Part shown: positions 1-64,000 of the stretch, piece by piece
How positions within the stretch are numbered: the first letter of the stretch is position 1
Layout of the letters: each line of letters opens with the position of its first letter
Sequence record: QB031382.1
From: a phage
DNA length: 64,000 bases
Strand: one strand, 5' to 3'
Position numbers and translations under genes: made by a program
The notes under the pieces: generated by a model
What the model saw: the letters and a program-made list of their open reading frames with translations, nothing else
The model's database searches: none
What the model was told of the DNA's origin: nothing

Positions 1-1
1 C

Positions 2-1249
2 AACAAGGCCACAACTGACCTGTTGAATCAGAAAACGGCAGCTTTGACTGAGCAGTTAACCACTGCTAAAGGGCAGATTACAACCAACACCAATAATATT
101 ACTGGGTTGGACAATAAGCTGACTCAGACGAAGAAAGACTTGTCTGCGAATATTTCTGAAACTAATAACGCCACTGTTGATCTGATTAACGGCACAGCGT
201 CAGCTATTCGTCAAGAACTTGCTGTTGCTAAGCAGGAGATCATTGATGGTGTTGGCGATGTGTCCGAGATCAGGGCTGCAGTAGCTACAACAGCTAAGGC
301 TGTGACCGACTTAGAGGGTAAAGTAAATGCTCAGTGGGGTACAAAAATACAGGTAGACTCCGCAGGGAATAAATATGTTGCAGGTATCCAGTTGGGGATG
401 GAAGGGTCTGGGGGCCAAGTTCAATCCTACTTCATGGTTAGTGCAAACAATTTTGCGGTATACAATCCTGGCAATGGAACAGCAACCCTTGCTTTCGCAA
501 TCAAGAACAACCAAGCGTTCTTGAAAGACGCTTTTATAGAGAATGGCACGATCTCCTCTGCCAAGATCGCACAAGAAATTTCGTCAAACAACTACGATGG
601 CAACGGGTACCATAAATACGGTTGGTATATTAACAAGAACGGGCACGCCCAATTTATGGATGTGTGGGTGAAAGGCAACATCAACGCCAGTTCTGGTAAC
701 TTCACAGGGGCAGTTAACGCCACTAGTGGTACCTTCCGTGGGGATGTTTATGCCAATAATGGTAGCTTTAGAGGCACCATAGATGCAACCGGAGGTACCT
801 TCCGTGGTCGTGTAGAAGCTTCTGTTATCCGTGCCAACCAGTTCGAAGGTGCAATTGTTGCACACAGGACTTACGGGGATTGTGCTCCAGTATATAACTC
901 TCAGCAAAGGGTTTGCCGTTGGAGGTGGAGATACGTAGATAACGTTTCAGGTCAGGGTAAGAACGTAACATTCTTCTTTAAACTGAACGGTACTCTTGCC
1001 AGCTCCCAACTGAATGCATGGATAGCTGGTCATCAGATCCTTGCTGGCAAGAAGTATTTTAACGACAACAACGGCATGTGTGCGGTAGGGATAACAGGTC
1101 TGGGTGAACAAACTATAGACATTGTTATCGAGATTTACACACCGTGGTCAACGTCGAGCGTGACAGGTGTCACAATCTCCTGTCCCACTGTGATAGTAAG
1201 TCGTTCAAACTCTAGCTTCCAGGGACCTTGGAACGAGTCTCACAACTAA
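2..1249 (+). CDS. tail fibre / host-specificity protein, C-terminal part (5' end lies outside window)
   Basis: Frame open from base 2; repeated G-x-F-x-G motifs (GNFTGAVNATSGTFRGDVYANNGSFRGTIDATGGTFRG) typical of phage fibre repeats; intrinsic terminator follows. Confidence 0.55.
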   Translation, partial: NKATTDLLNQKTAALTEQLTTAKGQITTNTNNITGLDNKLTQTKKDLSANISETNNATVDLINGTASAIRQELAVAKQEIIDGVGDVSEIRAAVATTAKAVTDLEGKVNAQWGTKIQVDSAGNKYVAGIQLGMEGSGGQVQSYFMVSANNFAVYNPGNGTATLAFAIKNNQAFLKDAFIENGTISSAKIAQEISSNNYDGNGYHKYGWYINKNGHAQFMDVWVKGNINASSGNFTGAVNATSGTFRGDVYANNGSFRGTIDATGGTFRGRVEASVIRANQFEGAIVAHRTYGDCAPVYNSQQRVCRWRWRYVDNVSGQGKNVTFFFKLNGTLASSQLNAWIAGHQILAGKKYFNDNNGMCAVGITGLGEQTIDIVIEIYTPWSTSSVTGVTISCPTVIVSRSNSSFQGPWNESHN

Positions 1250-1257
1250 CCTTTAAA

Positions 1258-1285
1258 GCCCCGCTTCGGCGGGGTTTATTTTTAT
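1258..1285 (+). terminator. rho-independent terminator
   Basis: GC stem CCCCGC-TTCG-GCGGGG followed by TTTATTTTTAT. Confidence 0.6.
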
Positions 1286-1354
1286 GCTCAGATTGACTAT
1301 TGTTACAAAATTTGGTAAAATACCTTGTAGAGATTTTCATACCGGAGGAGTGAC

Positions 1355-2845
1355 GTGGCTAAGTATGGATTGACAGAGGCTGGTTTCGTTATACCAACCC
1401 TAAATGACCTAATCGTTGAAACTAAGCAAAGCCTGATCCGTGCTTTTGGCGAAAACTTCAACGTACAGAGTAACTCCGTTGCAGATAAGCTGACCACTAT
1501 CTTCAACGAGCGAGAGTATCAACTTATTCTTATGGCAGCATCTGTATACGCATCACAGACGCTGTATGGGGCAGAAGGTATTTACCTAGATGAGCTTCTT
1601 GGAAGACAGGGTATTTACCGAAGAGGCCGTTCTAAATCATCAGGTACCTGCCAGTTGACAATCAACACAACTGTGCCGTACAATATGATTTATGATTCCA
1701 AAACTTATACGCTGGACAGTGGCAACTTTGTTCTTAGCAACGATGTGCAAGTAGCAGGGAATCTTATTGCTCACAGAATAAATGCTCCAGACCTAAGGAT
1801 TGGGAAATACAACTTCCAAATTACCAACCAGACAGATGGAAGTATCAAAACAAAAAGCCTGGTTTTAACAGATAAGTCTCTGGACTCTTCTGATTTGCCA
1901 AGCTTTTACGGAGAGATTAAGCAATTCATTGTCGATAATACAACCCTGTTGAACGACGATTTGATTCAGATCGATATGTTGACAGGGACGTTGTGGATAG
2001 GGTACAATTCAAATCTTGATCAAGTTGGACTTAATAGCAGAGTAGATTTCAGAGTATCCCCGATTGTAGGGGAAAGAACTATCACACTGGATGTTATCGC
2101 TAACGAGGCTGGTGAGCTGTCAAGAGAAGCAGAAACCGTGACAACAATGTCGCCTACTCCTAGTGGATTTATCAAGCTTACCAACCGAGAAAGATTCAAT
2201 GAGGGCAGGGATGTTGAGAAGGACTCAGAGTATCGCTTAAGAGCTTCCAGCACTAAACAGTTAACATCTAAAGCTACCCGTCCTGCAATCCTTAGCGCTG
2301 TAAGCGAGGTGAAAGGTGTTGAGAAAGTAAGAGTGTTCTCTAACAACACCGATAAAACGGATGCGAAAGGTATACCACCTTATAAGTTTCAAGTGGTGGT
2401 GTTCGGTGGTGCAACAGAGGATATCTGTCAGGCGCTGTATCAAACCATAGCTTGCACAAACAGAACTTATGGGAATATCTTCTACGATATTACCACATCA
2501 GACGGTCAGACTGAAAGGATTTATTATTCTAAGGCAAACACTTACCGCCTGGATATGAGAATTACCTACTCAGGTGCTGCGCTTTCTACTACCGAAAAAG
2601 ATGCCATTACAGAGGCTCTTTTGCAGGTTGTTAACGGCTTGGATGTTGCCGATACGTTGTACAATATCCAATTGGTCGGTGCTGCATCTGCTGCTGTGTC
2701 GATAGGCAGATTTAATAGACTGGTAATTCAAGTTAAACCTGTGGGAGCTTCTGATGAAGCTTACACTACAAACGACATTGTTGCGAACATGACCGAGGTG
2801 TTTGACCTCGATGAAAGTAATATAACTTTCCAACAAACTATTTAA
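1355..2845 (+). CDS. baseplate J-like protein (baseplate wedge)
   Basis: 496 aa; N-terminal pattern AFG...F.ERE...VY.SQ...A.G..LD.L resembles Baseplate_J family (P2 gpJ / Mu gp47); lies in fibre/baseplate block. Confidence 0.5.
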   Translation: MAKYGLTEAGFVIPTLNDLIVETKQSLIRAFGENFNVQSNSVADKLTTIFNEREYQLILMAASVYASQTLYGAEGIYLDELLGRQGIYRRGRSKSSGTCQLTINTTVPYNMIYDSKTYTLDSGNFVLSNDVQVAGNLIAHRINAPDLRIGKYNFQITNQTDGSIKTKSLVLTDKSLDSSDLPSFYGEIKQFIVDNTTLLNDDLIQIDMLTGTLWIGYNSNLDQVGLNSRVDFRVSPIVGERTITLDVIANEAGELSREAETVTTMSPTPSGFIKLTNRERFNEGRDVEKDSEYRLRASSTKQLTSKATRPAILSAVSEVKGVEKVRVFSNNTDKTDAKGIPPYKFQVVVFGGATEDICQALYQTIACTNRTYGNIFYDITTSDGQTERIYYSKANTYRLDMRITYSGAALSTTEKDAITEALLQVVNGLDVADTLYNIQLVGAASAAVSIGRFNRLVIQVKPVGASDEAYTTNDIVANMTEVFDLDESNITFQQTI

Positions 2846-2856
2846 GGTGGCGGGAT

Positions 2857-3543
2857 ATGGCAGAGATTAAGTCGGATGTTAACCACATCCACACTCTGCC
2901 AGATTTTGTTCAGGGGGGTCTTGACTACCTGCCTGGAGATTTTCTGGCTGAGAAGGTTAATTTAGTCACATTCTTAACCGTGTACCTTAAAAGGTTGGAG
3001 GATGTTGATAAGATGCTGGTAGGTTTGGCTGAAGGAAGATTGCTTAACAATGCCAGCGGAAGATACCTTGACGAAGTTGGTAATCAACTTGGTATTCTTA
3101 GGAATGGACTTTCAGATGCTGATTTTCGTGCCACACTAATTATTCAGCAGGCCGCAGCATCAAGGGGCGGGACTCGCGAAGATGTCATCTCCACCTTGCG
3201 ACAATTGTTCGGAAGAGACAATTTCGATACGTGGAAAGGAGACAACTTCAGGCTTGACATAAATATTAGAAAAACTTGCTTTGACATATTGCAGTCTATT
3301 GATCAGATCTTAGACATGCTACCATTGCCTTGTCATTTGCGTCTTACAGAATCGCAAGGGCAAGCTTTTGGTTTTGAAGGGGACTCTACAGCTCTTGGCT
3401 TCGGATCGGTGTGGGAAGAAAACCAATTCGGAGTTGGTGGGCTGGCTACTTTGTTGTATGTTCCTGACGTAAGACCTGACTGGGACACCACAACCATTTA
3501 TTGTGAAAGTATTACAGTAAACGCAACTAGACAGGAGGGTTAA
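2857..3543 (+). CDS. putative baseplate/tail protein (gpI-like position)
   Basis: 228 aa directly after the J-like gene with good RBS; call is positional only. Confidence 0.3.
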   Translation: MAEIKSDVNHIHTLPDFVQGGLDYLPGDFLAEKVNLVTFLTVYLKRLEDVDKMLVGLAEGRLLNNASGRYLDEVGNQLGILRNGLSDADFRATLIIQQAAASRGGTREDVISTLRQLFGRDNFDTWKGDNFRLDINIRKTCFDILQSIDQILDMLPLPCHLRLTESQGQAFGFEGDSTALGFGSVWEENQFGVGGLATLLYVPDVRPDWDTTTIYCESITVNATRQEG

Positions 3544-5615
3544 TGGCAACAGCTGTTTTTAAACCTTACCGTGATTACTCTACAATGGCTGCACAGTTTC
3601 ATTACCGAACAGTTCAGGATACTGCTGTTCCTGGGAGGGATTATAATCATGTTGAGGGCGATGTAACTATCCCGGTTGGGGCAACCAGTATCGAGATCCC
3701 TGTAGAAATTGTTGACAAATTGCCAAACAGGTTGCCAAGAAGCTTCTTTATGGAGTTTTCATCAAACTCACAAGGGGTTATGATTGGAACACAAAGAGCG
3801 AAATGTACAATAGTTTCAGATGAGAATCTTGACAGAATATCTTGGGATACCGTTGAGGAGAGAATGTTTCACCCAAGATATTGGGTTACAACCACACAGC
3901 AGACTGAAAGCACCTGTATTGTTGCGGATAATAACTGCTGTATTAACCGTTTAGTGTCAAGAACATATGGAGGCATGGCTGGGTGCATTTGGGAAACAGT
4001 TGACAAGTATGACCATTTCGGCATTGGATTTGATGATCACTACGAGATGAGAAACACCAAGCTTTGGTTCAGAATGTCAATAACCAATGCCAGCAACTTC
4101 TCCACCCCTGAAAAGATGATTATGACTGTAGACCTTGTTGATGGCACAATCATCTATGTTCCTTTAGCTCAATATGCTGTCAGCATCTCAGAGGATAAGA
4201 ATGTTGCAGAAATTCATATTGATTTCGAGGACTGCGTCGGGATGGACCAGAACAACAACATGATGGGTGTTGATCCTCGGCAGGTGAGAAGGATTTTAAT
4301 ACCACTTATGCCTAAAGATTGGGTAAGTAATAGCACAGACCCAAGAACGGAAAATGTAGAGTGCGAGTTGCGTCTAGATCTGCTTCAGCCGGACACAGGC
4401 TGGAAAATGATGCAACTTAACAATATCCAGGTGAAAGAGCACGACGTCGGGATCTGCACAGCATATGACGATATGTGGAACGTATCTCCTTTAAGGGTGT
4501 TGAGCAATATCAAGCGTCTAGGCTATACCGGAACCATAAACCATTATGTTGGTATGAGCCATTATTATGATTACACATGGTCCGGAACTCAATGGTCTAT
4601 AAACAGAACAGGAGCTCTAAACGCTGCAGCTTACAAATGGCACGATGATTTTATGTACAATGCCAAACGACATGACTTTGATGTTATGCAGTCTGTAAGC
4701 TTTGAGCTTTACAGTGATGCCTGTCCGTTGGAATGGACCCAAAGGGATTGGAACGATAACTATGCTAAAACAGGCTATACACCTTGTAGTTACCTCCTGT
4801 CTCCAACCATTGAAGAGGGTATGAATTTCCTTACTGCAGTATTTAAGAATTTTGCATCAGCCGCTATGAGGAACAGCCTGCCAGTGATCATGCAGATTGG
4901 TGAACCGTGGTGGTGGTTCAATACCGATACTCGTAAGCCTTGTATTTATGACTACCCTACAAAACAGGCGTTTTATGATGAAACTGGTGAATATGCCCTA
5001 GACATTGGGACTATTGACGATCCTAAAACTGGTGGTGTTTATGACAAGTATGTAGCATTTTGTCGTGGTAAGCTTGGCGCTCGTATTGCAGCTATTTCAA
5101 AGGCAATAAAAGCACACGCTGCATCGGCTCAGATGACAGCCTTGCTGTTTTTCCCAACCATTATGGAAACCGAGCTTACGCAAAAACTGAACCTTGCCGA
5201 CCAATATAAAAAGGAAGCAGGCGCTCTTGATTTCTTCTGCACTGAGTGCTACGATTGGGTGATGCAGGGTGGTATTGAAAAGGCAAAAGAGTCTGTAAAC
5301 ATACCTATCGTTAAGTTAGGTTGGCAACCGTCTGAAATACAATACCTTGCAGGGTTCGTTCCTAGTAAAGAGCTTGCTCCAGTATATGGCTACGACCCAA
5401 CCAGGAATTACCAAGAATTTTTATGGAGATGTATTTGCGGAAACATGGCAACCATAGAGTATAGATACCCTGAGGTAAAACAGTATGTGTGGGCATACCC
5501 GCAAGTAATGTCTGACAGCATCACTGTTACCGCCAGAGATTCTACCGTGCTTCATATGGGGCAGGTTGCTCTGAAAGGGTATGTAGAAGATGTTGTCCCG
5601 CCAGACTTCTCATAA
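3543..5615 (+). CDS. hypothetical virion structural protein (690 aa)
   Basis: Long ORF, start overlaps upstream stop (TAATG), in tail module; no motif recognised. Confidence 0.4.
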   Translation: MATAVFKPYRDYSTMAAQFHYRTVQDTAVPGRDYNHVEGDVTIPVGATSIEIPVEIVDKLPNRLPRSFFMEFSSNSQGVMIGTQRAKCTIVSDENLDRISWDTVEERMFHPRYWVTTTQQTESTCIVADNNCCINRLVSRTYGGMAGCIWETVDKYDHFGIGFDDHYEMRNTKLWFRMSITNASNFSTPEKMIMTVDLVDGTIIYVPLAQYAVSISEDKNVAEIHIDFEDCVGMDQNNNMMGVDPRQVRRILIPLMPKDWVSNSTDPRTENVECELRLDLLQPDTGWKMMQLNNIQVKEHDVGICTAYDDMWNVSPLRVLSNIKRLGYTGTINHYVGMSHYYDYTWSGTQWSINRTGALNAAAYKWHDDFMYNAKRHDFDVMQSVSFELYSDACPLEWTQRDWNDNYAKTGYTPCSYLLSPTIEEGMNFLTAVFKNFASAAMRNSLPVIMQIGEPWWWFNTDTRKPCIYDYPTKQAFYDETGEYALDIGTIDDPKTGGVYDKYVAFCRGKLGARIAAISKAIKAHAASAQMTALLFFPTIMETELTQKLNLADQYKKEAGALDFFCTECYDWVMQGGIEKAKESVNIPIVKLGWQPSEIQYLAGFVPSKELAPVYGYDPTRNYQEFLWRCICGNMATIEYRYPEVKQYVWAYPQVMSDSITVTARDSTVLHMGQVALKGYVEDVVPPDFS

Positions 5616-5627
5616 TCAGGAGATAAA

Positions 5628-6668
5628 ATGTCAAAACCTAGTTTTCCATTAGAGATTTGGGCAGAGGAGGATCAGGTTCTGCCTAACACCCACAGACAGA
5701 ACAGGCTACGCCCGATTGATGATTTGTGGAGAAAAGGTTGGGATCTTGGTCAAAAGCCATCCTGTGAAGAACTTAACTATATTTTCAATATGCTCGGGAC
5801 TTGGGCAAAATACATTGCTGACGAGCAGATCCCCGCTCAAGAAGGCCGCTATCTGGTACGTGATAATAACTTGAGTGATCTTTTGAACATCCCTGTTGCC
5901 CGTAGAAACCTTGGAATTATTACTAAGGAAGAGGCAGACGCCAGGTATGTAAAAGTTACAGGTGATACAATGACAGGCCCATTGGGTTTGCAACGTATCA
6001 ACTTTAAAGCTGCCGAGACAGATAAGGCTTGGATAGAGACAACTATTGGCCCAGATAAGACAACTCTTGACTTTGGGTTAAGTGATAATATTGGAGCGTT
6101 CGATGATGGTGGCACATCTACAGTGGATGCGTTCCGTTGGAGATTCCAGCCAACTCAGCCGGACATTAACCCAGAGTTCACTTTAATGTACCTGAACGCA
6201 ATCACGGCTAATCGTGCGTTGTTGAAAGTGGTGGGCAATGTTGAAGTTGTTGATAACATGCGGTGTAATAACCTCACCATTAGTAGCACAGCAACATTCA
6301 CCAACTGCAATGTAGCCAGTCAGTTGACAGCTGGGTCAGTATATGTCAATGGCGGTGCAAGTTGTGATAGTATGGTTGTAAGAAGCCAGCATTGTGTTGT
6401 CGGTAACAGAAATGTGGTGCGCTCTGTGAATGGAGTGACGGCTAACGGCAACGGCGATGTAACGATCACCATCCTACAGACAGGTGTACAGGATATCAGA
6501 ATCGGTGCAAGACTTGTTGATGGTGTTTCTGAATCTCCAGTTCGCAACGGCTACGTTGTCACAGGTTGGCATTTTGGTGATAAAAAAGAGATGCGTGGTT
6601 CAACCTACTGGGCAGGGCCTTTACAAAAACTTGTAAATGGTCAATGGATCACTGTTAATTATGCGTAG
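5628..6668 (+). CDS. tail fibre protein, paralog 1
   Basis: 346 aa; N-terminus and C-terminal KLVNGQWITVNYA shared with ORF 7684-8727; followed by Tfa chaperone gene. Confidence 0.55.
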   Translation: MSKPSFPLEIWAEEDQVLPNTHRQNRLRPIDDLWRKGWDLGQKPSCEELNYIFNMLGTWAKYIADEQIPAQEGRYLVRDNNLSDLLNIPVARRNLGIITKEEADARYVKVTGDTMTGPLGLQRINFKAAETDKAWIETTIGPDKTTLDFGLSDNIGAFDDGGTSTVDAFRWRFQPTQPDINPEFTLMYLNAITANRALLKVVGNVEVVDNMRCNNLTISSTATFTNCNVASQLTAGSVYVNGGASCDSMVVRSQHCVVGNRNVVRSVNGVTANGNGDVTITILQTGVQDIRIGARLVDGVSESPVRNGYVVTGWHFGDKKEMRGSTYWAGPLQKLVNGQWITVNYA

Positions 6669-6682
6669 ATCGGAGGACTAGC

Positions 6683-7267
6683 ATGAAAATACTTCAAGAG
6701 TTTAAGCTTTACCAGCCGGGATCTGGCGAATACCACACCAACAAAGGTACCAAGGAGCTGACTCCTCAGGAGGTTGAGGATTACACGGCATACACTGGAT
6801 ATTTTTTACGTAATGATGATGGTGATTGGTATGTGCAATCACGAACACTACGACAAGAAAATCCAGGCTGTATCTTCCTACTTGTTGACGAGAAGGGTAT
6901 TCTTAAGACATCTACAGAAGAACCTGATGCCTTGTGGCCTGCTCCAGGTCTTCGTGTGGTTATCGCCAAAAAAGAAGAGGTACCAGAAAACATTATGCTC
7001 CACCACGACGCTTTGCGTTTAGTTGGTGATGAATTTGTCACAGACAATGAATTCTTTGTTCAACAGGCAGAGGGTGTCATAGAGACAGAACTTGCTTGGG
7101 CTACTGCTAGAATTGGTGCCTATCAAGACATGATTGACCTTGAATACGATCTCACTGATGACCAAAAACGCAACATCAGAGATTTGAAAATGTACAGGGT
7201 AAAACTTCTTGAAATAGATACATCTAAAGCCCCTGACATTTTCTTCCCGGAACGACCTACCCTCTAA
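6683..7267 (+). CDS. tfa: tail fibre assembly chaperone (lambda Tfa / P2 gpG family)
   Basis: C-terminal YRVKLLEIDTSKAPDIFFPERP matches the Tfa signature (YRV.L..D.S.APDI.WP..P); located immediately after a fibre gene. Confidence 0.8.
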   Translation: MKILQEFKLYQPGSGEYHTNKGTKELTPQEVEDYTAYTGYFLRNDDGDWYVQSRTLRQENPGCIFLLVDEKGILKTSTEEPDALWPAPGLRVVIAKKEEVPENIMLHHDALRLVGDEFVTDNEFFVQQAEGVIETELAWATARIGAYQDMIDLEYDLTDDQKRNIRDLKMYRVKLLEIDTSKAPDIFFPERPTL

Positions 7268-7278
7268 GAGGAGGTGTT

Positions 7279-7593
7279 GTGGAGTTGGATTTGGCGGCAT
7301 TGTACGGTATCTGCATGGGTACCGTTGTCCCGATCTGTGTATGGGCTTTCAACCAGTGGCACACCAAATGGAAAGGCATTTCCAAGAGGCTGGATGAGCT
7401 GGAGAAAGACCTCATTTTAGTGAAAAATAGCATGGTTACAAAAGATAGACTTGATTCCATTATTGAGACCCGGTTAAGTAAGCTAGAGGCCGATATTAAC
7501 GACCTTAAGCAAGATGTCAGGACAGATGTCTCCGGTATCAGAGCCGATGTGCAAAAGATTTTACACATGCTTGTAGAGCACAGTAAAAGGTAA
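7279..7593 (+). CDS. hypothetical protein with N-terminal hydrophobic helix and coiled coil
   Basis: 104 aa, GTG start after RBS GAGGAGG; hydrophobic N-terminus then heptad-like region. Confidence 0.35.
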   Translation: MELDLAALYGICMGTVVPICVWAFNQWHTKWKGISKRLDELEKDLILVKNSMVTKDRLDSIIETRLSKLEADINDLKQDVRTDVSGIRADVQKILHMLVEHSKR

Positions 7594-7603
7594 ACAAAGG
7601 TCA

Positions 7604-7632
7604 GAACGGCAAGGATGCCGTTCTTGCATTTT
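7604..7632 (+). terminator. rho-independent terminator
   Basis: Stem GAACGGCA-AGGA-TGCCGTTC followed by T-rich tract. Confidence 0.55.
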
Positions 7633-7652
7633 GTTCTCTAAAGTGTTAAAAT
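7624..7652 (+). promoter_or_regulatory. sigma70-like promoter
   Basis: -35 TTGCAT, 17-bp spacer, -10 TAAAAT upstream of gene at 7684. Confidence 0.4.
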
Positions 7653-7683
7653 AGTCCTTAAGGAATTTTCTCAGGAGAACGTG

Positions 7684-8727
7684 ATGACTAAACCAGTTAT
7701 CCCTCTTGATATTTGGGCCAATCAGGATGTTGTGCTTGAAAATACAGGAGAGTTGAACAAATCTCAACCGAACAAAGAAGAGAGATTGAAAGGTTGGGAT
7801 ATGACACAAAGGATAGCATGTGAAGTTGTTAACTTTGAACTCCACATGCTCTCTGCGTGGCTAAAGCATTTAACAGAAGATGTTGTCCCAGGATGGGATA
7901 ATAGATTCTTAAGGGTCACTAATAATCTGGCAGACGTTCCAGACAAAGCTGCTGCACGTCAAGTTCTCAATGTATACTCGCCTGAAGAAATGGATGACCT
8001 TTATGTTGACAAGGCTGGAGACACAATGATCCAGACTCAAACTTTAGGTCTTCAAAGAATCGAGTTTGCATCCGCGTCAACAGATAGTGCGGCGATATAC
8101 ACCACTATAACTCCAGACAAGACGATGATGGATTTCTGGATTATGGACAACATCGGTGGTGCTGACGGCACAGACCTTGATGATCCCTCTCACCAAATAG
8201 ACGGTTTCCGTTGGAGATTTCAACCTTCTGGTGGGCAGCCTGTGTTTTCGGCTATGAAGCTCAATGCTATAACTGCCAACCGTGCAAGACTGGCTATCCA
8301 AGGAAATCTTGAATGCAATGATGCAAAAAGCTCCTCTGCAAATGCTAATGCGGTAACGATACCTAGAGCCACTGTTAATGGACAACAATCCTGCGGCAGC
8401 GCTCAAATAGATGGAAGAGTAGATTGTAACGATAAAACCGCCAGGGGTCAATATGCAACAGTTGGTGGAAGAAACGTGGTCCGCAGGGTAAATGGTAGTA
8501 GCGCAGACAGTAGTGGTAACCTTACTATTCCTATGCCTAGTAGGGGTGTTGAAGATGTAAGGATAGCAAACCGTTTCAGAACCACCTACAGAGAATCAAG
8601 AGTATACCCTGGGCATGTAATGTGCTCCGGCAATTACGCCTATAAACACCCGTATCAGGGCGACTATTGGACTGGAGCTATTCAAAAATTTGTAAACGGT
8701 CAATGGATCACCATATCTTATGCTTAA
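7684..8727 (+). CDS. tail fibre protein, paralog 2
   Basis: 347 aa; N-terminal domain and C-terminal KFVNGQWITISYA paralogous to 5628-6668. Confidence 0.55.
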   Translation: MTKPVIPLDIWANQDVVLENTGELNKSQPNKEERLKGWDMTQRIACEVVNFELHMLSAWLKHLTEDVVPGWDNRFLRVTNNLADVPDKAAARQVLNVYSPEEMDDLYVDKAGDTMIQTQTLGLQRIEFASASTDSAAIYTTITPDKTMMDFWIMDNIGGADGTDLDDPSHQIDGFRWRFQPSGGQPVFSAMKLNAITANRARLAIQGNLECNDAKSSSANANAVTIPRATVNGQQSCGSAQIDGRVDCNDKTARGQYATVGGRNVVRRVNGSSADSSGNLTIPMPSRGVEDVRIANRFRTTYRESRVYPGHVMCSGNYAYKHPYQGDYWTGAIQKFVNGQWITISYA

Positions 8728-8736
8728 AGAGGGTAA

Positions 8737-9003
8737 ATGAAATTAACTCAGTTTTTATGGGGACTGGTTGCAGCATCTGATGACCCTACAAAAGTGTCCC
8801 AATCTAAGCTATGGTCAAACATAGGCATGGCAGTGATGACTGGGGTGTTTATTCATATGGGGTACAATGATACGCTTCCTGAATGGTATGCGTGGATATA
8901 CGCACCTTCAGTAGCCTGCCCCCAGCTTATTAGCAAATTCATCTCGCTCCGGTGGGGTTGCCAGCACCCTGACCACGTTAAAAACGAAGAGCAAAAAGCT
9001 TAA
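8737..9003 (+). CDS. hypothetical small hydrophobic protein
   Basis: 88 aa, RBS present, sits where a fibre chaperone would be but has no Tfa motif. Confidence 0.3.
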   Translation: MKLTQFLWGLVAASDDPTKVSQSKLWSNIGMAVMTGVFIHMGYNDTLPEWYAWIYAPSVACPQLISKFISLRWGCQHPDHVKNEEQKA

Positions 9004-9012
9004 GGAGAAATC

Positions 9013-10758
9013 ATGGCGCAAGACATGACAAGCTTCGAGCAGGCGGTAGATCAAGTAATTGTTGATTCTGAACGTTTGCACTTGATTGTCAACGGTAACG
9101 CTGTGGATGAAGTTGTCGTAGAGGATGGGACCACCATCCCTACGGTACGAAAAGCCATGCTTGACACCCTTTATTTTAAAACGCCACCAATCCCTTGGGC
9201 GTATGGTGCATCCACAACAGTTTTTAACCAGTTATATGAGTTTAAAGGGGACACAGGCCCTCAGTGGTGGTACGCTCCCGCAGCATCAAAATCTAACCCG
9301 GTTAGAATGCCAGCAGATCCTTCACAATCTCCGAACTGGAGATTATATACCGATTCTGCAGTAATGGCAAAATACTACGCAAAACTTAACAGCCCAAGAT
9401 TCGAAGGTGACCCGCGAGTACCTACACCTCCAATGGACGATAAGTCCGAGTCTATAGCAAACACAGAGTTTGTTGTGGACTATGTGGATAGCATATTTAA
9501 AGCCATGGAGGGGATGAAAGTTACTGTAGGGTCTTTGGTGGTAAAAGGTCTTACAGAACTTGCTAACACCATAGTTGGTGGCACCCTTACCTTACATGGG
9601 CCTGTTAATGGAGCGGATTCTACTGCACGCTTCAGGAACCTAATCCTTACTGCAAATACTTCTACACTGACTTTTGCGTGGAGCGATCCTAAGCATGCAG
9701 ACTGGAGAAGCACAGAGCTGCAACCTCATGAAGTAGCCACCCACAGAGTTATAGCTGACACTATAACTTCTGGGAAACCAGTGGCTAATAACAACGATGT
9801 GCATTTTGATGGTCTAGGTAATAACTTTTTTGACTACGTGTACATTCGTGGTAATGCCATGAAGGCAGCAACCGAACCGACATTGCAGGTCGATGGGACC
9901 ACCAGGGTTAAGAACCTTGAGGTGACAGGCACCGTTACAGGAATAACCTACTCTGTAGATGGCACCATGATCTACCCTAGCTATATTGAAAGCACAGGAG
10001 ATGCACTGATCAATGGAGATTTAGAGGTTGGCGGATCTATAGTCATTCGTGGCACAGCATCTGTCCAGAACATATCTTTAAATACTCTGAGGGTGAATGA
10101 GCGTGCCACTTTTGAAGGAGAAGGGCTTACAGCCAACAAAGGTGCAATTACCGAGCTGACAACCACTACTCTAACTGCAACAACTGCAAACTCTGAAAAC
10201 TGCAACGTTACCCGCAACTTGCAGGTAAATGGAGATGTTAGTTTAAACGCAGCAGGTACGGGAACCACTTATCTTCACAACCTTGGAATATCCGGCACGG
10301 TGACTGGGTGGCTGCCAGACTTCTCTAATGTTAACTTTGTCTGCAACGGCATTAACTCCAGTGGTAAGATAACCACCTCTCAAGAAATTGAGGCTGGTAA
10401 AACCATTACTGCCCCTACTTTCCACGCAGGAAAGGTAGATTTTGATTTAGAGGAGGTTGACGCATCTAGTGGGACATGGACACCTAACGGGCAGGCCAGC
10501 ATGTATGTTGTCCACGCGAAAGGGGATTTTACAATAGGCCAATGGCCTGGAACATCGGCTGAAGATAAACCTTACCCGTTTACTGCAATCATCTATGTCA
10601 TTCAAGATGCTGTAGGTCACAACGTGACTTTGCACGATAAGTATGCTATCCTGTCGGCAACACCTGTTATTAACAACAAGGCTAACAGTGTTACCTTGCT
10701 GCAATTAACGTATTGTGGTGTTGGTGATATCGTAGACGTAGTAATTGCACAACGTTAA
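9013..10758 (+). CDS. tail fibre / tailspike-like protein
   Basis: 581 aa, strong RBS AAGGAGA, Thr/Gly/Asn-rich repetitive beta-type sequence, in fibre block. Confidence 0.4.
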   Translation: MAQDMTSFEQAVDQVIVDSERLHLIVNGNAVDEVVVEDGTTIPTVRKAMLDTLYFKTPPIPWAYGASTTVFNQLYEFKGDTGPQWWYAPAASKSNPVRMPADPSQSPNWRLYTDSAVMAKYYAKLNSPRFEGDPRVPTPPMDDKSESIANTEFVVDYVDSIFKAMEGMKVTVGSLVVKGLTELANTIVGGTLTLHGPVNGADSTARFRNLILTANTSTLTFAWSDPKHADWRSTELQPHEVATHRVIADTITSGKPVANNNDVHFDGLGNNFFDYVYIRGNAMKAATEPTLQVDGTTRVKNLEVTGTVTGITYSVDGTMIYPSYIESTGDALINGDLEVGGSIVIRGTASVQNISLNTLRVNERATFEGEGLTANKGAITELTTTTLTATTANSENCNVTRNLQVNGDVSLNAAGTGTTYLHNLGISGTVTGWLPDFSNVNFVCNGINSSGKITTSQEIEAGKTITAPTFHAGKVDFDLEEVDASSGTWTPNGQASMYVVHAKGDFTIGQWPGTSAEDKPYPFTAIIYVIQDAVGHNVTLHDKYAILSATPVINNKANSVTLLQLTYCGVGDIVDVVIAQR

Positions 10759-10767
10759 TATATCTAA

Positions 10768-10795
10768 CCGCTCCTGACGGGGCGGTTTTCTTATC
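10768..10795 (+). terminator. rho-independent terminator
   Basis: Stem CCGCTCC-TGAC-GGGGCGG followed by TTTTCTT. Confidence 0.5.
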
Positions 10796-10806
10796 TGGAG
10801 AACACA

Positions 10807-13800
10807 ATGCTTCCAATCCCTTTGCTAAAACTTGGTCGTCATTTCCTCGATAAGAGGGGTGGAATTAAGGAACTTGCTGTTCTGTCATACCCAATAGACA
10901 ACAGTGATGGCACAAGCACTACAGTACCCTATGTAAATAGCTTAGCTATACTTTTTGATGATGGTCAACTTAATATCACGGGCTATAACAGGTTCGGAGA
11001 GTGCCGTACTGGGGATCTTGACACGATAAACTATCCCAACGAGGCTGCCTGGAACGTTGATCATGTGTGGAGAGCAGACCGTGCGTTTGTAATCCGAACT
11101 TTTGATAATCAGTTTTTCTACATCGGCTGCACTGCAGGGCTTATTGGGTCTGATGCCGCAGGCGGTAATGATGTTTGTGTAAGAGAGTGGACACCTCTTC
11201 CTGAACAGATCGTTAAAGGGTTGCACCTTGACACCCACCCAGAGCGCCTTATTGAGGTGATGGGTGGTATTAACAACACTGTCTGGGTTATTGCAGAGGC
11301 AGAAGGCACTGGTATACTGAACCTGTACGGGTCTGGTAACAACACCTACGGATCTTTGCATGTAGATAAAAATCAGCATGCAACCCCTGTAAAGATCGGT
11401 GAGACATCGGAAAATCCTGAAACAGGCCCTTGGAAAAACCCAAGCATTAACTGCGAGGTGCATGACAACTCTGTTATTTTCGGCGGTCCTAGAGGTTTCT
11501 GGATTGCTGGATACGATTTTCTGAGAAACAACAGTAGAAACGACCTTGTTTGGCCTCCTGTGCAGATTACTCGTAACGATTTGAGGGGCATTCCTGCAGA
11601 TGAGGAGTGGAAAGGGTTTATGTGCGGTCCTAACGGGGCAATAATTGCCACGCAGAGGATGCACACACCCAATGACCAGCAGCTTGTTAACGTATTCTAC
11701 GGGCAAAACGTCTGGGGAGATGACACATGGCGTTCCTTAAATATCACCTACACCCATGAGGTGATAATGGCTCGTGGATACGGCACAAGTGGCATTTTCT
11801 TCAATAATGGCACTAAGCAGTATCGTGGATTCTCTCGCAACTTGTGTAATGATATTGGCGCACAATCTGCAAACAATAGCCCTAGGGCCAATTTTATCCA
11901 CTATCAAGCTCTTGCCACAGCCAAATACGTTGAGCAACGCCTCCCAGTTAGCTGGACAGAGAGTGTTTATTTCCAAGGCATCCACAGGGAAGGTTTCTTA
12001 GGAACCTTTACTGTTGTTAATGGTAAACTTTGGTGGTCAGGCATCCCAAGGGGAAATTTTGCAGGATCTAATAACCTGTTTGGCGGCAGACTTAATAGCC
12101 AAGGGTTCACAGAGGTCCCCGAGAATTGGTATAAAAATGTCCCAGTAGACAGTTGGGGTGTTGAGGATATTTTCGACGTTAACGGTGTTAGCAGCGTTAG
12201 CAATATTTACATTGGTGATACGGTCAAGATGAAATTGAAGCCTCAGCCAGAAGGGGCCACGTTCATTATTGACAAGATTGAACTGGTAAATGCTGCAGGT
12301 ACGGTTGTTACAGATGCAAATTACCAATTCTCTACCAACTGGAACCACGGCGGGGCCAACGAAGTTATTGTTACCCAGTATAACAGGAATGTTAACAGGC
12401 GTGGCCTGTACTCTGTAAAAATAACCTATCATGACAAACATGGCACAGGAAGAACCCACACAACAAGGAATTTGAACTGGAACACTATCGTCCCAGCGTA
12501 TCCGTCTGATGGTAAATGGCATACTGTAGGTAGAAACAAACAGTTCCATGTTAACGACACTGTATACTTTGGACTAAATGCGGCCCAGCCTGCAGTAGAA
12601 GGGGATACATCGTATATGGTCAGACTCCATAGAATGGATGCTGGATCAGTAACTTATGATGTTACCCAAGAGATTTATAATCAGCGACGAAATACCTATG
12701 ATAACTTGGTGCAGACACAGGCCCTATGGGAGTTCAACCCAAACGGAAGGGGTGGTAAAATGTTGCAGGTCAACGAACAAAACGGGACATCGTTGACTGT
12801 TCACGAACACCCAAACCCTTGGCCTGATCCTGGGAAACCGAATTCAGGTGCTCGTACACTAAAAATTGTCAGCCATGACGTAGGATATTTCGGAATACGT
12901 TGGGAAGCCACAGTAAGATATGCCGACGGGACAACAAACAATATTGGGATTACCCTTGGCGGCACCAGTGAGGATAACTCACTGAAAATTGCCTACACTC
13001 CTAGAGGTATTTCTATTGATAATATGGATGTTGTTCGCAATGGTTACGGCGATGTGAATGTCAAAGTTACTCTTGGCGAGCACCTTGGTGGGGAAAGGAT
13101 TATCATGTATGCTTTTGATCATGATCCGCGCACCAATGGAACTTATGCAAATCAGGCATGGAGTTACCTAATAAATGCACCTGAGCCGAATACTAAAGAG
13201 TTCTACTATGGTATGAAGCGAGATGTGTGCAAGAAAACAGGAACACATGACTGGATTGCTATCTGCGTTAAAGATGAGCGCACAGCTTGGGATGAGCCTG
13301 TTAACAGATGGTTCATAGGTATTCCTACCAGAAGTGATAAGTATGTCGCAGAGTATATTGTATGCATGGGCGGTACCAACCTGAACATGTGTTGGAACGA
13401 AGATGTAAACAAATACTCTACTTATGACTATATGAGGGATTATGCTTGTAATCTGTGGTTTAGCCAAACTACAGGTTACCCTCCGCGTCAGGCGAGAGTA
13501 AATCCTGCAATCTTCACAGATACGCAGGTTTTCTTGACAAAACAGGCTAACGAGGTTCAGACCTTTAAGAACAAATACGACCCTAACAAGTGGTTCTACA
13601 ACTGTTCCGGAGCAATATTCTGGGGACCTGCTGAACTGCCTGATACAGGTTCTTGCTTAGGGGCTGCAACCTATGGCAGTGACTATATTATGGGTCAGGT
13701 CAAGAAGTACAAGATAATTCCTGGACCTGCAATTCTAGGTAATGCTGTTGACCCGTACATAAATTTCGCAGCTATACATGCTAATATGGATGGAGGGAGA

Positions 13801-16434
13801 TATCCGTTTGTTGTTCCGTTAAACTGGGGGTACAAACGTGTCGTGATGATTATTAAATGCGATCTGATCGGGAAGCAAGTTCTTGCAGAAAACGGAACCT
13901 CAACACATTTATTCGAGACTGCTCTGCACTACCAGTTTGCAGACTCACCATATGCAGGGGATAAAAGAATATCCGACACAGACTCTAAGCGCTGTAAGAA
14001 AGTTTTACTTGGAGCTGGGTGGTGGTGGTACGAGTTTGATTTGACAGATAAGTTCACAGATGATACCAAAACTCTCACAGGTATCCGTCTGAACCTTGGT
14101 GAGAACATGCATAAAAGTGTTTGTGATGGTACCTACGGTGACCCTACGGTATATCTAAAGTATGTTTCTCTTGAGCATCGCGAAGAGGATGTTTATGGTC
14201 CAAAACTGAGATTGTTTGGCTCATGGATTGCTAAAGACAGAGTAGGTATGGGTAAGAAGGTGAGAGGCTTCTTGATAGATGCAGGGACAGAAGACATGCT
14301 GGTTAATGCAGTATGGCCTGAATTACCAGGAACTCAGTGGGACAACTCTGCCAAATCTATAAACTGGTACAACATTCACAGAGCCATGTGGACCACCAAC
14401 TGCTACTTGTGGAGAGAGCTTAACGATCAGGCTTTCGGCTTCAGTAACGGTAGAAGGATGGCAATCATCTGCTGGACAACGCTGCAAAGATGTTATGACC
14501 ATGACTACGAGATTGGCGGTAGGGCATGGAAAGATATTAGGGATAGAATCATATACAATTTTGCAGATGATAATGGTGGCGGGGCGTATAACTTCGGCAC
14601 AAGCAGGCTCATCCATTTGAACGGATCCTTGGCCTACAAGAAAGAAGGCTACTCTGGGTCCATGATTGAGTGGGGTCTGGTGAAAGATGCTCGCGTATTG
14701 ATGGGTCAACAACTTGCTGCTGCAATAGGACCTAACGCAGTGCAGTCTGTCAAACCAGCGTGGTTCGATATCCCAATATGGTCACCGGGAACTGCGGCAA
14801 TCAACCCTACCACTGGGGATCTGGAAATCTCTTGGGAGGACTTAAAGCAGGTCGGTGGCTGGGATAAGACAGGCTACCAGGTGCAATGGTGGAGATCTGA
14901 CGGATCGTTAGCGGCTGATGAGTTTGTTAAGGACAATTTCTACACCATGTCCTCTGCAAAAGCACAGCAATTGTTTGGTCAGGCCACTCCGTCAACGATC
15001 ACCATGTCCATGTGCTGTAAAGACACCAGGACTGGAGCTCTGGGGCCAAGGGTTGCTAAAGTTTTCTCAGGTATTAAATGGAATCTCCCTGTTCAAGGTG
15101 TTTCATGGAAGCAAATAGGCGATAACAAGCTACTGGTTACTCCTGCCTGCCAGTTCGATGCAACTCTTGACGTTGATCCAGCTGTTGCAGCAAACTCAGC
15201 CAGAGCTTCTGACTTCTCTGTGTCTAACACTGCTATGGCAGATGTGAGAAAGATTGACACACTGAATGCCAGAATTACCTGTAAAAACACTTATGGCACA
15301 TTCCAAATCATCAACAACTTCACAGATACTGATTCTAAGGTGGTGAGGACAGCAAGCCAGACTATGCAGTTGGGTACTCTGGCATACTCTGCCCTGATCA
15401 CTGAACAGTCCTCCACTCTCCAGGGTGGTGGTGTTGGTAAGTTGATCACAACCCCTGTGTGGAAGCCAAACGAGTGGGTTGTGTTTGATTTGACTGTGGA
15501 CTTCTCCAGCGATAATAACTGGACATGGGTGAGGAATTGCTTGTCACAGCTGATGGGTGGCCCAAACTCCATTAGTGATAGCCATGACTCTACTGACCCG
15601 AGTGTGTTCCAGGTTGGTAAAACTCACCCAGAGACTGGGGCACTGTTGCCTGACAGGAAGTATGCTTTGGTTTGCATCTCCAACGGCAAGGCAGATGTAA
15701 CCTTCTCAGGGACACACACATATAACGGCACTTACAACTTCTCTAAAAAGTACAGCCTCAAGGCAGGTAACATTGTAGACGAGGTTGGTGCGTTGTATAA
15801 TCCAGGGAACGGGATAGGGATTGTGGGTGGTAAGCTGCAGATGCAGGAACCTTCTATTACCCCTTCCAATGTGCCAGGAATTAGGAAGACTTGGGAAAGT
15901 AGTGATACCAACATTGCAACAGTGGATGCTACCACAGGGCTGGTAACATTTAAAGCTACTGGGAATGTTACTATAAGGTTTGTAGTTACAGATGATGCAG
16001 GACGCAAAACGTCTTCAACATCGTTTACTGTCAAACAGATGGCACCACAGTGGAGAATGTGGATAGGTACAGCAACAAACGGGGCATATCCTAATCCGGC
16101 AGGGACTTCTGGTATGAAGACTTTCTCTACAAGCAAGCCGATGGAGTACGGCAGCGGTCCTAAGGTAGGGCAGATGGTGTACTTTGGTGCATATATTCCT
16201 GAAATTATAGGGCTTCCGAGAAGTCAGCTTCAGTTGCTGTTTGGGGCTGGTGTTGACGATCTTGCCACTTTCGGGTATAGCGACAACATCGAGGCTGCAA
16301 GGAGTTCAGGATGGGTAGGGTTCAGAATGGAGTCTGGAAAGGAAGGCAGGATTCTAGGGACAGCCTCTATAGGTGTTATGTTCCCTGGTGACCAGCAGTA
16401 TCGTCTGGGAGCCTACGCAACCTTTTCTCGTTAA
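10807..16434 (+). CDS. large virion structural protein (1875 aa) with Ig-like segment
   Basis: Single 5.6-kb ORF with RBS; C-terminal region (KTWESSDTNIATVDATTGLVTFKATGNVTIRFVVTDDAGRK) resembles bacterial Ig-like (BIG2) domain. Confidence 0.45.
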   Translation: MLPIPLLKLGRHFLDKRGGIKELAVLSYPIDNSDGTSTTVPYVNSLAILFDDGQLNITGYNRFGECRTGDLDTINYPNEAAWNVDHVWRADRAFVIRTFDNQFFYIGCTAGLIGSDAAGGNDVCVREWTPLPEQIVKGLHLDTHPERLIEVMGGINNTVWVIAEAEGTGILNLYGSGNNTYGSLHVDKNQHATPVKIGETSENPETGPWKNPSINCEVHDNSVIFGGPRGFWIAGYDFLRNNSRNDLVWPPVQITRNDLRGIPADEEWKGFMCGPNGAIIATQRMHTPNDQQLVNVFYGQNVWGDDTWRSLNITYTHEVIMARGYGTSGIFFNNGTKQYRGFSRNLCNDIGAQSANNSPRANFIHYQALATAKYVEQRLPVSWTESVYFQGIHREGFLGTFTVVNGKLWWSGIPRGNFAGSNNLFGGRLNSQGFTEVPENWYKNVPVDSWGVEDIFDVNGVSSVSNIYIGDTVKMKLKPQPEGATFIIDKIELVNAAGTVVTDANYQFSTNWNHGGANEVIVTQYNRNVNRRGLYSVKITYHDKHGTGRTHTTRNLNWNTIVPAYPSDGKWHTVGRNKQFHVNDTVYFGLNAAQPAVEGDTSYMVRLHRMDAGSVTYDVTQEIYNQRRNTYDNLVQTQALWEFNPNGRGGKMLQVNEQNGTSLTVHEHPNPWPDPGKPNSGARTLKIVSHDVGYFGIRWEATVRYADGTTNNIGITLGGTSEDNSLKIAYTPRGISIDNMDVVRNGYGDVNVKVTLGEHLGGERIIMYAFDHDPRTNGTYANQAWSYLINAPEPNTKEFYYGMKRDVCKKTGTHDWIAICVKDERTAWDEPVNRWFIGIPTRSDKYVAEYIVCMGGTNLNMCWNEDVNKYSTYDYMRDYACNLWFSQTTGYPPRQARVNPAIFTDTQVFLTKQANEVQTFKNKYDPNKWFYNCSGAIFWGPAELPDTGSCLGAATYGSDYIMGQVKKYKIIPGPAILGNAVDPYINFAAIHANMDGGRYPFVVPLNWGYKRVVMIIKCDLIGKQVLAENGTSTHLFETALHYQFADSPYAGDKRISDTDSKRCKKVLLGAGWWWYEFDLTDKFTDDTKTLTGIRLNLGENMHKSVCDGTYGDPTVYLKYVSLEHREEDVYGPKLRLFGSWIAKDRVGMGKKVRGFLIDAGTEDMLVNAVWPELPGTQWDNSAKSINWYNIHRAMWTTNCYLWRELNDQAFGFSNGRRMAIICWTTLQRCYDHDYEIGGRAWKDIRDRIIYNFADDNGGGAYNFGTSRLIHLNGSLAYKKEGYSGSMIEWGLVKDARVLMGQQLAAAIGPNAVQSVKPAWFDIPIWSPGTAAINPTTGDLEISWEDLKQVGGWDKTGYQVQWWRSDGSLAADEFVKDNFYTMSSAKAQQLFGQATPSTITMSMCCKDTRTGALGPRVAKVFSGIKWNLPVQGVSWKQIGDNKLLVTPACQFDATLDVDPAVAANSARASDFSVSNTAMADVRKIDTLNARITCKNTYGTFQIINNFTDTDSKVVRTASQTMQLGTLAYSALITEQSSTLQGGGVGKLITTPVWKPNEWVVFDLTVDFSSDNNWTWVRNCLSQLMGGPNSISDSHDSTDPSVFQVGKTHPETGALLPDRKYALVCISNGKADVTFSGTHTYNGTYNFSKKYSLKAGNIVDEVGALYNPGNGIGIVGGKLQMQEPSITPSNVPGIRKTWESSDTNIATVDATTGLVTFKATGNVTIRFVVTDDAGRKTSSTSFTVKQMAPQWRMWIGTATNGAYPNPAGTSGMKTFSTSKPMEYGSGPKVGQMVYFGAYIPEIIGLPRSQLQLLFGAGVDDLATFGYSDNIEAARSSGWVGFRMESGKEGRILGTASIGVMFPGDQQYRLGAYATFSR

Positions 16435-16445
16435 CAAGGGGTAAA

Positions 16446-16477
16446 TAAAAAGGGGCCAAACGGCCCCTTTCTTTTTA
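16446..16477. terminator. bidirectional rho-independent terminator
   Basis: Stem GGGGCC-AAAC-GGCCCC flanked by A-run upstream and T-run downstream; sits between convergent genes. Confidence 0.7.
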
Positions 16478-16480
16478 TAG

Positions 16481-16681
16481 TTAGTAATACTCCCAACATG
16501 CCCCATCTTCAGACGGCTTGACGCGCTTACCTTTATGGTCAACATAGGTATAGCCACAACCTTCACAAATAACAGGTGCTGCATAGCCTTCCTTCCACTG
16601 ATCCTCAGTGATCAGACCTTCCAAATCTTTGCAGTCAAAGCCAAACAACTCTTCAGAGCAATCTTTACAAAAATCAGCCAT
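16481..16681 (-). CDS. small Cys-rich (zinc-ribbon-like) protein
   Basis: 66 aa with CxxC...CxxC pairs (FCKDC ... CEGCG). Confidence 0.4.
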   Translation of the reverse strand: MADFCKDCSEELFGFDCKDLEGLITEDQWKEGYAAPVICEGCGYTYVDHKGKRVKPSEDGACWEYY

Positions 16682-16684
16682 TTC

Positions 16685-17167
16685 TCAGTCCTCGCATTTA
16701 ACAAATTTTTCTACAGATCCGCCAAGCACAGCTTGTTGCTTGATGGCACTTCCTTCATCATAGTGGATAGATTTATGCTCCGTTCCACCAAACTTCCCTG
16801 TGTGGAAAGTATGCACCCAAATCTCTTTGGGAAGGGATTTATTCTCTTCCTCCACCAACTCCCACATACCCCACAAGTGATCTGTGATATCTCTGATGAA
16901 ATATCCCTCACCAAGATTTGTATTCACACTGTAGGTGGATTTGTGATCTCCGCAAATATAACGGAAGGCAGTGTACTCTTTTCCCGGTGTGAAGTGGGTA
17001 TCCATCAGTATGGCTGTTAGAGAATAAGGGTCTCGAAAGCCCAAGAATTTTAGTTTAACAATTTCGACGTTCACACTTGCAAGATTATCCATGACAATCT
17101 CCTCTGTTTGGTTGGTGAGATAATCATATATAAGTCTGGTGTTAGTGTCAAGCTTAATTTTAAGCAA
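16685..17167 (-). CDS. hypothetical protein
   Basis: 160 aa ORF packed in leftward operon; no confident motif. Confidence 0.4.
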   Translation of the reverse strand: MLKIKLDTNTRLIYDYLTNQTEEIVMDNLASVNVEIVKLKFLGFRDPYSLTAILMDTHFTPGKEYTAFRYICGDHKSTYSVNTNLGEGYFIRDITDHLWGMWELVEEENKSLPKEIWVHTFHTGKFGGTEHKSIHYDEGSAIKQQAVLGGSVEKFVKCED

Positions 17168-17255
17168 TTTGAGAAGGTATTTTATTCAGAAGGGTAATCA
17201 CACAGAGGTAGGCAGTTTATGAAGGCACAGGCCTCTTTTGAGGCCTTAAAATCGA

Positions 17256-17636
17256 TTATGACACTTTGACGTAGCGCTCTGACAAAGCTGGAAAGCCAAC
17301 AGAAGTACCTATGCTGCCGTATGCTATCCACCATTGAAGTTCATCGTGACACCATTTTCCGATCAGAAAGGTGCTGGGGTAGCGAGTCAGTATTTTGGCA
17401 TAAGCTTTAGGATCTGCATCCTCTGGGATAATGATGCTTGGAGCATCTTTGTTATGACCACAGCAGCAGTTTAGAGTTTTCAATCCTGCCGCCCATAGAC
17501 TCATGATAGGCTTAACCATGCACTTATCAAGGCACACACGTTTTTTGCCGTCACGGAGCTTTTTAGGCACATCAACGATAACATTTTGATGCTTGGCACC
17601 TTTCACTTTCCAATTATAGGATTTACACTTGCACAT
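17256..17636 (-). CDS. hypothetical Cys-rich protein
   Basis: 126 aa with CLDKC and LNCCCGH clusters; family not identified. Confidence 0.4.
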   Translation of the reverse strand: MCKCKSYNWKVKGAKHQNVIVDVPKKLRDGKKRVCLDKCMVKPIMSLWAAGLKTLNCCCGHNKDAPSIIIPEDADPKAYAKILTRYPSTFLIGKWCHDELQWWIAYGSIGTSVGFPALSERYVKVS

Positions 17637-17687
17637 TTAATCAGTCTCCATTTAGAAGTACACACTATTACGTTTTTGAGGCATACC

Positions 17688-17858
17688 TTACTTAAAGTCT
17701 TTATCACCTGTTACGATTGCACGAATCCACTCATTGTGATGCTTAATGGCGGTAAGGTGTAACATAATGTAGTGATTGTCATTACCAAACACGGCGCGAC
17801 AAGCTTTAGCAGCACCATGGTGTAACTTCCACATCAAGTAATGGTATCTTCGTTTCAT
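17688..17858 (-). CDS. small hypothetical protein (56 aa, below ORF-track cutoff)
   Basis: ATG overlaps stop of upstream gene; fills otherwise empty 200-bp gap. Confidence 0.25.
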   Translation of the reverse strand: MKRRYHYLMWKLHHGAAKACRAVFGNDNHYIMLHLTAIKHHNEWIRAIVTGDKDFK

Positions 17859-18334
17859 GGCTCTTTCTCCGGTTCAGGATCTGGGTAATCTTCAATAATA
17901 AAGGGCCATCCGTTACGCTTAGCGTCAGACTTATACTCAATTTCCTTCATTGCAAACTCTAGCTGATTCTTGGCTGGAATGCAAGCTGGAGAATCATCAA
18001 CCCAGATGTCCGGGTAGATATCAAACTGCGCCAGATAAGCGGCCTTTTGAACACCTCCAGTATAAAACACTCCAACATCAAGTTCCTTGCGCCAGTATTC
18101 AATGTCCACATTATCTTGAGTGATGAATCGAAAAGTCACAAGGTAGACTGTCCACCCTTCCTTCTTCAGGTCCTTAATCAAGCGGGAGAAGATGAAAGGG
18201 CTCGCATTAAACGTTCCATCAAAGTCAATGGCTATGATATGTGTGCCGTGGCGAGTCTCATATGGATTGCTCGTGGTAAGATTGCTGTAGTTAAAAGGCA
18301 CTTCTTCCCCGCAGTAGCTGTAGTCCATATTCAC
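17855..18334 (-). CDS. HAD-superfamily phosphatase (nucleotidase-like)
   Basis: Motif I IAIDFDGT (DxDGT) near N-terminus and later acidic VDDSP. Confidence 0.5.
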   Translation of the reverse strand: MNMDYSYCGEEVPFNYSNLTTSNPYETRHGTHIIAIDFDGTFNASPFIFSRLIKDLKKEGWTVYLVTFRFITQDNVDIEYWRKELDVGVFYTGGVQKAAYLAQFDIYPDIWVDDSPACIPAKNQLEFAMKEIEYKSDAKRNGWPFIIEDYPDPEPEKEP

Positions 18335-18606
18335 ACCTTCTCGTTAATAAATTTACGGGCGGTTTGGTGAGTTGTTTCTGCTGTCTTCAGAATGATATTA
18401 ATTTTATTGTCAAGATCATTCATCTCAGCAGTTAATTCAGGAATCTCTCCAGCATGCATGGTGAAATCATACATAGACATGCCTAGAATCTCGTTAATGC
18501 GGCGGTTGCATTCTGCAGCACGCTGGTTCATTTTCCACGCTAACACCAAAGCCTCCTGTGTGGCTTCTAATGCAAAGTCTAATACGTCGGCCTCTTCTTT
18601 CGTCAT
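18331..18606 (-). CDS. hypothetical protein
   Basis: 91 aa, start/stop overlap with neighbours. Confidence 0.4.
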   Translation of the reverse strand: MTKEEADVLDFALEATQEALVLAWKMNQRAAECNRRINEILGMSMYDFTMHAGEIPELTAEMNDLDNKINIILKTAETTHQTARKFINEKV

Positions 18607-18661
18607 CTCAGTCTCTCCTGTTTATTGTTGATAGGTGCATGAATGCCTTATAACTAACTCT

Positions 18662-19228
18662 TTATTCAAATTGCAATAGCAAGTCCACCACCGCGCTAGG
18701 TCTGTCAACAAACTCCCCAGGCCCACATGCCCATAGAGGGTATCCGTCCACATACCTCCATATCCAACCTGAAGTGTGGAGCTCAAGAAGGGCAGTACCG
18801 TCCTCACTGTCAACCACTCTTTCCCACAGTGTTGGGCAGCGAAGCTTGAGGATCGGATCCCCGCCCTTATACCCATCCATGTAGATACCCATTGCAAAGT
18901 TCAGCATCATCTTTTTGTGCACTGACCTCTTACTGAGGGTGCTCATCACTTCCTCCTTGTGGATGTTTGTAAGCTTCTCCTTGGCTACCTGCAGATCGTT
19001 GCAGCCATTGTTCAGGAGATCTTCCAGACACTTTACCCTAAGGTCGTGGATATCTTTGTCGTGCACCGTTGGTACAGGGTCGTAGCGATATAGCACTGTT
19101 GATACAAGGTTGCTAGGGTGTGGGTCTGACAGCAGCCCATAACCCCAATACTCTTCTGTATCTGAAAGGACAAGACACCCAATATCTCTGTCAAGCTTTC
19201 CTGTGTTGTACGCCACATTGACCGCCAT
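18662..19228 (-). CDS. hypothetical protein
   Basis: 188 aa ORF in operon. Confidence 0.4.
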   Translation of the reverse strand: MAVNVAYNTGKLDRDIGCLVLSDTEEYWGYGLLSDPHPSNLVSTVLYRYDPVPTVHDKDIHDLRVKCLEDLLNNGCNDLQVAKEKLTNIHKEEVMSTLSKRSVHKKMMLNFAMGIYMDGYKGGDPILKLRCPTLWERVVDSEDGTALLELHTSGWIWRYVDGYPLWACGPGEFVDRPSAVVDLLLQFE

Positions 19229-19230
19229 GA

Positions 19231-19476
19231 TTATAGCTCCACTAACAAAGTGCTTTCAAAATGCCTCTCATGCAGACCGCTATAAGGAACCACTTCCACA
19301 ACACCGTCTCGGATATATGGAGTCATCATGGCAACATAATCACCGAATGGGTTGGCATTATCACTAACCACAACCACATGCTGCCCCTCCTTGGCAGAGT
19401 GCCAGATAGATCTGCATTTCATCATGTGTTCGAGAGCTCCAGGTAAAATCTTGTTACGTTCTTTACGGGTCTTCAT
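19231..19476 (-). CDS. hypothetical protein
   Basis: 81 aa, tightly packed. Confidence 0.4.
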   Translation of the reverse strand: MKTRKERNKILPGALEHMMKCRSIWHSAKEGQHVVVVSDNANPFGDYVAMMTPYIRDGVVEVVPYSGLHERHFESTLLVEL

Positions 19477-19922
19477 AACAGGTATAGCTCCTTATGAAAG
19501 TGGGCTTTCAATTTCTCACCGAGAAACTTCTTGATACCTTCCTCTAAGGTGTTTTCGATGTAGTCCAGCTTAACTGCTTCTATGGACATATCATAGATCG
19601 CCAGCTCTAAGCTGTCAAGTCCCATCATAGCATGAACCATAAGATTTTCATCTTCAGATACATTCAGGGGGCTGCCTATAACATCCGGGGGCAGAATAGT
19701 TTCCCAATTATTCTGGGTGGTAGATCTCTCGCCATCCACCTTACGTCGCAGCTCGAAGGTGTTTTTAGTGTAAAACACTTCATAAGAAACGATACGACTG
19801 TCGCTCTCGTAATAAACGAAGTTCAGGTAGGAGCCGAGCCGTAGTCGGCAAACTTCTACTCCAAACCATTGTTTCTTATAAGAATTCAGGCTAATGCTTT
19901 CGCATTCGCGTTTGCTCAACAC
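19473..19922 (-). CDS. hypothetical protein
   Basis: 149 aa, overlapping stop/start. Confidence 0.4.
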   Translation of the reverse strand: MLSKRECESISLNSYKKQWFGVEVCRLRLGSYLNFVYYESDSRIVSYEVFYTKNTFELRRKVDGERSTTQNNWETILPPDVIGSPLNVSEDENLMVHAMMGLDSLELAIYDMSIEAVKLDYIENTLEEGIKKFLGEKLKAHFHKELYLL

Positions 19923-19937
19923 GGCTCTCTCCTTTTG

Positions 19938-20171
19938 TTAATCTTCGTAAATCAGGATCTCTGCTTTAGGTTTTCGTGCTTTCAGGTCCAGCTCTATCCA
20001 GTGCACCACAGATGTTTCAAGAAAAACAGCCTGTATGCATCCGTCTTCAGCGTGTCCTACTAGCATAACAAGATCTTCACCTTCGTCATCTGCATCACGA
20101 ACATACAGAATCTCTCCAGATTCAAAGTCTTTCACAACCTGGTTGCTGGATAATTTACGAATTTTTGCCAT
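19938..20171 (-). CDS. hypothetical protein
   Basis: 77 aa. Confidence 0.4.
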   Translation of the reverse strand: MAKIRKLSSNQVVKDFESGEILYVRDADDEGEDLVMLVGHAEDGCIQAVFLETSVVHWIELDLKARKPKAEILIYED

Positions 20172-20172
20172 A

Positions 20173-20436
20173 TCAGAAACCCTCTAAAAAGCTCTTGTAG
20201 AAAATAATCTCAGTATCCACACCAGTCACGATCTTATCGTTCCTGATTTCATCTGTAAGATAGGTGTCAAAACGCAGAACCTGTGTGGTGTTGTCACACA
20301 TCCACTCGGCTGTGACCATGGCGAAAATCTTAGCATCTTCATTGTCAGGTGTGAATGTTACCACCTCACCGCATTTAAACTTTTCGATAGGCTGCGTGTT
20401 AGCTTTCGGTTCTGCAATGGTTATTTTTGTGGTCAT
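20173..20436 (-). CDS. hypothetical protein
   Basis: 87 aa. Confidence 0.4.
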   Translation of the reverse strand: MTTKITIAEPKANTQPIEKFKCGEVVTFTPDNEDAKIFAMVTAEWMCDNTTQVLRFDTYLTDEIRNDKIVTGVDTEIIFYKSFLEGF

Positions 20437-20702
20437 TGTTCTTCCTCCATAGTTTCACCAAATACTTCGATACGAGCGTCAAGCTCTGTTGCTTTCAGCT
20501 CTCCAACAAAATCTTTCAGTTCTTTCTCGTCAAGATCATATGCCCACACACAAGATGAGCACGCAGATTTCACGATTAGCAGTGTAGATACACGACCTGA
20601 CTCTGTAATCATGCTCACAATAGTTCCTACAGGAAACGTGTTGATAGCTTTTTTAACTGGGCGTTCAGCTTTAATTACTACTTCTGTTGCCATAAATAAC
20701 AT
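20433..20702 (-). CDS. hypothetical protein
   Basis: 89 aa. Confidence 0.4.
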   Translation of the reverse strand: MLFMATEVVIKAERPVKKAINTFPVGTIVSMITESGRVSTLLIVKSACSSCVWAYDLDEKELKDFVGELKATELDARIEVFGETMEEEQ

Positions 20703-20708
20703 CCTCTC

Positions 20709-22169
20709 TTATTTAGCGTACTCGATCAATTCTACAGTTTTCCCAAAGCTTGGGATATAATTTTTATTATACCCTTCGGTGAGAACCCATAAAGTATCGT
20801 ACTTTTTCCACTTGTTGTCAACAGCCTTTTGTTCAAAGTTATGCTCAAAGTATAGGTCGGTCAGGACGATGACATCTTTTGCATTTGGTATGTTAGCGTC
20901 CAGATACTCGAACACGCAAGCGGCTGTTGTTCCCCATGTTGAGTGGACCTCATAGTTGATCATCTCGTCGATGTTCCCACGAGTGTATACTTTAACCTCT
21001 CCAACCTCGGTTGACCAGCAGAACATCGTAACCTTGAACTCTTTATACAGATTGCACAACCCAGTGATCTCATTGAACATTTTCTTTAAAGTTCTTTGGG
21101 AGATCGATCCAGAAACGTCTAGAGCCACCACAATATCTATAGTGTTTTCCGGATTACGACCTGGAACAACAACGTGCTGATTCTTGTTTATAGCCCCAAC
21201 TTTTCGCATTGTGCTGGTCAAAGACCCAGATCGGCGACCGGGTTTTCTATAGGTTAGTTCAGCCTTTCGTTTAGACAGCATACGTTGCTTAATGATGTCT
21301 ATATAATTGATTACAGGCTTACCTCTGTTCTTGACAAACTCACGCACAGCCTCAGGGCAACGACCTCCGGAAGCCTGCATTGCTGCTTCCAACATGTCAC
21401 CAGAGTCCTGCATGGCTTGATCTTTATCAGATTGACTGATCACTGGTTGTGGCTGATCATACCCCATCGCCTTTCCAAGATCATCACTAGTGCCACCGTT
21501 ACCACTCATGTGATCATCGGTTTGTCGTTTATCTCCTTGAGAGTTCTCTCCTTTACCGTTCTTACTTTTACCGCTATTCTGATCTCTTTGCTTATCAAGA
21601 ACCGCATAGACGTTCTCAGCAATCCATCCATGGAACCTCATGTCACAGTAGCAACTAGCTAAGAAGCCAAAAGGCTTACCTTTTACAAACGTAGTGCTTT
21701 TCCCCTTCGGGAAGAAAACACAAGGTGGCTTGCTAAAGTCAACCACAAGACCTGTGTTGATAACATGATCACAGGCAATATTGAACAGCTCCGGCTCAAA
21801 GCTTTTACCACGGACCAGATGATCACAGATAATATGTCCCACCTCATGCGATAGAAGAAATGCCACCTCTTTCACAGATTTGGGGGAATAGAAAACCTCA
21901 GCCATCTCAAACTGCTTGTCAGTCAAAGATGCCTTAAGAATGGTTTTGCGCTCATCGGCCAATCCCATAACGAACTCAGGACTGTAATAAATGCGTTTAT
22001 GATCTGTTGCCATGGTGGAGCACCATGTGTGGTTTTCTACGAACTGCAACCCTGATAACAGTGTGCCATAAAACGGCAGTTTTTCAAGAAGATACATACG
22101 TGCTGCCTGCAGCATTCGCAAGGCGTCATCTTTTTGTGCGGCAATGATTTCTGAACTTCTGCTATCCAT
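20709..22169 (-). CDS. vWA-domain protein with N-terminal HExxH metallopeptidase-like domain
   Basis: HEVGH zinc-binding-like motif in N-terminal half; MIDAS-type VVALDVSGSIS (DxSxS) in C-terminal half. Confidence 0.6.
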   Translation of the reverse strand: MDSRSSEIIAAQKDDALRMLQAARMYLLEKLPFYGTLLSGLQFVENHTWCSTMATDHKRIYYSPEFVMGLADERKTILKASLTDKQFEMAEVFYSPKSVKEVAFLLSHEVGHIICDHLVRGKSFEPELFNIACDHVINTGLVVDFSKPPCVFFPKGKSTTFVKGKPFGFLASCYCDMRFHGWIAENVYAVLDKQRDQNSGKSKNGKGENSQGDKRQTDDHMSGNGGTSDDLGKAMGYDQPQPVISQSDKDQAMQDSGDMLEAAMQASGGRCPEAVREFVKNRGKPVINYIDIIKQRMLSKRKAELTYRKPGRRSGSLTSTMRKVGAINKNQHVVVPGRNPENTIDIVVALDVSGSISQRTLKKMFNEITGLCNLYKEFKVTMFCWSTEVGEVKVYTRGNIDEMINYEVHSTWGTTAACVFEYLDANIPNAKDVIVLTDLYFEHNFEQKAVDNKWKKYDTLWVLTEGYNKNYIPSFGKTVELIEYAK

Positions 22170-22202
22170 TAAAACTCCAGAAGGGGCCTTTGGCCCCTGT
22201 CA

Positions 22203-23258
22203 TTATTTAACGTGCTTGAAAATACCAGCCAACTCGGTCATTGTCATGCGGGTGGTCTTCATGAGGTCTGTCATAGCCTTCTCCATAATTGGAGATACTA
22301 CCATAAAGTTACCTTTGGTGAAACCTTTATTCCAGTCGGTAACTAATAGTGGTTTAAGTCCGGACCCGAGACGCTCACCAGTTAAAGCACAACATTTTCG
22401 AATGTATGTGCTCTTAAACTGGCTGAATGACAGATCAACTTTCATACCTGCATCGTAGAACGTCTGGCAATAGAAAGTGTAAGCTTTGGCAATCTCAACA
22501 TCGTCAGGCAGTGCAGGAACCTCTTCTGTAAGCTCTTCTTCGCCCCCTTGAGGCTCTTTTTCCTCTTCGTGGTCTTGTTGTATCATTTCTTCAATCTCTT
22601 CTGTTACAGGCTCGTTTACAATGTCAGAAATGTGCTTGTTGGCTCCACGATTAGCCATGAAGTTTTTAAAATCCTGCATTGGTGACATATCTTCCTCCCA
22701 TTCTTCGTCAAAGAGTGCTAGTTTATCCTCTTCCGTTCCATATTGCAAGATGAAATCTTCAAAAGTGTAATCACCTTTCAATTTCTCCATACGCTCTTCG
22801 CTCAGGTGGAGCATCATCTGCTGGACAATTTTTCGATCAGTTTTGTCTTTAATCAAGATTGCGGTCTTTTTATCTACCAGGCAGTCTTTCAGAGAGTTAC
22901 ACCTCAATCCTACCACACAACAGTTATCAATTGCGTAAGGACCTTCATCATCTATCCGCTCCAGAGATGGGTAGAAAGGATTCCCCAGCCCGTTTTCATC
23001 TGTGTGCATGTCGAAAGGTATAAGGGTATAGTCGCATACCCCCTCTCCTAAAAGTTTTTTACCAAATAGGAGGTATTCTTCCCATGACAGGTTGAACTCT
23101 ATATCTCGTTTCCGTGCATTATTTTGTTTGCGTCTGTATTTTTTGAGCAGGCGCTCTAACTCTTCTGGTGTATAATATTTTTCAAGATTCATGAGTTGTC
23201 TCTTGTGCTCTGTAGGTGGAGAAATCTTATCAAGTGCCTGGGAATATGTCAACCTCAA
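22203..23258 (-). CDS. hypothetical protein with acidic central linker
   Basis: 351 aa; Cys-containing terminal regions with a degenerate HNH-like stretch (ERIDDEGPYAIDNCCVVGLRCN), long Glu/Asp-rich linker. Confidence 0.35.
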   Translation of the reverse strand: MRLTYSQALDKISPPTEHKRQLMNLEKYYTPEELERLLKKYRRKQNNARKRDIEFNLSWEEYLLFGKKLLGEGVCDYTLIPFDMHTDENGLGNPFYPSLERIDDEGPYAIDNCCVVGLRCNSLKDCLVDKKTAILIKDKTDRKIVQQMMLHLSEERMEKLKGDYTFEDFILQYGTEEDKLALFDEEWEEDMSPMQDFKNFMANRGANKHISDIVNEPVTEEIEEMIQQDHEEEKEPQGGEEELTEEVPALPDDVEIAKAYTFYCQTFYDAGMKVDLSFSQFKSTYIRKCCALTGERLGSGLKPLLVTDWNKGFTKGNFMVVSPIMEKAMTDLMKTTRMTMTELAGIFKHVK

Positions 23259-23265
23259 AAACGTG

Positions 23266-23294
23266 TTGACTTTACTCTAAATCCACGATATAGT
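23266..23294 (+). promoter_or_regulatory. sigma70-like promoter in divergent intergenic region
   Basis: -35 TTGACT, 17-bp spacer, -10 TATAGT upstream of gene at 23335. Confidence 0.45.
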
Positions 23295-23334
23295 TCACCC
23301 ATTCGAAAGAAAACGAACACAGGAGTACTTAATC

Positions 23335-24234
23335 ATGGCAAATCTTAACAGCTTTAGCACTCGATGGAAACAAGATATCACAACTAATCTCTCTGCAGGC
23401 GATATCCTTTCTGCAATTTACGAGGCTTTGGATGATAAAGCTACTTCAAAATCGGTTTGTACCAACCCGTTAATTCCTATGGTAATGAAGGTGATTGAGC
23501 GTAGGTTGGTATCCGGATCTGATAAGTGGACATATCTGGATAATGGAGGCCACACTTACTCCAACGGCTATGTAGATATAAAAGTAGAATATGCGGTATC
23601 ATATCGCCGGAGCGGCTCTGTAACTTTCAACTTCTCTGGTGGTTTCCGATCTCTGGCAACTTCACCTTTTGTTTCCTCAGAGCAGAAGTTTGAACTTCCG
23701 TTCCTTTGGATGATGGCTAACGCGACAGGCAAAACCCCTGTAAGCATTCGCGTAAAATACAACTACAACGGATCTAGTAAGATCTATGCCGAGAGTGTCT
23801 CAGCAAGTTTTTATTTTGTGATGGGGGATGGAATCCTCAAACATATAAAGATGTGCGATATGCATGATGTTATAAATGAAGTGACTGATAAGAATGTTCT
23901 GGTGAAGGATCTCAACAATTTTTATACACCGGGAGACTATTACGTCAACCGTCCACTGTGCATCTTTAATGCTGCACACCCTTTAGGTGAGTATTTGATT
24001 GCCAATAGTGATATTGCCAATAACCGCTTCGAGGTAGCAAGAGTACAGAATGAGGTGTTGACATCTTGCAAGAGCGGTGATAAGTTTACCGAAGAAGAGA
24101 TGGGTGTTTTAGAAATGATGGGATATAAGTGTAGCCTTTGGGTAGATGAGGTGTTTAATGACGGCATCTATGGACAGGATATTTACCCGTTAAAGAAGTA
24201 TACTGATTCCAGTTTAATTTACGCGGAGATTTGA
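23335..24234 (+). CDS. hypothetical protein
   Basis: 299 aa, first gene of rightward block. Confidence 0.45.
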   Translation: MANLNSFSTRWKQDITTNLSAGDILSAIYEALDDKATSKSVCTNPLIPMVMKVIERRLVSGSDKWTYLDNGGHTYSNGYVDIKVEYAVSYRRSGSVTFNFSGGFRSLATSPFVSSEQKFELPFLWMMANATGKTPVSIRVKYNYNGSSKIYAESVSASFYFVMGDGILKHIKMCDMHDVINEVTDKNVLVKDLNNFYTPGDYYVNRPLCIFNAAHPLGEYLIANSDIANNRFEVARVQNEVLTSCKSGDKFTEEEMGVLEMMGYKCSLWVDEVFNDGIYGQDIYPLKKYTDSSLIYAEI

Positions 24235-24509
24235 CTATGATGAAGGCATGTGGTAGTGTATACTATGTGGGTGAAAATGTTCAGGCAGACAGTGTGTGGA
24301 AATCCATTAAGTCCACCACCGATGATGCCTTCTTGAGCGGGCTATGTTTCCCCAATCCTGGAGACATTCTCCCTCACCCTGGGGATTTTGTTGTTAACAA
24401 GACAGATGGTTATACTGTGTGCCTGATGGTTGAAAAAATCTTTTTAGACACTAGACACAATCACCGTCTTGTGTTAAAATTTCAAGAATGTAAAATGACA
24501 GTTGCCTAA
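24231..24509 (+). CDS. hypothetical protein
   Basis: 92 aa, overlapping start/stop. Confidence 0.35.
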   Translation: MTMMKACGSVYYVGENVQADSVWKSIKSTTDDAFLSGLCFPNPGDILPHPGDFVVNKTDGYTVCLMVEKIFLDTRHNHRLVLKFQECKMTVA

Positions 24510-24521
24510 GGAGGCCTACCA

Positions 24522-24881
24522 ATGTCTAAAGTTACTTATCGTGCAGCTATTTACTGCAATGAGCAACCAATCAATAGTGATGGTCACTGCTTTTTTAAAG
24601 AAAATCAGTTGGGCTGTATTGCCCTCCTTGATGAAGGGGAAGGTTATATGATTGCATTGACAGGGTTTGAGCCTGAAGCCTTGGAAGCCAATCTGGACTA
24701 CCTGGTAGAGAAGGGTGCTGCAGACTTGGTTGCCAATGGCCTCTCCATAAGCCTTGAAGAAGTGGAGCGCTTCATGGGCAATTACCGTGTAGTGCGTGAG
24801 TTTACTGTCGAGGTGGAAACTCCAGAGTGGGGTAGCACTGAAACTAATGCTGAAGAAAAAGAAGAGGGGGTAGAAGAATGA
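24522..24881 (+). CDS. hypothetical protein
   Basis: 119 aa, RBS AAGGAGG. Confidence 0.4.
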   Translation: MSKVTYRAAIYCNEQPINSDGHCFFKENQLGCIALLDEGEGYMIALTGFEPEALEANLDYLVEKGAADLVANGLSISLEEVERFMGNYRVVREFTVEVETPEWGSTETNAEEKEEGVEE

Positions 24882-25135
24882 AAGTGCAGATCTTGACTAA
24901 TGCCGAGAAGATGTTTATCGAAGATACGCCTTTTGAAACTGGTGAGCTACAGTTTGTATATTTTGTTGACTTAGATAAGGTTTTTCCTGCGCTGAATCTG
25001 GGTTTGGAGAAAGTACCTTATAAAACTCTATGCCAGGTTGTCCGTGCCTTAGCTGCAGATGGGGAGTTCCACACCCTTGAAGATATCCAGACCTATGGGT
25101 ATCTTGAACTGCAACGAGAAGAAGAGGTAGACTGA
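24878..25135 (+). CDS. hypothetical protein
   Basis: 85 aa. Confidence 0.4.
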   Translation: MKVQILTNAEKMFIEDTPFETGELQFVYFVDLDKVFPALNLGLEKVPYKTLCQVVRALAADGEFHTLEDIQTYGYLELQREEEVD

Positions 25136-25137
25136 TA

Positions 25138-25518
25138 ATGGCCCAGTGGAAGACAACAGTTGACCTTCATGATCAGTGGTTAGGACGCATAACTGAAGAC
25201 GGGAAACTGGTAGAGTGGGACAACAAGCATGTTAGCGAGTTGGCAAGTATTGTGGCTGGCAAGTTACGCTCCAAGTTCCCTGAACAACTGGATCCTGATA
25301 GTTCAAAGTTCGATCCTGAGTTGGAGGATGTTGTATACTACTTCGACACCGTGGATGACTACGATGCGTGGTTTGCAGCACTGGAGTTATACCCACAAGG
25401 ATCCGCTATGCGCCGGATGGAAGAAGATTACCCTCCGTGTGAGCAATTCAATAGTGCAATGACTTGCCTTTATGATTGGGCAGATAAGAACCTTGTCTGG
25501 ATTCGGACTGCATTTTAG
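25138..25518 (+). CDS. hypothetical protein
   Basis: 126 aa. Confidence 0.4.
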   Translation: MAQWKTTVDLHDQWLGRITEDGKLVEWDNKHVSELASIVAGKLRSKFPEQLDPDSSKFDPELEDVVYYFDTVDDYDAWFAALELYPQGSAMRRMEEDYPPCEQFNSAMTCLYDWADKNLVWIRTAF

Positions 25519-25562
25519 TGGGTAGGGATGGCGGCAAGGATGCTGCTTAAGGAGCAGTAGAG

Positions 25563-25832
25563 ATGTTATACCAGCAGTACGAACTTCGTGCAGAAAAAGA
25601 ATTAAATTTTGACAAAGATATTCACAGATATTATTATGGGAAAGTTAGAGGACAAGCAAGAAAGTGTACTCCAACACTCTTTCATGCCAGCAGACGACTA
25701 GCTCCAGAAGAGGCAACAGCAGAAAGGGTTGCATATGGCTGGAGAGTTGCGTATGATATTGACAGATCCGATGTGATGTCTGTTTTGGAAAACTTTGAAA
25801 ACACTTACACACAAGTAGAGGACTTTTACTAA
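25563..25832 (+). CDS. hypothetical protein
   Basis: 89 aa. Confidence 0.4.
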   Translation: MLYQQYELRAEKELNFDKDIHRYYYGKVRGQARKCTPTLFHASRRLAPEEATAERVAYGWRVAYDIDRSDVMSVLENFENTYTQVEDFY

Positions 25833-27016
25833 TGTCAAGAAACGTATTCGAAAGTGGTCAAATCACTGTCCGCGAGTTGCCAGCTATTATTCAATTTGCC
25901 CAGCGTCATAACCGATCTGTCCTGATTTTAGGACCGATGGGTGTGGGGAAGAGCCAGGTGATGAAGCAGATTGCTGATAATATGTTCGGTGAGCGAGATG
26001 ACAACCTGGTTGACGTGCGGCTGTCAGATAAAGATCCTGCTGACTTATCTGGACTACCTATCCCTGTAGAGGCAGATGGAACTACACGCACAGTGTTTGC
26101 AATTCCAGAATTTTGGCCTGCAGACTCGGACTGGAGCGGAATTATCTTTCTGGATGAGCTTACTCATGCAGATAACTACCTGCAGAAGGTTGCAATGCAA
26201 ATTATGCTCGACCACAAGTGCGGCACCTATGCATTTCCTAAGGGCTCTGTTTTTGTAGCTGCAGGTAACCGTGCTACAGATGGTGCTGTTCTTTCGGCGC
26301 TCGAAGCTCCTCTGGCTAACCGCTTTATCATTGTAGAAGTTACAAGCAATGCAGAGGTATTTATTGAGGACTACGCATTCCTTAATGGTGTACATTCCTC
26401 TGTAATTGGATATCTGAAAAGAGTTCCATCAGCTATCGATAATTATGAGGCTATGGCTGAGATTAATTGTCCGTCTTTTGCCACACCGCGATCTTGGGTT
26501 GCTGCATCTGACATCCTGCACGATTTTGACAGCGGTATTATTTCTGACGCTATGGCTCGTGTTCTTCTGCAAGGTGCTATTGGTCACACTGCAGCGGTAG
26601 AAATCTGGACCTACCACACCAAGAAACGAAACTTGCCAGAAATCGGTCGGATTATGGCAGGGGGTTGCAAAGAGTATGTAGGTCCTAAGCAGCCAGACAT
26701 CTTGTGGATTCTGGGGTCTGAAGGTTGTATCGCTATTCGTAACATGATGGAAAATGCAAGTATCTCCGACGAAGATCTTGTCAGCTGTGTGGCAAACTTC
26801 CTTGATTTCCTTTGGGAAAATTTCAAAGATGAAAACCGAGACTTTGTATTCTCAGTCTTTATGGCGATGATGAAACCCAACGCCCTAGGGAATGCCTTAC
26901 TTATTGGTAAAGGCCGGGACAAGATCGTTGCTCAGCTGATCAAAGCATACCCAAACCTGATGAAGATTGTAAAAGAGTTTGGTGAAGAGTTTAGCGCCAT
27001 TTTAGCTAAAGCTTGA
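25832..27016 (+). CDS. AAA+ ATPase (MoxR/CobS-like)
   Basis: Walker A ILGPMGVGKSQ and Walker B IIFLDELTHAD; about 390 aa. Confidence 0.7.
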   Translation: MSRNVFESGQITVRELPAIIQFAQRHNRSVLILGPMGVGKSQVMKQIADNMFGERDDNLVDVRLSDKDPADLSGLPIPVEADGTTRTVFAIPEFWPADSDWSGIIFLDELTHADNYLQKVAMQIMLDHKCGTYAFPKGSVFVAAGNRATDGAVLSALEAPLANRFIIVEVTSNAEVFIEDYAFLNGVHSSVIGYLKRVPSAIDNYEAMAEINCPSFATPRSWVAASDILHDFDSGIISDAMARVLLQGAIGHTAAVEIWTYHTKKRNLPEIGRIMAGGCKEYVGPKQPDILWILGSEGCIAIRNMMENASISDEDLVSCVANFLDFLWENFKDENRDFVFSVFMAMMKPNALGNALLIGKGRDKIVAQLIKAYPNLMKIVKEFGEEFSAILAKA

Positions 27017-27025
27017 GGAGGTTGT

Positions 27026-27406
27026 ATGGCTAAAGTAGGTAAGCGGGGAAACTACCTGGTGGTATTGACAGAGGAGCCGGAGAAGGAGTACGAATGCAGC
27101 TCCACCTGCGTGATCGATATCCGAGAAAAAGATGTAGATGAAATCTGGTTTAAAATACTGGACGCTTGCGACAGTAGTGATTATTTCTTCATCTATGTCA
27201 ACGATAAAGCTGGGTTCTTCCATGACGATGGAGAGTTACCGTATGAAATCTATGAACTTGTAGAGGCTTGCCATCGTGGAGATGCGGAGTTGTTTGGTCT
27301 ACGGCTGAAAAGCGGTAAATTTTTCTACCAAGATGAGTGCATGAATCTTCACAACTTCGTAGAGGGGACTTGCAATGATGGAGAGATTTTGGCACACTAC
27401 GACTAA
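27026..27406 (+). CDS. hypothetical protein
   Basis: 126 aa, followed by terminator. Confidence 0.4.
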   Translation: MAKVGKRGNYLVVLTEEPEKEYECSSTCVIDIREKDVDEIWFKILDACDSSDYFFIYVNDKAGFFHDDGELPYEIYELVEACHRGDAELFGLRLKSGKFFYQDECMNLHNFVEGTCNDGEILAHYD

Positions 27407-27418
27407 TTTCTAAGACCA

Positions 27419-27446
27419 CCCCCGCTTCGGCGGGGATTTTCTATTT
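27419..27446 (+). terminator. rho-independent terminator
   Basis: Stem CCCCGC-TTCG-GCGGGG then ATTTTCTATTT; same stem core as the terminator at 1258. Confidence 0.6.
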
Positions 27447-27455
27447 GGAGTTATT

Positions 27456-27956
27456 GTGAAAATTAAGATCTTTGCTATTATTTTGAGCGCATTTTTATCG
27501 CTGCCTGTTGTTGCAGCACCAAAACAAAAAGTATATCACACCTGCAAGCCATCGGATACTAAGGAAAACATTCTAGCATGTAATATCTACAGGGAGGCTA
27601 GAGGGGATGGCACGATGGGTATGCTGGCATCAGGGTTTGCCACACTAAACAGGAAATCTCACCCCAAATACCCGGACACCATAAGAAAGATTGTCTACCA
27701 ACCTAACCAGTTTTCGTGGACAAACCACGGCAAAACTTTTAAGGTGACAGAAAAAGATTCATGGGATCACGCTAAAAGTCTTGCAAAGATGCTTCTAAAG
27801 GTCTATAATAACAACCATGTTGCATACATGGCTATGGATATAACAGGTGGAGCAACACACTATCATACAACAAAAGTACGACCGAAATGGGCAAAAAAGA
27901 TGCAGAGGACAGCTCAATTCGGGAGTCATATCTACTACAAGGAGCGCAATAAATGA
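27456..27956 (+). CDS. secreted cell-wall hydrolase, SleB-like (candidate endolysin)
   Basis: N-terminal signal peptide MKIKIFAIILSAFLSLPVVAAP; motif NIYREARGDG resembles the GEARGE signature of SleB-type hydrolases. Confidence 0.55.
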   Translation: MKIKIFAIILSAFLSLPVVAAPKQKVYHTCKPSDTKENILACNIYREARGDGTMGMLASGFATLNRKSHPKYPDTIRKIVYQPNQFSWTNHGKTFKVTEKDSWDHAKSLAKMLLKVYNNNHVAYMAMDITGGATHYHTTKVRPKWAKKMQRTAQFGSHIYYKERNK

Positions 27957-29935
27957 TTGTAAACAGTAATGAAACTAAAGCAGTGCTAACTGGGAATTTG
28001 GAGGTAACAAGGGGATCAATTTCTCTGAACAAAGAAACTTTTGGGTTAATCATTAAAGGGATTTATGAAGATAAGGTGCTGGCAAGCTGCCGTGAACCAA
28101 TCTTCAATGCTGTGGACTCTCATGTTGAGTCTGGACGTGGTGATGTTCCGATCATCATTCACTCCCCTACAGATCTTGAACCATACTTCTTTGTGCAGGA
28201 CGTTGGCCTCGGTATGTCAGAAGAGATGGTCCGCAACACTTTCATGAACCTCGGCGAGTCAACCAAGCGCGACAGCAACGATCTGGTAGGCAATAAAGGT
28301 GTTGGTTCAAAGGCCCCGTTCAGCATGGTGGACACTTTCGATGTAATCAGTGTGCACAATGGTGTGGAAAGCACATACCTATTGTTCTTGGACCAGGGTA
28401 TCCCAAATGTCACCAAGATCCGTGAGCGGAAGACTGAAGAGCACAATGGAGTAAAAGTTCAGTTTCATGTTAAGAAAGAGCATGTTCTGAAATATCGCAC
28501 CGCTATTGCATCATGTCTGCGCTATGCAAAATTTCCGTTCACTGTCACCGATCCGATGACGAGCAAGATGCTGGAGGGAGACAAAGTAGAGGCGCAGTAT
28601 TATTATGAAAAAGATGGTTGGAAGATGACCATCCTGAAGGGCTATACCAGCTCTGACGAGAGTCGTGTGGTAATGGGTCACCAACCTTACCGTTCTAAGT
28701 TCCTGGAAACACTAACAGATTATCCTGCAATTTGTGTAGAGATCCCTATCGGAGATTGCAATATTAACCCAGGGCGTGAATGGACCATAGAAGGTCACGA
28801 CGATGGTGGATTCCAAGAGCGTTTGGAAGCTTTTGTCAAAGAAGGCATTCGCCTTCGTGGAGCAGAAGTTGTTGCAGAACTGGAGACAGCAAAAACATCC
28901 TCAGAAGCACGCGAGATGATGAAGAACAGTGGAGTGTTCGGGCACATCTTCGGTAAGAATTTTATGTATAACCGTTGGGAAGAAACAGGACTAGGGAATT
29001 TGGGGGACTGCGAGATCTTCGCGGGTGGCTTAAATAAAGGCCGCATAGGCTACGCTTGTTACGGAAAGGTAGAATTCTTACGAGGAGTCTATTTAGTATT
29101 TAACGACGGAGACGGTAAATATAACCGAAATAAGTGTAACTACTTAAGCGAGATCACCGGACGCAACGTTTTCTATTGCCGGAACACGGATCTGGTAAAA
29201 GAGTTTAAAGAGGCGGCACACCATCCGTTTTTTGCAGATACGGTCAAATTGTTATCAGAGCTTCCTCGCCGACCTGTGAAGAAAGGTGAAACCAAAACTC
29301 GTTACGAGCCAGGCTATTGGGTTAAAAAACTTGAGAAGGATGGTTACTTCCGTCGTGAGCGTATTACTAAGGCAGAGTTCAGGAAGATTAAGCACTGCAT
29401 TCCTTATGAGGGTGATATCCAACGTGGAAGTTGTTGGCTGGGACAGCTGAGTAACATCTACCAGCAAAATTATGACCGTGTGCGTGCGGCACTCCAGATT
29501 CCTGAAGGGGAAGATCTGTACCTAGTATCAGAATCTCGTCTGCTTTGGACTGATCCTGATTGCCAGTATGTTACAGAGAAGAATGTGGAACATTTGTTGA
29601 AAGAGGACGCCTGGAAATTCTTACTGACTCGCGCAGCAAATGAAACTTCATATGACAGCCTGTATAGACAATTAGGGAAAATTATTCCCATGCAAGATTT
29701 TGGAAATTATCGGCCACATTTCCACAAGTGGGAAGGTAACACCGCGTGGAAGCACAGTGAGCTAAATCATCGTGCCAAAATCTTAATCGCCAACCGAGTT
29801 AAATGCGGGAAGGCCTATATTGCAAGATTGGAAAAGAAATACCCACTTTTGAAGCATGTAGGCTTGAAATATTGGGACACTCCTGCTATGATTGAATACC
29901 GTGAACTGATCGATACAAAGAATAACATCAAATAA
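27953..29935 (+). CDS. HSP90/HtpG-like GHKL ATPase
   Basis: N-terminal KETFGL...YEDKVL...REPIFNAVDS, G1 box VQDVGLGMS, G2 box GNKGVGSKA line up with the HSP90 ATPase domain; start overlaps upstream stop (ATGA). Confidence 0.55.
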   Translation: MIVNSNETKAVLTGNLEVTRGSISLNKETFGLIIKGIYEDKVLASCREPIFNAVDSHVESGRGDVPIIIHSPTDLEPYFFVQDVGLGMSEEMVRNTFMNLGESTKRDSNDLVGNKGVGSKAPFSMVDTFDVISVHNGVESTYLLFLDQGIPNVTKIRERKTEEHNGVKVQFHVKKEHVLKYRTAIASCLRYAKFPFTVTDPMTSKMLEGDKVEAQYYYEKDGWKMTILKGYTSSDESRVVMGHQPYRSKFLETLTDYPAICVEIPIGDCNINPGREWTIEGHDDGGFQERLEAFVKEGIRLRGAEVVAELETAKTSSEAREMMKNSGVFGHIFGKNFMYNRWEETGLGNLGDCEIFAGGLNKGRIGYACYGKVEFLRGVYLVFNDGDGKYNRNKCNYLSEITGRNVFYCRNTDLVKEFKEAAHHPFFADTVKLLSELPRRPVKKGETKTRYEPGYWVKKLEKDGYFRRERITKAEFRKIKHCIPYEGDIQRGSCWLGQLSNIYQQNYDRVRAALQIPEGEDLYLVSESRLLWTDPDCQYVTEKNVEHLLKEDAWKFLLTRAANETSYDSLYRQLGKIIPMQDFGNYRPHFHKWEGNTAWKHSELNHRAKILIANRVKCGKAYIARLEKKYPLLKHVGLKYWDTPAMIEYRELIDTKNNIK

Positions 29936-29945
29936 GGAGACCAAG

Positions 29946-31151
29946 ATGATTTTCATCTACGAACATTTCAAAACCCGTAAAGAAGCAAGAGACCGCCGTG
30001 CAGAACTTGAGAAGAAGGGTTTCATATGTGCCATTGAGAAAGGCGACACAACCTGGACACTGGCAGTTGGTGCCCCAGAGTTGTTCGATCCTGACCGTGA
30101 CAGCGTCTGCTACACCCGTGAAGATTTTGAAACCCGCGAAGAGGCCCGTTTATTTCGATACGGTCTGGAAGATAACGGTAAGTACGCCATGATCTTAGAT
30201 TTAGGCGAAGGGTCCGTTAAACGTTGGGGCGTGGTATACCCACTGTGTGTTGTTCATGGTGTGGGGTTCACTGGGGTAGCAATCAAGTCAGAAGAACCTT
30301 TAGTAGAAGTCAAAGATCCGGTGCTGGAGGTGGTGAGCAGTGTATCTCAGCAACAGACTCGAAGTATTGAGCCTTTGGTAGTTATTTGTGGGGAACTCCT
30401 CCAGATCACCTGCAACGAAGGCATTTTTGAAATTCGCCGCAGTGAAAGTGAGGAAGTTTACCAGAAAGTCTTCGACCATATCTCTGCCCAGAAATATGAC
30501 GAGGCAATTGGTGAAATCCTTGTCTGGTTGGAACGCAAGAATGAGTTCACTACACTTGCAGACAACCTGATCATGAAAGATGGTAAGCTCTACTACTACG
30601 GTGTAGAGATGCGATCCACCATTGCAAAGAAAATTGAGAAAGATTATGCAGACGGAACACTAGATGACCGCTATGTGAAATTCCTAGTTCGCCTGCTACG
30701 CAATCCTTCTGCAAAATCTGTAAACATGCTCTACGATTTTATGCAGGCCAACGATATCCAGGTTGCAGAAGATGGTCGAATCATTTGCTACAAAGGGGTT
30801 CAGTTTAACGGCAGCAAGTGGGTGGATTGGCACAGTGGTAAAGTTCCACAATACCAGGGTGCTTTTGTATCCATGCCTCGTAACTTTGTAGAGGATGATC
30901 CTGAAGCTGCTTGCTCCTATGGCTTACACTGCGCCAGCAAAGAGTATGCAAAGAGCTACGGCACTGTAATGACTGTTATGGTTGATCCTGCAGATGTGGT
31001 CAGTGTGCCATACCAACACAATAGCGCTAAGTGCCGTGCATGCCGCTATGAGATTGTGGTAGCTCCGGAAGCACGCAAAGACGGAGACCCTATTGAATAT
31101 GTAGTTGATCGTGACGGTAACACTATCGACATTCTTTACGAGGAGGCGTAA
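29946..31151 (+). CDS. hypothetical protein with duplicated N-terminal module
   Basis: 401 aa; two about 35-aa repeats (FKTRKEARDRRAELEKKGF / FETREEARLFRYGLEDNGK); Cys/His-rich C-terminal part. Confidence 0.45.
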   Translation: MIFIYEHFKTRKEARDRRAELEKKGFICAIEKGDTTWTLAVGAPELFDPDRDSVCYTREDFETREEARLFRYGLEDNGKYAMILDLGEGSVKRWGVVYPLCVVHGVGFTGVAIKSEEPLVEVKDPVLEVVSSVSQQQTRSIEPLVVICGELLQITCNEGIFEIRRSESEEVYQKVFDHISAQKYDEAIGEILVWLERKNEFTTLADNLIMKDGKLYYYGVEMRSTIAKKIEKDYADGTLDDRYVKFLVRLLRNPSAKSVNMLYDFMQANDIQVAEDGRIICYKGVQFNGSKWVDWHSGKVPQYQGAFVSMPRNFVEDDPEAACSYGLHCASKEYAKSYGTVMTVMVDPADVVSVPYQHNSAKCRACRYEIVVAPEARKDGDPIEYVVDRDGNTIDILYEEA

Positions 31152-32521
31152 TGGAAAAAGGGCAGTATGATGTAGGCACAGATGCTGCCCTCGTTGCAAT
31201 CATGAGCGGTGAGAATGTCTTCGTTTCAGGACCTGCAGGTTGTGGGAAGACGTATCTCATCAACATGATCCAGTCAATGTATGGAGACTCTTGCATAACG
31301 GTTGCCCCGACAGGGGTAGCCGCTTTAAACGTTAATGGAGCAACAGCACACCGAACCTTCGATCTTGCAGCAGGTGTGAGCATGGAGTCAGACTGGACCG
31401 CAATAAGGGCAAAAACAGCAAAGCCTTTGAAAAGCAAGGCATTTACCATCCTAATTATCGATGAAATCTCTATGATCCGTGCTGATAAGTTTATAGAGAT
31501 GGATAGGAAACTCCGCTTCCTTCGAAAAAATGACAAACCTTTCGGAGACATACAGGTCATATTGTTTGGCGATTTTTACCAGGCACCTCCTGTTGTCTCT
31601 TCTATGGAGAAGGAAGCCTACTTCAACTTCTACCATACGGACCTGTGTTGCTATACCGAATCTTGGAAAGAGCTTGACCTCCACAACATAGCCCTAGTAG
31701 ATCAGTTCCGACAGGAGTCTATTCGATTTGCCACAATGCTCAACTGTGTTCGTGAGGGTCGTCGCATAAAAGAGGTTGTAGCAGAACTTAATGCTCGCTG
31801 TTACAAAGGCGGTGTACCAACAGACGCTCTCACAATTTGCGCCACCAACAAACAAGCGGAGGAAGTGAACAGAAGGTTCTATGATGCCATCAACGCCCCA
31901 GAGAAGGTATACACTGGTGAAATGAAGGGTAAGTTTCCCTCCACCCTGCCAGTTGAGCAGGAGATGAAGTTGAAAATTGGCATGAAAGTTATGATAACCG
32001 CCAACGATGTTGACCCGACGCACAAGGTACCTTATTATGTTAACGGAACACGTGCCACAATTGTTAAATTTAAGAACAAGGCGGTGGTGGTAGAGCTTGA
32101 AGATGGAACACAGGTTGACATAGAGCAGAGGTTGTGGGAGAATAACGAGTATAAGCCATCTCAGAGATACAACATTGCAGAAAGGAAGATGGAGAAGTTT
32201 ATAGAGAGGGTAGTGATTGGGTCATACAAGCAACTTCCTCTGAAATCTGGGTACGCCGTAACATCTCATAAAAGTCAAGGGCTTACGCTAGATTGTTACA
32301 ACCTAGACCTTGGAAAGAACGGAGCTTTCTCTCCTGGGATGACGTATGTCGCTTTGAGTAGAGTTAAGACAATACAAGGAATAAACTTGTTGCGTCCACT
32401 AAGAGAAGTTGACATTATTGTTGACCCGCGAGTCGTAGAGTTTTACAATACAACATTCCCTGACTTAGACAAAATTGTCAGGAAAGATTTTGAAACCAGA
32501 GTAGAAGAGGGGGACGTATGA
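31151..32521 (+). CDS. SF1B DNA helicase (Dda / Pif1 / RecD-like)
   Basis: Walker A GPAGCGKT, Walker B IIDEISMI, C-terminal TSHKSQGLTLD. Confidence 0.75.
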   Translation: MEKGQYDVGTDAALVAIMSGENVFVSGPAGCGKTYLINMIQSMYGDSCITVAPTGVAALNVNGATAHRTFDLAAGVSMESDWTAIRAKTAKPLKSKAFTILIIDEISMIRADKFIEMDRKLRFLRKNDKPFGDIQVILFGDFYQAPPVVSSMEKEAYFNFYHTDLCCYTESWKELDLHNIALVDQFRQESIRFATMLNCVREGRRIKEVVAELNARCYKGGVPTDALTICATNKQAEEVNRRFYDAINAPEKVYTGEMKGKFPSTLPVEQEMKLKIGMKVMITANDVDPTHKVPYYVNGTRATIVKFKNKAVVVELEDGTQVDIEQRLWENNEYKPSQRYNIAERKMEKFIERVVIGSYKQLPLKSGYAVTSHKSQGLTLDCYNLDLGKNGAFSPGMTYVALSRVKTIQGINLLRPLREVDIIVDPRVVEFYNTTFPDLDKIVRKDFETRVEEGDV

Positions 32522-32859
32522 GTTTGTGGAGAAATATCGTTAACTACGTGTGTGGCAATCCGACTCCTGAAGAGAAGGTTGTTGTGATTCACGATTTTAC
32601 TAAAAGATCTCGTGAAAAAGATCTACTGCTAACAAAGGTGACTGATAAAGATCCTGCAGTAGGGGACTGGGCAGGTTTTGCGTTTACATCGGACAAATAC
32701 ACCTTTAACAAAGGTGACTACCTTGTTGTAGATTTTAACGAAGACATTGAGGGTGCTGAACCTTACTATCAAACCCTTATTGTTGCAGGGTGTGTTAATC
32801 TCTCTGCAGGCATGCACAGTTTGATTCTTTTTGAGCTTGACTCTGAAGACCTTGAGTAG
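32518..32859 (+). CDS. hypothetical protein
   Basis: 113 aa, start overlaps helicase stop. Confidence 0.4.
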   Translation: MSLWRNIVNYVCGNPTPEEKVVVIHDFTKRSREKDLLLTKVTDKDPAVGDWAGFAFTSDKYTFNKGDYLVVDFNEDIEGAEPYYQTLIVAGCVNLSAGMHSLILFELDSEDLE

Positions 32860-32920
32860 TAAGATGTGAGTATAAAGGGGAGGCACTCCTCCCCACAAAA
32901 ACTAAGGAGAGCACCAAACG

Positions 32921-34249
32921 ATGAGTAAAACCAAATTAGAACTTACCTGGGTAGGTAAAAACGAGCGCAAAAAGTTAGAGCCGCACATTTTGTTAGAAGA
33001 TTCTAGCAAATCTTACCACAGCCAGAAAGTGACCGAAAACGATATTTTTGATAATAAACTGATTTTTGGAGATAACTTATTAGCATTGAAGGCGCTAGAG
33101 CAAGAGTATGCAGGCAAAGTGAAGTGTGTTTACATAGACCCACCATTCAATACCGGGAGGGCTTTTGAGCACTACGATGATAGCCTGGAGCATTCCATTT
33201 GGCTGGGCTTAATGAGGGATAGGTTAGAAATAATTCGTAATCTTCTGAGTGATGATGGGGTAATATTCGTTCACTTAGATGGTTGCGAAATGGCGTATTT
33301 AAAAGTTTTGATGGACGAGATTTTTGGTCGTGCAAATCAGTTAAATACCATCTCGATGACCACAAATTCCCCTTCAGGATTTAAGGCAACAGGAGCCACA
33401 GTTTTCTCCACAGCAAACTTTTTGCTTGTATATGCAAAAGATCGCAACCAGAAACCGCTTAACAAAATCTATATACCTAAAGGGTATGATACAGGATATA
33501 ACAAATACCTATTAAACCCGGATGACCATTATAAAAATTGGACGTGGTGTGGTATTGCCGATGCGTTTGCAAAGGCCCATGGCTATAAAGATGCAAAAGA
33601 AGCCAAGAAAAAACTGCCTGACACATTCGATGATGAATTAGCACAATTCGCAATTGATAATGCAGAACGTGTATTTCAATCTGTTGCAATTGGTGGTGGT
33701 GCTAAAATAAAGAGAAAAGAAACTATCGAGAAGTCAAAGAAAGATAGGGATAAGGTTTATGTACATCCAAATGAGGATGTTGAAGGATTTTATATCGCAA
33801 ATGGTAGGCAAATGGTCTTTTACTCCAACAGGCTTTTGGAAATTGACGGTGAGATGCAGCCTGCGGAACTAATAACTGATGTTTGGACAGATATTAGTTG
33901 GAATGGAATAGCAAATGAAGGTGGCGTTAGTTTCAAAAATGGTAAAAAACCAGAAGCGCTTTTGAAGCGGATTTTCGAAATGTGTACGCGAGAAGGCGAT
34001 TTGGTATTGGATTCATTCGGTGGTTCGGGAACTACTGCTGCTGTAGCTCACAAAATGAAAAGACGTTGGATCTTGATCGAACTGGGTGATCATTGTCATA
34101 CCCATATTATTCCGCGCTTGGAAAAAGTGATCGATGGCGAAGATCAAGGTGGTATTTCTAAGTCTGTAAACTGGCAAGGTGGTGGTGGTGGCTTCCGTTA
34201 TTACAAACTTACCCCGGCCTTAATTGCGAAAGATATGTCTGATCAATAA
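32921..34249 (+). CDS. DNA methyltransferase, beta-class amino-MTase (N6-adenine or N4-cytosine)
   Basis: Motif IV DPPF (CVYIDPPFNTG) precedes motif I FGGSGTT (DSFGGSGTTAAVA); strong RBS AAGGAGA. Confidence 0.75.
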   Translation: MSKTKLELTWVGKNERKKLEPHILLEDSSKSYHSQKVTENDIFDNKLIFGDNLLALKALEQEYAGKVKCVYIDPPFNTGRAFEHYDDSLEHSIWLGLMRDRLEIIRNLLSDDGVIFVHLDGCEMAYLKVLMDEIFGRANQLNTISMTTNSPSGFKATGATVFSTANFLLVYAKDRNQKPLNKIYIPKGYDTGYNKYLLNPDDHYKNWTWCGIADAFAKAHGYKDAKEAKKKLPDTFDDELAQFAIDNAERVFQSVAIGGGAKIKRKETIEKSKKDRDKVYVHPNEDVEGFYIANGRQMVFYSNRLLEIDGEMQPAELITDVWTDISWNGIANEGGVSFKNGKKPEALLKRIFEMCTREGDLVLDSFGGSGTTAAVAHKMKRRWILIELGDHCHTHIIPRLEKVIDGEDQGGISKSVNWQGGGGGFRYYKLTPALIAKDMSDQ

Positions 34250-34262
34250 AGAGTACAATCAA

Positions 34263-34568
34263 ATGATGAAACGTTATAAACCATACACTTTTGAAATCGA
34301 TTTCGAACTTGACGATATGTTTACTGTAGAAGCTCAGGCAGTTGTCCAGTTGCCAGACCCGGAGTGCCGTGATTCTGATGTTGACTATTACGGATTTAGA
34401 CAAATTACCGATGTGCATGTTTACCACAACGGTGAAGAGGTGGACCTCCACCAACTGCCAAACGATTTGCGACACTCAATTTACAAACGTGCAGCCCGTG
34501 AACTAGAGTCCTATCTGGATGCAGCGACGACAGCAGCTGCATTTGCTGAAGAAGTGGGAGGTTTCTGA
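34263..34568 (+). CDS. hypothetical protein
   Basis: ORF-track frame from 34224; first ATG at 34263; start uncertain. Confidence 0.35.
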   Translation: MMKRYKPYTFEIDFELDDMFTVEAQAVVQLPDPECRDSDVDYYGFRQITDVHVYHNGEEVDLHQLPNDLRHSIYKRAARELESYLDAATTAAAFAEEVGGF

Positions 34569-34966
34569 TGATTACAGGTGTGAAGATTATCCAATACCAC
34601 TTAACTAAATTGGAAGATGCTGAAAAAGAGCTTGCAGAAGTTCTGAATAGCGGATATACTTTGCTATCATGCGCCTGCTCAGATACCTACGCTGTGTGGA
34701 CACTTATCCGGAAGGAAGAGCCTGCGGGGATCTTGGTGCCAAACCCTAAGATCATTAGTGAGGTGGATGACTATGCTCAGGACGGCCTGCCAGAAGGCTG
34801 GGAAGTATGGGAAGGTGGTGAAAACCCTGCACCAGGTAAGTGGGTAAAATACAAACTACGTAGCGGTGCACAGTACGCTGACTACTCTGATGACCTGGAT
34901 TGGAGTCATTCTTCACCAGGATCATCTGCAAGTTCATATGATATCATAGCTTTTCAGGAAGAATAA
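34568..34966 (+). CDS. hypothetical protein
   Basis: 132 aa. Confidence 0.4.
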   Translation: MITGVKIIQYHLTKLEDAEKELAEVLNSGYTLLSCACSDTYAVWTLIRKEEPAGILVPNPKIISEVDDYAQDGLPEGWEVWEGGENPAPGKWVKYKLRSGAQYADYSDDLDWSHSSPGSSASSYDIIAFQEE

Positions 34967-34978
34967 GGAGATAGTGTT

Positions 34979-35461
34979 ATGTCAGATTTTATGTGGAAAG
35001 TAGGTTACGCAGCTCCTGAAATGTGTGAGGCTTGCTTTGTGAAAATAGGCCGCGAGGATATCGACAAAGTGATCCTTAAGTTTCGTGATGTGGCTGTGAT
35101 CGGCAACCGAGTGCTTAAGCACTTAAAGAATTTGAAGCTCACTAAAAAGAAGTTCTTCGGACTTTTCGAAGAGAAAGTTGATGCTTGGACCCATTGCATC
35201 CAGGAAGCTAAATCTCACTACAGTGCTATCGTTACTCCAGAACGGGTAGCCAAGATGGAAGGATTCATCAACAGCACAGAATTTGAGTGTCTGAAAGCTG
35301 CACTCGATAGTTATCCGAAATGCCTCAAGCACTTGGACAAGTATGTAGAAAAGGATGGGGAAATGTATCTCACCCTGGACGCATACTATGAGATGCAAGA
35401 AATTTTAAATTTAGATTTGACATTGGTATCCACCGAGTATACAATAGGTATCCGGGTTTAA
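34979..35461 (+). CDS. hypothetical protein
   Basis: 160 aa, RBS AAGGAGA. Confidence 0.4.
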   Translation: MSDFMWKVGYAAPEMCEACFVKIGREDIDKVILKFRDVAVIGNRVLKHLKNLKLTKKKFFGLFEEKVDAWTHCIQEAKSHYSAIVTPERVAKMEGFINSTEFECLKAALDSYPKCLKHLDKYVEKDGEMYLTLDAYYEMQEILNLDLTLVSTEYTIGIRV

Positions 35462-35466
35462 CACTA

Positions 35467-35494
35467 GGCCCTGCCCGAAAGGGTGGGGCTTTTT
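35467..35494 (+). terminator. rho-independent terminator
   Basis: Stem CCCTGCCC-GAAA-GGGTGGGG (two G-U pairs) then CTTTTT; same element recurs at 45952. Confidence 0.55.
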
Positions 35495-35512
35495 GCATTA
35501 GGAGACAGCAAA

Positions 35513-36277
35513 TTGAAATTCATCTACAAAGAACACTACCACAAAGGTGTTGTGTGGAGTCTATTTGACGGGTCTGGTGGTGCAGTTATTGACTGGGCAA
35601 AAGCTGGGTACCTGTGCCTGTGCTTTAATGCAGAAGGTGCTGACCACGGCAGTTATGCAGAGGTGATAACCGATCATCCAAATATTCACTATGTGGATTA
35701 TTGGATTGACCCATGGTTCCCTCAAGAAACTTTTTGCATGTATCCAGCTCCAGACTTTATTCTTGCATTTCCTCCGTGCACGCATTTAGCGGTATCAGGA
35801 GCTGCACACTTTAAGAAAAAGCTGGCTAAGGACCCACTGATCCAGATTAACGCTGTAAAGGATGCTCGGGTTGCAGAAGAGTTGGGAGAGATTTACGATT
35901 GCCCGTGGCATGTAGAGAATCCTGTGGGTGTTATGTCCACGCTGTGGCGCAAACCTGATTACCGTTTTCACCCTTCTGATTATGGCGGGTATTTACCGGA
36001 GGATGATGTAAACCCCTGGTTTCCTGAATTTATAGCTCCACGTGATGCCTATCCAAAAATAACTTGCGGCTGGATAGGTAATGGATTTATAATCCCGGTC
36101 ACAAAACCTGTCCCGCAAATAGTTGACGCGGTTAGCGGGTATTCCATGCAACACGCCAAGCTGGGGGGAAAGAGTGCAAGAACAAAGATGATTCGAAGCC
36201 TCACACCCCGTGGCTGGGCAAAAGCTGTATTCTTAGCAAACGAGCCTGCAGTAAGGAGCAGAATTAATGGGAAGTAA
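35513..36277 (+). CDS. cytosine-C5 DNA methyltransferase-like protein
   Basis: Motif I LFDGSGG, motif IV-like FPPCT (PCQ variant), motif VI ENPVG, C-terminal RSLTPRGWAKA resembling motif X; start taken as TTG after RBS AGGAGA, uncertain. Confidence 0.5.
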   Translation: MKFIYKEHYHKGVVWSLFDGSGGAVIDWAKAGYLCLCFNAEGADHGSYAEVITDHPNIHYVDYWIDPWFPQETFCMYPAPDFILAFPPCTHLAVSGAAHFKKKLAKDPLIQINAVKDARVAEELGEIYDCPWHVENPVGVMSTLWRKPDYRFHPSDYGGYLPEDDVNPWFPEFIAPRDAYPKITCGWIGNGFIIPVTKPVPQIVDAVSGYSMQHAKLGGKSARTKMIRSLTPRGWAKAVFLANEPAVRSRINGK

Positions 36278-38345
36278 ATTTATGGCATCTGCATACAACC
36301 GTTTCGGTGAGCCAAACCCGAAAGCAACTAAGTATAAAAGTGGGGGAAGTGTGAAACGAGACTATCGTGATGAAAAAGAAGTTGAAACTGTAGAGACTGT
36401 TTTAGAAAATACCAAAATTGTCCCCGTCCCACAACAAAATATCGGTCTGATGGCTGCACAATATTTTGGTGTGCGATCAGCATTATCCCAAGAAGATGGT
36501 GTGACAGTCACTGCAACATATTTCCCATATTACGACCGCTACGGAAATCTGTCCGGTTTCAAAAAGCGTGACTGGACGATTCCTAAAGAGCAAAGAGGCC
36601 ATTTCTCCGTTGTTGGCATAGTAAAGGCTAACTCTCAGATGTTTGGTCAAAAGCTGTGTGCATCTTCCAACAACCGTAAGCAGATTAACGTTTGTGAGGG
36701 AGAAGGTGATGTTATTGCAGCATGGCAGGCTGCATATCAGATACAAGTAAAAGGGATTCTCACCAACGCTAAAGCCCCGGCAAAGGTGAAACAGTGGGCT
36801 AAAGAGGTCCAGGACGGGATCGATGCAGTTATCAACGGTGGCGATCTGGCAGGAAAACCATGCCTGCCTTTTGTTGGAATTAACTGTGGATGTGCAAACG
36901 CAGTAGATACTTTTGCAAACAATGAGAAGTTTATCCGTAGCTATGGAACAGTTGTGCTGGCAATGGATAACGATGCAGCTAACGAGGTAGAGAAGCAAAA
37001 ACACGTCATTAAAGGTGTTGAGGCCACGCACAATATCGCAGCATTTTTGATGGCTGATAACGTTTACCACGTGGAATATCCTGGCGAGGTAAACGACCCT
37101 GATGGTGTAAAAGATATCCGTGACATGCTGAAGGCTAAAAAGCTGGAAGATATTGTAAACATGTTCCGGCATCCTGTTAAGTATGTGCCGGATGCTGTGT
37201 CGGATTTAGAAGACTTCTCTATCGAATCTTTGCGGAAAAAGACTTCCAACGGGGTAGATATCAGCGCAGAGTTCCCAAAACTGCAAAAAATGCTGAAAGG
37301 CTTGCACAAAGGGACACTCGTAATGCTTACAGGGCCATCAGGGGGCGGTAAAACAACTGTAGCTAAAAAACTGGAACATTGTATTGCAAGATACTTGATG
37401 GACCCGACATGCCCGAAGGCCGATGACTATGAAGAGGATGATCGTCTATGCATGATCCATCTTGAGGAGGACCCAGAGGAAGCAATTAACTCCTTGTATG
37501 CAAACCAGTTAGGGTTTGATGTTAAAGAGTTTGTTGAAGATCCTAGCCAGTTTTTAACTGATCAAGAACACGCAGAGATTCACCAATCATGGGCAAAAGC
37601 TGGAAAAATCAAAGTGTTCAAACATTTCGGATCTATTCCGGTGGACGAGTTGATTACCAAGCTTAAGCAAATGGTTTGCCTGTACCATTGCCGTTATATT
37701 GTGCTGGATCACCTGTCCATGGTAATTTCAGGGCTTAATGTTAAGGATGAGCGAAAAGAGCTGGACATGGCTATGACCCAACTGGCTGCGTTTTGTAAGC
37801 AGTTTAACGTGTTTATCCTAGTGATCGCTCACCTCAAACGTACAGAGATTGTGCCTCCTAAGGACAAGGATGGTAACCCGTTACCTTTCTGGTATCCTGT
37901 GCGAAAAGAGAATTTGCGAGGATCGGCTGGGCTTGAACAGTTGAGTTGGGTAGTCATAGGTGTTGAGGCTGAAGAAATGGTAGATCGTTCTCGTGGTCGT
38001 GTCCGTTTAGTAGGTCTTAAAAACCGTCCAGCAAAAACATTGGGTATTGCGGATACTTTGGTTATGGACCCACATACAGGTAAGTTCCATGATGCCAGTA
38101 ATTGGTACTGGGACAAAGAAATGCAGATGTTTACAGACGGAGAAGGTGGGGAGGTTGTTTGGAGACCTCAGGCCATGTTTGAGGACCAAGAGCATGCAGT
38201 TGTAGAAACACCTATGGGCAAGGTTGTAGCTGATAAGGTTGTAACTCCTACTATTAAGCCTGTTGACACGCAGGAAGACCTCCAGTACGATGATCCATCT
38301 TCTGATCCGGTCCCCGGTTTTGAAGATGATGAAACACCTTTTTAA
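36267..38345 (+). CDS. primase-helicase (TOPRIM primase fused to DnaB/gp4-like helicase)
   Basis: TOPRIM acidic motifs VCEGEGD and LAMDNDAANE; helicase Walker A LTGPSGGGKTT. Confidence 0.7.
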   Translation: MGSKFMASAYNRFGEPNPKATKYKSGGSVKRDYRDEKEVETVETVLENTKIVPVPQQNIGLMAAQYFGVRSALSQEDGVTVTATYFPYYDRYGNLSGFKKRDWTIPKEQRGHFSVVGIVKANSQMFGQKLCASSNNRKQINVCEGEGDVIAAWQAAYQIQVKGILTNAKAPAKVKQWAKEVQDGIDAVINGGDLAGKPCLPFVGINCGCANAVDTFANNEKFIRSYGTVVLAMDNDAANEVEKQKHVIKGVEATHNIAAFLMADNVYHVEYPGEVNDPDGVKDIRDMLKAKKLEDIVNMFRHPVKYVPDAVSDLEDFSIESLRKKTSNGVDISAEFPKLQKMLKGLHKGTLVMLTGPSGGGKTTVAKKLEHCIARYLMDPTCPKADDYEEDDRLCMIHLEEDPEEAINSLYANQLGFDVKEFVEDPSQFLTDQEHAEIHQSWAKAGKIKVFKHFGSIPVDELITKLKQMVCLYHCRYIVLDHLSMVISGLNVKDERKELDMAMTQLAAFCKQFNVFILVIAHLKRTEIVPPKDKDGNPLPFWYPVRKENLRGSAGLEQLSWVVIGVEAEEMVDRSRGRVRLVGLKNRPAKTLGIADTLVMDPHTGKFHDASNWYWDKEMQMFTDGEGGEVVWRPQAMFEDQEHAVVETPMGKVVADKVVTPTIKPVDTQEDLQYDDPSSDPVPGFEDDETPF

Positions 38346-38403
38346 TGTTTAACAAAGAGTGGGAGGGGTAGTACAACCGCCTCCCCTTTAAGGAGAACTG
38401 TAT

Positions 38404-40827
38404 ATGAGCATGTGGTCGTTCGATTTTGAGTCATCCGGTTTGCTGGAAGACCCAGATCTTTATTATCACTGCGGTCTGTTTAAAGAGTTGAATAAGAACC
38501 GTTTTATGCTGTTCCTTCCTCTAAATGACCGCACACACTACTCCGAGGAGGATATAGAAAAGGCTAAGAACTTCATTCTGGCAAAGAAAACTCTTTATAA
38601 AGATTTTGAAGTTCGCATAGCAGATTTTTCGGAGTTGGAAGGTTGGCTTACAGGAAATTCTGACTGGTCACCAACAGCTTTGAACTGCCATAACTGCTAC
38701 AGTTATGACTTTATGCTGATGGAAAGATTATCCGGTATTCATTTTGATATGTTCCGTGATCCTAAATGCATGGGGACTATCAACGACCACCAGGTTAACC
38801 TGTTTGATACGTTGGCGATGAGCCGAATCTTATGGCCTGATCGCCCTTTACCAAAAGGTTGTCCTGACTCCGTATTCAACCCGGTTACTAAGAAAATGCA
38901 GCCTGTTGGTCCTCACGGCCTTATGGCATGGGGCTACGCCCTTGGTAACCAGAAAGTTCAAATTGATGACTGGCGCGATCTTCCGTTGTGGAAGTATGTG
39001 GATCGTGTATTCGAGGACGTTATCATCCAGGAGCTGCTCTGGAAAGAGCTGGTAGCGGAATCAAAAGGTGTATTCTACGGCAAATCTGACATGCAGAACT
39101 TTATGTACGATCCTGCCAAAGAGAAGCCGAAAGGGTTCAAGAAGATCACCTGGAAGAACGCATTGCGCCGGGGTATGCTGCAACACTTCCTGATGGAGCT
39201 GCAGGCCCGTCAGGGTGTGTATTTTGACATAGATGGGGCTATTGCTTTACGTGACCGTTGCGATGCGTGGATGAAAGAAATCGCTGATCGTGTTGAACCA
39301 CAACTACCTTTAAAAGAGCTGTCAATGTCTCAGCGGCCCAAGTTCCCTGAAAAGCCGTTTAACCAAGATGGGACAATCTCCAATAATGGTTGGAAATGGT
39401 TAAAAGATAAGCTTGGCTATCCTGTGGACATGAGCGCTTTAGAGTTCAAAGCCCCACCTAAGCGAGCATTTACCTCCACAGGGGATGTCAGTAAGATGGG
39501 GATAAAATGGTGTGAAGAGATGGGCTGTAAAGACCCTGATAAGATGGCTGATTTCTTGAGGGGCTATATTAAGGGCACTTCCACACCACAACCTTTACCT
39601 AAAGAGCTAATGGATCAGGCAATAAGTGATCTACAGCAGAAGCGAATGCCTGACTGCAAGATACCTATGAAAATCAGCAATCAGGACGACATTAAGCGAT
39701 ACCTGATTAGTGCTGGTTGGCTTCCGACAATGTGGAGAACTAAGGATGTAACTAAAGACAGCAAGAAGAAAGCTCTACCTGATGCAGATGTTGATGCACG
39801 AGTATATGCATATATGGACGAGCTTTTAGAGTCAGAGTATTGTGACCTGATTATCAACTTCTGGAACAAAACTGATGCTAAGTTCCAGACAACCGTGCAC
39901 AAGTTCCGAAGCTTTCCTAACTCCGAAAGGATTAAAAAGGAAGTATTCGGGAAAATACGTAGAAAAGCTAGGGCACTTATTACTTCTCCGCAACTGAAAG
40001 ATACGTTTGGACACCTATGCCCTAATCTTGAAAAATTGAACGGAGAGATGGCTAAAGATATCGTCTTGTGGTTATCATTGCGAAACCGCAGATCGGTACT
40101 TGATCCAATTAAGGAGGATAAGGTTGATACTGGTCTTCTTAATCACCCACGTTTGAAGATTGACCATAAGCTTCCTGCTAAAAGTTCTGGGTTAACAAAC
40201 ACTTCCCGACAGAAACACAGTATTTGTGCGAACATGCCTAAACCATCTCCTAAAGTGGTTATGGGTAAAGAGATGCGTAGTCTGTGGGGTGTTCCTCCGG
40301 GATACTTTGAGATCGGTATTGACGGGTCCAACTTAGAGCAGCTTATCGGGGCTTGGGGTGCCTTTGAGTTCGACAACGGCTTGTATTATGATGTTGTAAG
40401 TAACGGGGACGCACACCAAAACAATGCTGAGGCATATACAAAAGTAGCAGGCAGAGAGGTGTCTCGTAACGACGGTAAACCTATCACGTATGGGGTTATG
40501 TACGGGGCACAAAAAGATAAAGTTGCAGACATGCTGGATATCTCTCCAGAGTTGGGGCAAAGGGTAATCGATGCGCTTTGGGATGCCAACCCCGGTCTTA
40601 AGGGGCGTAAAGAGGATCTAGAGAAATTCTGGGAAGCAACAGGTAAGAAATTTATCTACTCTTTTGACGGTCATGCCATTTGGACCCGCTCTAAACACTC
40701 TTTGCTTAATGCATATCAGCAAAATGGCGGTGCCTCGTTGTGCGACTTGGTCGGAATCCTCATGCACCACCAAATGGTGAAGCGTGGATGGTATGATGAG
40801 GGTGTTCGTCGTATTATTTATTACCAT
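38404..40827 (+). CDS. DNA polymerase family A, exon 1 (3'-5' exonuclease, polymerase motifs A and B)
   Basis: Exo motif FDFESSGL; motif A IGIDGSNLEQLIGAW; motif B RNDGKPITYGVMYGAQ; tail aligns with T7 gp5 up to just before HDE; the in-frame stop at 40831-40833 is intronic. Confidence 0.8.
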
Positions 40828-41155
40828 AAATAACATTGTGGCTTCGTGCAGTGATGCACGTCGAAAACCTCTTTAATTGACGGGAAGGCTAAGTTGACTT
40901 TTACACCTAAACATGGTAAAAGCTCAATATGCTAATCCGCAGCGAAGCATCCGAGAGGATGAACGTTCAGAGACTATCGAAAGCATAGCTCCAACATAGT
41001 TTGGTGTGAAGAAGCGAGTAGAGTAGGCCAGCAAGTGCGGTCGAAATGAGAGGTGCCTTGGTAACAAGGCAGTGAGATAGTCCGATCCATACGGGAAACT
41101 GTATGGCTATGCACGTAATGGTGCGGGGTAGCTTAACGACCTACCTGAACTATTG
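40828..41155 (+). ncRNA. group I self-splicing intron (no internal ORF)
   Basis: Conserved P/Q/R/S elements in order: AATTGACGGGAAG (40875), AATCCGCAGC (40934), GTTCAGAGACTA (40965), GAGATAGTCC (41074); exon ends in U (40827) that can pair with GTGG guide at 40838; intron ends in G (41155); splicing gives YYH-DEYQLQV. Confidence 0.8.
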
Positions 41156-41509
41156 GATGAGTACCAACTTCAAGTACCTGACACACCGAAGTATAAGACT
41201 GTGTACACCTTCGACACAATCGAAGAACTGGAAGCATTTAAGGCAGAGCAGGAGGCCAAACTTCATGTGTTCGACGGTCATAAGTACAAAAAGGCACGCA
41301 AGGATGAGGACGGAAACGAAGTGGTTGACAAGGACGGAAATACGGTATACGATCCTATCTTGAACGATGACGGAAAGCTTGAACTTATCTGGAGCCCTGT
41401 GGGCGAAATGGTGGTGCATTGCTTCTGGCAAGCTTCTAAAATGATGGGCGTTCCGTTCCAGATCACAGGTGAATACTTGTGTGGTCGTAATTGGGGTGAT
41501 TGTCACTAA
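41156..41509 (+). CDS. DNA polymerase family A, exon 2 (motif C HDE and C-terminus)
   Basis: Starts GAT GAG (D-E of HDE); ends GRNWGDCH, comparable to T7 gp5 C-terminus GPNWAICH. Confidence 0.75.
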   Translation, partial: DEYQLQVPDTPKYKTVYTFDTIEELEAFKAEQEAKLHVFDGHKYKKARKDEDGNEVVDKDGNTVYDPILNDDGKLELIWSPVGEMVVHCFWQASKMMGVPFQITGEYLCGRNWGDCH

Positions 41510-41558
41510 TGTAAACTATCAACACATGGAAGTGTTGTTGAGCAAAGAGGAGACTTTT

Positions 41559-41843
41559 ATGGTAGTAGAACCAACAAAAACATTTACATCCATGACTATC
41601 CCTGTTATTATGCAGGTGGAGTGTGTTCAGGTATCTCAAGTGTGGCCAGGCACTAAAATCCCAACAGGGCCTGATTTCTTTCAGGTTGGCAAAGTGTACA
41701 ATGTCTGGAAGGCACCAGATTGTTACCCTTTCATCAAAGATGACCGTGGAATGCTGTGGTATCTTGGAAATGATTTGACACTGCACCTTGGGAATGCTAT
41801 TATTGCAGTATTCAGACTTAACAAGAAGGAGACTGATCAATGA
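41559..41843 (+). CDS. small protein, KDDxG paralog family member
   Basis: Start at ATG with RBS AGGAGA; motif GKVYNVWKAPDCYPFIKDDRGMLWYL. Confidence 0.4.
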   Translation: MVVEPTKTFTSMTIPVIMQVECVQVSQVWPGTKIPTGPDFFQVGKVYNVWKAPDCYPFIKDDRGMLWYLGNDLTLHLGNAIIAVFRLNKKETDQ

Positions 41844-42067
41844 CGACTTTGGTTAAAGCTACCTTTGTAGAAGAAAAGATGACAGACCTGTCATTCTTTA
41901 AAGAAGGAAAGACCTACGAGGTTTATTACGATAAAGCTCGTGCAAACAAGATGATTAAAGACGAGGAAGGGATTGCTTGGTTTATCTCCCATCTGGCAAA
42001 CGGTGAGTATCATATCTACGGAACCACCCTGCTTGCCAAGTTTGTAGCTGTTGAAGAGGACCTATGA
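41840..42067 (+). CDS. small protein, KDDxG paralog family member
   Basis: 75 aa; GKTYEVYYDKARANKMIKDEEGIAWFI. Confidence 0.4.
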   Translation: MTTLVKATFVEEKMTDLSFFKEGKTYEVYYDKARANKMIKDEEGIAWFISHLANGEYHIYGTTLLAKFVAVEEDL

Positions 42068-42258
42068 AAGTAAAGTATCTGGCTGAGGGTATGAGTAGGT
42101 ATTTCACCCTTGGTGAAGAATATTGGCCCTTTACGGAAAATGGAGATGTATACGTGAAGGATGACCAAGGTGTGCCGTGGTTTCTGCACCATAATGGGTT
42201 GGGGTATTCCATCTACTGCGGTGCAGTGAACAACACAACCCTTGCAGAGTTTGTCTAG
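42064..42258 (+). CDS. small protein, KDDxG paralog family member
   Basis: 64 aa; GEEYWPFTENGDVYVKDDQGVPWFL. Confidence 0.4.
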   Translation: MKVKYLAEGMSRYFTLGEEYWPFTENGDVYVKDDQGVPWFLHHNGLGYSIYCGAVNNTTLAEFV

Positions 42259-42268
42259 AGGAGGCAGA

Positions 42269-42640
42269 ATGTTAGTAAAAGGTACCCACACAGTAAAGCA
42301 ACGTATTGAAGTTGAGATCGATGATTGTGAGCTGAAGCATATTTTGCGGTCATGCTCCAACGTTTTGCTCCTTAGTATTCTCCAGGAGCGAGCGGAGAAC
42401 GAGTTCTTAAATGCACTGGCAGGCCGTCCTGGGGACTTCTGTGTGCGTAAGCGTGAAGATCATAAGTCATGGTTGTGGGAAATCGATGCCGACTGGGATT
42501 ACCACAAAAATGAGGGCATAGATGAGCCTATTCGTGAATTGACAGATAAAGAGATTCAGATGTACAATGAAGTTTGTCATTGGGCAAAACGCCAACAAAT
42601 TTACCTCGACCCTGTGTGGATGATTGAAAATAGCCATTGA
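42269..42640 (+). CDS. hypothetical protein
   Basis: ATG after RBS AGGAGG; about 123 aa. Confidence 0.4.
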   Translation: MLVKGTHTVKQRIEVEIDDCELKHILRSCSNVLLLSILQERAENEFLNALAGRPGDFCVRKREDHKSWLWEIDADWDYHKNEGIDEPIRELTDKEIQMYNEVCHWAKRQQIYLDPVWMIENSH

Positions 42641-42665
42641 CAAGAAGTAAGATTGGATATAAGAT
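42637..42665 (+). promoter_or_regulatory. sigma70-like promoter
   Basis: -35 TTGACA overlapping upstream stop, 17-bp spacer, -10 TAAGAT. Confidence 0.45.
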
Positions 42666-42716
42666 GCTTCACACAAACAGAGAGTTGATTTTTAAATAAT
42701 TGAGGAGACTGCCAAG

Positions 42717-42971
42717 ATGAAAATTACTTTGAAGCCAGAATGCGTTGCAAATGACCGAGCTTTTAAAGATTGCACAGTCGGTGCAATTTATGAAGCAGAG
42801 TTTTGTGAGAACCCTCTGGTAAAAGCCCTTCTGGAAGAAGGGGCCCCTTTATCACAAGAAGAGATTGATGAGCTGGAAAACTCAGCACAGTGCCTTACCT
42901 TTAAAGATGACGAAGGAGACTCTGTCTGGTGCACTGTTAATGAAGTAGTTTTTGTAAAACCTGAACATTAA
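42717..42971 (+). CDS. small protein, paralog of 43035-43307
   Basis: 84 aa; shares RAFKDCT and KDDEGD...CT motifs with next gene. Confidence 0.45.
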   Translation: MKITLKPECVANDRAFKDCTVGAIYEAEFCENPLVKALLEEGAPLSQEEIDELENSAQCLTFKDDEGDSVWCTVNEVVFVKPEH

Positions 42972-42974
42972 TAC

Positions 42975-43003
42975 TTGACAACAGTGATGTGGCCTAATAT
43001 AAT
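42975..43003 (+). promoter_or_regulatory. sigma70 consensus promoter
   Basis: -35 TTGACA, 17-bp spacer, -10 TATAAT; the ORF-track TTG start at 42975 is this -35 hexamer. Confidence 0.55.
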
Positions 43004-43034
43004 GGCCCTATCGAAACGGAAGGGGATCACAGCA

Positions 43035-43307
43035 ATGACCAAACAATATCAACGAATTAAAGCCAAGGTTAAGCCAGACTACTTGGAGAAGGACTCTGCT
43101 TTTCGGGACTGCACCGCAGACAAAGTTTACACAGGGGCCGTCCTGTTGAACGACGAATTTGAAGTGGATGTGCTGGGTAAAGAGGCTACTATCAAGGACG
43201 ACCAGGGAGATTATGTTTGCTGCACCACACGCGAGCTAGAAATCTTAGAATACTTCGGTGAAATCTTCACCTCTCTTGATGATTACTTAGATGATGAGGC
43301 AGAGTGA
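43035..43307 (+). CDS. small protein, paralog of 42717-42971
   Basis: ATG after RBS AAGGGG; motifs SAFRDCT and KDDQGDYVCCT. Confidence 0.45.
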   Translation: MTKQYQRIKAKVKPDYLEKDSAFRDCTADKVYTGAVLLNDEFEVDVLGKEATIKDDQGDYVCCTTRELEILEYFGEIFTSLDDYLDDEAE

Positions 43308-43708
43308 TGAAAAACATTTGGGATATCAATATCTTTGAAGCCTCTGAGCTTGACGGTGCCGATGGGGTTATTATAGTTTCTGATGGAAAGGCAACACTGA
43401 CCTCTGGACTGACCTATGAGGACACTACCTACGCATTGGGCGATCTTGCCTTGTTGAAATCAACAGGCGACTCTCTGGAAGAACGTCTGCAAGGATTTGC
43501 CTTTAAAGAAGGCACAAACACCACACTGATGTGCACTACACGCACTGTTCAGTTGGGCAACGGGGTATATATGGTCATTGCAGTGTGCCCCAAATTCAGC
43601 AACATTAATAAAGATGATGCTGACGCTGTCAACGACGTGGTTGTCCTATTCGTGGGTGACGCTATGGCAGATCTGATGAATGCAGGAGAAGCAGCAAATG
43701 AAGACTGA
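43304..43708 (+). CDS. hypothetical protein
   Basis: 134 aa. Confidence 0.4.
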   Translation: MMKNIWDINIFEASELDGADGVIIVSDGKATLTSGLTYEDTTYALGDLALLKSTGDSLEERLQGFAFKEGTNTTLMCTTRTVQLGNGVYMVIAVCPKFSNINKDDADAVNDVVVLFVGDAMADLMNAGEAANED

Positions 43709-44000
43709 AAACATTACACCAGAAGGATTCCTGAAAGTATACCGTGAACTATTGTATACCACAGAGGATAGTGTTCTAGAGTACCCAGAATATCTTTTGC
43801 TGTATAAGTATCTGCAGGAAGCTGGTGAAAATCTTCCAATTAGCGCAGAAGGTGGTCCAAACTGGGTCTACAGTGCATGGAGAAAGGTTGACATTCTCCC
43901 AGATCCCGGTAAAGATATGGTAGTTTGGCAGCTTATCAACAACATCGGGATTCCAATCTTTGATGAAGCTGTTAAAATCTATTTTGAACTTGACGATTAA
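43698..44000 (+). CDS. hypothetical protein
   Basis: ATG after RBS GGAGAAG. Confidence 0.4.
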   Translation: MKTENITPEGFLKVYRELLYTTEDSVLEYPEYLLLYKYLQEAGENLPISAEGGPNWVYSAWRKVDILPDPGKDMVVWQLINNIGIPIFDEAVKIYFELDD

Positions 44001-44017
44001 TATCAGGAGACCTTAAG

Positions 44018-44263
44018 ATGGCTGAAGTAGTTGCTCGTGCAGGACAGAAAGTGCGTTGTGTTGAAGTGGGTTTTGGTGGCAAAGGGTGTCAAAACTTGAC
44101 TCAAGGTAAGGAATACACTGTTGTTTCTGGCGGTGGTGACGAAAGTATTGTGTTCGATGACCATATTCTGGATGTTGAAAACTTTGAAATAATTGATGAT
44201 GATGGTGATCCGATCACCTGCCTGCTGAACGGGAGTTGGGGTACTTTCGAAGTAATTGGCTAA
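44018..44263 (+). CDS. small protein, distant KDDxG-family-like
   Basis: 81 aa; QGKEYTVVSGGGDESIVFDDHIL. Confidence 0.35.
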   Translation: MAEVVARAGQKVRCVEVGFGGKGCQNLTQGKEYTVVSGGGDESIVFDDHILDVENFEIIDDDGDPITCLLNGSWGTFEVIG

Positions 44264-44345
44264 CAAATATCTGTTGTAATTTACAGAAGGAGATGCTAAA
44301 ATGGTGTCTCCTTTATGTTGTTCAAATAAAATCGGAGATTCCATA

Positions 44346-44711
44346 ATGGAACAAATGAACGATCAAGCGTCGGTTGCGATGAACGAGCAAGAACAACCTC
44401 AAGAATTTTTCTTAGGGTTAAGCAAAGATCAGGTGTCTCTCCTGCTAGTGCTCTCTTCTTTCATGGGGAGACTTCAGGAGCTCACACAACAACCAGAGGC
44501 TGAACAATTATTTCAGGCTCTGCGCGAAGAAGAAAAATATCGTCGTTTGGATTATGCCTTAGGTTGGGTAGCTCAGCAACGAGATATGCTAATGGCCCTT
44601 TCTGGGACGACAAGTTTTGCAATGGGCCTGTTGGCTCAAGTGCAGGACAAATTAATTCAAGCAGGGTTTGCACACACAGCAAACACCAACGAAGAACAAG
44701 GAGACAAATAA
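44346..44711 (+). CDS. hypothetical protein
   Basis: ATG after RBS GGAGA; Gln/Glu-rich. Confidence 0.4.
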   Translation: MEQMNDQASVAMNEQEQPQEFFLGLSKDQVSLLLVLSSFMGRLQELTQQPEAEQLFQALREEEKYRRLDYALGWVAQQRDMLMALSGTTSFAMGLLAQVQDKLIQAGFAHTANTNEEQGDK

Positions 44712-45937
44712 TGAGCGTTATTCAACAATTTGCCAACCCGATGAATCCGCGTGAAACTGTTTTACTGGCTCACGGCATGATTAAACGTGTCAGCATCAAA
44801 CCTATCAAAGGTGCTGATCCTACAACAGGTATTAAAACCACTGTGTGGCAAGGTAAGAAAATCGAGTCCAGTCACACCATCTCTTTACTGATTTCTGAAC
44901 TGGATTCTTCTGATAACCTACTTCAAGGTGGTGAAGAAGTTTGGATCAGTATGGGTGATAAATTGCTCAAACCTGGTCATCAAGATTCCGTCTCTGTTAA
45001 AATTGATGACAAGTGGGAAACAGTAACGCCAGGATGGATCGTAAATATCCCTTTAAAGGCAAATGAGCATAACGGTAAGACCTACTACAAAGGCTCATTG
45101 GCTAAAATGGTTAAGCTGGGGGCAGGAGAGGCTCCAGCAGCTCCACAGCAACAAAAACAGCAACAAGGCACACAATCACAAGGCCAGAAGCAGAAACCTC
45201 AGCAGAATGCCAATCAGGACGTTTTACGCATCTATGGTGATGTGACTCAGATTGTTGGTAACGTGGTTACTGTCAATGACCACAAGATTGGCGAAGGTGC
45301 TATGGTTGTCTCCGATGAGCAGCTTAAAGACCTGGTGGTTGGCGGTCGTGTTGCAGCTATTGTTGACAAAGACACCGGGAATATTATCAGCGGCTTCAAG
45401 GCCTACCCGCCTAAAGCAGAGAACGGTACACAAGGTTCTGGTGGTAAGCGTAAATCCTCTTACGACCCCATTGGTGTAGAGACAGGGCACAGTATCAATG
45501 CGTTGCAGATCATTCTGGATCGCGGGTTTAAGATTGACAGCCCTTTAGATGTGGCTAAAACATTGCACGTGGTCACCATCGAGCTTAAGAAAGAGTACGC
45601 TCAAGCCACCAACCGGACTGAAGATGAAGTAGGTGCCAGTGTTGGTAACGCGGTATTGAATGCTTGTCGCCGTATTGACAAGAAAACGAAAGTTGATGAT
45701 TTTGCAGCAGCAATTACTGCAGAGGCAAAAGATGTCTTGACTAATCTTGCTGAACCGTTGTACGATTGGATCAAGAATGGTGCGGGGACTACTGAGCATC
45801 AAGAACCTCAAGCTGCCAAACAGGAAGCCACTCCACAGCAAAACACTGTAGATGCCCCTCCTGTAGATGATGACGGAGATGACCCGATGGATCAGAATCC
45901 GGCACAATACGCCTTTGATGATGACATTCCTTTTTAA
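44711..45937 (+). CDS. SSB-like protein with acidic C-terminal DDDIPF tip
   Basis: Start ATG after RBS AAGGAGA; terminal ...AFDDDIPF matches the bacterial SSB C-terminal tip; Gln-rich linker; N-terminal body not a clear canonical OB fold by eye. Confidence 0.5.
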   Translation: MSVIQQFANPMNPRETVLLAHGMIKRVSIKPIKGADPTTGIKTTVWQGKKIESSHTISLLISELDSSDNLLQGGEEVWISMGDKLLKPGHQDSVSVKIDDKWETVTPGWIVNIPLKANEHNGKTYYKGSLAKMVKLGAGEAPAAPQQQKQQQGTQSQGQKQKPQQNANQDVLRIYGDVTQIVGNVVTVNDHKIGEGAMVVSDEQLKDLVVGGRVAAIVDKDTGNIISGFKAYPPKAENGTQGSGGKRKSSYDPIGVETGHSINALQIILDRGFKIDSPLDVAKTLHVVTIELKKEYAQATNRTEDEVGASVGNAVLNACRRIDKKTKVDDFAAAITAEAKDVLTNLAEPLYDWIKNGAGTTEHQEPQAAKQEATPQQNTVDAPPVDDDGDDPMDQNPAQYAFDDDIPF

Positions 45938-45951
45938 CATCTAGTTAACAT

Positions 45952-45980
45952 AGCCCTGCCCGAAAGGGTGGGGCATTTTT
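45952..45980 (+). terminator. rho-independent terminator
   Basis: Stem CCCTGCCC-GAAA-GGGTGGGG then CATTTTTG; duplicate of 35467 element. Confidence 0.55.
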
Positions 45981-45999
45981 GTATAAGGAGATCTGAAAA

Positions 46000-46416
46000 A
46001 TGACATTAGAAGATATCATTGTTAAACCTGAGAACTATGACCAATACAATCTATCAACTCAATCTGTGGACCTTGGATGCGCCACTGCCAGTGCGTGGCT
46101 GGTTAACGGAAAAGAGCTGGATAAATGCTTAGAAGCTCACATGTCTATTAACAAGTTTCTGGATGAAAATACTCACTGGCTTGAGGGTGCAGGCGTATAT
46201 GCTTCATGGTTGGAGAGTATGGGATTCGACTACCAATCTGAAGAGGGGTGGTGGAGCTATTTAGCTATCTGTCCAGAGACGCTACAATGCTTCATGAAAT
46301 ATTCTGAAGATTTGGAGTACCGGGCGATGGTTGATAGTGCTATTGCCCGTTATAGCCGTAAACCTTTTTCCCACGACATTAAAACTGTGGAAGAATTTGT
46401 TGAAGTTTTCTGTTGA
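46000..46416 (+). CDS. hypothetical protein
   Basis: 138 aa, RBS AAGGAGA. Confidence 0.4.
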   Translation: MTLEDIIVKPENYDQYNLSTQSVDLGCATASAWLVNGKELDKCLEAHMSINKFLDENTHWLEGAGVYASWLESMGFDYQSEEGWWSYLAICPETLQCFMKYSEDLEYRAMVDSAIARYSRKPFSHDIKTVEEFVEVFC

Positions 46417-46441
46417 CACAGATTGAAAGGTGTGCAATTAT
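46413..46441 (+). promoter_or_regulatory. sigma70-like promoter
   Basis: -35 TTGACA overlapping stop codon, about 17-bp spacer, -10 AATTAT/TATAAC. Confidence 0.35.
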
Positions 46442-46512
46442 AACTTCATAGAACGGGAGGACGTGATGAACGAAGAAAACTGGGATGTATAACTAACAGG
46501 AGGCCACTGCCC

Positions 46513-46710
46513 ATGATTTATCGAATCCGTGTAAGAGAAGATGCACCAGGCTGTTACTTTGACTGGCGTGGGTGGTGGTTTCTCCACCCGATGGATGGAC
46601 TCACAGATAGAATGCTGGATGCTGCCCTTTATACAGATACCGACATAGAATATAATCTCTATCTGAAGGACGGTATAGATAACGGTCTATTTGAAGCAAT
46701 TCCTGTGTAA
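46513..46710 (+). CDS. hypothetical protein
   Basis: 65 aa, RBS AGGAGG. Confidence 0.35.
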   Translation: MIYRIRVREDAPGCYFDWRGWWFLHPMDGLTDRMLDAALYTDTDIEYNLYLKDGIDNGLFEAIPV

Positions 46711-46778
46711 GAGGATGTGATAGCCATGTTTTATGATCTTCCTATAGCGCCACCACCTGTTGAACCCGGAGAACTAAG

Positions 46779-47204
46779 ATGACCTATGAAATGCCAAAAC
46801 TGATTCGTGACGATGCCCAAAACGCTCACACCATTATTATGGGCAAACGCATGGATATTATTTGTCATAAAGATTTCTGGGAAGGAAGTTACTTCACAGA
46901 GTATTTTGGTAAACTGGACAATGGTCTGCTGATCCAGTTCTACACCGATGCGGAAAACAACATTCACTGGGAGTTCGAAACTGAAGATATCCATAAACTT
47001 TTCACCTTCCTCGGTATTAAGGTTGAGGCCAAGTTTGAAGAAGGTGAGTGCGACGATTGTGGATTCTACGAGGTAACAGATTTCTATCTTCCGAGTGGTG
47101 AGAACCTTTACTATGAAAGCCACTTCGGTAACTCCAATATGCCACAGTGCTGGACTGAGTTTTTTGAAATTGTGGAAGAGGAGTTGGCATATCGTGATTA
47201 TTGA
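46779..47204 (+). CDS. hypothetical protein
   Basis: 141 aa. Confidence 0.4.
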   Translation: MTYEMPKLIRDDAQNAHTIIMGKRMDIICHKDFWEGSYFTEYFGKLDNGLLIQFYTDAENNIHWEFETEDIHKLFTFLGIKVEAKFEEGECDDCGFYEVTDFYLPSGENLYYESHFGNSNMPQCWTEFFEIVEEELAYRDY

Positions 47205-47652
47205 TACTGTAGAGGGAGATTTAATCTCCCTTTTTAAGAGTGGTGCTGGTCACCTGATCCACGGTTGTAACTGCTTCCACACAATGGGCAAGGGTGTAGC
47301 AAAACAGATTGCCCGTGAGTTCCCTCAAGCATTGGCAGCTGACAAAACGACTACCTACGGTTGCCTAAGTAAGCTAGGTGCGTTCTCTCGGTGGGAGCAC
47401 TTATCTCCGAAAGGTATTGTCTACGGAATCAATCTATACACTCAGTTCTACCCAGGGCCTAATGCTGAATATTTCTCAATTCTGAAAGGCTTTGAACGAG
47501 TCAATGAGATATTCAAGGGATCTACTTTACCATTCTACATCCCTAAGATTGGGTGCGGCATAGGCGGCTTGAAATGGGGACACGTAGAGGACGTTATTAA
47601 CCTTGCCACTTTTGATATAGATATTATCGTGGTGGAGTACAAAGAGTGTTGA
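47194..47652 (+). CDS. macro-domain protein (ADP-ribose binding/processing)
   Basis: GTG start after RBS GGAG; motifs IHGCNCFHTMGKGVAKQI and IGCGIGGLKWG match macro-domain signatures. Confidence 0.55.
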   Translation: MIIDTVEGDLISLFKSGAGHLIHGCNCFHTMGKGVAKQIAREFPQALAADKTTTYGCLSKLGAFSRWEHLSPKGIVYGINLYTQFYPGPNAEYFSILKGFERVNEIFKGSTLPFYIPKIGCGIGGLKWGHVEDVINLATFDIDIIVVEYKEC

Positions 47653-47677
47653 CAGCCGGATTTTAAGGTGGTATAGT
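47649..47677 (+). promoter_or_regulatory. sigma70-like promoter
   Basis: -35 TTGACA, 17-bp spacer, -10 TATAGT. Confidence 0.45.
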
Positions 47678-47705
47678 CACCACAACGATTAAGACAGGGG
47701 GCACT

Positions 47706-47906
47706 ATGGAGACTAAAATCTTAATTCTAGCTGTGATAGATACAACAGAAGGGGCTATATTTGAATCTGCAGGAGGGTATTTCTACCTGCCCTATGGAAA
47801 AAGAACTTCCGAGCCGAGTAAAGATTCAATCCTCAAAGTGTTCCCGTGTTCTTTCTGGCTGGAGATTCTGGTAGAGGATTGCAAAGGATTGGAGAGACAA
47901 TTATGA
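47706..47906 (+). CDS. hypothetical protein
   Basis: 66 aa. Confidence 0.35.
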   Translation: METKILILAVIDTTEGAIFESAGGYFYLPYGKRTSEPSKDSILKVFPCSFWLEILVEDCKGLERQL

Positions 47907-48097
47907 GAAACAAGAAAGAGCTTTACTCTGGTGAGTGGATCAACGATCAACAGATCGGAGAGGTAACCTGCTTCCGATGTTTTACCAGGTACAATATTAA
48001 AACTGCACCAAAAAGTGTTCCAAAGACTGACGGTTATTACATAAAAGAACCTCATTGCCCAAAATGTAAATGCCGATTGTACTGGAGCAATCTGTAA
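47903..48097 (+). CDS. small zinc-ribbon protein
   Basis: ATG after RBS GGAGAGA, ATGA overlap; CFRCF ... CPKCKC. Confidence 0.4.
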   Translation: MRNKKELYSGEWINDQQIGEVTCFRCFTRYNIKTAPKSVPKTDGYYIKEPHCPKCKCRLYWSNL

Positions 48098-48101
48098 GAG
48101 G

Positions 48102-48129
48102 TTGACATCTGAAAACTGCAGTGTATAAT
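48102..48129 (+). promoter_or_regulatory. sigma70 consensus promoter
   Basis: -35 TTGACA, 16-bp spacer, -10 TATAAT. Confidence 0.5.
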
Positions 48130-48160
48130 ATACTCATAAACTAACAGAGAGCGATGTATT

Positions 48161-48352
48161 ATGGTAATTTTTAACCGGGATGGTATCATAGTTAGACAGC
48201 ACCCGTTCCTTGAATACTATCAAATTGAGCAATGGTGCTACGGGGATTGCAGTCACTCCTATGGGCAAAGTTGGGGATATCGCACAGTTTTTGAATCAAC
48301 AGACCTTGACAAAGTAAGACAGAAAGTTTTAGAACTTATTAACAACAAGTGA
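48161..48352 (+). CDS. hypothetical protein
   Basis: 63 aa. Confidence 0.4.
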   Translation: MVIFNRDGIIVRQHPFLEYYQIEQWCYGDCSHSYGQSWGYRTVFESTDLDKVRQKVLELINNK

Positions 48353-48359
48353 GTATGAT

Positions 48360-48692
48360 ATGGTAACATTAGAAAGACGTAAAGCTATTGCCGCTACACT
48401 GGCAGACATCTTTTGGGATTGTAATTTAAAAGATACCCGATATTGCGGCGCATCTGTAGATGTATTATTCCCACGGCCCACCATTGTTGCAATGGGCAGT
48501 CTACTGGGCGTAGTTGCAGGTGCATGGGATAAGGAAGGCGGTTTTTATATCTGGCAACCTGACTACGGTACCTGGAAAGAAGTAAGGGGTGCTGATGACT
48601 TTGGGCCTGCAGTTGCTAAGATGGATGGCTGGGAAATTTATGTTGGAAACGACATGAAGCTGAAAGGCGAGATTGTTTACTGGTTACCTTAA
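48360..48692 (+). CDS. hypothetical protein
   Basis: 110 aa. Confidence 0.4.
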   Translation: MVTLERRKAIAATLADIFWDCNLKDTRYCGASVDVLFPRPTIVAMGSLLGVVAGAWDKEGGFYIWQPDYGTWKEVRGADDFGPAVAKMDGWEIYVGNDMKLKGEIVYWLP

Positions 48693-48712
48693 GAAAGTGC
48701 AGGAGATAAAGT

Positions 48713-48958
48713 ATGAACAAAGGGTGGACATTCGTAGACGGCGTTGAAAACATGCCTCTCGGAAAGTATATCGTAGCCATGGCTGACAAGAATGGCAATG
48801 TAGATTTCGGAGCTTGCGAGGTTGTTCTTGCAGGATCTGGTGGCTATGTGCACAAAACTGGGGTAATTAATGGTCAGTTCTACTTTGATCACAACCCTGT
48901 TGTAGCGTATATGGCTATGCCAGAGTTCAAGCTACCAAAGGAAGGTGCTGATGTTTAA
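48713..48958 (+). CDS. hypothetical protein
   Basis: 81 aa, RBS AGGAGA. Confidence 0.4.
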   Translation: MNKGWTFVDGVENMPLGKYIVAMADKNGNVDFGACEVVLAGSGGYVHKTGVINGQFYFDHNPVVAYMAMPEFKLPKEGADV

Positions 48959-49184
48959 GCTTAAATCTGCATGGAACATTGCTGTAGGCGATGAGATCCG
49001 CATTCCGGGTGGGAAGACCGTTATGAAGATATCCCGTATTGAATACGAAGGTGACCGTGTATTCCATATTTTTGCAGAAGATGGTCGAGAAATTTATATA
49101 CAGGCGGGCTCACACATCTATATTCGTAAAGGGGATGACAAACGACAGAGATCATCATTTCAACTGCAGGGTATGTATTCCTGA
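48951..49184 (+). CDS. hypothetical protein
   Basis: ATG after RBS AAGGAAGG. Confidence 0.4.
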   Translation: MFKLKSAWNIAVGDEIRIPGGKTVMKISRIEYEGDRVFHIFAEDGREIYIQAGSHIYIRKGDDKRQRSSFQLQGMYS

Positions 49185-49784
49185 CAATCATTGCGCTGAT
49201 CATCTTGGTGGTGGTGTATGGATTTGTTATCCTGCCTATTCTTGAGACATTTAGTTTGTGTCGGTGTTGGAGAAAGGCTTACGGACCACAGCCGTGGAAA
49301 GACTGGCCTCATCTGTTACGCATAGCGTTCTCCTATGCCTATGATCACTCCAGCAGTGCATGCATAACTGGGTATCACGCCCACAACTGGAACTGGGAAG
49401 GGTTGGGGAGATGGAATGTTATAAAAACTATACCTCTACGCATGTACAAGCCTAAAAACAAAGATAGTTGATACTTGAAAATCCCTGGCACATCAAACAT
49501 AAGGAGGATTTCTAAAATGGATTTCCTCCTTTTGATATTTTACCTGGCCGGATATTTTAAAATTCTTAGAAAATCAGAAAATGGATCGAAAACTAAAATG
49601 GATTTTTTCAAGACAGGCACGATAAGCTGTGCTAATCATCCTATCGTTCGCACCGTACTTCAAATCACCGTTCCAGATTTTCCGCACACACTCTCACCCT
49701 TCTACCAGAACTTTCCCAACTTACCTTCGGCCTTTTATGACAATAAGTTAATTATTATCAGTAAGTTTTGATACATCTCTCTCA

Positions 49785-49975
49785 GTACTCGATCTGTTTT
49801 TCATTTCAAAGATTGGATTTTCTGAAAATTTTTCTCGATAAATTTTTCGGTACTCGATCTGTTTTTCGTTTTCTGAATCGGATTTTCTTGAAATTGGTCC
49901 AGCACCAGATCTAAAATTTTTGGGAACGAAAGCGATTTTTCGTTTTCAGAAATGGATTTTTAAAATTTCTATATG
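49785..49975. repeat. AT-rich tandem direct repeats (about 64 bp, two full copies plus a partial)
   Basis: GTACTCGATCTGTTTTTC(A/G)TTT... at 49785 and 49849, partial third copy near 49930. Confidence 0.5.
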
Positions 49976-50082
49976 GGAATATTTTATGAGGTATTATTTT
50001 ATATAGAATTGTCACGGTAGGTAATTAGCATGCTAACTAAATTTATGAAATGCGAAAAGTTCTCATTTAGAATTTTGAATGA

Positions 50083-50135
50083 TAATCATTCTCGTTTGCA
50101 GAATAACGGGCACCCCCGGTGATTGTCTCCCGGCC
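50083..50135 (+). repeat. GC-rich repeat element, copy A
   Basis: 50103-50131 ATAACGGGCACCCCCGGTGATTGTCTCCC is the exact reverse complement of 58211-58239. Confidence 0.6.
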
Positions 50136-50218
50136 CCTACTGCCCCGGCTTGCTATTATAGTATCACACAGGACAAAGAAAGCAAGGAGTTTTTGCATAA
50201 ATTTTTAGACGATAATGA

Positions 50219-50280
50219 TAATCGTTCTCATTTCATGCAGCGCCCATCCCCGGTGGTTGTCTCCCCCGTCACCGGTGCCT
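50219..50280 (+). repeat. GC-rich repeat element, copy C (direct, degenerate)
   Basis: GATAATCGTTCTC...CCCCGGTGGTTGTCTCCCCCGTCACCGGTGCC, about 85 percent identical to copy A and to the inverted copy B. Confidence 0.5.
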
Positions 50281-50640
50281 GCCGTCCTTTCGATATGTAT
50301 ATTGTGCCACCTGGCGGGGCCGCTGTCAACACTTTTCAAAAATTTTTTTCTAACCTGATGCACTAACCGCTGCAACCTGGCGGGGCCAGCCTGGCAGGAC
50401 CTAACTGACCAGGTGGGCCTATGCTATAGGATAGGTAACAATTGAAGAGGAGGTACAAAAAATGGAAGGTAATATGATCCCCTGGAAAATGTAGCTATTA
50501 ATGACGCTGAGGCTATCGCCCTGGTTGAAAAGGCTATGGCGGGAGCGTTGGAACATAAAGAAGAGTACGAAAAAATTATGGTTAACCTGGCAGGGTCGGC
50601 GGCTGAGGAATTTTGCCCAAAAAATAATTTTAACTAGTGG

Positions 50641-50669
50641 TTGACAGCTCGGACAGTTTTTGCTATTCT
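50641..50669 (+). promoter_or_regulatory. sigma70-like promoter
   Basis: -35 TTGACA, 17-bp spacer, -10 TATTCT. Confidence 0.45.
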
Positions 50670-50721
50670 TATCCTCGCAAGGTGAACAACACCACACTAA
50701 TTAACAGAGAGGATAAAAATC

Positions 50722-50919
50722 ATGAACGCCTACGGAATCAAAGTACGTCGCAACACTCGCCAGGTGGTCACCAATCAAGTGATTTGCCGGGCGGATGTAA
50801 CCATCAACAACGGGCAAGGCCTTTATAAATTTCGTCGCGGTCATAGTTATACCCTGCAACAGCTTAATCGTTGCGCCCTGACAAAAGGCCAGATCAACCA
50901 CTGGTTTAATAAAAAATAA
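50722..50919 (+). CDS. small hypothetical protein
   Basis: 65 aa, RBS GAGAGGA. Confidence 0.45.
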   Translation: MNAYGIKVRRNTRQVVTNQVICRADVTINNGQGLYKFRRGHSYTLQQLNRCALTKGQINHWFNKK

Positions 50920-50922
50920 GTA

Positions 50923-50951
50923 TTGACATATAGCCTGACACAAAATACACT
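50923..50951 (+). promoter_or_regulatory. sigma70-like promoter
   Basis: -35 TTGACA, 17-bp spacer, -10 TACACT. Confidence 0.45.
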
Positions 50952-50983
50952 AAAAGCACAAAAGACACTAAGAGGATAAAATC

Positions 50984-51382
50984 ATGAAAACCACTACCTT
51001 TAATTTTGACAATGCGGACTTTTCTTTTTCTGATGTCAAGAACTGCCGCCGTGATCGTGGATTTTATAAGGCTTATAATCTGGTGGGCCTGGACGATGAC
51101 AATAATTTGCACGAAGTAGCTGAGATCCGGTATTATGCCGCCGCCAGTGGGAACACTCACTACTGCGTTTTTTGGATACACGACAACAAGAACAATAAGT
51201 ACGGCTATACTGGCGGCAAGGCGAGCGGTCACGGTTATGATAAAGCTAACGCAGCACTTGAGAGCGCATTAAATGCTATGGGGATCACTGCCGACGGCTG
51301 GATCTACGAAGAAGAGTTTTTGTCGGCACTTGCTGACCGCCTGGGATATAAAAAGCACATTGTAACATGTGCCCACGAATAA
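50984..51382 (+). CDS. small hypothetical protein
   Basis: 132 aa, RBS AAGAGGA. Confidence 0.5.
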   Translation: MKTTTFNFDNADFSFSDVKNCRRDRGFYKAYNLVGLDDDNNLHEVAEIRYYAAASGNTHYCVFWIHDNKNNKYGYTGGKASGHGYDKANAALESALNAMGITADGWIYEEEFLSALADRLGYKKHIVTCAHE

Positions 51383-51393
51383 AAAAAAAATTA

Positions 51394-51421
51394 TTGACAC
51401 GCTGCAAAATTCAAGTAAACT
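51394..51421 (+). promoter_or_regulatory. sigma70-like promoter with 5' leader hairpin
   Basis: -35 TTGACA, 16-bp spacer, -10 TAAACT; leader hairpin GGCGGGAA-TGT-TTCCCGCC. Confidence 0.45.
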
Positions 51422-51469
51422 AGACACAAAAGGCGGGAATGTTTCCCGCCAACACAAAGGAAAAAGATC

Positions 51470-51874
51470 ATGAATAAGAACGTACGCCGCATCATGAACG
51501 AGTTGGCAAACGATGAAAAAATTATTGACATGCATTTGATCAACATTTGCCGCCGTTGTGTAACATATAACAACCGCGCCGCAAAAGCGCGTGAGATGAA
51601 CGCAAAAGGCACCTTAAAGCCATTCCAGGTGGTGGTAAAGGCCATTAAAAATGTAACTAATACGGCAAACCAGGTACAGGGGAACACCAACGAGAGTACC
51701 AATATTGATCCGGCTTACATCATGAAACGGATCCGGACCTGTAAGAACAAAGAGCAAGTGTATAATGTTATAGACTGGTTGGATTCTATGGGCGACGTGG
51801 TGTACAATAGATTCTCGGCAGCTATTGAGATCCAGCTTGACAGGTTGGACGGTAAAGTACTGAAAACTTATTAA
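51470..51874 (+). CDS. small hypothetical protein
   Basis: 134 aa. Confidence 0.5.
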   Translation: MNKNVRRIMNELANDEKIIDMHLINICRRCVTYNNRAAKAREMNAKGTLKPFQVVVKAIKNVTNTANQVQGNTNESTNIDPAYIMKRIRTCKNKEQVYNVIDWLDSMGDVVYNRFSAAIEIQLDRLDGKVLKTY

Positions 51875-51875
51875 G

Positions 51876-51921
51876 TTTATTTTTAGATGGCCTTGACTCC
51901 AGGGCCATCAATAAAGTAAAC
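51876..51921 (+). promoter_or_regulatory. conserved palindromic intergenic element, copy 1
   Basis: TTTATTTTTAGATGGCCTTGACTCCAGGGCCATCAATAAAGTAAAC; 7-bp stem GATGGCC/GGCCATC with TTGAC in loop; T-rich upstream, A-rich downstream. Confidence 0.4.
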
Positions 51922-51954
51922 TAGTCTCAACTAAGCGAAAAAGGGGGCTTTAAG

Positions 51955-52074
51955 ATGAGCACTACACGCCAATACACAAAGGTAACTATTATCGTTTGCG
52001 TTGTCGGTTACATCCTGGCGCAAATGTTAATGAGTAGCGCCAACAGTTTTGCAAAATTTTTCTTAAATTTTTAA
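51955..52074 (+). CDS. small hydrophobic peptide (39 aa, below ORF-track cutoff)
   Basis: ATG after RBS AAAGGGGG; sequence MSTTRQYTKVTIIVCVVGYILAQMLMSSANSFAKFFLNF. Confidence 0.3.
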   Translation: MSTTRQYTKVTIIVCVVGYILAQMLMSSANSFAKFFLNF

Positions 52075-52102
52075 TTGACAAGCTAACCCAAATCAGTATA
52101 CT
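52075..52102 (+). promoter_or_regulatory. sigma70-like promoter with leader hairpin
   Basis: -35 TTGACA, 16-bp spacer, -10 TATACT; hairpin GGGAA-AAC-TTCCC. Confidence 0.5.
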
Positions 52103-52153
52103 TAAACACGTAAACGGGAAAACTTCCCAGAACACACAAAAGGAGAAAACACC

Positions 52154-52495
52154 ATGACTACTATGACCGCCGCAGAAAAAGCTATGCAGATCGCCGCGCT
52201 GAAAAAACAGATCGCAGACCTTGAGAACAAGATCGATAACTTTGAAATCGACGAGGACAAGTACGACGAAAACTATAATGAATGGCTAGACGAGATCCAC
52301 GGCGAAATTATGATCGGTAACATTTCTTTTCTTCCGTCGCGTATCCTCAAGGAGTTAGATCCTATCGCTTACCGCTGCGGATTTAGCGACTACATCGACA
52401 GCCTGGGCATTGAGGACGACGAAGACTATCAAGAATTGCAGACAGAGTTGGAAGAAATGAAAGAGGAGCTTTCAAAGCTGGAAGAAAACGAGTAA
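52154..52495 (+). CDS. small acidic hypothetical protein
   Basis: 113 aa, RBS AAGGAGA. Confidence 0.5.
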   Translation: MTTMTAAEKAMQIAALKKQIADLENKIDNFEIDEDKYDENYNEWLDEIHGEIMIGNISFLPSRILKELDPIAYRCGFSDYIDSLGIEDDEDYQELQTELEEMKEELSKLEENE

Positions 52496-52497
52496 AA

Positions 52498-52543
52498 TTT
52501 ATTTTTAGATGGCCTTGACCCCAGGGCCATCAATAAAGTAAAC
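52498..52543 (+). promoter_or_regulatory. conserved palindromic intergenic element, copy 2
   Basis: TTTATTTTTAGATGGCCTTGACCCCAGGGCCATCAATAAAGTAAAC. Confidence 0.4.
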
Positions 52544-52581
52544 TTTACACTGTTACACTGAACTAATGAGGAGTTAAAACT

Positions 52582-52827
52582 ATGGCAGCACTAATCACAA
52601 AATATTATGCGCCCACCAACACCAAAAGCGCCCGTATCATGGTAAAAGGTTTCGGACGTAAAAAGGTCTACACCTGGGACTATTCCCTAGATATGGAAGA
52701 CAATTATACCAACGTAATGACTGATTTTATTAATGATCTGAATAAACAGATCCTAACCGACTACAAAGTGACCGATATTGTTTACATAGGTGAAGGCGGG
52801 ATCTGTTTTGTAGGCATTGTGAAATAG
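52582..52827 (+). CDS. small hypothetical protein
   Basis: 81 aa, RBS GAGGAG. Confidence 0.45.
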   Translation: MAALITKYYAPTNTKSARIMVKGFGRKKVYTWDYSLDMEDNYTNVMTDFINDLNKQILTDYKVTDIVYIGEGGICFVGIVK

Positions 52828-52875
52828 TTATTTTTTCGGTGGTCCTGGTTGCAGGGGCCATCTATAAAGATAATT
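52828..52875 (+). promoter_or_regulatory. conserved palindromic intergenic element, variant copy
   Basis: TTTTTTCGGTGGTCCTGGTTGCAGGGGCCATCTATAAAGATAAT; shares GGGCCATC(A/T)ATAAAG core. Confidence 0.3.
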
Positions 52876-52903
52876 TATTAACACCATGAAAGGAGAAAGT
52901 AAC

Positions 52904-53257
52904 ATGATCAGCGGGGCCAGTTTTATTATCGGCGCTATTGCTACGGCTTTAATTGTAAACAAGATCCAGGATAAAAAGGAAAGAGGAAGTACCGCCCTTG
53001 CAGAATATCCATTTTGGACATTCAACGATAACGAAGATTATATTATAAAGTATAAAAATAAAGAAGGCGACCAAGTAACACCGCGACCGATCCCGGCTTA
53101 CAAAATGCAGGAAACACTATACCGCCTTGAGGCGGGCGGCGCAAAAATTGTTGACTTTTGGGGATACGACCACACAGATCAGGAAGTTATAAAGCGCCGT
53201 ATCCGGGCTATTCAGGCCAATATTGAGGTTAGCAAGAGGGGAATATATGAAAATTAA
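52904..53257 (+). CDS. small membrane-anchored hypothetical protein
   Basis: ATG after RBS AAAGGAGAAAG; N-terminal hydrophobic helix ISGASFIIGAIATALIV. Confidence 0.45.
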   Translation: MISGASFIIGAIATALIVNKIQDKKERGSTALAEYPFWTFNDNEDYIIKYKNKEGDQVTPRPIPAYKMQETLYRLEAGGAKIVDFWGYDHTDQEVIKRRIRAIQANIEVSKRGIYEN

Positions 53258-53444
53258 TTTCGAGAAAATTGTAAAGCGCCCTCATGATTCCGAAGAGTTG
53301 CCAGAACGCCGCCAGCGCAACAATAAGCTGAATAAGCCAAAAAGGTTTGGGAAGATCTGGCGTAATCATTATGATCGTAAATTGCCCGGCCTACTTTTGG
53401 AACGTGAACGACAGGCAGAACGCTACCGCCATAAAGACAAATAA
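53247..53444 (+). CDS. small basic hypothetical protein
   Basis: ATG after RBS AAGAGGGG; 65 aa. Confidence 0.35.
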   Translation: MKINFEKIVKRPHDSEELPERRQRNNKLNKPKRFGKIWRNHYDRKLPGLLLERERQAERYRHKDK

Positions 53445-53452
53445 CAACCAAC

Positions 53453-53480
53453 GCCCCGCCATTGTGCGGGGCTTTTTATT
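53453..53480 (+). terminator. rho-independent terminator
   Basis: Stem GCCCCGC ... GCGGGGC followed by TTTTTATTTC. Confidence 0.6.
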
Positions 53481-53601
53481 TCTATCCTACGAATAGCGCC
53501 CCTGGTTGGCCCTGTAAGCGCCAAAAAGGCCCCCACCTATGCAATCGCCCCTTTAACCTGAAAACATCGCCCAGGGCCGTCCTATGGCGTTAAAAATATC
53601 A

Positions 53602-53629
53602 TTGACATCGTCAACAGGTTAGCTATACT
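53602..53629 (+). promoter_or_regulatory. sigma70-like promoter
   Basis: -35 TTGACA, 16-bp spacer, -10 TATACT. Confidence 0.5.
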
Positions 53630-53661
53630 AACCACATCAAAGAGAGAAAGGAGTAAACGCC

Positions 53662-53922
53662 ATGCGTAAATTAAAAAATTTTGATAAAGTTGATGTTATC
53701 CTGAATAATTTTTACTACTGCAACAATAAAGCTATCTGGTGGCGGGATAGTTCCACCGATAAAGTCAAAGCGCGCTTTCTTCAAGGGCACTGGCAAGGCC
53801 GCCCAGTGATTAAAATCATGGGGCAATTGGTAGCGTTTAAAAATTGCCGCCGCGTTGATGACGTTGAGGAGATTTTAAACATTTTGCGCCACAATAATTT
53901 AAAAAATAGTGTTGACAAGTAG
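53662..53922 (+). CDS. small hypothetical protein
   Basis: 86 aa, RBS AAAGGAG. Confidence 0.45.
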   Translation: MRKLKNFDKVDVILNNFYYCNNKAIWWRDSSTDKVKARFLQGHWQGRPVIKIMGQLVAFKNCRRVDDVEEILNILRHNNLKNSVDK

Positions 53923-53939
53923 ATCTCAATAAGTATAAT
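53912..53939 (+). promoter_or_regulatory. sigma70 consensus promoter with leader hairpin
   Basis: -35 TTGACA inside end of upstream ORF, 16-bp spacer, -10 TATAAT; hairpin GGCGGGAA-AAC-TTCCCGCC. Confidence 0.55.
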
Positions 53940-53996
53940 TAAACACACAGGCGGGAAAACTTCCCGCCACTAACAAAGAAAACAGGAGAAAATATC

Positions 53997-54620
53997 ATGA
54001 CCACCGTTAACATTACCACAGGTTACAATTTATCTTTCGACGTGCTGACCGACGAACAAAAAGAAAAAGCCATTGAAATGGTCCGCGAAAGAGAAGAACG
54101 TAGCGGGGACGATTTTTTCGCAGAAAATGTAATTGAATACTATAAAGAACAAGTTTTTCCAGAGTACGGCCTTGAGGATACCGAAGTACATTGGTCCGGC
54201 TTTTGGTGTCAAGGCGATGGCGCATCGATCAGTGCTGAAAATGTAGACTTAGAAAAATTCTTGCGTAAAGTCAAGGCCCTGACCAAGTTCAGATCAATTC
54301 GTCACTTGTTCGGCACAATGCACGATGGCGAACTATCCGCCAGTGTTGAACGCGACAAGTACAGCCATTACAGCCATGAAAACACTATAAGCGGGTACAT
54401 TGATACCACTTGGATAGATCTGACCGCCAAACAAGAAAACAAAGTGGAAGACCTGGAAGAATTGATCACCGAGACGGTACGGGAGCTATCCCGCAAGGTT
54501 TACGTAGACCTTGAGGAGGCCTATCTAGAACAGTTCACCGCAGAAAACCTGATCGGCCTTATTCAGGCCAATGATTGGCGGTTTGATGTCGATGAATATG
54601 GTGAGATGACTTTTTCATAA
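53997..54620 (+). CDS. hypothetical acidic protein
   Basis: 207 aa, RBS CAGGAGAAAA. Confidence 0.5.
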   Translation: MTTVNITTGYNLSFDVLTDEQKEKAIEMVREREERSGDDFFAENVIEYYKEQVFPEYGLEDTEVHWSGFWCQGDGASISAENVDLEKFLRKVKALTKFRSIRHLFGTMHDGELSASVERDKYSHYSHENTISGYIDTTWIDLTAKQENKVEDLEELITETVRELSRKVYVDLEEAYLEQFTAENLIGLIQANDWRFDVDEYGEMTFS

Positions 54621-54628
54621 ATAAAGTG

Positions 54629-54656
54629 TTGCAATAACCTAAAAACCTGCTATATT
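54629..54656 (+). promoter_or_regulatory. sigma70-like promoter with leader hairpin
   Basis: -35 TTGCAA, 16-bp spacer, -10 TATATT; hairpin GGGCAA-GACAT-TTGCCC. Confidence 0.45.
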
Positions 54657-54713
54657 AAAACTCAAGGGGGGCAAGACATTTGCCCGCCAACACAAAACAA
54701 AGAGGATAACATC

Positions 54714-55094
54714 ATGAAAAATACTACTAAGGCTATTGACACCGTTATGTTTAACCTGGTTACACTCCGTGAAGATATGAAAGATCTTCCGCGTGAAACA
54801 GTGTGCGACCATATCGAAAACTATCGCAAACTAATCAAAGAGTTGCCATTAAAACGAGATCAGTACGCGGCTAACGCTATGCTAAACGCCATGATCAAAA
54901 AGATGATCCAGTGTGATCTAACCCTGGCCTATGATTATGCAGGCGGTCGTTTTGCAGTATACAATCAGCCCGTGCCTGGTATGAGCACCACCGAAGAATT
55001 GCACGCGCTCAATCTAAAACAGGACGTGTGGGATAGTATGCCTCGCGTGGTGGTATGGGTAGAAAGCGGGAAGATTTACGGCGATAATTTTTAA
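54714..55094 (+). CDS. small hypothetical protein
   Basis: 126 aa, RBS AAGAGGA. Confidence 0.5.
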   Translation: MKNTTKAIDTVMFNLVTLREDMKDLPRETVCDHIENYRKLIKELPLKRDQYAANAMLNAMIKKMIQCDLTLAYDYAGGRFAVYNQPVPGMSTTEELHALNLKQDVWDSMPRVVVWVESGKIYGDNF

Positions 55095-55103
55095 TCAGGT
55101 AGC

Positions 55104-55131
55104 AGGCGGCATAATTGCCGCCTTATTGTTG
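55104..55131 (+). terminator. rho-independent terminator
   Basis: Stem AGGCGGCA-TAAT-TGCCGCCT then TATTGTTG. Confidence 0.45.
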
Positions 55132-55158
55132 ATCAGAACTGCAAAAGGGGTACATAGA

Positions 55159-55530
55159 ATGGAATTTATTATTTTGGCCGTATTGGTTGCCTTATTTAAC
55201 GCCTGGATCGCTGGCAAGATGGGAAGATCCGCCTTTTTATGGTTTATTATATCTATTTTCCTGGGGGTGGTTGCAACTATTGTACTGGTTATCCTTGCAA
55301 TTGTTGACAAGGGGAATAATAGAAAGGGTAAAGTATTTTCAGACCTGTACGACGCTCAAACGTTTGTCAACGCCTATTACAGCGATCTTCCAGTCTCCCT
55401 ACGTTGCAGCCTTGCACAACAGGTTTTTGATGAGGCTAAAACCAGAGATCACGCCCATGAGATTTGTTTAACTGAGGCGGATCGCTTATTTGAGAGGAAT
55501 AGAAAATATGTGGGCCAGCCGTTTAAATAA
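55159..55530 (+). CDS. small membrane protein
   Basis: ATG after RBS AAAGGGG; two hydrophobic helices. Confidence 0.45.
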   Translation: MEFIILAVLVALFNAWIAGKMGRSAFLWFIISIFLGVVATIVLVILAIVDKGNNRKGKVFSDLYDAQTFVNAYYSDLPVSLRCSLAQQVFDEAKTRDHAHEICLTEADRLFERNRKYVGQPFK

Positions 55531-55729
55531 TACCACGTTAATTAATCCATTTAGTGAAGATTTGAGGCCAGCCGCCTGGCGGAATGGATTCAATAACGAA
55601 AAATTTACTTTTAGGCCTGATCTTGAGGAATTTTATAACAATGGATCGAACAACGACAGAAATAATTTTTCTCGTAATGTGCGTGGCGATAATACTCCTG
55701 GGGGCCATTGTAAACCACGTCACTGCTAA
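55508..55729 (+). CDS. small hypothetical protein
   Basis: ATG after RBS GAGGAA, overlaps upstream gene end; Asn-rich. Confidence 0.3.
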   Translation: MWASRLNNTTLINPFSEDLRPAAWRNGFNNEKFTFRPDLEEFYNNGSNNDRNNFSRNVRGDNTPGGHCKPRHC

Positions 55730-55749
55730 CAGGAGGAAAGGGGGAGACG

Positions 55750-55869
55750 ATGACAACCAAGGATAAGCCCAGCACCGACAAGGCGCGCCGCGTTATGGTA
55801 TGGCTTGAGATTATCGCCCTTGAAATATTGTTAGGCGTAGGGATGTATTTTATCGCCGTACGTACCTGA
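55750..55869 (+). CDS. small hydrophobic peptide (39 aa, below ORF-track cutoff)
   Basis: ATG after strong RBS AGGAGGAAAGGGGGAG; C-terminal hydrophobic helix; terminator follows. Confidence 0.3.
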   Translation: MTTKDKPSTDKARRVMVWLEIIALEILLGVGMYFIAVRT

Positions 55870-55873
55870 TAAC

Positions 55874-55905
55874 GGCCCCCGATCCCTGGGGGCCTGACTT
55901 TTTTC
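55874..55905 (+). terminator. rho-independent terminator
   Basis: Stem GGCCCCC-GATCCCT-GGGGGCC then TGACTTTTTTC. Confidence 0.6.
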
Positions 55906-55933
55906 AAAAAAAAAAATTTTTTCTTCCGGGGTG

Positions 55934-55961
55934 TTGCAATCCGGTCCGGAATATGGATAAT
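55934..55961 (+). promoter_or_regulatory. sigma70-like promoter with leader hairpin
   Basis: -35 TTGCAA, 16-bp spacer, -10 GATAAT; hairpin GGGGAG-ACA-CTCCCC. Confidence 0.45.
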
Positions 55962-56020
55962 AACAATCAACGGGGAGACACTCCCCACCACACAGACAAA
56001 GTTCCAAAAGGAGAAACAAA

Positions 56021-56221
56021 ATGAGCAACAATATCCGCGTTATTAACTTCAAAAAAGAAGAAAAAATAGCTGTGCTGGTTGATGGTCAAGAAATATTCAA
56101 GGGGTATTACGAAGATCATCAGGCGGCGATCAGTATTACCCGCGTAATTGGTTACCATAATTTTTACCCTCAAGGCGCTGAGGCAGCAGTAAAACGAATT
56201 AAGGAGATTGTAGGCCTGTAA
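56021..56221 (+). CDS. small hypothetical protein
   Basis: 66 aa, RBS AAGGAGAAA. Confidence 0.5.
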   Translation: MSNNIRVINFKKEEKIAVLVDGQEIFKGYYEDHQAAISITRVIGYHNFYPQGAEAAVKRIKEIVGL

Positions 56222-56223
56222 AA

Positions 56224-56270
56224 TTTATTTTTAGATGGCCTTGACCCCAGGGCCATCAAATAAAGTAAAT
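56224..56270 (+). promoter_or_regulatory. conserved palindromic intergenic element, copy 3
   Basis: TTTATTTTTAGATGGCCTTGACCCCAGGGCCATCAAATAAAGTAAAT. Confidence 0.4.
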
Positions 56271-56313
56271 TTAAAACCTGTTAAAATAATCAGTGCAAAA
56301 AGGAGAAATGATC

Positions 56314-56613
56314 ATGTTTATACCCGCCAATGATCTTTATTTCTTTGATGGTCAGATCGTAGACGGCGTGGAAGTTGAGATCGCTGGATGTAAAGGCGGC
56401 CAGGTAATGATCTTCCGCAATAGTGCCTTTAACGATCATTTTATTACAATGACTGTGGAAGTTAAAAAGCTGGATGATAAGAAAACACTCATTGACTATT
56501 CCGTGAAAGATCATCCAGACTACCACATGATCTATGGTGATTTGTGCATTGTTGACCGTGACAAGGTGGGCGGCATTGTGATCGCTATTGTGAACGATGT
56601 TTTCTCTGAATAA
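56314..56613 (+). CDS. small hypothetical protein
   Basis: ATG after RBS AAAGGAGAAA. Confidence 0.45.
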   Translation: MFIPANDLYFFDGQIVDGVEVEIAGCKGGQVMIFRNSAFNDHFITMTVEVKKLDDKKTLIDYSVKDHPDYHMIYGDLCIVDRDKVGGIVIAIVNDVFSE

Positions 56614-56672
56614 TTCCGGCAAATGATGCAAAATAAGGCCCATGGCAGGGCCTGCAGCGATATAATCACACA

Positions 56673-56704
56673 AAGGCTATGCAGTTGCATGGCCTTTTTA
56701 TTTT
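56673..56704 (+). terminator. rho-independent terminator
   Basis: Imperfect stem GGCTATGCA...TGCATGGCC then TTTTTATTTT. Confidence 0.45.
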
Positions 56705-56751
56705 AGCGCTACAGCGGCCCCCAAGGCGTTTAAAAAATTTTTAAAAAGTAC

Positions 56752-56779
56752 TTGCATCAAGTCCGACAATATGGATAAT
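56752..56779 (+). promoter_or_regulatory. sigma70-like promoter
   Basis: -35 TTGCAT, 16-bp spacer, -10 GATAAT; G/C hairpin in leader. Confidence 0.4.
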
Positions 56780-56838
56780 AGGACTTATCAGGGGGGGGCG
56801 GCCCCCAATCATTAACCGGATAGATGGGAGTTAAAATC

Positions 56839-57123
56839 ATGGCTATTGTTACCGTGGGCGATGTAGTAGAAATGGAAGCAAAATACTTAAAAGCGGGTAT
56901 GCATATCCTACGCAACGATCTTGAACTAGTCCTGACAATGGTCGACTATAATCCCGGTCAGGATTATCCAAGCATCGACTACTTTTTCCAGTATGTTGAC
57001 GAAGAATTAAAAGAAGATGACGCTTATCGTGGTGAATTTTGCAATTTCTTTTGCCCTGATGAGGTTGTAAAAGTTATCTATCAACCTGGCGTACCTTTCC
57101 CGTTGCACGCCATCAATAAATAA
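56839..57123 (+). CDS. small hypothetical protein
   Basis: Second ATG chosen (RBS GGGAG); 94 aa. Confidence 0.45.
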   Translation: MAIVTVGDVVEMEAKYLKAGMHILRNDLELVLTMVDYNPGQDYPSIDYFFQYVDEELKEDDAYRGEFCNFFCPDEVVKVIYQPGVPFPLHAINK

Positions 57124-58195
57124 GCCTGGCGGGGCCGAAAAAGGCCCCTCCTGAAACTATGAAAAAATAAAGATAGGTGAATCATCATGATGGAACAAAT
57201 TAAACGCGCTGAGGCTATTAATGGCAATGATGCCGCCAACATGACAGAATGAAAAACATCATTTACAGATTGACAAAACGCAACATCATGATCGCCACCG
57301 TGATCGCTTGCCTTTTCGCTTTCGTGAGTAACGCAACGTTTAACGCCGTGGGCCGGGTGGTGTTTAATGCTGGCAGTGTTTCAACAGCTAACACAATAAT
57401 CGATTGTTTGCAACTTTTCTTTTATGTTGCCTTTCGTTTAAAAATAGCTTGCAAGGTAGACCGTTTTGATTTACCTTTTATTTGTGGCGGCGTGATCGCT
57501 ATCGTATGCTAACAGAGGATCAGAAGAAAAGTGTACGACATAGGGCGGGGCAATAAGGCAACGCCCATTAATGAGGGTGGAATCATGTTAGAAAAAATTT
57601 TCACGGTTGTAGTAGTTGGCATGGCATTATCGGTTGGAGTGGTTGCAACTATGGCTAACATGATCCTATCTTCCCACGGTATCGGGTAAGGTGAAACAAA
57701 TGATCACGAACAAAACAGGAAAAACGGAATTTTTACGCGGCTTGCAAATAGGTAAGCCTGAGATCTGGTATTGCACTAAAACACCACGTGACGAAATGAA
57801 AGATTTTACCGCCACGCTGAAGCGGGTAAAGATATCTATCACGCAGAAAAAGCCTTGATAGTGGTGGAAGGTGAGATCCCTCAAGCCGTTGTTATAGTTG
57901 AGCGTACAGCATAGTTTAATCTATACCGTACGCCCCATTAACTAACAAAGCATAAGCAGGCGGCGGTGACCGCCTTGAACGCAACAGAAAGAGAATAGAA
58001 AAGCATGAGAAAGGTAATTATCACCATAGGGATCGTGGCGGCAATGTTGGCGATCTTTCCCTTTATGGTTAGGTATGTGCTGATCAGTATTGTCCTGATA
58101 GTCAGTGGTCTATTGGAAACGGTTGGCAACTGGTTTTAAGATAATAAACAGGGCTTGCAATGGTCCTGTTTTTTGTTATACTTATCTCACGGGTG

Positions 58196-58239
58196 GCACC
58201 TGGCGACGGGGGGAGACAATCACCGGGGGTGCCCGTTAT
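58196..58239 (-). repeat. GC-rich repeat element, copy B (inverted)
   Basis: Reverse complement of 58211-58239 equals 50103-50131 exactly; lies just upstream of promoter at 58259. Confidence 0.6.
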
Positions 58240-58258
58240 ATAAAAACTATAAAAACAG

Positions 58259-58287
58259 TTGACATCTGCCAGGTGGTTAGGTAACAT
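58259..58287 (+). promoter_or_regulatory. sigma70-like promoter with leader hairpin
   Basis: -35 TTGACA, 17-bp spacer, -10 TAACAT; hairpin GGGCA-AAAG-TGCCC. Confidence 0.45.
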
Positions 58288-58341
58288 TTATCTTGAAGGG
58301 GCAAAAGTGCCCACACAACAACCAGAAGAGAGGAAAACATT

Positions 58342-58614
58342 ATGTCAAGCTGGATTAATCAAAAAGTTGAATCACGTTTTAATGCTATCTGGGATCTCAT
58401 CGAAAAAGAGGACGGAACATCAAGCCCTTACCTCAATAATCTTGAATTCCATTTTGTGGAAGCGATGAACGCAGAACATGATCACAAAGGTGGCGCGGAT
58501 GAGTTCGCTCAAGGGTATGGCTTCAACAATGCCAACGAAATGATTGAAGCGGTTGTACTTCAGGCTGAGGAAGATTATCAATTAAAAACACTTGAATTTT
58601 GCCGCCGTAAGTAA
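58342..58614 (+). CDS. small hypothetical protein
   Basis: 90 aa, RBS AGAGAGGAAAA. Confidence 0.45.
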   Translation: MSSWINQKVESRFNAIWDLIEKEDGTSSPYLNNLEFHFVEAMNAEHDHKGGADEFAQGYGFNNANEMIEAVVLQAEEDYQLKTLEFCRRK

Positions 58615-58675
58615 TAAGATAATGACACGGGCCAAAAGGCCCACCAAACCAGAACCCCATAAAGAGGAAAACATC

Positions 58676-58939
58676 ATGAAACGCCTTGATCAGCTCAAAC
58701 TAGTTCAGTACATGGCCTACAAAGTTATTGAAGTCCAAAAAGGTAGTAAAAAGGAGGTTTGCGAGAAAGCGTATAAGATCTTTACTCGTAAAAAAGATGA
58801 TTGGATGTTACGCCAGACCAAAAAGGCTGATATCCTGGGGTACCTGGAAGAAGAGATCCGGCTTGAAGAGCAAGAAGAGATCCGCCGCAGTGAGGCAGAT
58901 TATCAGGCAGCTTGGGAAAGCTGGATGAGAAACAAATAA
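58676..58939 (+). CDS. small hypothetical protein (Lys/Glu-rich)
   Basis: ATG after RBS AAGAGGAAAA; leader hairpin GGGCC-AAAA-GGCCC. Confidence 0.45.
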   Translation: MKRLDQLKLVQYMAYKVIEVQKGSKKEVCEKAYKIFTRKKDDWMLRQTKKADILGYLEEEIRLEEQEEIRRSEADYQAAWESWMRNK

Positions 58940-58951
58940 TAAACATTATCA

Positions 58952-58978
58952 AGGGGCTTAGGCCCCTTTCTTTTTGTT
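58952..58978 (+). terminator. rho-independent terminator closing the rightward small-gene block
   Basis: Stem AGGGGC-TTAG-GCCCCT followed by TTCTTTTTGTTTG. Confidence 0.65.
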
Positions 58979-59583
58979 TGCTCTTTTCCTACCATAAACG
59001 GCCCTACCTGGCAAGTGGAATAATTGACGAGCCATTAATCCCGCACACTGTACAAATATACATATAAAATAACTATTGCATAATCTTTCATCTTGTGGTA
59101 GCAGGGTCATTTTTACACGTTTTTCCTTCCAAAAATGCACGTAATGCAGCTATTGCACAAAATTTAACCTGATGCACATTTTCAGCATACTGTCAACAAT
59201 TAAAAACCCTTATAAATCATACACTTACACAAACCAAAAAGCGTGTCCTACGTGAAAAATCGGGTGTAACTATAGCCGACAGATCTCAGAATCCACGTAC
59301 GATCACCATTCTATAGCCTGCTAAGTATTTATTCCAACCACAGAATAACGGAATAGTCAATACCTGTACAAAATAATTATTCGTATAAACTGCATAACAT
59401 AAATTTTCTCATGTGTAAACATTTTTCGTAAACAGTCCGAAATTGTCACGATAGGTTACTATAATCAGAGAAATCTTTAGTCGTCTAATGTTTACTGCAC
59501 ATAACTATACTGACTGGAATCATTAGATGACTAAGAGAAAGATAAGAAATAGTTAACAATGTAATTGTTTTACCTGTAACAAT

Positions 59584-59760
59584 AAGGCAACTATGCAAAC
59601 GAATGTCATGGCGCGACGGAGTCGCGACATAATATAAAAGCAGTAACCATCACCCCCGTGATAGTTTATCTGCAAACTATTGATCAGATCATAGTTGCCT
59701 TAGATTTAGTTAATCATGACATAATAAGCAAGGCAACTATAGATCTGATAATAGTTGCCC
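59584..59760. repeat. cluster of four AGGCAACTAT motifs in alternating orientation
   Basis: AAGGCAACTAT at 59584(+), 59691(-), 59730(+), 59751(-); last pair forms 10-bp inverted repeat with 10-bp spacer; 19-bp direct repeat ATGCAAACGAATGTCATGG at 59595 and 59852. Confidence 0.55.
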
Positions 59761-59790
59761 TGCTTTTATATTATGTCATATATTATTAAC

Positions 59791-59850
59791 CTGTTAATTG
59801 TCAGCTTATTGGCTGTTAGCTTGTCAATTGTTAACTTGTTAATTGTTATC
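59791..59850. repeat. four tandem about 15-bp repeats (TTGTYAATTGTYARC)
   Basis: tgttaattgtcagc / ttattggctgttagc / ttgtcaattgttaac / ttgttaattgttatc. Confidence 0.5.
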
Positions 59851-59878
59851 ATGCAAACGAATGTCATGGCTTATCATC

Positions 59879-59986
59879 TTTGTGTAAACTGTCAGGGTGT
59901 AGACTATTCAAGGTGTAAATTATTCAGATGCAAACTATCCAGGCGTAAACAGTCTATGCGGGAACAATCTGCACGTGAACAATGAA
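59879..59986. repeat. six to seven degenerate tandem about 16-bp repeats (iteron-like)
   Basis: gtgtaaactgtcagg / gtgtagactattcaag / gtgtaaattattcaga / tgcaaactatccaggc / gtaaacagtctatgcg / ggaacaatctgcacgt. Confidence 0.5.
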
Positions 59987-61482
59987 ACATGAAATAATAA
60001 CAGTCGTTATTGTATCGAAAGTGTATAAGGTGTCAGATTATGGCATATTGTGTGACATTGTGTCAGACAAGTTTTTCTCCTCTTTGTCAAGTGCTGCATG
60101 TAAAATTTACAAACTGGTATGGTAGCATTTTTGCGGCCCTGTTTACATTCAGGAGTGTATGTATAACCCTTGTTGTGTGGGCGTTTAGACGTCTGGACGG
60201 TCAGAAGTCTGCAGGTTAATATCTAATCTATTGGTCGCTAACTATATCCCCACAAATAATAAGAAATGCAATTGTTATATGCGTAAACAGTAACTCATGT
60301 TATCAATCCCTGTATGTATCGCCAGTGGTGCGCATAATGGGTATTATGTTAAATTGCCCGTAATGATAACGATTCTCACAATGATAGGTATTCTCATTCA
60401 CCCGCCCAGGATAGGTTGCAAATGTTGTGCCACTGTGTGAACGGCCTCGCCTATTAATTTGCCTCACTGCCCCGATATTTGAGAATTATTATAAGAATGA
60501 GAAGTATTCCCATTTCGTCCGCCTGGCAGCACTCCTGTAGGACAAGCACAAAATCGTGGCATAACTGTACCTGTTCAGATATTTCTGGCTGACTCTTCAG
60601 GTCTGTGTGGGAAAAGCCAACCTCTCCGGCGGCGGGGAGTGGGTCAATTAAAAAATTTACGTGGTGTATGAAGCGCTCTTCAGGTAAGGCAGGTATTATG
60701 GGATGAATCACTCTTCAGGTGATGATATTTGTAGGTGTGATATTTGCTGGAAAGCCAGATATGACGGGACTCCCGGCGGGGCAGGGGTAGTACAGACAGG
60801 GAAAATGTGGAGAATGTGGTGGGTAAATTGATCAAGCAGGTAGAGTATGGAATATGTTACAGGTATGTTAAATATGGAGGTAAGATATTTGTAAGATTTG
60901 TGTGTAAAATCAAAGACTTAAGTAGTGTTGTGGTATTTTCTATAAATAATTCAAGTTTAATAGGGAATATTTGCCTCTATCCACTTTGTATGGTAACTAT
61001 ATTCTAATTGAATTGGTTTACAAGTGTATATAAAGTATACAAATTAAAGATACAAGAAACCCCCCTCCCCCTTCGGCTACCATTCACCTTTTCCTCTGAC
61101 TGGTACTTAAACACTTATTCAGACTCTTCAGGTTATCACTCATATATCATATGGCAGTGACTGGTGTCCTCCGGCCCCTCTTTCGTCACCCGTCCGCTTC
61201 GCCATGCTAATGCCATAGCTAACTGTTCGGTTGTTCACCCTGTTCACTCAGGTGTATCTCCATACCCCTTCAAACCGAAGAGAACAGAAAACCCGAATTA
61301 CTCGGTAAAAGAAAAGAGAAGAACTTAATTTTATCAGGATAGGCAAGAATGTCAAGGCATGACTGCTCACTAAACAAGCAAACAGTCATGTGTGGGAGGT
61401 AAGTGATTGTGGTGGTAGGAAATTTAGTTGAAAGATGTGTTATAGGTGCTTCCAGCACTTTAGCCTGGCAGCTAATTGTGTG

Positions 61483-61698
61483 TCAGTCCAGCGGTTCATC
61501 CTCTACTTCACTGAAATCAATGTTCAGGGTCTCTTCCCAACCATCGATCTCAGCACAAGAGTGGAGTTCTTTAGGGTTTACTCCCAAAGCCTCAGCAACA
61601 GAGTCTATATTTAACACCTCTGGCAGGTATGATTCATCGAATTCAAGGTAAATCAGGCCACGAGTGTTGTCAGCTCCACCAAATATTTCTATCTTCAT
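61483..61698 (-). CDS. small acidic hypothetical protein
   Basis: 71 aa; RBS GAGGAG upstream of ATG on minus strand. Confidence 0.4.
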   Translation of the reverse strand: MKIEIFGGADNTRGLIYLEFDESYLPEVLNIDSVAEALGVNPKELHSCAEIDGWEETLNIDFSEVEDEPLD

Positions 61699-62280
61699 AA
61701 AATCTCCTCTGGAAATGAGAGTGTGAACAGGGTTATACGTTCCAATGCGCAGGAATTTATATACGTTTGCCTCTTCAGGCCATGCTTTAGCATGATAAAC
61801 TTATGTGGGCTCGGTGCTTCATAGTCTGCCACCTCTGAACTCTTCGTGCTCGGGCAGGATAGAGAACCAGATGTCTAAGATGTCTTCCCACGTCAGGTCA
61901 TCAGCCTCAGGGTCTAAGTTTTCCTCTACGGTCACTTCTTCAGATGTCTCTTCAGATGCATGTGTGTTGGTCATGTTCCACCCGTTAGTATTCCGGCAAC
62001 AGCCGCTATGGACGTAATGATCATCAGGATCACCACTAAAACTTCGGACAATGTTTTCATTGCGTATTCCATATTCTTCAAACGATGTGAGGATACTATC
62101 ACAGGAGCGGTAATGTGTCAACAGAAACGCCGCGAGGGTTGGTTAAAATCCGAGCGTATGGTGATTTGGGTCAAAACGGACGTGCGTTCTCGCTACGCTC
62201 GAAATAGAGAGTTGTTTACAGGCCGCCCTTAAACGCTCTGTAATAAGATTATCCATCTAAGGTATGCAATCGTGCACCAG

Positions 62281-62308
62281 ATAAAGAAAAGGACGCCACA
62301 GAGCGTCC
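62281..62308 (-). terminator. rho-independent terminator (minus strand)
   Basis: Stem GGACGC-CACAGA-GCGTCC with T-run on minus strand (plus-strand ATAAAGAAAA). Confidence 0.5.
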
Positions 62309-62333
62309 TAGGTGCCTTAAATTTGATATTTTG

Positions 62334-62645
62334 CTATACCCATGAGGGCTTGTCCAGGTTGGAGTAACTGAAAGGGGTCAAAAGGTGACTGTCAAAATCT
62401 TTCAAACTGTCCAGATCTTTTTCCTCGTCCTGACACCATCTGTGTCTACATTTATTGTTGTAGTGCATGGAATGCATAGCGTTCTGCAACTTAATAGGCA
62501 CAAGTGATTCAGGAGTAGATAGAATTGTTGGGTATGCCAGAACTATCTCAAACAATGGAAACACATCGAAACTAAAGTCTACCTCTGCAGAGGTTGATGG
62601 CATATAGGAGTATTTAGCCGCCCTTGTAGACATAATCCACCTCAC
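62334..62645 (-). CDS. hypothetical protein
   Basis: 103 aa ORF ending just upstream of minus-strand terminator. Confidence 0.35.
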   Translation of the reverse strand: MRWIMSTRAAKYSYMPSTSAEVDFSFDVFPLFEIVLAYPTILSTPESLVPIKLQNAMHSMHYNNKCRHRWCQDEEKDLDSLKDFDSHLLTPFSYSNLDKPSWV

Positions 62646-62872
62646 ACAGGTTTGATAATACCTTTACCGAATAACTCTTCGTATCTAATCTTATCCGGAT
62701 CCCACTCCTGGATAATTTCGAAGACAATATCTAACCCAGGGATAATCACTTCTCCAGTATCAAGTTTGGCAAGAACAAAACCAGAAGGCTGAATGGTTTC
62801 CCAGTTGCGACGATTGGAATAGAAGACCTCAAAAATATCACCGACCTCGATCTGTTGATCAAGATGGTTCAA
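62642..62872 (-). CDS. hypothetical protein
   Basis: 76 aa; TTG start in ORF track, true start uncertain. Confidence 0.3.
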   Translation of the reverse strand: MNHLDQQIEVGDIFEVFYSNRRNWETIQPSGFVLAKLDTGEVIIPGLDIVFEIIQEWDPDKIRYEELFGKGIIKPV

Positions 62873-62985
62873 GATTCTCTTTCATACGGACGCAGCGGAT
62901 TTTTCGTGCAGGCCATAGACCACCTGCATCACGTTCATTCAACTCTTTTACAGTGATCGGTATACCCATCTCAAATCTCCTTCAT

Positions 62986-63016
62986 AGATAGTAAAAAGAG
63001 GGGCCCAAGCCCCTCT
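62986..63016 (-). terminator. rho-independent terminator (minus strand)
   Basis: Stem AGAGGGGC-CCAA-GCCCCTCT; T-run on minus strand. Confidence 0.55.
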
Positions 63017-63024
63017 CTTTGTCA

Positions 63025-63330
63025 TTATTCTACAGAGCGTTTGAACAGAATGTCTGCTTCAGACATGTGCTCAACCTCTTCTTCGATTTTAGCTCGACGT
63101 TTTTCAGCTTCGTAGCGGATATCGAACTCGGTAGCCACCAGAGATTTGATGAATTTAGGAGAATACAGATGATCCTGCTTCTCAACAAGAATGATATCTT
63201 TGATAGCATCTTTCAGATCTTTGATCTGAAGCTGGAGTTCCACCAGTTCTTCGATTGTTTTGCGAAGGCGATCACGTTCTGCAGTGTCAGAAGGAAGAGA
63301 GGTGAACAGTTCAACTTTAGATTTAGCCAT
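63025..63330 (-). CDS. hypothetical coiled-coil protein
   Basis: 101 aa, Lys/Glu-rich heptad-like. Confidence 0.4.
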   Translation of the reverse strand: MAKSKVELFTSLPSDTAERDRLRKTIEELVELQLQIKDLKDAIKDIILVEKQDHLYSPKFIKSLVATEFDIRYEAEKRRAKIEEEVEHMSEADILFKRSVE

Positions 63331-63358
63331 AGTAAAAGTCTCCTTATGTTGTTTTAAA

Positions 63359-63610
63359 TTAACGTTCTACAAAAATACCGTTCAGTTCAATAACCAGGAA
63401 TTTCTGGTCTTCACTATCGTCTCGTGCCAGAACCTCACAGACGTATCGGTCATCCCCATCATCATCGCAGTCAAATACAAGACTGAGGACTTTATCATGG
63501 TAAACCTTCGCCACTACCGCCTCGTAAGTATTGCCGATTGTGAATCCAAGATAATCTCCGATGCATTTGACAACAACATGGTCGCCAGCATTTAAGTCAA
63601 TCTTCGTCAT
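63359..63610 (-). CDS. small hypothetical protein
   Basis: ATG at 63610 preceded by RBS AAGGAG on minus strand; ORF-track upstream extension lacks RBS. Confidence 0.4.
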   Translation of the reverse strand: MTKIDLNAGDHVVVKCIGDYLGFTIGNTYEAVVAKVYHDKVLSLVFDCDDDGDDRYVCEVLARDDSEDQKFLVIELNGIFVER

Positions 63611-63765
63611 TACTGTGCTCCTTGGGTGATAATATGGTATGTAAAACTTTAACCAGAGATGTGAATAACGCCCCAAAACACACAGATAGCGCTAAAACGG
63701 ATAAGGCCATCATTAAAGCTTCAGTAAAATCAGTCATTCCTCACCTCTTGTTAGTAACTATACTA

Positions 63766-63966
63766 TCATTTATCTTCGCCGTCAAGAACTTTTTTAAATC
63801 TCTCAGGAATATCTCCTGTTCTTAGATAGCTCATGACCTCCCAAGGTTTCCACTTGAACTTCTTGCACAGTAAGGCAGCCGAGATCGTCTCGTTGCGAAA
63901 AGAAAGGATATTAATATCCCACTCTGAGAACCCCAATTTCCGAAGAGTGGCTATAGAAATCCTCAC
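63766..63966 (-). CDS. small hypothetical protein
   Basis: 66 aa near window edge. Confidence 0.3.
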   Translation of the reverse strand: MRISIATLRKLGFSEWDINILSFRNETISAALLCKKFKWKPWEVMSYLRTGDIPERFKKVLDGEDK

Positions 63967-64000
63967 AGCAACCTAACAAGAGAGGCACGCAACAAACGCC

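Follow-up and report, generated by a model that had tools for sequence, protein, structure and literature searches.

A MoxR-type ATPase and a vWA protein with a zincin-like domain on opposite strands of an rV5-like phage: a split form of a known phage gene pair

Introduction

A 64,000-nucleotide stretch of phage DNA (record QB031382.1, hereafter the window) encodes an AAA+ ATPase and, on the opposite strand, a vWA protein with an HExxH motif, which raises the question of whether two genes transcribed divergently and separated by 3,662 bp can still be partners, and what they might do together. A preliminary description had treated them as a couple and had further placed them in a chaperone-like gene set unusual for a phage. 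The window originates from an rV5-like Vequintavirus of E. coli, 97.5% identical to YP-6, and its genome type is that of a 137-kb, non-jumbo Vequintavirus.

The two genes of the window are an ordinary member of a known phage module, the same pair as gp24/gp25 of phage N4, which is common in large phages and annotated in public records. The gene list of the rV5 paper (2013) gives gp4 as "MoxR - ATPase" and gp12 as "DUF2201_N", GenBank labels the pair 'MoxR ATPase' and 'VWA-like domain-containing protein' or 'metal-dependent peptidase', and the MoxR–vWA–metallopeptidase pair was already described in jumbo phages by Iyer et al. 2021 (Viruses 13:63; PMC7824862). Relatives of the vWA protein are present in 672 isolate phage records and those of the ATPase in 813, their genus counts paralleling each other, and N4 gp24 (AAA ATPase) and gp25 (vWFA) constitute a core gene pair of the N4-like phages (PMC4193335), so that the pair is not unusual for a phage. 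A search of the searchable literature found no experiments on any family member.

Domain organization of the two proteins

Both open reading frames agreed exactly in position and strand with the preliminary description, and the following features were located in them.

25832–27016, plus strand: AAA+ ATPase of 394 aa, assigned to the MoxR/AAA_5 clade (rV5 gp4; N4 gp24 family)
25931–25954, plus strand: Walker A motif GPMGVGKS, residues 34–41 (G37, G39, K40 and S41 invariant in 37 homologues)
26141–26158, plus strand: Walker B motif IIFLDE, residues 104–109 (D108 and E109 invariant)
20709–22169, minus strand: vWA protein of 486 aa, a zincin-like DUF2201_N domain fused to a vWA/MIDAS domain (DUF2201) (rV5 gp12; N4 gp25 family)
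21834–21848, minus strand: putative zinc-binding/catalytic motif HEVGH, residues 108–112 (H108 and H112 invariant in 27 homologues)
21105–21119, minus strand: MIDAS motif D351-x-S353-x-S355 (DxSxS in 69 of 69 loci)

The ATPase consists of an AAA+ core of approximately residues 1–230 followed by a helical C-terminal extension (about 230–394). Besides the clear Walker A and B motifs that had been noted before, the core contains N146, R164 and R220, which are invariant in the 37 homologues and were assigned as sensor 1, arginine finger and sensor 2, respectively, completing the AAA+ catalytic set. The profile searches proposed earlier gave a divided answer: the DUF2201-type N-domain was matched in the partner protein, while AAA_5 scored below its threshold against the ATPase (17.0 bits, cut-off 22), as did bpMoxR (15.8, cut-off 27), and CobS gave no match. 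The MoxR assignment therefore rests on the homologues and the predicted structure. Homologues at 31–35% identity carry precomputed PF07726 (AAA_3) and PF07728 (AAA_5) matches, and the nearest structural relatives of the model are the MoxR-family proteins CbbQ and NorQ, which together place the ATPase in the MoxR/AAA_5 clade. In the model, strands 79–81 and 84–86, candidates for the beta-hairpin insert, are found at the expected place of helix 2, within a segment of low confidence (residues 66–92, pLDDT <50), a conserved DLxGxP motif lies at 71–76, and strands of one to two residues, which may correspond to the pre-sensor-1 beta-hairpin, are predicted at about 129–134, ahead of beta-4. A CobS/CobT cobaltochelatase identity, to which the former CobS-like label pointed, was rejected, since neither protein matched a CobS, CobT or CbbQ_C family in the Pfam, NCBIfam and PHROG scans.

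The vWA protein was recognized in both halves above the curated cut-offs, by PF13203 (DUF2201_N, 'putative metallopeptidase'; E 5e-28, 98.8 bits, cut-off 23.2) and by PF09967 (DUF2201, 'VWA-like'; E 3e-11), confirming the metallopeptidase-like N-domain ascribed to it. The HExxH motif was found in 69 of 69 distinct loci, E109 and H117 were retained in at least 90% of the 27 homologues, and one homologue (P0026) reads HAVCH instead. H117 and D134, both conserved, are candidates for the third metal ligand of the zincin-like domain. No similarity of this domain to M41 was detected in sequence or structure. The C-terminal domain has the Rossmann-like alpha/beta fold of vWA domains and a full MIDAS, in which T414 and D438 lie C-terminal to the DxSxS motif and, together with D351, S353 and S355, are invariant in the 27 homologues.

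Layout of the locus and predicted promoters

The distance of about 3.6 kb and the divergent operons reported earlier were borne out by the following elements around the two genes.

23193–23334, no strand assigned: divergent intergenic region with predicted back-to-back sigma-70-like promoters (consensus scan)
22203–23192, minus strand: Srd-like 'anti-sigma factor' gene, rV5 gp11 (PHROG 3118 and Srd/decoy-of-sigma70 families; GenBank; rV5 paper)
22182–22198, minus strand: GC-rich hairpin AGGGGCC-AAA-GGCCCCT between the Srd-like stop codon and the vWA ribosome-binding site
25609–25637, plus strand: internal promoter-like site TTGACA-17-TATTAT, a strong match to the consensus (11 of 12 positions) and no more than that
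27420–27435, plus strand: terminator-like hairpin 3' of the 126-aa ORF that comes after the ATPase gene

The plus-strand promoter-like site (23266–23294, TTGACT-17-TATAGT) heads an operon extending to the ATPase gene, and the minus-strand site (23252–23224, TTGACA-17-TAAGAT, preceded by TG) serves the Srd-like and vWA genes; these sites are consensus matches, of which the scan found 40 against 30.4 expected from shuffles. Bidirectional promoters were reported at the equivalent position, between genes 10 and 11, in the rV5 paper. The Srd-like gene and, immediately behind it, the vWA gene belong to one transcription unit, the former as context outside the module. The internal site at 25609–25637 precedes the start codon of the ATPase gene by about 195 bp, and the hairpin at 27420–27435 probably marks the end of the ATPase transcription unit.

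No more than about 140 bp separate the starts of the leading genes of the two operons, which share the predicted divergent host-type promoter region, so the module is probably expressed early or in mid-infection, together with genes for replication, nucleotide metabolism and host takeover. Related phages offer similar indications: an early promoter is annotated upstream of AR9 g028, N4 gp24/25 are middle genes (PMC4193335), and in the gene table of rV5 neither gp4 nor gp12 bears the mark of a structural protein supported by mass spectrometry.

Linkage of the two genes across phages

A lack of co-occurrence in related phages had been named as a possible refutation of the partnership, and the pair clearly co-occurs. 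Among 83 loci with a relative of the vWA protein, the ATPase gene lies upstream of the vWA gene on the same strand in 71, with a gap below 200 bp in 33 loci and of 200–1000 bp in 27 (60 within 1 kb); an ATPase gene within 10 kb of the vWA gene was lacking in 3 of 76 informative loci. The same order is found in G7C (gp24/gp25), Bacillus phage AR9 (g028/g029) and RaK2 (gp482/gp481), as well as in CR3, W70, a 578-kb megaphage and a Saccharofermentans MAG, and thus spans Schitoviridae, jumbo myoviruses, a Bacillus phage, a megaphage and a Firmicutes MAG at a protein identity of only 23–30%. The pairwise distances of the two proteins are correlated (r = 0.94, a value reached by 0 of 999 permutations). 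Taken with the fixed order in very distant phages, these results support the earlier proposal that the vWA/HExxH protein is the partner of the ATPase. The genes that recur near the pair are not structural ones but encode the thymidylate synthases ThyA (24 loci) and ThyX (7 loci) and a 5'-3' exonuclease (27 loci).

The opposite-strand arrangement of the window recurs in five loci (L007–L011), in all of which the Srd-like gene adjoins the vWA gene. Within the Vequintavirinae, CR3 and W70 retain the ATPase and vWA genes side by side, indicating that the split in the window is derived: the vWA gene moved to the opposite strand behind the Srd-like gene in Vequintavirus and its closest genera.

A proposed two-subunit machine and its closest relatives

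We favour, with reasonable but far from full confidence, the reading that the pair represents two subunits of one adaptor-targeted, ATP-dependent remodelling and proteolysis machine of the N4 gp24/gp25 family. By analogy with CbbQ/CbbO and NorQ/NorD, the MoxR-type ATPase would form a hexameric ring onto which the C-terminal vWA domain of the partner would dock, and the MIDAS metal site may grip an acidic residue or peptide of the target protein; the N-terminal zincin-like domain, judged by its motifs, could then cleave the target or a neighbouring protein. The NorQ/NorD report (PMC9976466) describes a NorQ hexamer that binds one NorD via its vWA domain, and its authors propose this binding mode as general for MoxR/vWA couples.

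Both window proteins have homologues in the N4-like phages (Schitoviridae). With profiles built from homologues of the window proteins, G7C gp24 scored 2e-48 against the ATPase profile and gp25 scored 4e-51 against the vWA profile (2e-21 and 1e-16 by BLASTP), and the N4 gp25-type protein has the same zincin–vWA two-domain architecture, although identity to the window proteins is only 23–24%. In N4-like phages the two genes are neighbours on a single strand, in some cases separated by an HNH homing endonuclease, in contrast to the 3.66-kb split in the window, and the vWA protein of Vequintavirus exceeds its N4-like counterpart by about 90 residues, with an additional helical insert following residue 70 and a linker of low complexity at 201–228. 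Clear homologues of the window pair also occur in RaK2-type jumbo phages (1e-82 and 2e-104), and in group 2.2 jumbo phages Iyer et al. 2021 recognized a 'chaperone-cochaperone pair' of MoxR and a vWA protein with an N-terminal metallopeptidase, as in the window. Virion assembly was proposed for the jumbo-phage pair, whereas the window pair is split and lies, in a non-jumbo phage, in a context suggestive of early or middle expression.

CbbQ/CbbO (Rubisco activase) and NorQ/NorD (nitric-oxide reductase maturation) act on specific cellular metalloenzymes, their vWA members CbbO and NorD are devoid of the HExxH peptidase-like domain, and the window ATPase differs from CbbQ and NorQ in its helical C-terminal extension of about 165 residues. 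FtsH likewise joins an AAA+ motor to an HExxH zinc protease (M41) for ATP-dependent proteolysis, a functional analogy only; it belongs to the classical AAA clade, consists of one chain anchored in the membrane and contains no vWA/MIDAS adaptor. The p618 (MoxR)/p892 (vWA) couple of Acidianus two-tailed virus, likened here by description, has been cited as a viral precedent for a chaperone role; this virus infects archaea, p892 lacks a peptidase domain, and the couple has been linked to the development of the tails outside the cell.

Alternative explanations

The derived split invites the view that the genes are independent, their co-occurrence reflecting shared vertical descent in large phage genomes, and that they have become uncoupled in Vequintavirus. 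The opposite strands, the 3.66-kb distance and the separate operons of the window would agree with this, as would the three loci with a vWA gene and no ATPase within 10 kb, and any two genes that are inherited vertically should show a mirror-tree correlation. Nevertheless, the ATPase-then-vWA order with a gap below 1 kb in 60 loci of very diverse genomes makes independence highly improbable, since it is a textbook sign of functional coupling when two genes stay neighbours in genomes that are not otherwise related; MoxR–vWA coupling is well established, and both genes are intact in all five split loci. A role in virion assembly, in which the pair would act as a chaperone and protease that helps build the tail or head while the zincin domain processes structural proteins, is a more serious candidate, albeit an unlikely one. 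It has been published for the pair of jumbo phages, on the model of p618/p892 from Acidianus two-tailed virus (Iyer et al. 2021, section 3.4.5; PMC7824862), it suits the maturation of protein complexes that is the general job of MoxR–vWA pairs, and the RaK2 pair lies just downstream of three 'virion structural protein' genes. Against it stand the position of the window pair in an early region with rIIA/rIIB, the Srd-like gene and predicted host-type promoters, the early promoter of AR9 and the middle-gene status in N4, the recurrent thymidylate synthase and 5'-3' exonuclease neighbours, and the missing structural tags for gp4 and gp12 in rV5, even though early expression is not strictly incompatible with assembly.

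Those same neighbours bear on a third view, in which the pair would insert a metal cofactor or mature an enzyme in the manner of NorQ/NorD, CoxD/E and the chelatases, thereby activating a phage or host metalloenzyme; the HExxH domain would then be a metal-binding or substrate-holding module rather than a protease, and the client might be, for instance, an enzyme of nucleotide metabolism. CbbQ and NorQ, the nearest structural relatives, remodel or metallate enzymes (PMC9976466). ThyA or ThyX lies within 6 kb of the pair in 31 loci, with dCTP deaminase directly downstream of the pair in G7C and ThyX about 1.6 kb beyond, and with td about 1.8 kb downstream in RaK2. However, we know of no requirement for a metal cofactor in either type of thymidylate synthase, the nucleotide-metabolism neighbourhood is missing from the window, and no specific client enzyme was found to co-vary with the pair. 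Considering further that an HExxH motif whose glutamate is conserved typifies hydrolytic zincins and that the domain is listed in Pfam as a putative metallopeptidase, we regard such a cofactor role as improbable, and the remodelling and proteolysis machine as the reading to be preferred.

Neighbouring genes in the window

In comparison with the PADLOC defence-system models, the vWA protein gave no match and the ATPase matched at the P-loop level only (E 6e-4 or weaker). The gene at 27953–29935, called HSP90-like in the preliminary description, was rejected as an HSP90 homologue: it reached 22.2 bits against the NCBIfam HSP90 cut-off of 455, and only the GHKL ATPase domain (PF13589) matched. 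The gene is rIIA, matched over its full length by PHROG 612 (E 5e-125) and followed by rIIB, which leaves no special set of chaperone genes at this locus.

Identity and Motifs of the Two Proteins

Over the 10 kb around the gene pair, Escherichia phage YP-6 matches the window at 97.5% identity, and 126 records of rV5/FV3-like phages (genus Vequintavirus) do so at 93-97%. The reading frames proposed in the preliminary description for an AAA+ ATPase and for a vWA protein with an HExxH motif were confirmed, and the two proteins carry the following features:

25832-27016, plus strand: MoxR-type AAA+ ATPase, 394 aa (rV5 gp4)
ATPase residues 34-41: Walker A, GPMGVGKS
ATPase residues 104-109: Walker B, IIFLDE
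20709-22169, minus strand: zincin-like and vWA protein, 486 aa (rV5 gp12)
vWA protein residues 108-112: HEVGH motif
vWA protein D351-x-S353-x-S355, T414 and D438: MIDAS

The vWA protein exceeded the curated Pfam thresholds for DUF2201_N (E 5e-28; "putative metallopeptidase") and for DUF2201 (E 3e-11; "VWA-like"). In alignments of 11 and 27 homologues with identities down to 25%, the MIDAS positions and H108 and H112 of the HEVGH motif showed no variation; E109 was retained in at least 90% of the 27, and one homologue (P0026) has HAVCH. The ATPase stayed below the Pfam thresholds (AAA_5, 17 bits; bpMoxR, 15.8 bits) and belongs to a very large family (5,745 matches), in which relatives at 31-35% identity bear AAA_3 and AAA_5. 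Its invariant residues N146, R164 and R220 are assigned from the homologue alignment to sensor 1, the arginine finger and sensor 2, respectively. Among the 69 distinct loci, HExxH and DxSxS were retained in all 69, Walker A in 66 and Walker B in 68, and this strict conservation of the catalytic motifs implies that the pair is presumably an active enzyme. A sequence search of the PDB returned no informative relative for either protein, the ATPase giving only P-loop matches to ClpB/ClpC and the vWA profile marginal matches to integrin and M48 proteins; the N-terminal helical domain of the vWA protein has no solved relative.

Both genes have been annotated before. In the rV5 gene table (PMC3606486, Table S3), gp4 is entered as "MoxR - ATPase" and gp12, with PF13203 DUF2201_N, as a conserved hypothetical protein, and public records name the former "MoxR ATPase" or "MoxR-like ATPase" and the latter "VWA-like domain-containing protein", "metal-dependent peptidase" or "putative metallopeptidase". 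The MoxR-vWA-metallopeptidase pair is thus of a known kind, preceded by Iyer et al. 2021 (PMC7824862), the N4-like literature and the rV5 annotation of 2013. In N4-like phages, gp24 and gp25 were described as core genes of unknown function (PMC4193335), and a literature search for experimental work on DUF2201, N4 gp24/gp25 and phage MoxR proteins yielded annotations and two papers on comparative genomics by the Aravind group, and nothing else. The pair does not constitute a new type of system; the present analysis explicitly links the rV5-type genes to the N4 gp24/gp25 family, treats their separation as a lineage-specific rearrangement, provides context that favours early/middle expression over late assembly, and brings out two errors, the reading of rIIA as HSP90 and the annotation "HNH endonuclease".

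The latter is the PHROG 1314 label for the zincin-vWA protein and has been passed on to many GenBank records. No HNH domain was found by Pfam in this protein, and the name is a propagated misannotation. In the record of Klebsiella jumbo phage RaK2, the name was taken from a Roseovarius phage ORF, itself annotated as a putative HNH endonuclease, to which the protein is similar. A true HNH homing endonuclease, gp24.1, sits between gp24 and gp25 in the N4-like phage G7C. These observations cover 20709-22169 in the window, L087 3459-3935 and L089 3971-5356.

Conservation of the Gene Pair

To the proposal that the ATPase and the vWA protein are partners, co-occurrence across related phages gave clear support. 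Eighty viral-metagenome loci containing a relative of the vWA protein, and the surroundings of distant homologues on a 578-kb megaphage, on one more phage contig and in a Saccharofermentans MAG, were searched with profiles of both proteins. The ATPase gene lay upstream of the vWA gene on the same strand in 71 of the 83 loci. Distances of <200 bp were most frequent (33 loci), followed by 200-1000 bp (27), 1-3 kb (six) and >3 kb (five). An opposite-strand ATPase, 3.6-5.2 kb off, was found in five loci, which are the nearest to the window in similarity. The ATPase was absent from the remaining 7/83, four of which have <700 bp of upstream DNA; in the other three (L062, L066 and L067) a zincin-vWA gene is present, and a MoxR-like ATPase was not detected in the 10 kb to each side, reflecting either a wider split or a lost partner. 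All three are viral contigs, and two of them are related to each other.

The order ATPase-then-vWA also occurs in G7C (gp24-HNH-gp25), Bacillus phage AR9 (g028-g029) and RaK2 (gp482-gp481), whose proteins match both profiles at 1e-28 to 1e-104. Among isolate genomes, the vWA protein was found in 672 records and the ATPase in 813, with near-identical counts by genus (vWA/ATPase: Escherichia 214/214, Pseudomonas 104/108, Pectobacterium 26/26, Cronobacter 17/17). Pairwise distances of the two proteins across the 69 distinct loci were correlated with r = 0.94, a value reached in 0 of 999 permutations, which shows co-inheritance and is not by itself a sign of interaction.

Every Vequintavirinae locus examined contained the pair, as did RaK2-like jumbo phages and PBS1/AR9-like phages, and the vWA-protein profile matched about 7,400 of 1.84 billion cluster representatives (50% identity) at E ≤ 1e-30, placing the module among the more widespread of the uncharacterised gene pairs that large virulent phages carry. 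The bacterial homologue P0025, used as a query, returned only its own MAG locus in a scan of genome contigs, which samples the distribution in cellular genomes only poorly. No universally conserved third gene was found beside or between the pair, the ORFs in the gaps forming several small clusters of which the largest covers 16 loci, and none of the small ORFs flanking either gene in the window was conserved beyond Vequintavirinae-like loci. Because rIIA lies nearby in G7C, linkage of rIIA/rIIB to the pair was also looked for in the metagenomic loci, and none was detected.

Split Arrangement in Vequintavirus

Cronobacter phage CR3 (Certrevirus) and Escherichia phage W70, both Vequintavirinae, encode homologues with 34-38% identity to the window proteins in adjacent genes (CR3_112 then CR3_113; W70_34 then W70_33) with gaps of about 70-80 bp. 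Since these phages retain adjacency, the divergent arrangement is derived, and the split is a lineage-specific rearrangement within Vequintavirinae. It is common to the window and the five opposite-strand loci (L007-L011), whose vWA proteins are 43-62% identical to that of the window. In all five, an Srd-like gene adjoins the vWA gene upstream, as it does here:

22203-23192, minus strand: Srd-like "anti-sigma factor"/sigma-70 decoy gene (rV5 gp11), directly upstream of the vWA gene
23252-23224, minus strand: sigma-70-like promoter, back to back with the following
23266-23294, plus strand: sigma-70-like promoter, back to back with the preceding

The first genes of the two operons begin within about 140 bp of each other, and the pair is probably still co-regulated in spite of the split. 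A TTG start at 23258 for the Srd-like gene is probably too far upstream, because the GenBank start is 23192. A perfect 7-bp GC-rich hairpin, AGGGGCC-AAA-GGCCCCT, occupies 22182-22198 between the Srd-like stop codon and the GGAG ribosome-binding site of the vWA gene; it may serve for attenuation, RNA stability or processing.

Since the pair is split here, each gene can be deleted without a polar effect on the other. The rV5-like E. coli phages, among them members of the BASEL collection, are amenable to genetics, and the separately deletable genes make Vequintavirus convenient for finding the substrate.

Gene Neighbourhood and Expression Timing

N4 gp24 and gp25 are middle genes and are among the 14 core genes of N4-like phages (PMC4193335), and an annotated early promoter lies just upstream of g028 in AR9. 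In the metagenomic phages, thymidylate synthase was encoded within 6 kb of the pair in 31 loci (ThyA 24, ThyX 7) and a 5'-3' exonuclease within 6 kb in 27; sugar-modifying enzymes were further recurrent larger neighbours, among which structural genes did not appear. Examples of the thymidylate synthase/exonuclease association, drawn from loci L012-L086, are as follows:

L058: 13130-14122
L061: 11425-12126
L080: 6422-7528

Thymidylate synthase is also found about 1.6-1.8 kb downstream of the pair in G7C (ThyX) and RaK2 (td). In the window, both genes belong to the early region, which also contains rIIA/rIIB and the Srd-like gene close by, and neither product carries a mass-spectrometry-supported structural tag in the rV5 gene table (PMC3606486, Table S3). 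Gene context thus points to early/middle expression of the pair over a late assembly role. In the 578-kb megaphage contig Ga0495625_0000006 (L003 62-10591), the pair is located among genes for ClpX, ClpS, ClpP, Hsp20 and ribosomal protein S21, a neighbourhood that looks like a phage-encoded proteostasis cluster.

Proposed Function

Established MoxR-vWA couples consist of a hexameric ATPase ring and one vWA adaptor, whose MIDAS binds client carboxylates; in NorQ/NorD the ring pore is plugged by the vWA domain, a binding mode proposed by the authors to be general (PMC9976466; see also PMC7159879). The phage adaptor additionally bears a strictly conserved HExxH domain. Taken with the observed domain identities, motif conservation, linkage and context, the pair is best read as an ATP-driven remodelling machine with an adaptor that would also cleave its own client, at work in the cytoplasm during early or mid infection. 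Formation of a complex and capture by the MIDAS would follow by analogy with the known couples, and proteolysis by the vWA protein is predicted from its motifs only. Functionally, such a machine would be analogous to FtsH, split over two chains and provided with a MIDAS site for targeting.

The context data speak against a role in virion assembly as a chaperone/protease, which Iyer et al. 2021 (PMC7824862) proposed. Insertion of a metal cofactor in the manner of NorQD is disfavoured by the HExxH signature, and independent functions of the ATPase and the vWA protein by the conserved gene order. A more specific form of the remodelling machine, which is considered unlikely, would be an adaptor-targeted ATP-dependent protease in trans serving host takeover or counter-defence, in which the MIDAS picks the target, the MoxR ring unfolds or extracts it and the zincin cuts. 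Deployed in early or mid infection, it would be directed at early proteins of the phage or at one or a few proteins of the host, and in Vequintavirus the move of the protease-adaptor gene to a place behind an Srd-like decoy might hint at the transcription apparatus as a target. PADLOC gave no defence-system match for the pair. If this protease reading were true, the pair would be a device for host takeover or counter-defence whose conservation extends from N4-like podoviruses to megaphages.

Other Genes of the Region and Database Records

The preliminary description had also combined the pair with an HSP90-like gene into an unusual chaperone-like set, which did not hold. The gene at 27953-29935 is rIIA, with a full-length match to PHROG 612 (E 5e-125) and only 22 bits against the NCBIfam HSP90 model (cut-off 455); its GHKL ATPase domain (PF13589) is all that it has in common with HSP90. 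It is directly followed by rIIB (PHROG, E 1.5e-61), the two spanning 27953-31151, and rIIA/rIIB is an ordinary pair of large virulent phages, with no chaperone. Further features of the region are as follows:

27026-27406, plus strand: 126-aa ORF downstream of the ATPase (rV5 gp3), homologous to phage T5 T5.083 according to the rV5 gene table (PMC3606486)
27420-27435: terminator-like hairpin, 3' of the 126-aa ORF
31151-32521, plus strand: "AAA family ATPase" in YP-6, with motifs GPAGCGKT, ILIIDEISM, TSHKSQGLT and YVALSRV

The last of these was considered as the true partner ATPase and rejected, as its motifs are those of a Dda/RecD-type SF1 helicase and the ATPase profile gave no match to it; the gene has no relationship to that of the MoxR-type ATPase. 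A SleB/CwlJ-type cell-wall hydrolase with a hydrophobic N-terminus (27456-27956, plus strand; PF07486, E 2e-19) is encoded immediately upstream of rIIA, with its stop codon overlapping the start of that gene, and thus in the early region and outside the usual lysis cassette. The gene at 23335-24234 (plus strand), named "putative alpha 1-3 fucosyltransferase" in several records, has no Pfam match and matches only PHROG 12338 (unknown function), so that this annotation looks unsupported.

Sixteen unannotated "Campylobacter phage" records with Campylobacter jejuni as host, including H15-H18, H24, H25, H28, H31 and H34 (MG0656xx), match E. coli rV5-like phages at 93-98% identity in this region, which suggests that the entries are mislabelled or contaminated. 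In phage BP9 (PP488543, L002 14782-18001), rIIB is cut to 900 nt; an "IS2 insertion element repressor InsA" comes next, and an integrase lies beyond it. The rIIB gene of this virulent phage thus appears to have been interrupted by an IS element.

Follow-up and report, generated by a model that had tools for sequence, protein, structure and literature searches.

A Type III Mod-like and a minimal C5-cytosine methyltransferase gene in the replication block of a Vequintavirus

The locus and its genes

The window analysed here, the whole 64-kb stretch of sequence record QB031382.1, belongs to a Vequintavirus (rV5-like) phage of E. coli and is 99.9% identical to GenBank entry PQ014731. Its replication block runs in the order helicase, MTase 1, three small open reading frames (ORFs), MTase 2, primase/helicase and polymerase (Table 1). 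The finding concerns gene content and is not a statistical one: a 4-kb query from this locus was covered over at least 80% of its length by 86 phage records, and this conservation indicates that the two-methyltransferase locus is real. A complete genome of this phage type carries four methyltransferase genes, two in the window and two outside it. Both genes in the window are already annotated as methyltransferases in GenBank records of dozens of relatives, which makes their presence an ordinary finding.

The original prediction had described two methyltransferases of different classes within 3.4 kb, separated by three small genes. Both ORFs are present as described, the intervening genes were found and the class calls (a beta-class amino-methyltransferase of 442 residues and a protein with the fold of a C5-cytosine methyltransferase) are correct. 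The motifs that it had named were all located: DPPF before FGGSGTT in the first protein, and LFDGSGG, FPPCT, ENPVG and RSLTPRGWAKA in the second. The proposed TTG start of the second gene is also right. A mechanical reading of that ORF would open it at GTG 35483, a codon within the hairpin that lies directly 5' of the ribosome-binding site, while TTG 35513 is the start annotated in relatives and lies 8 nt 3' of an AGGAG sequence (35500-35504). The MTase 2 gene runs into the primase/helicase gene, an overlap that suggests co-expression of MTase 2 with the replication module.

Among the small ORFs, that of 100-101 residues gave weak matches to PHROGs labelled methyltransferase and no match in Pfam or NCBIfam; those of 132 and 160 residues had no match in Pfam. 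The records of phages rV5 and Gotham annotate a promoter and a terminator inside the matched 4-kb locus.

Table 1. Features of the methyltransferase locus (window coordinates)
Feature	Position	Strand	Remarks
Captured segment, also found in a chromosomal Type III mod gene of E. coli	32909-34258	+	blastn
MTase 1	32921-34249	+	442 aa; putative orphan Type III Mod-like N6-adenine (beta-class) methyltransferase without C-terminal domain
Motif IV, DPPF (catalytic)	33137-33148	+	Residues 73-76, from translation
Motif I, FGGSGTT (AdoMet binding)	34016-34036	+	Residues 366-372, from translation
3' junction	34230-34258	+	11-nt deletion relative to bacterial gene, giving frameshift and stop; homology ends (DNA alignment)
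Small ORF, 100-101 aa	34263/34266-34568	+	phrog_4240, E 8e-33; hypothetical in annotation of relatives
Small ORF, 132 aa	34568-34966	+	phrog_11995, E 4e-90
Small ORF, 160 aa	34979-35461	+	phrog_12900, E 7e-113
Putative sigma-70-like promoter, TTGACA-17-TACAAT	35417-35445	+	Consensus match only, 11/12
Hairpin, 11-bp stem with 7 G-C pairs, then T-run	35466-35491	+	Terminator-like; scan and sequence
MTase 2	35513-36277	+	254 aa; minimal C5-cytosine methyltransferase ('Dcm-like'), TTG start
Motif I, LFDGSGG	35561-35581	+	Aligned with motif I of DNMT3B and M.HaeIII
Motif IV, FPPCT, catalytic Cys89	35768-35782	+	Cys89 is the counterpart of C82 in phage K42 Dcm
Motif VI, ENPVG (ENV equivalent)	35915-35929	+	E135 is the counterpart of E128 in K42 Dcm
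Conserved C-terminal motif, RSLTPRGWAKA (possible equivalent of motif IX or X)	36194-36226	+	R228 in 108/117 representatives
MTase 2 stop/primase-helicase start overlap	36267-36277	+	11 nt; primase/helicase gene 36267-38345

Origin of MTase 1

MTase 1 matched Pfam family PF01555 with an E value of 9e-42 (143.9 bits, above the curated threshold of 26.7). Its motif IV precedes motif I with the recognition region between them, as is the order in the beta class, and D73, P74 and P75 of the former and F366, G368, S369, G370, T371 and T372 of the latter are invariant among 26 homologues. A DPPF motif instead of SPPF favours the N6 position of adenine over N4 of cytosine. In both sequence and fold the protein resembles Type III Mods: it matched the PADLOC profile MTase_III (PDLC03636; E 1.4e-201), and the best Foldseek matches, EcoP15I Mod (PDB code 4zcf; E 9e-20), 6k0w and 7dsu, are all of this kind. 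It is not of full length, the profile being covered only from position 2 to position 443 of 575. Homologues of 570-600 residues, 60-76% identical, are spread over many bacterial phyla; in both E. coli and Acinetobacter the homologous gene is followed by one for a Type III Res (REase_III, E 9e-191). The phage gene is flanked by a Pif1/Dda-like helicase gene and small ORFs, and no Res is annotated anywhere in a 139-kb sister genome.

The captured segment aligned by blastn with positions 7987-9349 of the E. coli mod locus (L017) at 93.3% identity over 1366 columns. Homology to E. coli mod is confined to the gene, from about 12 nt 5' of the ATG to about 10 nt 3' of the stop codon, and the GC content of the segment is 0.400, compared with 0.438 for the window. 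The bacterial gene (found, for example, in strains SMN152SH1 and 2014C-3011) is 93-94% identical in DNA across the whole phage gene, and its 567-residue product (P0273) is 95% identical to MTase 1; it is complete, with a gene for a 912-residue Type III Res next downstream, whereas the phage gene has neither attribute. Upstream of the E. coli gene, which lies on an integrative element, are a DrmD-like SNF2 helicase and Abi cargo genes. At the 3' junction another frame still reads INKEYN, left over from the bacterial Mod; the last ∼125 residues of Mod have been lost, while the N-terminal domain, the methyltransferase core with both motifs and the target-recognition region have been kept. By these alignments MTase 1 is a copied Mod subunit, taken from an enterobacterial Type III restriction-modification system; the cognate system is rare in E. 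coli, being present in 25 of the 5426 complete genomes.

EcoP15I Mod (PDB code 4ZCF) resembles MTase 1 in its beta-class motif order, with DPPF and FxGxG, and in having an N-terminal domain and a central target-recognition insert. Type III Mods are 567-644 residues long, in contrast to the 442 residues of the phage protein, which has no Res-contacting C-terminal domain and no neighbouring res. In EcoP15I, Res contacts the C-terminal domain of Mod, dimerization takes place through the N-terminal and methyltransferase domains, and the Res-docking domain is dispensable for dimerization or methylation (PMC4490356). Since the EcoP15I dimer is formed by domains that MTase 1 keeps, and what it lacks is the Res-contacting domain, MTase 1 would, by analogy, still dimerize and N6-methylate adenine at the cognate Type III site; without that domain, it would not assemble with Res.

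The truncation could nevertheless lower or abolish activity, and at its extreme the gene would be an inactive relic of horizontal transfer, disabled by the frameshifting deletion that removed the C-terminal residues. We consider such a relic very improbable. Whether phage copies are compared with one another or with the E. coli gene, dN/dS is 0.05-0.12, which indicates strong purifying selection; the catalytic and AdoMet motifs are all intact, and about 88 phage records keep the gene at an identity of at least 90%. In addition, the domain that is missing lies outside both the catalytic core and the dimer interface in EcoP15I (PMC4490356).

MTase 2 family and chemistry

MTase 2 has the catalytic-domain fold of C5-methyltransferases and carries their motifs I (LFDGSGG), IV (FPPC) and VI (ENP). 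The protein itself gave no match to PF00145 even at an E value of 10; 16 of 24 relatives matched, over motifs I-IV only, and three were above threshold (24.7-28.5 bits for a cut-off of 22). In 117 unselected family representatives the motif IV cysteine was present in 109, and motif VI was conserved at E135 (114), N136 (108) and P137 (115). Neither QxRxR (motif VIII) nor GN (motif X) is recognizable in MTase 2. Two conserved segments, PRDAYPK and TK.IRSLTPRG, may replace these motifs, the alignments of the C-terminal half being not significant; in an alternative hhalign alignment, likewise not significant, Arg228 falls where canonical enzymes carry the GN of motif X. Only ∼45 residues separate the last core strand from the C-terminal helix. 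MTase 2 is a member of a very large family of minimal (210-260-residue) phage C5-cytosine methyltransferases with a DNMT3-like core, in which the target-recognition domain is almost absent. The gene is under strong purifying selection (dN/dS of 0.02-0.03).

About 190 of the 254 residues superpose on the catalytic domain of mammalian DNMT3A and DNMT3B at 12-15% sequence identity; the phage protein, in contrast to these enzymes, has no regulatory domains. E. coli Dcm, which acts on CCWGG and is accompanied by Vsr, shares the reaction class. It differs in length, at 472 residues, and has a complete target-recognition domain along with the canonical motifs PCQ, QxRxR and GN. Orthology with Dcm was rejected (hhalign E value of 0.18 over 27 columns; no vsr-like neighbour).

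The Dcm-like enzyme of the Drexlerviridae phages K42 and KarlJaspers (Bas06), the trigger of retron Ec86, is of the same family and similarly small. Over its full length MTase 2 shares 54% identity with bas06_0055, the KarlJaspers protein, and the K42 genome is 95.4% identical to that of KarlJaspers. The K42 orthologue has been reported to produce 5-methylcytosine by AdoMet chemistry, detected by LC-MS, in a manner dependent on C82, E128, K175 and K176 (preprint; bioRxiv 10.1101/2023.08.16.553469). C82, E128 and K175 correspond to C89, E135 and K182 of MTase 2, which differs in having Ile at the position of K176, an N-terminus longer by 18 residues and Asn rather than Asp at motif II, and in its phage family and genomic position. 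By analogy, MTase 2 probably makes 5-methylcytosine as well. A CCWGG site was proposed for the K42 enzyme from mutation of the retron DNA, without direct mapping (bioRxiv 10.1101/2023.08.16.553469); 54% identity does not settle the specificity of MTase 2, and for both enzymes CCWGG is a candidate site.

The PCT variant and the TTG start had been taken as reasons to look for non-canonical chemistry, which the analysis did not support. Threonine follows the motif IV cysteine in 101 of the 117 representatives, DNMT3 enzymes have PCN and so also do without the Gln, and TTG is the start annotated in relatives. Since the KarlJaspers protein, at 54% identity, has an orthologue in K42 that gives 5-methylcytosine and needs the equivalent Cys and Glu to do so, non-canonical chemistry is unlikely for MTase 2. 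One specific form of it would be carboxymethyl transfer from carboxy-SAM supplied by the host, the reaction of the phage enzyme CmoX. In support of the C5-methyltransferase assignment, the MTase 2 and CmoX families aligned by hhalign over motifs I, IV and VI (E 4e-5). MTase 2 has FPPC where CmoX has SPPC, and Arg228 falls within one residue of the aligned R350 of CmoX, which takes the place of the motif X Asn. This arginine alignment, however, is not statistically significant, DNMT3A and DNMT3B are better matches to MTase 2, and they too have Arg at this position although they are ordinary methyltransferases. SpCmoX (Synechococcus phage S-B43; PDB code 8YF3) is a 372-residue protein with a PF00145 match, encoded beside CmoA and an amide ligase, partners that the phage of the window does not have: neither neighbour was found in the window or at two other loci of the family. 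When E. coli CmoA was the tblastn query, 83 hits fell in phages, with Escherichia absent among the named groups (three small groups, 43 records unlisted). Together with the LC-MS result for the K42 orthologue, this leaves CmoX-like activity as the least credible of the readings considered here, and a 5-methylcytosine product is preferred.

Proposed role and target sites

Orphan methyltransferases are a textbook feature of phages. We propose, with somewhat better than even confidence, that the two enzymes in the replication block confer narrow, site-specific protection on new phage DNA. Both would methylate newly made DNA, and methylation by MTase 1 would pre-protect replicating phage DNA from the cognate Type III system; the outcome would be protection of limited scope, not general resistance to restriction. 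The multi-layered protection originally suggested for the pair survives in part: the captured Mod does point to a restriction system, but to a single rare one, and Vequintavirinae are reported to be exceptionally susceptible to the restriction systems tested (PMC8594841). Because of this susceptibility any protection should be narrow or weak, and a narrow anti-restriction role is plausible.

The same laboratory sensitivity (PMC8594841) could be read as a sign that the methyltransferases serve phage physiology, for instance by marking replicated DNA, timing gene expression or packaging, or avoiding host mismatch or very-short-patch repair. Both genes lie within the replication module, that of MTase 2 overlapping the primase/helicase start, and purifying selection indicates that there is a function without indicating which. 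The MTase 1 gene, however, is a recent copy of the Mod gene of a restriction system, most simply with the same target site, and the literature examined documents no regulatory role for either family; we therefore regard a physiological role as rather unlikely. Less likely again is a dominant-negative form of anti-restriction, in which MTase 1 would enter mixed dimers with the 95%-identical Mod of the host and poison Mod2Res assembly; this is conceivable since MTase 1 keeps the dimerization domains without the Res-docking domain, and the phage would then have turned a captured and shortened host Mod against the host's own system.

Returning to protection by methylation, MTase 1 is a near-exact, Res-blind copy of the Mod present in some E. 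coli strains from cattle, poultry and humans, and it may widen the host range on exactly those strains. Phage methyltransferases in relatives are also liabilities, acting as triggers of retrons (PMC12548924; bioRxiv 10.1101/2023.08.16.553469), and since retron defence systems sense methyltransferases of these kinds, the genes would be two-edged for the phage. As a discovery the locus carries little weight, its genes being annotated in GenBank and the MTase 2 family already having a member of characterized activity; for those who use rV5-like phages in typing or therapy, the four methyltransferase genes, two of them in the window, the possible gain in host range and the retron liability are worth knowing.

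The target site of MTase 1 is probably a short asymmetric sequence. Methylation already measured in the related phage Bas51, at GTAC and at other adenines, offers a cheap route to target-site assignment. Adenine methylation of Bas51 DNA extends beyond the GATC sites of a third enzyme, and the T83P mutant keeps 511 GTAC and 349 other sites. It is possible, though doubtful, that MTase 1 is the source of the GTAC methylation. Bas51 has an MTase 1 orthologue (bas51_0070), methylation of 509-511 GTAC adenines does not depend on the GATC enzyme, a count that fits ∼265 GTAC sites on two strands in a sister genome, and E. coli K-12 is not known to have a GTAC methylase. On the other hand, the 6mA caller might be misled by a modified C next door, and the MTase 1 motif could lie among the 349 other sites instead. 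Type III Mods also normally read asymmetric sites, methylating one strand (PMC4490356), and a 4-bp palindrome is a better fit for the fourth enzyme present in Bas51 and in this phage type (bas51_0200), a 272-residue, gamma-class, Type II-like protein (PADLOC PDLC03255; E 6e-34). The residual GTAC methylation of Bas51 may come from this fourth enzyme rather than from MTase 1.

Organization of the methyltransferase locus

Genes 1 and 2 lie in a 4 kb locus (32500-36500) that is 99.9% identical to that of Escherichia phage VB-EcoM-WM (PQ014731, here the sister genome) and 96-98% identical to those of rV5 and many further Vequintavirus genomes. At least 80% of this query is covered in 86 phage records. 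The gene order in the BASEL relatives is rIIA, rIIB, DNA helicase, a small ORF, 'putative N6 adenine methyltransferase', three hypothetical proteins, 'Dcm-like C5 cytosine methyltransferase', primase/helicase and DNA polymerase, which, taken with the 86 records, places the pair among the replication genes of an extensively sequenced group of phages. Sixteen 'Campylobacter phage' records (MG0656xx, with C. jejuni given as host; those listed carry no annotation) are also ∼97% identical to the locus and look like mislabelled or contaminant genomes.

The original prediction of two methyltransferases of different classes is confirmed: the 442-residue protein with DPPF before FGGSGTT, the three small ORFs that follow it and the four motifs quoted for gene 2 were all found on translation. 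Both genes are annotated as methyltransferases in public records of relatives and both enzymes are of well-known kinds; what is modestly new is only the clear trace of capture and truncation in gene 1 and the placing of gene 2 in a family with demonstrated activity.

The longest mechanically called ORF ending at 36277 begins at GTG 35483, a codon within the hairpin upstream of gene 2. The TTG start originally proposed (35513) is nevertheless correct, as it is used in annotated relatives and lies 8 nt past an AGGAG. The sister genome annotates the gene from an internal start, giving a product without motif I and the beginning of the motif IV segment, while the BASEL records give the TTG start and 254 residues. 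The stop of gene 2 overlaps the start of the primase/helicase gene by 11 nt. The hairpin follows the promoter within 20 nt and could either terminate transcription of the genes before it or form a 5' stem-loop on a transcript restricted to the methylase and primase genes. The small ORFs near the methyltransferases show only weak similarity to 'DNA methyltransferase' (phrog_1573, phrog_2060) and 'DNA ligase' (phrog_10384, phrog_10936) families, which is probably annotation noise.

Features of the methyltransferase locus and of related loci
Feature	Sequence	Coordinates	Details
Gene 1, beta-class amino-methyltransferase	window (+)	32921-34249	442 aa; DPPF residues 73-76, FGGSGTT residues 366-372
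Gene 2, C5-cytosine methyltransferase	window (+)	35513-36277	254 aa
Small ORFs	window	32518-32859; 34263-35461	PHROGs of unknown function
Near-consensus sigma-70-type promoter	window	35417-35445	upstream of gene 2 RBS; 11/12 consensus matches
Strong hairpin and T-run	window	35466-35491	just upstream of gene 2 RBS; from terminator-like scan and sequence
C5-methyltransferase as annotated	PQ014731	48161-48700	179 aa; window about 35754-36293
NPPY methyltransferase	PQ014731	87702-88235	177 aa; 37702-38235 of piece L004; outside window
Fourth methyltransferase	PQ014731 (-)	103292-104107	272 aa, intact; 3292-4107 of piece L005; outside window
mod array, E. coli chromosome	L017	2106-12464	SNF2 (DrmD-like) helicase, variable cargo, Type III Mod, Type III Res
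mod array, Acinetobacter	L021	3366-12571	same components

Gene 1 as a captured Type III Mod

Gene 1 matches PF01555 (E = 9e-42), and its best matches in PDB sequence and fold searches are the Type III Mods EcoP15I Mod, Helicobacter Mod and Mbo45V Mod. The PADLOC model MTase_III PDLC03636 matches with E = 1.4e-201 over only positions 2-443 of 575. A large-database search returned homologues 60-76% identical over the whole query from Acinetobacter, Thermomonas, Pseudomonas, Aeribacillus and others, with lengths of 570-600 residues in nearly all cases; an E. coli protein of 567 residues is 95% identical. The phage and E. coli genes share 93.3% DNA identity over 32909-34258, that is, from 12 nt upstream of the ATG to about 10 nt beyond the stop codon, and the similarity stops beyond these bounds. 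An 11 nt deletion relative to the bacterial gene, at the 3' edge, causes a frameshift that produces the stop codon; INKEYN, left over from the bacterial frame, can still be read in another frame. The segment also has the lowest GC fraction of its neighbourhood (0.400 versus 0.438). Gene 1 is thus the captured Mod of a Type III system. Since full-length, Res-linked versions span many phyla, transfer from bacterium to phage is the simplest direction to infer.

Directly 3' of the mod homologue in both E. coli and Acinetobacter is a 912-933-residue ResIII protein matching the PADLOC Type III restriction enzyme model (E = 9e-191). The cargo upstream of mod consists of AbiD and AbiU/AIPR in E. coli and of an AAA_21 ATPase and DUF4276 in Acinetobacter. 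ARMADA II, a candidate parent system for the bacterial homologue, was ruled out because its components differ. A short 442-residue bacterial homologue (P0320) proved to belong to a decayed bacterial locus and not to a phage. The E. coli array adjoins AlpA-type integrative-element genes. A chromosomal mod gene with 94% identity is present in 25 of 5426 complete E. coli genomes.

EcoP15I Mod has four domains: N-terminal, methyltransferase, target-recognition (an insertion) and C-terminal (residues 539-644). The first two form the interface of the Mod dimer, one of the two Mods contacts Res extensively through its C-terminal domain, and Mod2 without Res is a functional methyltransferase (PMC4490356). 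In comparison, gene 1 retains every domain except the C-terminal one. An AF2 model (mean pLDDT 80.4) is confident over most of residues 100-430 except the 150-163 loop. Comparisons of the phage copies with one another and with the E. coli gene give dN/dS values of 0.05-0.12, and the truncated gene is therefore maintained by selection. On the best reading of the sequence, gene 1 would encode a Res-independent Mod that methylates the site of its parent Type III system.

Family and chemistry of the C5-methyltransferase

Gene 2 had no significant match in Pfam, NCBIfam, PADLOC or PDB sequence searches; its only profile match is PHROG 757, and a 24-sequence profile of its family reached only DNMT3B and M.HaeIII in the PDB (E = 0.12). 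PF00145 matched 16 of the 24 relatives, three above threshold and over motifs I-IV only, and an hhalign comparison of the family with only the Dcm of E. coli added no information. Classification required structure prediction and the literature, from which gene 2 is a minimal C5-cytosine methyltransferase. The family is large: a database clustered at 90% contains 3,546 relatives, and at 50% identity there are 2,017 cluster representatives. Nearly all members have 210-260 residues. By tblastn it occurs in 1,504 of 50,697 phage records, mostly from Escherichia, Klebsiella and Salmonella phages; carriers include T1-like and Dhillonvirus siphoviruses, as well as lambdoid prophages in which it adjoins Dam and NinG. 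A distant member (P0265, 348 residues) has a C-terminal extension resembling an HNH nuclease, which hints that some members may sit in restriction-like modules.

The PCT variant and the TTG start had been given as grounds for checking gene 2 for non-canonical chemistry. Four points speak for the idea. A natural DNA C5-carboxymethyltransferase, CmoX, has recently been described, with the signature SPPC and Arg350 replacing the motif X asparagine (PMC12783734). CmoX is the second-best structural match of gene 2, which has PPC, lacks 'GN' and carries an invariant Arg228 near the expected place of Arg350; the required cofactor is made by E. coli. An arginine at the motif X position is also found in DNMT3A and DNMT3B, which are nonetheless ordinary methyltransferases, and comparison of the gene 2 C-terminal motif with motifs IX/X of Dcm, CmoX and DNMT3 gave no clear assignment. 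In a tblastn search with E. coli CmoA no Escherichia phage appeared among the named match groups, and no ligase partner was seen near gene 2 in the window or at two other loci of the family.

Further evidence against unusual chemistry comes from a preprint on phage K42, in which the trigger of retron Ec86 is a 711 bp 'Dcm-like C5 cytosine methyltransferase'; by LC-MS this enzyme raises 5-methylcytosine in retron DNA, whereas its C82A/E128A/K175A/K176A mutant does not (bioRxiv 10.1101/2023.08.16.553469). The K42 genome is 95.4% identical to that of KarlJaspers (Bas06), and CCWGG has been proposed as the K42 site, indirectly, from mutated retron DNA (same source). The KarlJaspers protein is 54% identical to gene 2 over its full length (E = 3e-86), with C82, E128 and K175 corresponding to C89, E135 and K182. 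Counted over 116 unselected representatives plus the query, the cysteine is conserved in 109 of 117 sequences, Glu-Asn-Pro in 108-115 and the threonine after the cysteine in 101; DNMT3B has PCN. 'PCT' is thus a signature of the family and no peculiarity of this phage, and does not support unusual chemistry. Non-canonical chemistry of gene 2 appears very improbable.

Methylation in a relative and protection against restriction

The relative Bas51 (WalterGehring, MZ501111) carries orthologues of both genes and two further methyltransferase genes. Its 'N6 adenine methyltransferase', mutated at D69, D79 and T83, methylates GATC and is a trigger of retrons Asa1 and Squ1 (PMC12548924). Gene 1 was ruled out as this enzyme: the three residues fit the 177-residue NPPY protein bas51_0176, encoded outside the window. 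The first 90 residues of the NPPY methyltransferase of the sister genome are identical to those of bas51_0176; the gene for a 'putative glycosidase', which the same study implicates as well, lies ∼1.2 kb away.

Methylated adenines in wild-type Bas51 number 1405 in GATC, 509 in GTAC and 576 elsewhere, versus 35, 511 and 349 in the T83P mutant (PMC12548924 source data). GTAC methylation does not depend on the GATC enzyme. The sister genome has 708 GATC and 265 GTAC sites; by these counts, both motifs are essentially fully methylated on both strands. The candidates for GTAC are gene 1 and bas51_0200, a 272-residue gamma-class enzyme matching PADLOC Type II methyltransferase models (E = 6e-34). 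In the sister genome this fourth methyltransferase (EPSAG and GSF, then GNPPFG) is annotated only as a 136-residue fragment, and its 5' half is covered by a spurious ORF on the opposite strand. Credit of GTAC to gene 1 was downgraded once the Type II-like gene was found intact there. Because Type III Mods normally read asymmetric sites (PMC4490356), the Type II-like enzyme is the more likely source of GTAC methylation, and the gene 1 motif would be among the 'other' sites. In the sister genome GTAC is markedly under-represented (265 observed, 445 expected under a Markov model; ratio 0.60), nearly as much as CTAG (0.59), although it is fully methylated in Bas51. A literature search returned no restriction-digest or methylome data on rV5 itself.

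That the pair provides multi-layered protection is a sensible suggestion as to the type of function, but it goes too far. Maffei et al. describe Vequintavirinae as 'exceptionally susceptible' to the restriction-modification systems tested and report that, in other phages, methyltransferase genes do not track with resistance in any simple way (PMC8594841). Protection by the methyltransferases of the window would therefore be site-specific, that of gene 1 probably being aimed at one uncommon Type III system. As retrons detect related methyltransferases, these enzymes also carry a cost.

Follow-up and report, generated by a model that had tools for sequence, protein, structure and literature searches.

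An endonuclease-free group I intron at motif C in a family-A DNA polymerase gene from an rV5-like coliphage

Group I introns interrupting family-A DNA polymerase genes have been described in several phages, namely SPO1, SP82, Bastille, Pf-WMP3, phiL7, PhiI, and W31 (PMC3428280). In E. coli DNA polymerase I numbering, the introns of SPO1, SP82, Bastille, and Pf-WMP3 lie at site 674 in the fingers subdomain and that of phiL7 lies at site 676 (PMC3428280), and self-splicing has been shown for the first four (PMC3428280, PMC11878797). The PhiI and W31 introns are placed at "site 881" in the same numbering, as they are quoted in that source (PMC3428280). For Pectobacterium phage CB7, RT-PCR on infected cells followed by Sanger sequencing demonstrated splicing of the polymerase intron that holds CB7_50 (PMC7344957). 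Among the rV5-like phages, predicted introns interrupt the terminase and DNA polymerase genes of LL12 according to its genome announcement (PMC6658697), and the rV5 paper mentions only terminase introns. Intron boundaries in the BASEL phages were set by comparative genomics (PMC8594841), and the polymerases of two of these phages, EmilHeitz and RudolfGeigy, are annotated as two-part joins at the site considered here.

The DNA examined in this work is a 64,000-nt stretch of a phage genome (QB031382.1), referred to throughout as the window. Positions 40828–41155 are a group I intron, and the locus as a whole is very probably explained by a functional phage intron of the IA2 type that interrupts an essential polymerase gene between the motif C codons for His and Asp. 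The initial annotation of the window located the intron correctly to the nucleotide and correctly stated that introns are known in phage polymerase genes; the novelty that it implied for this instance is not supported in view of the joined BASEL coding sequences, the LL12 announcement, and the homologous CB7 intron. The intron is therefore an already known and ordinary feature, present here in its rarer, endonuclease-free form.

The source phage was identified as an rV5-like coliphage (Vequintavirus), with region 20000–44000 of the window being 97.7% identical to Escherichia phage VB-EcoM-WM and 94–95% identical to other members of the genus. Downstream of a primase-helicase gene (Table 1), the polymerase ORF at 38404–40833 terminates with ...RRIIYYHK and a stop codon; a stop of this kind, in frame and shortly after the 5' splice site, is typical of group I introns in bacteria (PMC3073962). 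It had been noted from the sequence that the ORF ends right after motif B and just before the catalytic HDE of motif C. The placement right after motif B is inexact: motif B (KPITYGVMYGA, amino acids 692–702) is found ~106 codons upstream of the splice junction. A second ORF at 41153–41509, for which the ORF finder takes the TTG at 41153 as start, reads (M)DEYQLQV...GRNWGDCH and supplies the remainder of the polymerase.

Exon 1 finishes at 40827 with the T of CAT, the final intron base at 41155 is the G that had been predicted, and position 41156 opens GAT GAG TAC. When 40827 is joined to 41156, the exons add up to 2424 + 354 = 2778 nt and encode 925 amino acids (...RRIIYYH-DEYQLQV...GRNWGDCH, where the hyphen here and below marks the junction), in agreement with the product originally proposed and with the intron-less gene of phage naam, which is also 2778 nt long. 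The intron-less alleles of naam, JeffSchatz, Murica, V18, and ECP32 are continuous (...TATTACCAT-GA(C/T)GA...) exactly at 40827/41156, and a 179-amino acid query spanning the junction gave a single uninterrupted tblastn match of 537 nt with ~99% identity in intron-less Vequintavirus alleles; those met in the same genus include naam, slur16, JES2013, and naswa. Alleles of this gene that lack the intron thus prove the junction at 40827/41156 at the DNA level. The predicted junction in the spliced mRNA would be TATTACCAT-GATGAGTACC (TACCAT-GATGAG), and the predicted junction-spanning peptide would be ...IIYYHDEYQLQVPDTPK.

The same position is supported by the protein and by homologous introns. 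The spliced protein is collinear with T7 gp5 across the junction (...IIYYHDEYQL against ...MAWVHDEIQV, containing T7 H653-D654-E655), so that motif C becomes contiguous, and a Pfam DNA_pol_A match at residues 620–822 also spans the junction, although its score of 31.8 bits is just below the Pfam cut-off of 34.3. All homologous introns fetched from other phages are inserted between the same His and Asp codons and finish in ...TTG or ...AAG directly before GA(T/C)GA(A/G). At the 5' end, GTGG at 40838–40841 pairs with exon CCAT, which bears out the internal guide noticed at first reading; the wobble U40827·G40838 (U(-1)·G11) marks the 5' splice site, and the arrangement TACCAT-A..TTGTGGC is conserved in all homologues.

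Assignment of the 328-nt gap to the group I family was made by covariance model, as had been anticipated. When the whole window was scanned with cmscan against 4227 Rfam families, RF00028 (Intron_gpI) matched 40818–41105 on the plus strand with 75.6 bits and an E value of 2.2e-17, compared with a gathering score of 50 bits, and the match extends over the whole model (positions 1–253). No second intron or other RNA family was found in the 64-kb window by Rfam, even at a permissive E value of ≤0.1. The four conserved core elements reported in the initial annotation were recovered in the canonical order P, Q, R, S and exactly once each in the window, as AATTGACGGGAAG at 40875, AATCCGCAGC at 40934, GTTCAGAGACTA at 40965, and GAGATAGTCC at 41074. 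With such a score and with unique, ordered motifs, the intron is real and far beyond chance. The features of the locus are collected in Table 1.

Table 1. Features of the polymerase locus and of its intron. Intron numbering + 40827 gives window coordinates; (+) denotes the plus strand.
Feature	Window coordinates	Intron numbering	Description	Basis
Primase-helicase gene	36267-38345		Upstream of the family-A DNA polymerase ORF	
Exon 1, family-A DNA polymerase	38404..40827 (+)		808 codons, the last being TAC CAT (Y-H)	ORF, Pfam DNA_pol_A, T7 gp5 alignment
Group I intron	40828..41155 (+)		328 nt, ORF-less, IA2-like	Rfam, intron-less alleles, covariation
P1	40824..40841 (+)	U9-G14 (3' strand)	Exon CCAU 40824-40827 and intron AA 40828-40829 with UUGUGG 40836-40841, 6 bp	Read from sequence
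In-frame TAA	40831..40833 (+)		Two codons inside the intron, before the ribozyme core; unspliced product would have 809 amino acids and lack motif C	
P10	40834..40837 (+) with 41156-41159	C7-U10	CAUU, a part of the internal guide, with exon-2 GAUG, 4 bp	Pairing predicted from sequence
P2	40845..40860 (+)	18-23 / 28-33	Hairpin CGUGCA-GUGA-UGCACG, GUGA loop	
P3	40868..40872 with 41049..41053 (+)	41-45 / 222-226	CCUCU with AGAGG	
P4-P5-P6 domain	40878..40966 (+)			Rfam alignment; P5a read from sequence
P4	40878-40884 with 40936-40941	51, 52, 54-57 / 109-114		
P5/P5a arm	40888-40932	61-105		
P6	40942-40943 with 40965-40966	115-116 / 138-139	2 bp	
P6a	40948..40961 (+)	121-134	14-nt hairpin CAUCC-GAGA-GGAUG	
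P7	40970..40976 with 41078..41083 (+)	143, 145-149 / 251-256	G-A-GACUA (A40971 bulged) with UAGUCC; pseudoknot with P3	
P7.1 and P7.2	40977-41022 and 41026-41042 (+)	150-215	Joined by GUA 41023-41025 (intron 196-198)	
P8	41055..41070 (+)	228-243	Hairpin GCCUUG-GUAA-CAAGGC, GUAA loop	
P9	41087..41106 (+)	260-279	8-bp hairpin, GAAA loop	
P9.1	41110-41125 (+)	283-298	Peripheral hairpin	Covariation and centroid fold
P9.2	41127-41145 (+)	300-318	Peripheral hairpin	Covariation and centroid fold
Omega-G	41155 (+)	328	Terminal guanosine, 3' splice site	
Exon 2	41156..41509 (+)		117 codons and stop; motif C catalytic Asp-Glu first, ...GRNWGDCH last	

Thermodynamic folding recovered part of the P1–P9 architecture. 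The centroid fold independently gives P2, P3, P6a, P8, P9, P9.1, and P9.2, but the minimum free energy fold, which has a modest z-score of -2.3, does not contain the group I core because the core is pseudoknotted; the centroid fold and comparative analysis were used instead. The pseudoknot is formed between P3 and P7, the latter being the helix expected to bind guanosine in group I introns. The predicted P10 has an equivalent of 6 bp in Vibrio phage S4-7. The shortness of P6 (2 bp) and P10 (4 bp) in the window copy counts, together with the modest z-score, against a functional intron.

For comparative analysis, the ribozyme cores of 12 introns at the H-DE site were aligned with MAFFT after excision of endonuclease inserts. 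These were the introns of the window, EmilHeitz, RudolfGeigy, TH18, Klebsiella phage K54_rec3, A73, PVP-SE1, CB7, Aeromonas phage 4L372D, Pseudomonas phage SPA01, and Vibrio phages K412 and S4-7, with contributions from the Vequintavirinae, Pakpunavirus, Plateaulakevirus, and Vibrio phages. Across the 12 introns, pairing is seen in 96.7% of cells, and both partners have changed in 29 of 47 pairs; in controls in which the 3' partners were slid by 1–3 columns, the figures are 36–42% of cells and 5–12 pairs. None of 500 shuffles reached the observed values on four of five measures, and 65 of 500 did so on the remaining one, further pair types. By helix, both-side changes were seen in 6 of 6 pairs of P2 and 4 of 5 pairs of P3 (each with 100% of cells paired), 2 of the 6 pairs of the P7 pseudoknot helix (100% paired), 5 of 6 pairs of P8, and 5 of 8 pairs of P9 (98.9% paired), and covariation was also found in P9.1 and P9.2. 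In P6, 92% of cells are paired; the count of 86% for P4 understates the pairing in P4 and P5, because MAFFT placed some sequences slightly out of register.

The segment between P7 and the 3' strand of P3 is 66 nt long (40977–41042). The formal pair count excludes P5a and P7.1; P7.2 covaries by eye, and all 12 sequences have the same GUA joining P7.1 to P7.2. Extra helices P7.1 and P7.2 joined by G-U-A define subgroup IA2, as quoted in PMC3428280, and by this criterion alone the window intron fits subgroup IA2.

The conserved pairing bears directly on whether the window copy is a relic that lost its endonuclease gene, became catalytically dead, and is now decaying, with the polymerase a pseudogene or otherwise rescued. 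Such a history would be in keeping with the absence of an endonuclease gene and with the rarity of the 328-nt form, which occurs once in 59 sampled records and in four records of the collection. Against it, the standard pairs of the window copy are intact (6/6 in P2, P3, P7, and P8 and 8/8 in P9), its Rfam score is at least as high as those of most scanned relatives, and it is 99.4% identical to the introns in the genomes deposited for phages JEP1 and SYGMH1. ORF-less relatives also score above the Rfam threshold (TH18, 91 bits; K412, 77; S4-7, 69 and 58.5; RudolfGeigy, 64.7). A dead relic is therefore considered highly improbable, and a functional intron is preferred.

An unspliced split gene, with each part translated on its own and the two products combining into an active polymerase, as reported for Aeh1 nrdA split by mobE, is also argued against by the ribozyme core, which is complete, covaries between genera, and would not persist without splicing. 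Many GenBank records do annotate two separate coding sequences, TTG 41153 is accepted by the ORF finder as a start for exon 2, and a non-splicing, endonuclease-containing insertion has been discussed for CB7_245 and Aeh1 (PMC7344957). Separate translation is nevertheless argued against by the absence of any Shine-Dalgarno-like sequence within 30 nt ahead of exon 2 and by the position of TTG 41153, the sole start available to exon 2, within the 3' end of the intron. In addition, the break would part the His from the Asp-Glu metal ligands within one motif, and the homologous CB7 intron does splice. Taken together, these points leave the split-gene reading as the least credible of those considered, with almost no weight. 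Under the preferred reading of a spliced gene, the polymerase of the window phage should be annotated as join(38404..40827,41156..41509), and in the GenBank entries of several relatives that have the same intron, among them SYGMH1, APECc02, and FV3, the gene is wrongly annotated as a truncated "DNA polymerase" and a "hypothetical protein."

If the intron is functional, the following sequence of events would be expected. The polymerase gene would be transcribed as a single pre-mRNA, and ribosomes on exon 1 would halt at the in-frame TAA, clear of the ribozyme core, leaving the intron to fold from P1 to P9.2 with the P3/P7 pseudoknot. An external guanosine held in P7 would attack the bond after U40827, which is set by the wobble with G40838 in P1. 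The freed 3'-OH of exon 1 would then attack after omega-G41155, with P10 (GAUG with CAUU) aligning exon 2, and ligation of 40827 to 41156 would yield the 925-amino acid polymerase. Unspliced RNA would give only the 809-amino acid protein without the Asp-Glu metal ligands of motif C, so splicing would presumably be needed for phage replication. Many phage group I introns need help from ribosomes or chaperones in vivo, and strict self-splicing in vitro is not guaranteed; splicing of the window copy by this chemistry, which is the standard group I pathway, and any protein-free self-splicing, are predictions. The strongest experimental support for splicing is indirect and comes from the homologous CB7 intron at the same site.

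In agreement with what was seen at the outset, no endonuclease is embedded in the window intron. There is no ORF of at least 50 amino acids within it; only ORFs of 30–47 amino acids overlap the intron, together with an out-of-frame ORF of 86 amino acids at 41103–41363. Ten endonuclease or candidate endonuclease proteins that are associated with or neighbour the intron in relatives were searched against the 64-kb window by tblastn and gave no match (all E > 0.3), and therefore no free-standing cognate endonuclease is present within it either. As the window copy has no homing endonuclease gene, the intron would spread only passively or in trans through the HNH enzyme of a co-infecting relative.

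Alignment of the window with EmilHeitz, APECc02, and SYGMH1 revealed that in most close relatives a 528-nt segment with a 507-nt HNH ORF stands in place of the 14-nt P6a hairpin. This ORF has only a weak Pfam match, to HNH_3, and outside P6a the ribozyme of the window is 97–99.7% identical to the EmilHeitz/FV3 form. Among 59 informative Vequintavirus records, sampled evenly, there were 30 empty sites, 14 ORF-less introns of 276 nt (rV5 and RudolfGeigy type), 14 HNH-bearing introns of 842 nt, and a single ORF-less intron of 328 nt, the form of the window; in the collection searched, only JEP1, SYGMH1, HMD-6, and JLBYU08 have this last form. Close relatives thus differ in whether an intron is present at this one site, a feature by which mobile introns are recognized; the other such feature, an intron-encoded endonuclease gene, is lacking in the window intron. 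A hairpin similar to P6a also occurs in the distant, ORF-less TH18 intron, and for this reason the ORF-less state is probably the form that was invaded by the endonuclease gene and not a deletion scar.

The 276- and 328-nt forms are 100% identical in P1 and the guide and 91–92% identical in the 3' third, but only 7–28% identical in P5, P7.1, and P8; they are thus mosaics, which points to recombination between intron lineages. Endonuclease genes occupy further positions in the wider family: PVP-SE1 carries a LAGLIDADG gene in the P7.1/P7.2 region, and the P5/P4' strand is where the frame opens in two other introns, those of CB7 (HNH) and Aeromonas phage 4L372D (unnamed ORF). Related ribozymes from several phage groups thus share a single codon boundary in motif C; some have no endonuclease gene, and others carry an HNH or a LAGLIDADG gene, placed in different loops. 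They form a convenient natural series in which to study the joining and parting of introns and endonuclease genes.

The distribution of the three site states also bears on why the intron is kept. More than a leftover, it might be useful to the phage: by occupying the H-DE site it would destroy the recognition site of the HNH endonuclease of co-circulating relatives and so shield the polymerase gene from cleavage and, in mixed infections, from marker exclusion. Empty, ORF-less (15 of 59), and HNH-bearing sites do coexist in one genus; the closest genome to the window, VB-EcoM-WM, has the HNH form; the recurrence of the P6a hairpin in TH18 implies that the ORF-less form did not arise simply by deletion; and some empty alleles have four clustered synonymous changes directly past the insertion point, as expected of target-site escape. 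These changes fall in the first four exon-2 codons, which read GACGAATATCAG in naam instead of GATGAGTACCAA in JeffSchatz. Trans or collaborative homing of ORF-less introns has been described (PMC3984707). Neutral persistence after loss of the endonuclease, the usual homing cycle, would however give the same pattern, and protection is regarded as possible but rather unlikely. It can hold alongside the reading of a functional group I intron, from which it departs only in the reason given for the persistence of the intron. A little more doubtful still is the broader idea that the motif C site may be an active battleground, where homing driven by the HNH endonuclease of one intron lineage would be countered by an endonuclease-free intron or by synonymous changes; if true, the ORF-less intron would be a selected "vaccination" of an essential gene and not a decaying parasite.

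Compared with known systems, the window intron is closest to the other Vequintavirus polymerase introns (LL12, EmilHeitz, RudolfGeigy), with which it shares gene, codon boundary, and intron family. Most of the other copies in this genus are either 842 nt long with the 507-nt HNH ORF in P6a or belong to the 276-nt lineage, whereas the window copy is 328 nt long with a GAGA-capped P6a. The intron of CB7 (Certrevirus) is a homologous ribozyme at the same H-DE site, with the core aligned throughout, covarying helices common to both, and a blastn match of 75% over the 3' 113 nt. It differs in its length of 687 nt, its HNH ORF starting in the P5/P4' strand, and its longer P5 arm, and CB7 carries a further intron in motif B, where the window has none. 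Since Klenow H881-D882-E883 is taken here to correspond to T7 H653-D654-E655, the window intron would lie at the site of the PhiI and W31 introns, a placement made by residue numbering and secondary citation. As quoted, the PhiI and W31 introns (AY769989/AY769990) likewise interrupt a family-A polymerase, are of subgroup IA2, and have an HNH gene in P6a like the HNH-bearing relatives of the window intron; unlike the window intron, they encode an endonuclease. The introns of SPO1, SP82, Bastille, and Pf-WMP3 are also group I (IA) introns in conserved catalytic regions of a family-A polymerase, but they occupy another insertion site and encode nicking HNH enzymes (I-HmuI, I-HmuII, I-BasI, and I-PfoP3I, respectively). 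More distantly, the td, nrdB, and nrdD introns of T4 are classical IA2 introns that resemble the window intron in having P7.1 and P7.2, an in-frame stop just inside, and an essential host gene of nucleotide or DNA metabolism, and that differ from the window family in their host genes and in their endonucleases (GIY-YIG or the HNH-like I-TevIII).

The two ORF-less introns found at the H|DE site within one genus, the 328-nt form in the window and the 276-nt form in RudolfGeigy, are mosaics in an alignment of the 12 ribozyme cores at this site from which endonuclease inserts had been excised. P1 and the guide sequence are 100% identical between the two, and identity remains at 91-92% from the GUA through P7.2 to P3' and across the 3'-terminal 85 nt, falling to just 7-28% in P5, P7.1, and P8. 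This pattern implies that the intron lineages have recombined.

The homologous ribozymes at the H|DE site also carry differing endonuclease genes, which sit in differing loops depending on the phage. P6a houses an annotated HNH gene in the rV5-like phages and K54_rec3 and an unnamed ORF in A73 and SPA01, and a LAGLIDADG gene is found in the P7.1/P7.2 region in PVP-SE1 (see the table). In CB7 (HNH) and Aeromonas phage 4L372D (unnamed ORF), the reading frame begins in P5/P4'. Because different genes occupy different loops of homologous ribozymes, the comparison points to several independent invasions of these introns by endonuclease genes. The 86-aa ORF that overlaps the 3' part of the window intron is probably spurious.

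Positions of features in the polymerase gene and its intron, and in relatives (window numbering unless a relative's locus is named)
Feature	Position	Strand	Context
969-bp in-frame insertion	equivalent to 40416|40417		between ...GDAH and QNNAE...; VB-EcoM-WM, JEP1, Mangalyan
Motif B insertion site	equivalent to about 40494|40495		~110 codons upstream of H|DE site
P4'-P6-P7 segment	40933-40983		intron nt 106-156
86-aa ATG ORF	41103-41363	+	starts in intron (P9/P9.1 region), continues into exon 2 in another reading frame
First 12 nt of exon 2	41156-41167		
PVP-SE1, LAGLIDADG-bearing stretch	1507-2419 of locus L011		P7.1/P7.2 region
S4-7, group I intron	184-405 of locus L014		upstream
PH357, group I-like core	about 1290-1603 of locus L015		upstream of 'endonuclease VII' gene

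Polymerase alleles that lack the intron fall into two kinds, distinguishable by the 12 nt with which exon 2 opens. The empty alleles of JeffSchatz and Murica begin with GATGAGTACCAA, as do all intron-bearing alleles, whereas those of naam, V18, and ECP32 begin with GACGAATATCAG, which differs by four synonymous changes at +3, +6, +9, and +12, directly 3' of the insertion point. These changes could reflect escape from a homing endonuclease; alternatively, the absence of a co-conversion tract could account for the GACGAATATCAG alleles.

Further insertions were found in the polymerase genes of relatives. TH18, Klebsiella phage K54_rec3, and CB7 have a second insertion within motif B (...TYG|xMYGA), which in K54_rec3 and CB7 contains an annotated HNH endonuclease gene; this site is unoccupied in the window. 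By Rfam, Vibrio phage S4-7 likewise has a second group I intron, lying upstream. The closest relatives, VB-EcoM-WM, JEP1, and Mangalyan, carry an in-frame insertion of 323 aa in exon 1, which is missing from the window polymerase. Its first residue is Cys and its last is Asn, and it matches Hint_2 only weakly (E 0.02). This insertion is probably an intein, even though Gln follows it in place of Cys, Ser, or Thr.

Approximately 17 phage collection records (MG0656xx, e.g. MG065635, MG065644, and MG065654) are titled 'Campylobacter phage' with Campylobacter jejuni as host. These records share 94-96% identity over 24 kb with the E. coli rV5-like genome of the window, and their host label looks doubtful.

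A related group I-like core, with P4, P7, and P9 motifs and ending in ...AACTTTTG, can also be seen in a non-polymerase context in Pseudoalteromonas phage PH357, where it scored below the gathering score in an Rfam scan.

Within the window intron, the P4'-P6-P7 segment shares 94% identity with part of the intron that rV5-like phages such as MaxBurger and rV5_ev158 carry in their terminase large-subunit gene, a gene that lies outside the window. The same segment is ~84% identical to segments from Felix O1-like phages, one of which is annotated within DNA polymerase I. These resemblances suggest that introns of different genes share, or have exchanged, ribozyme modules.
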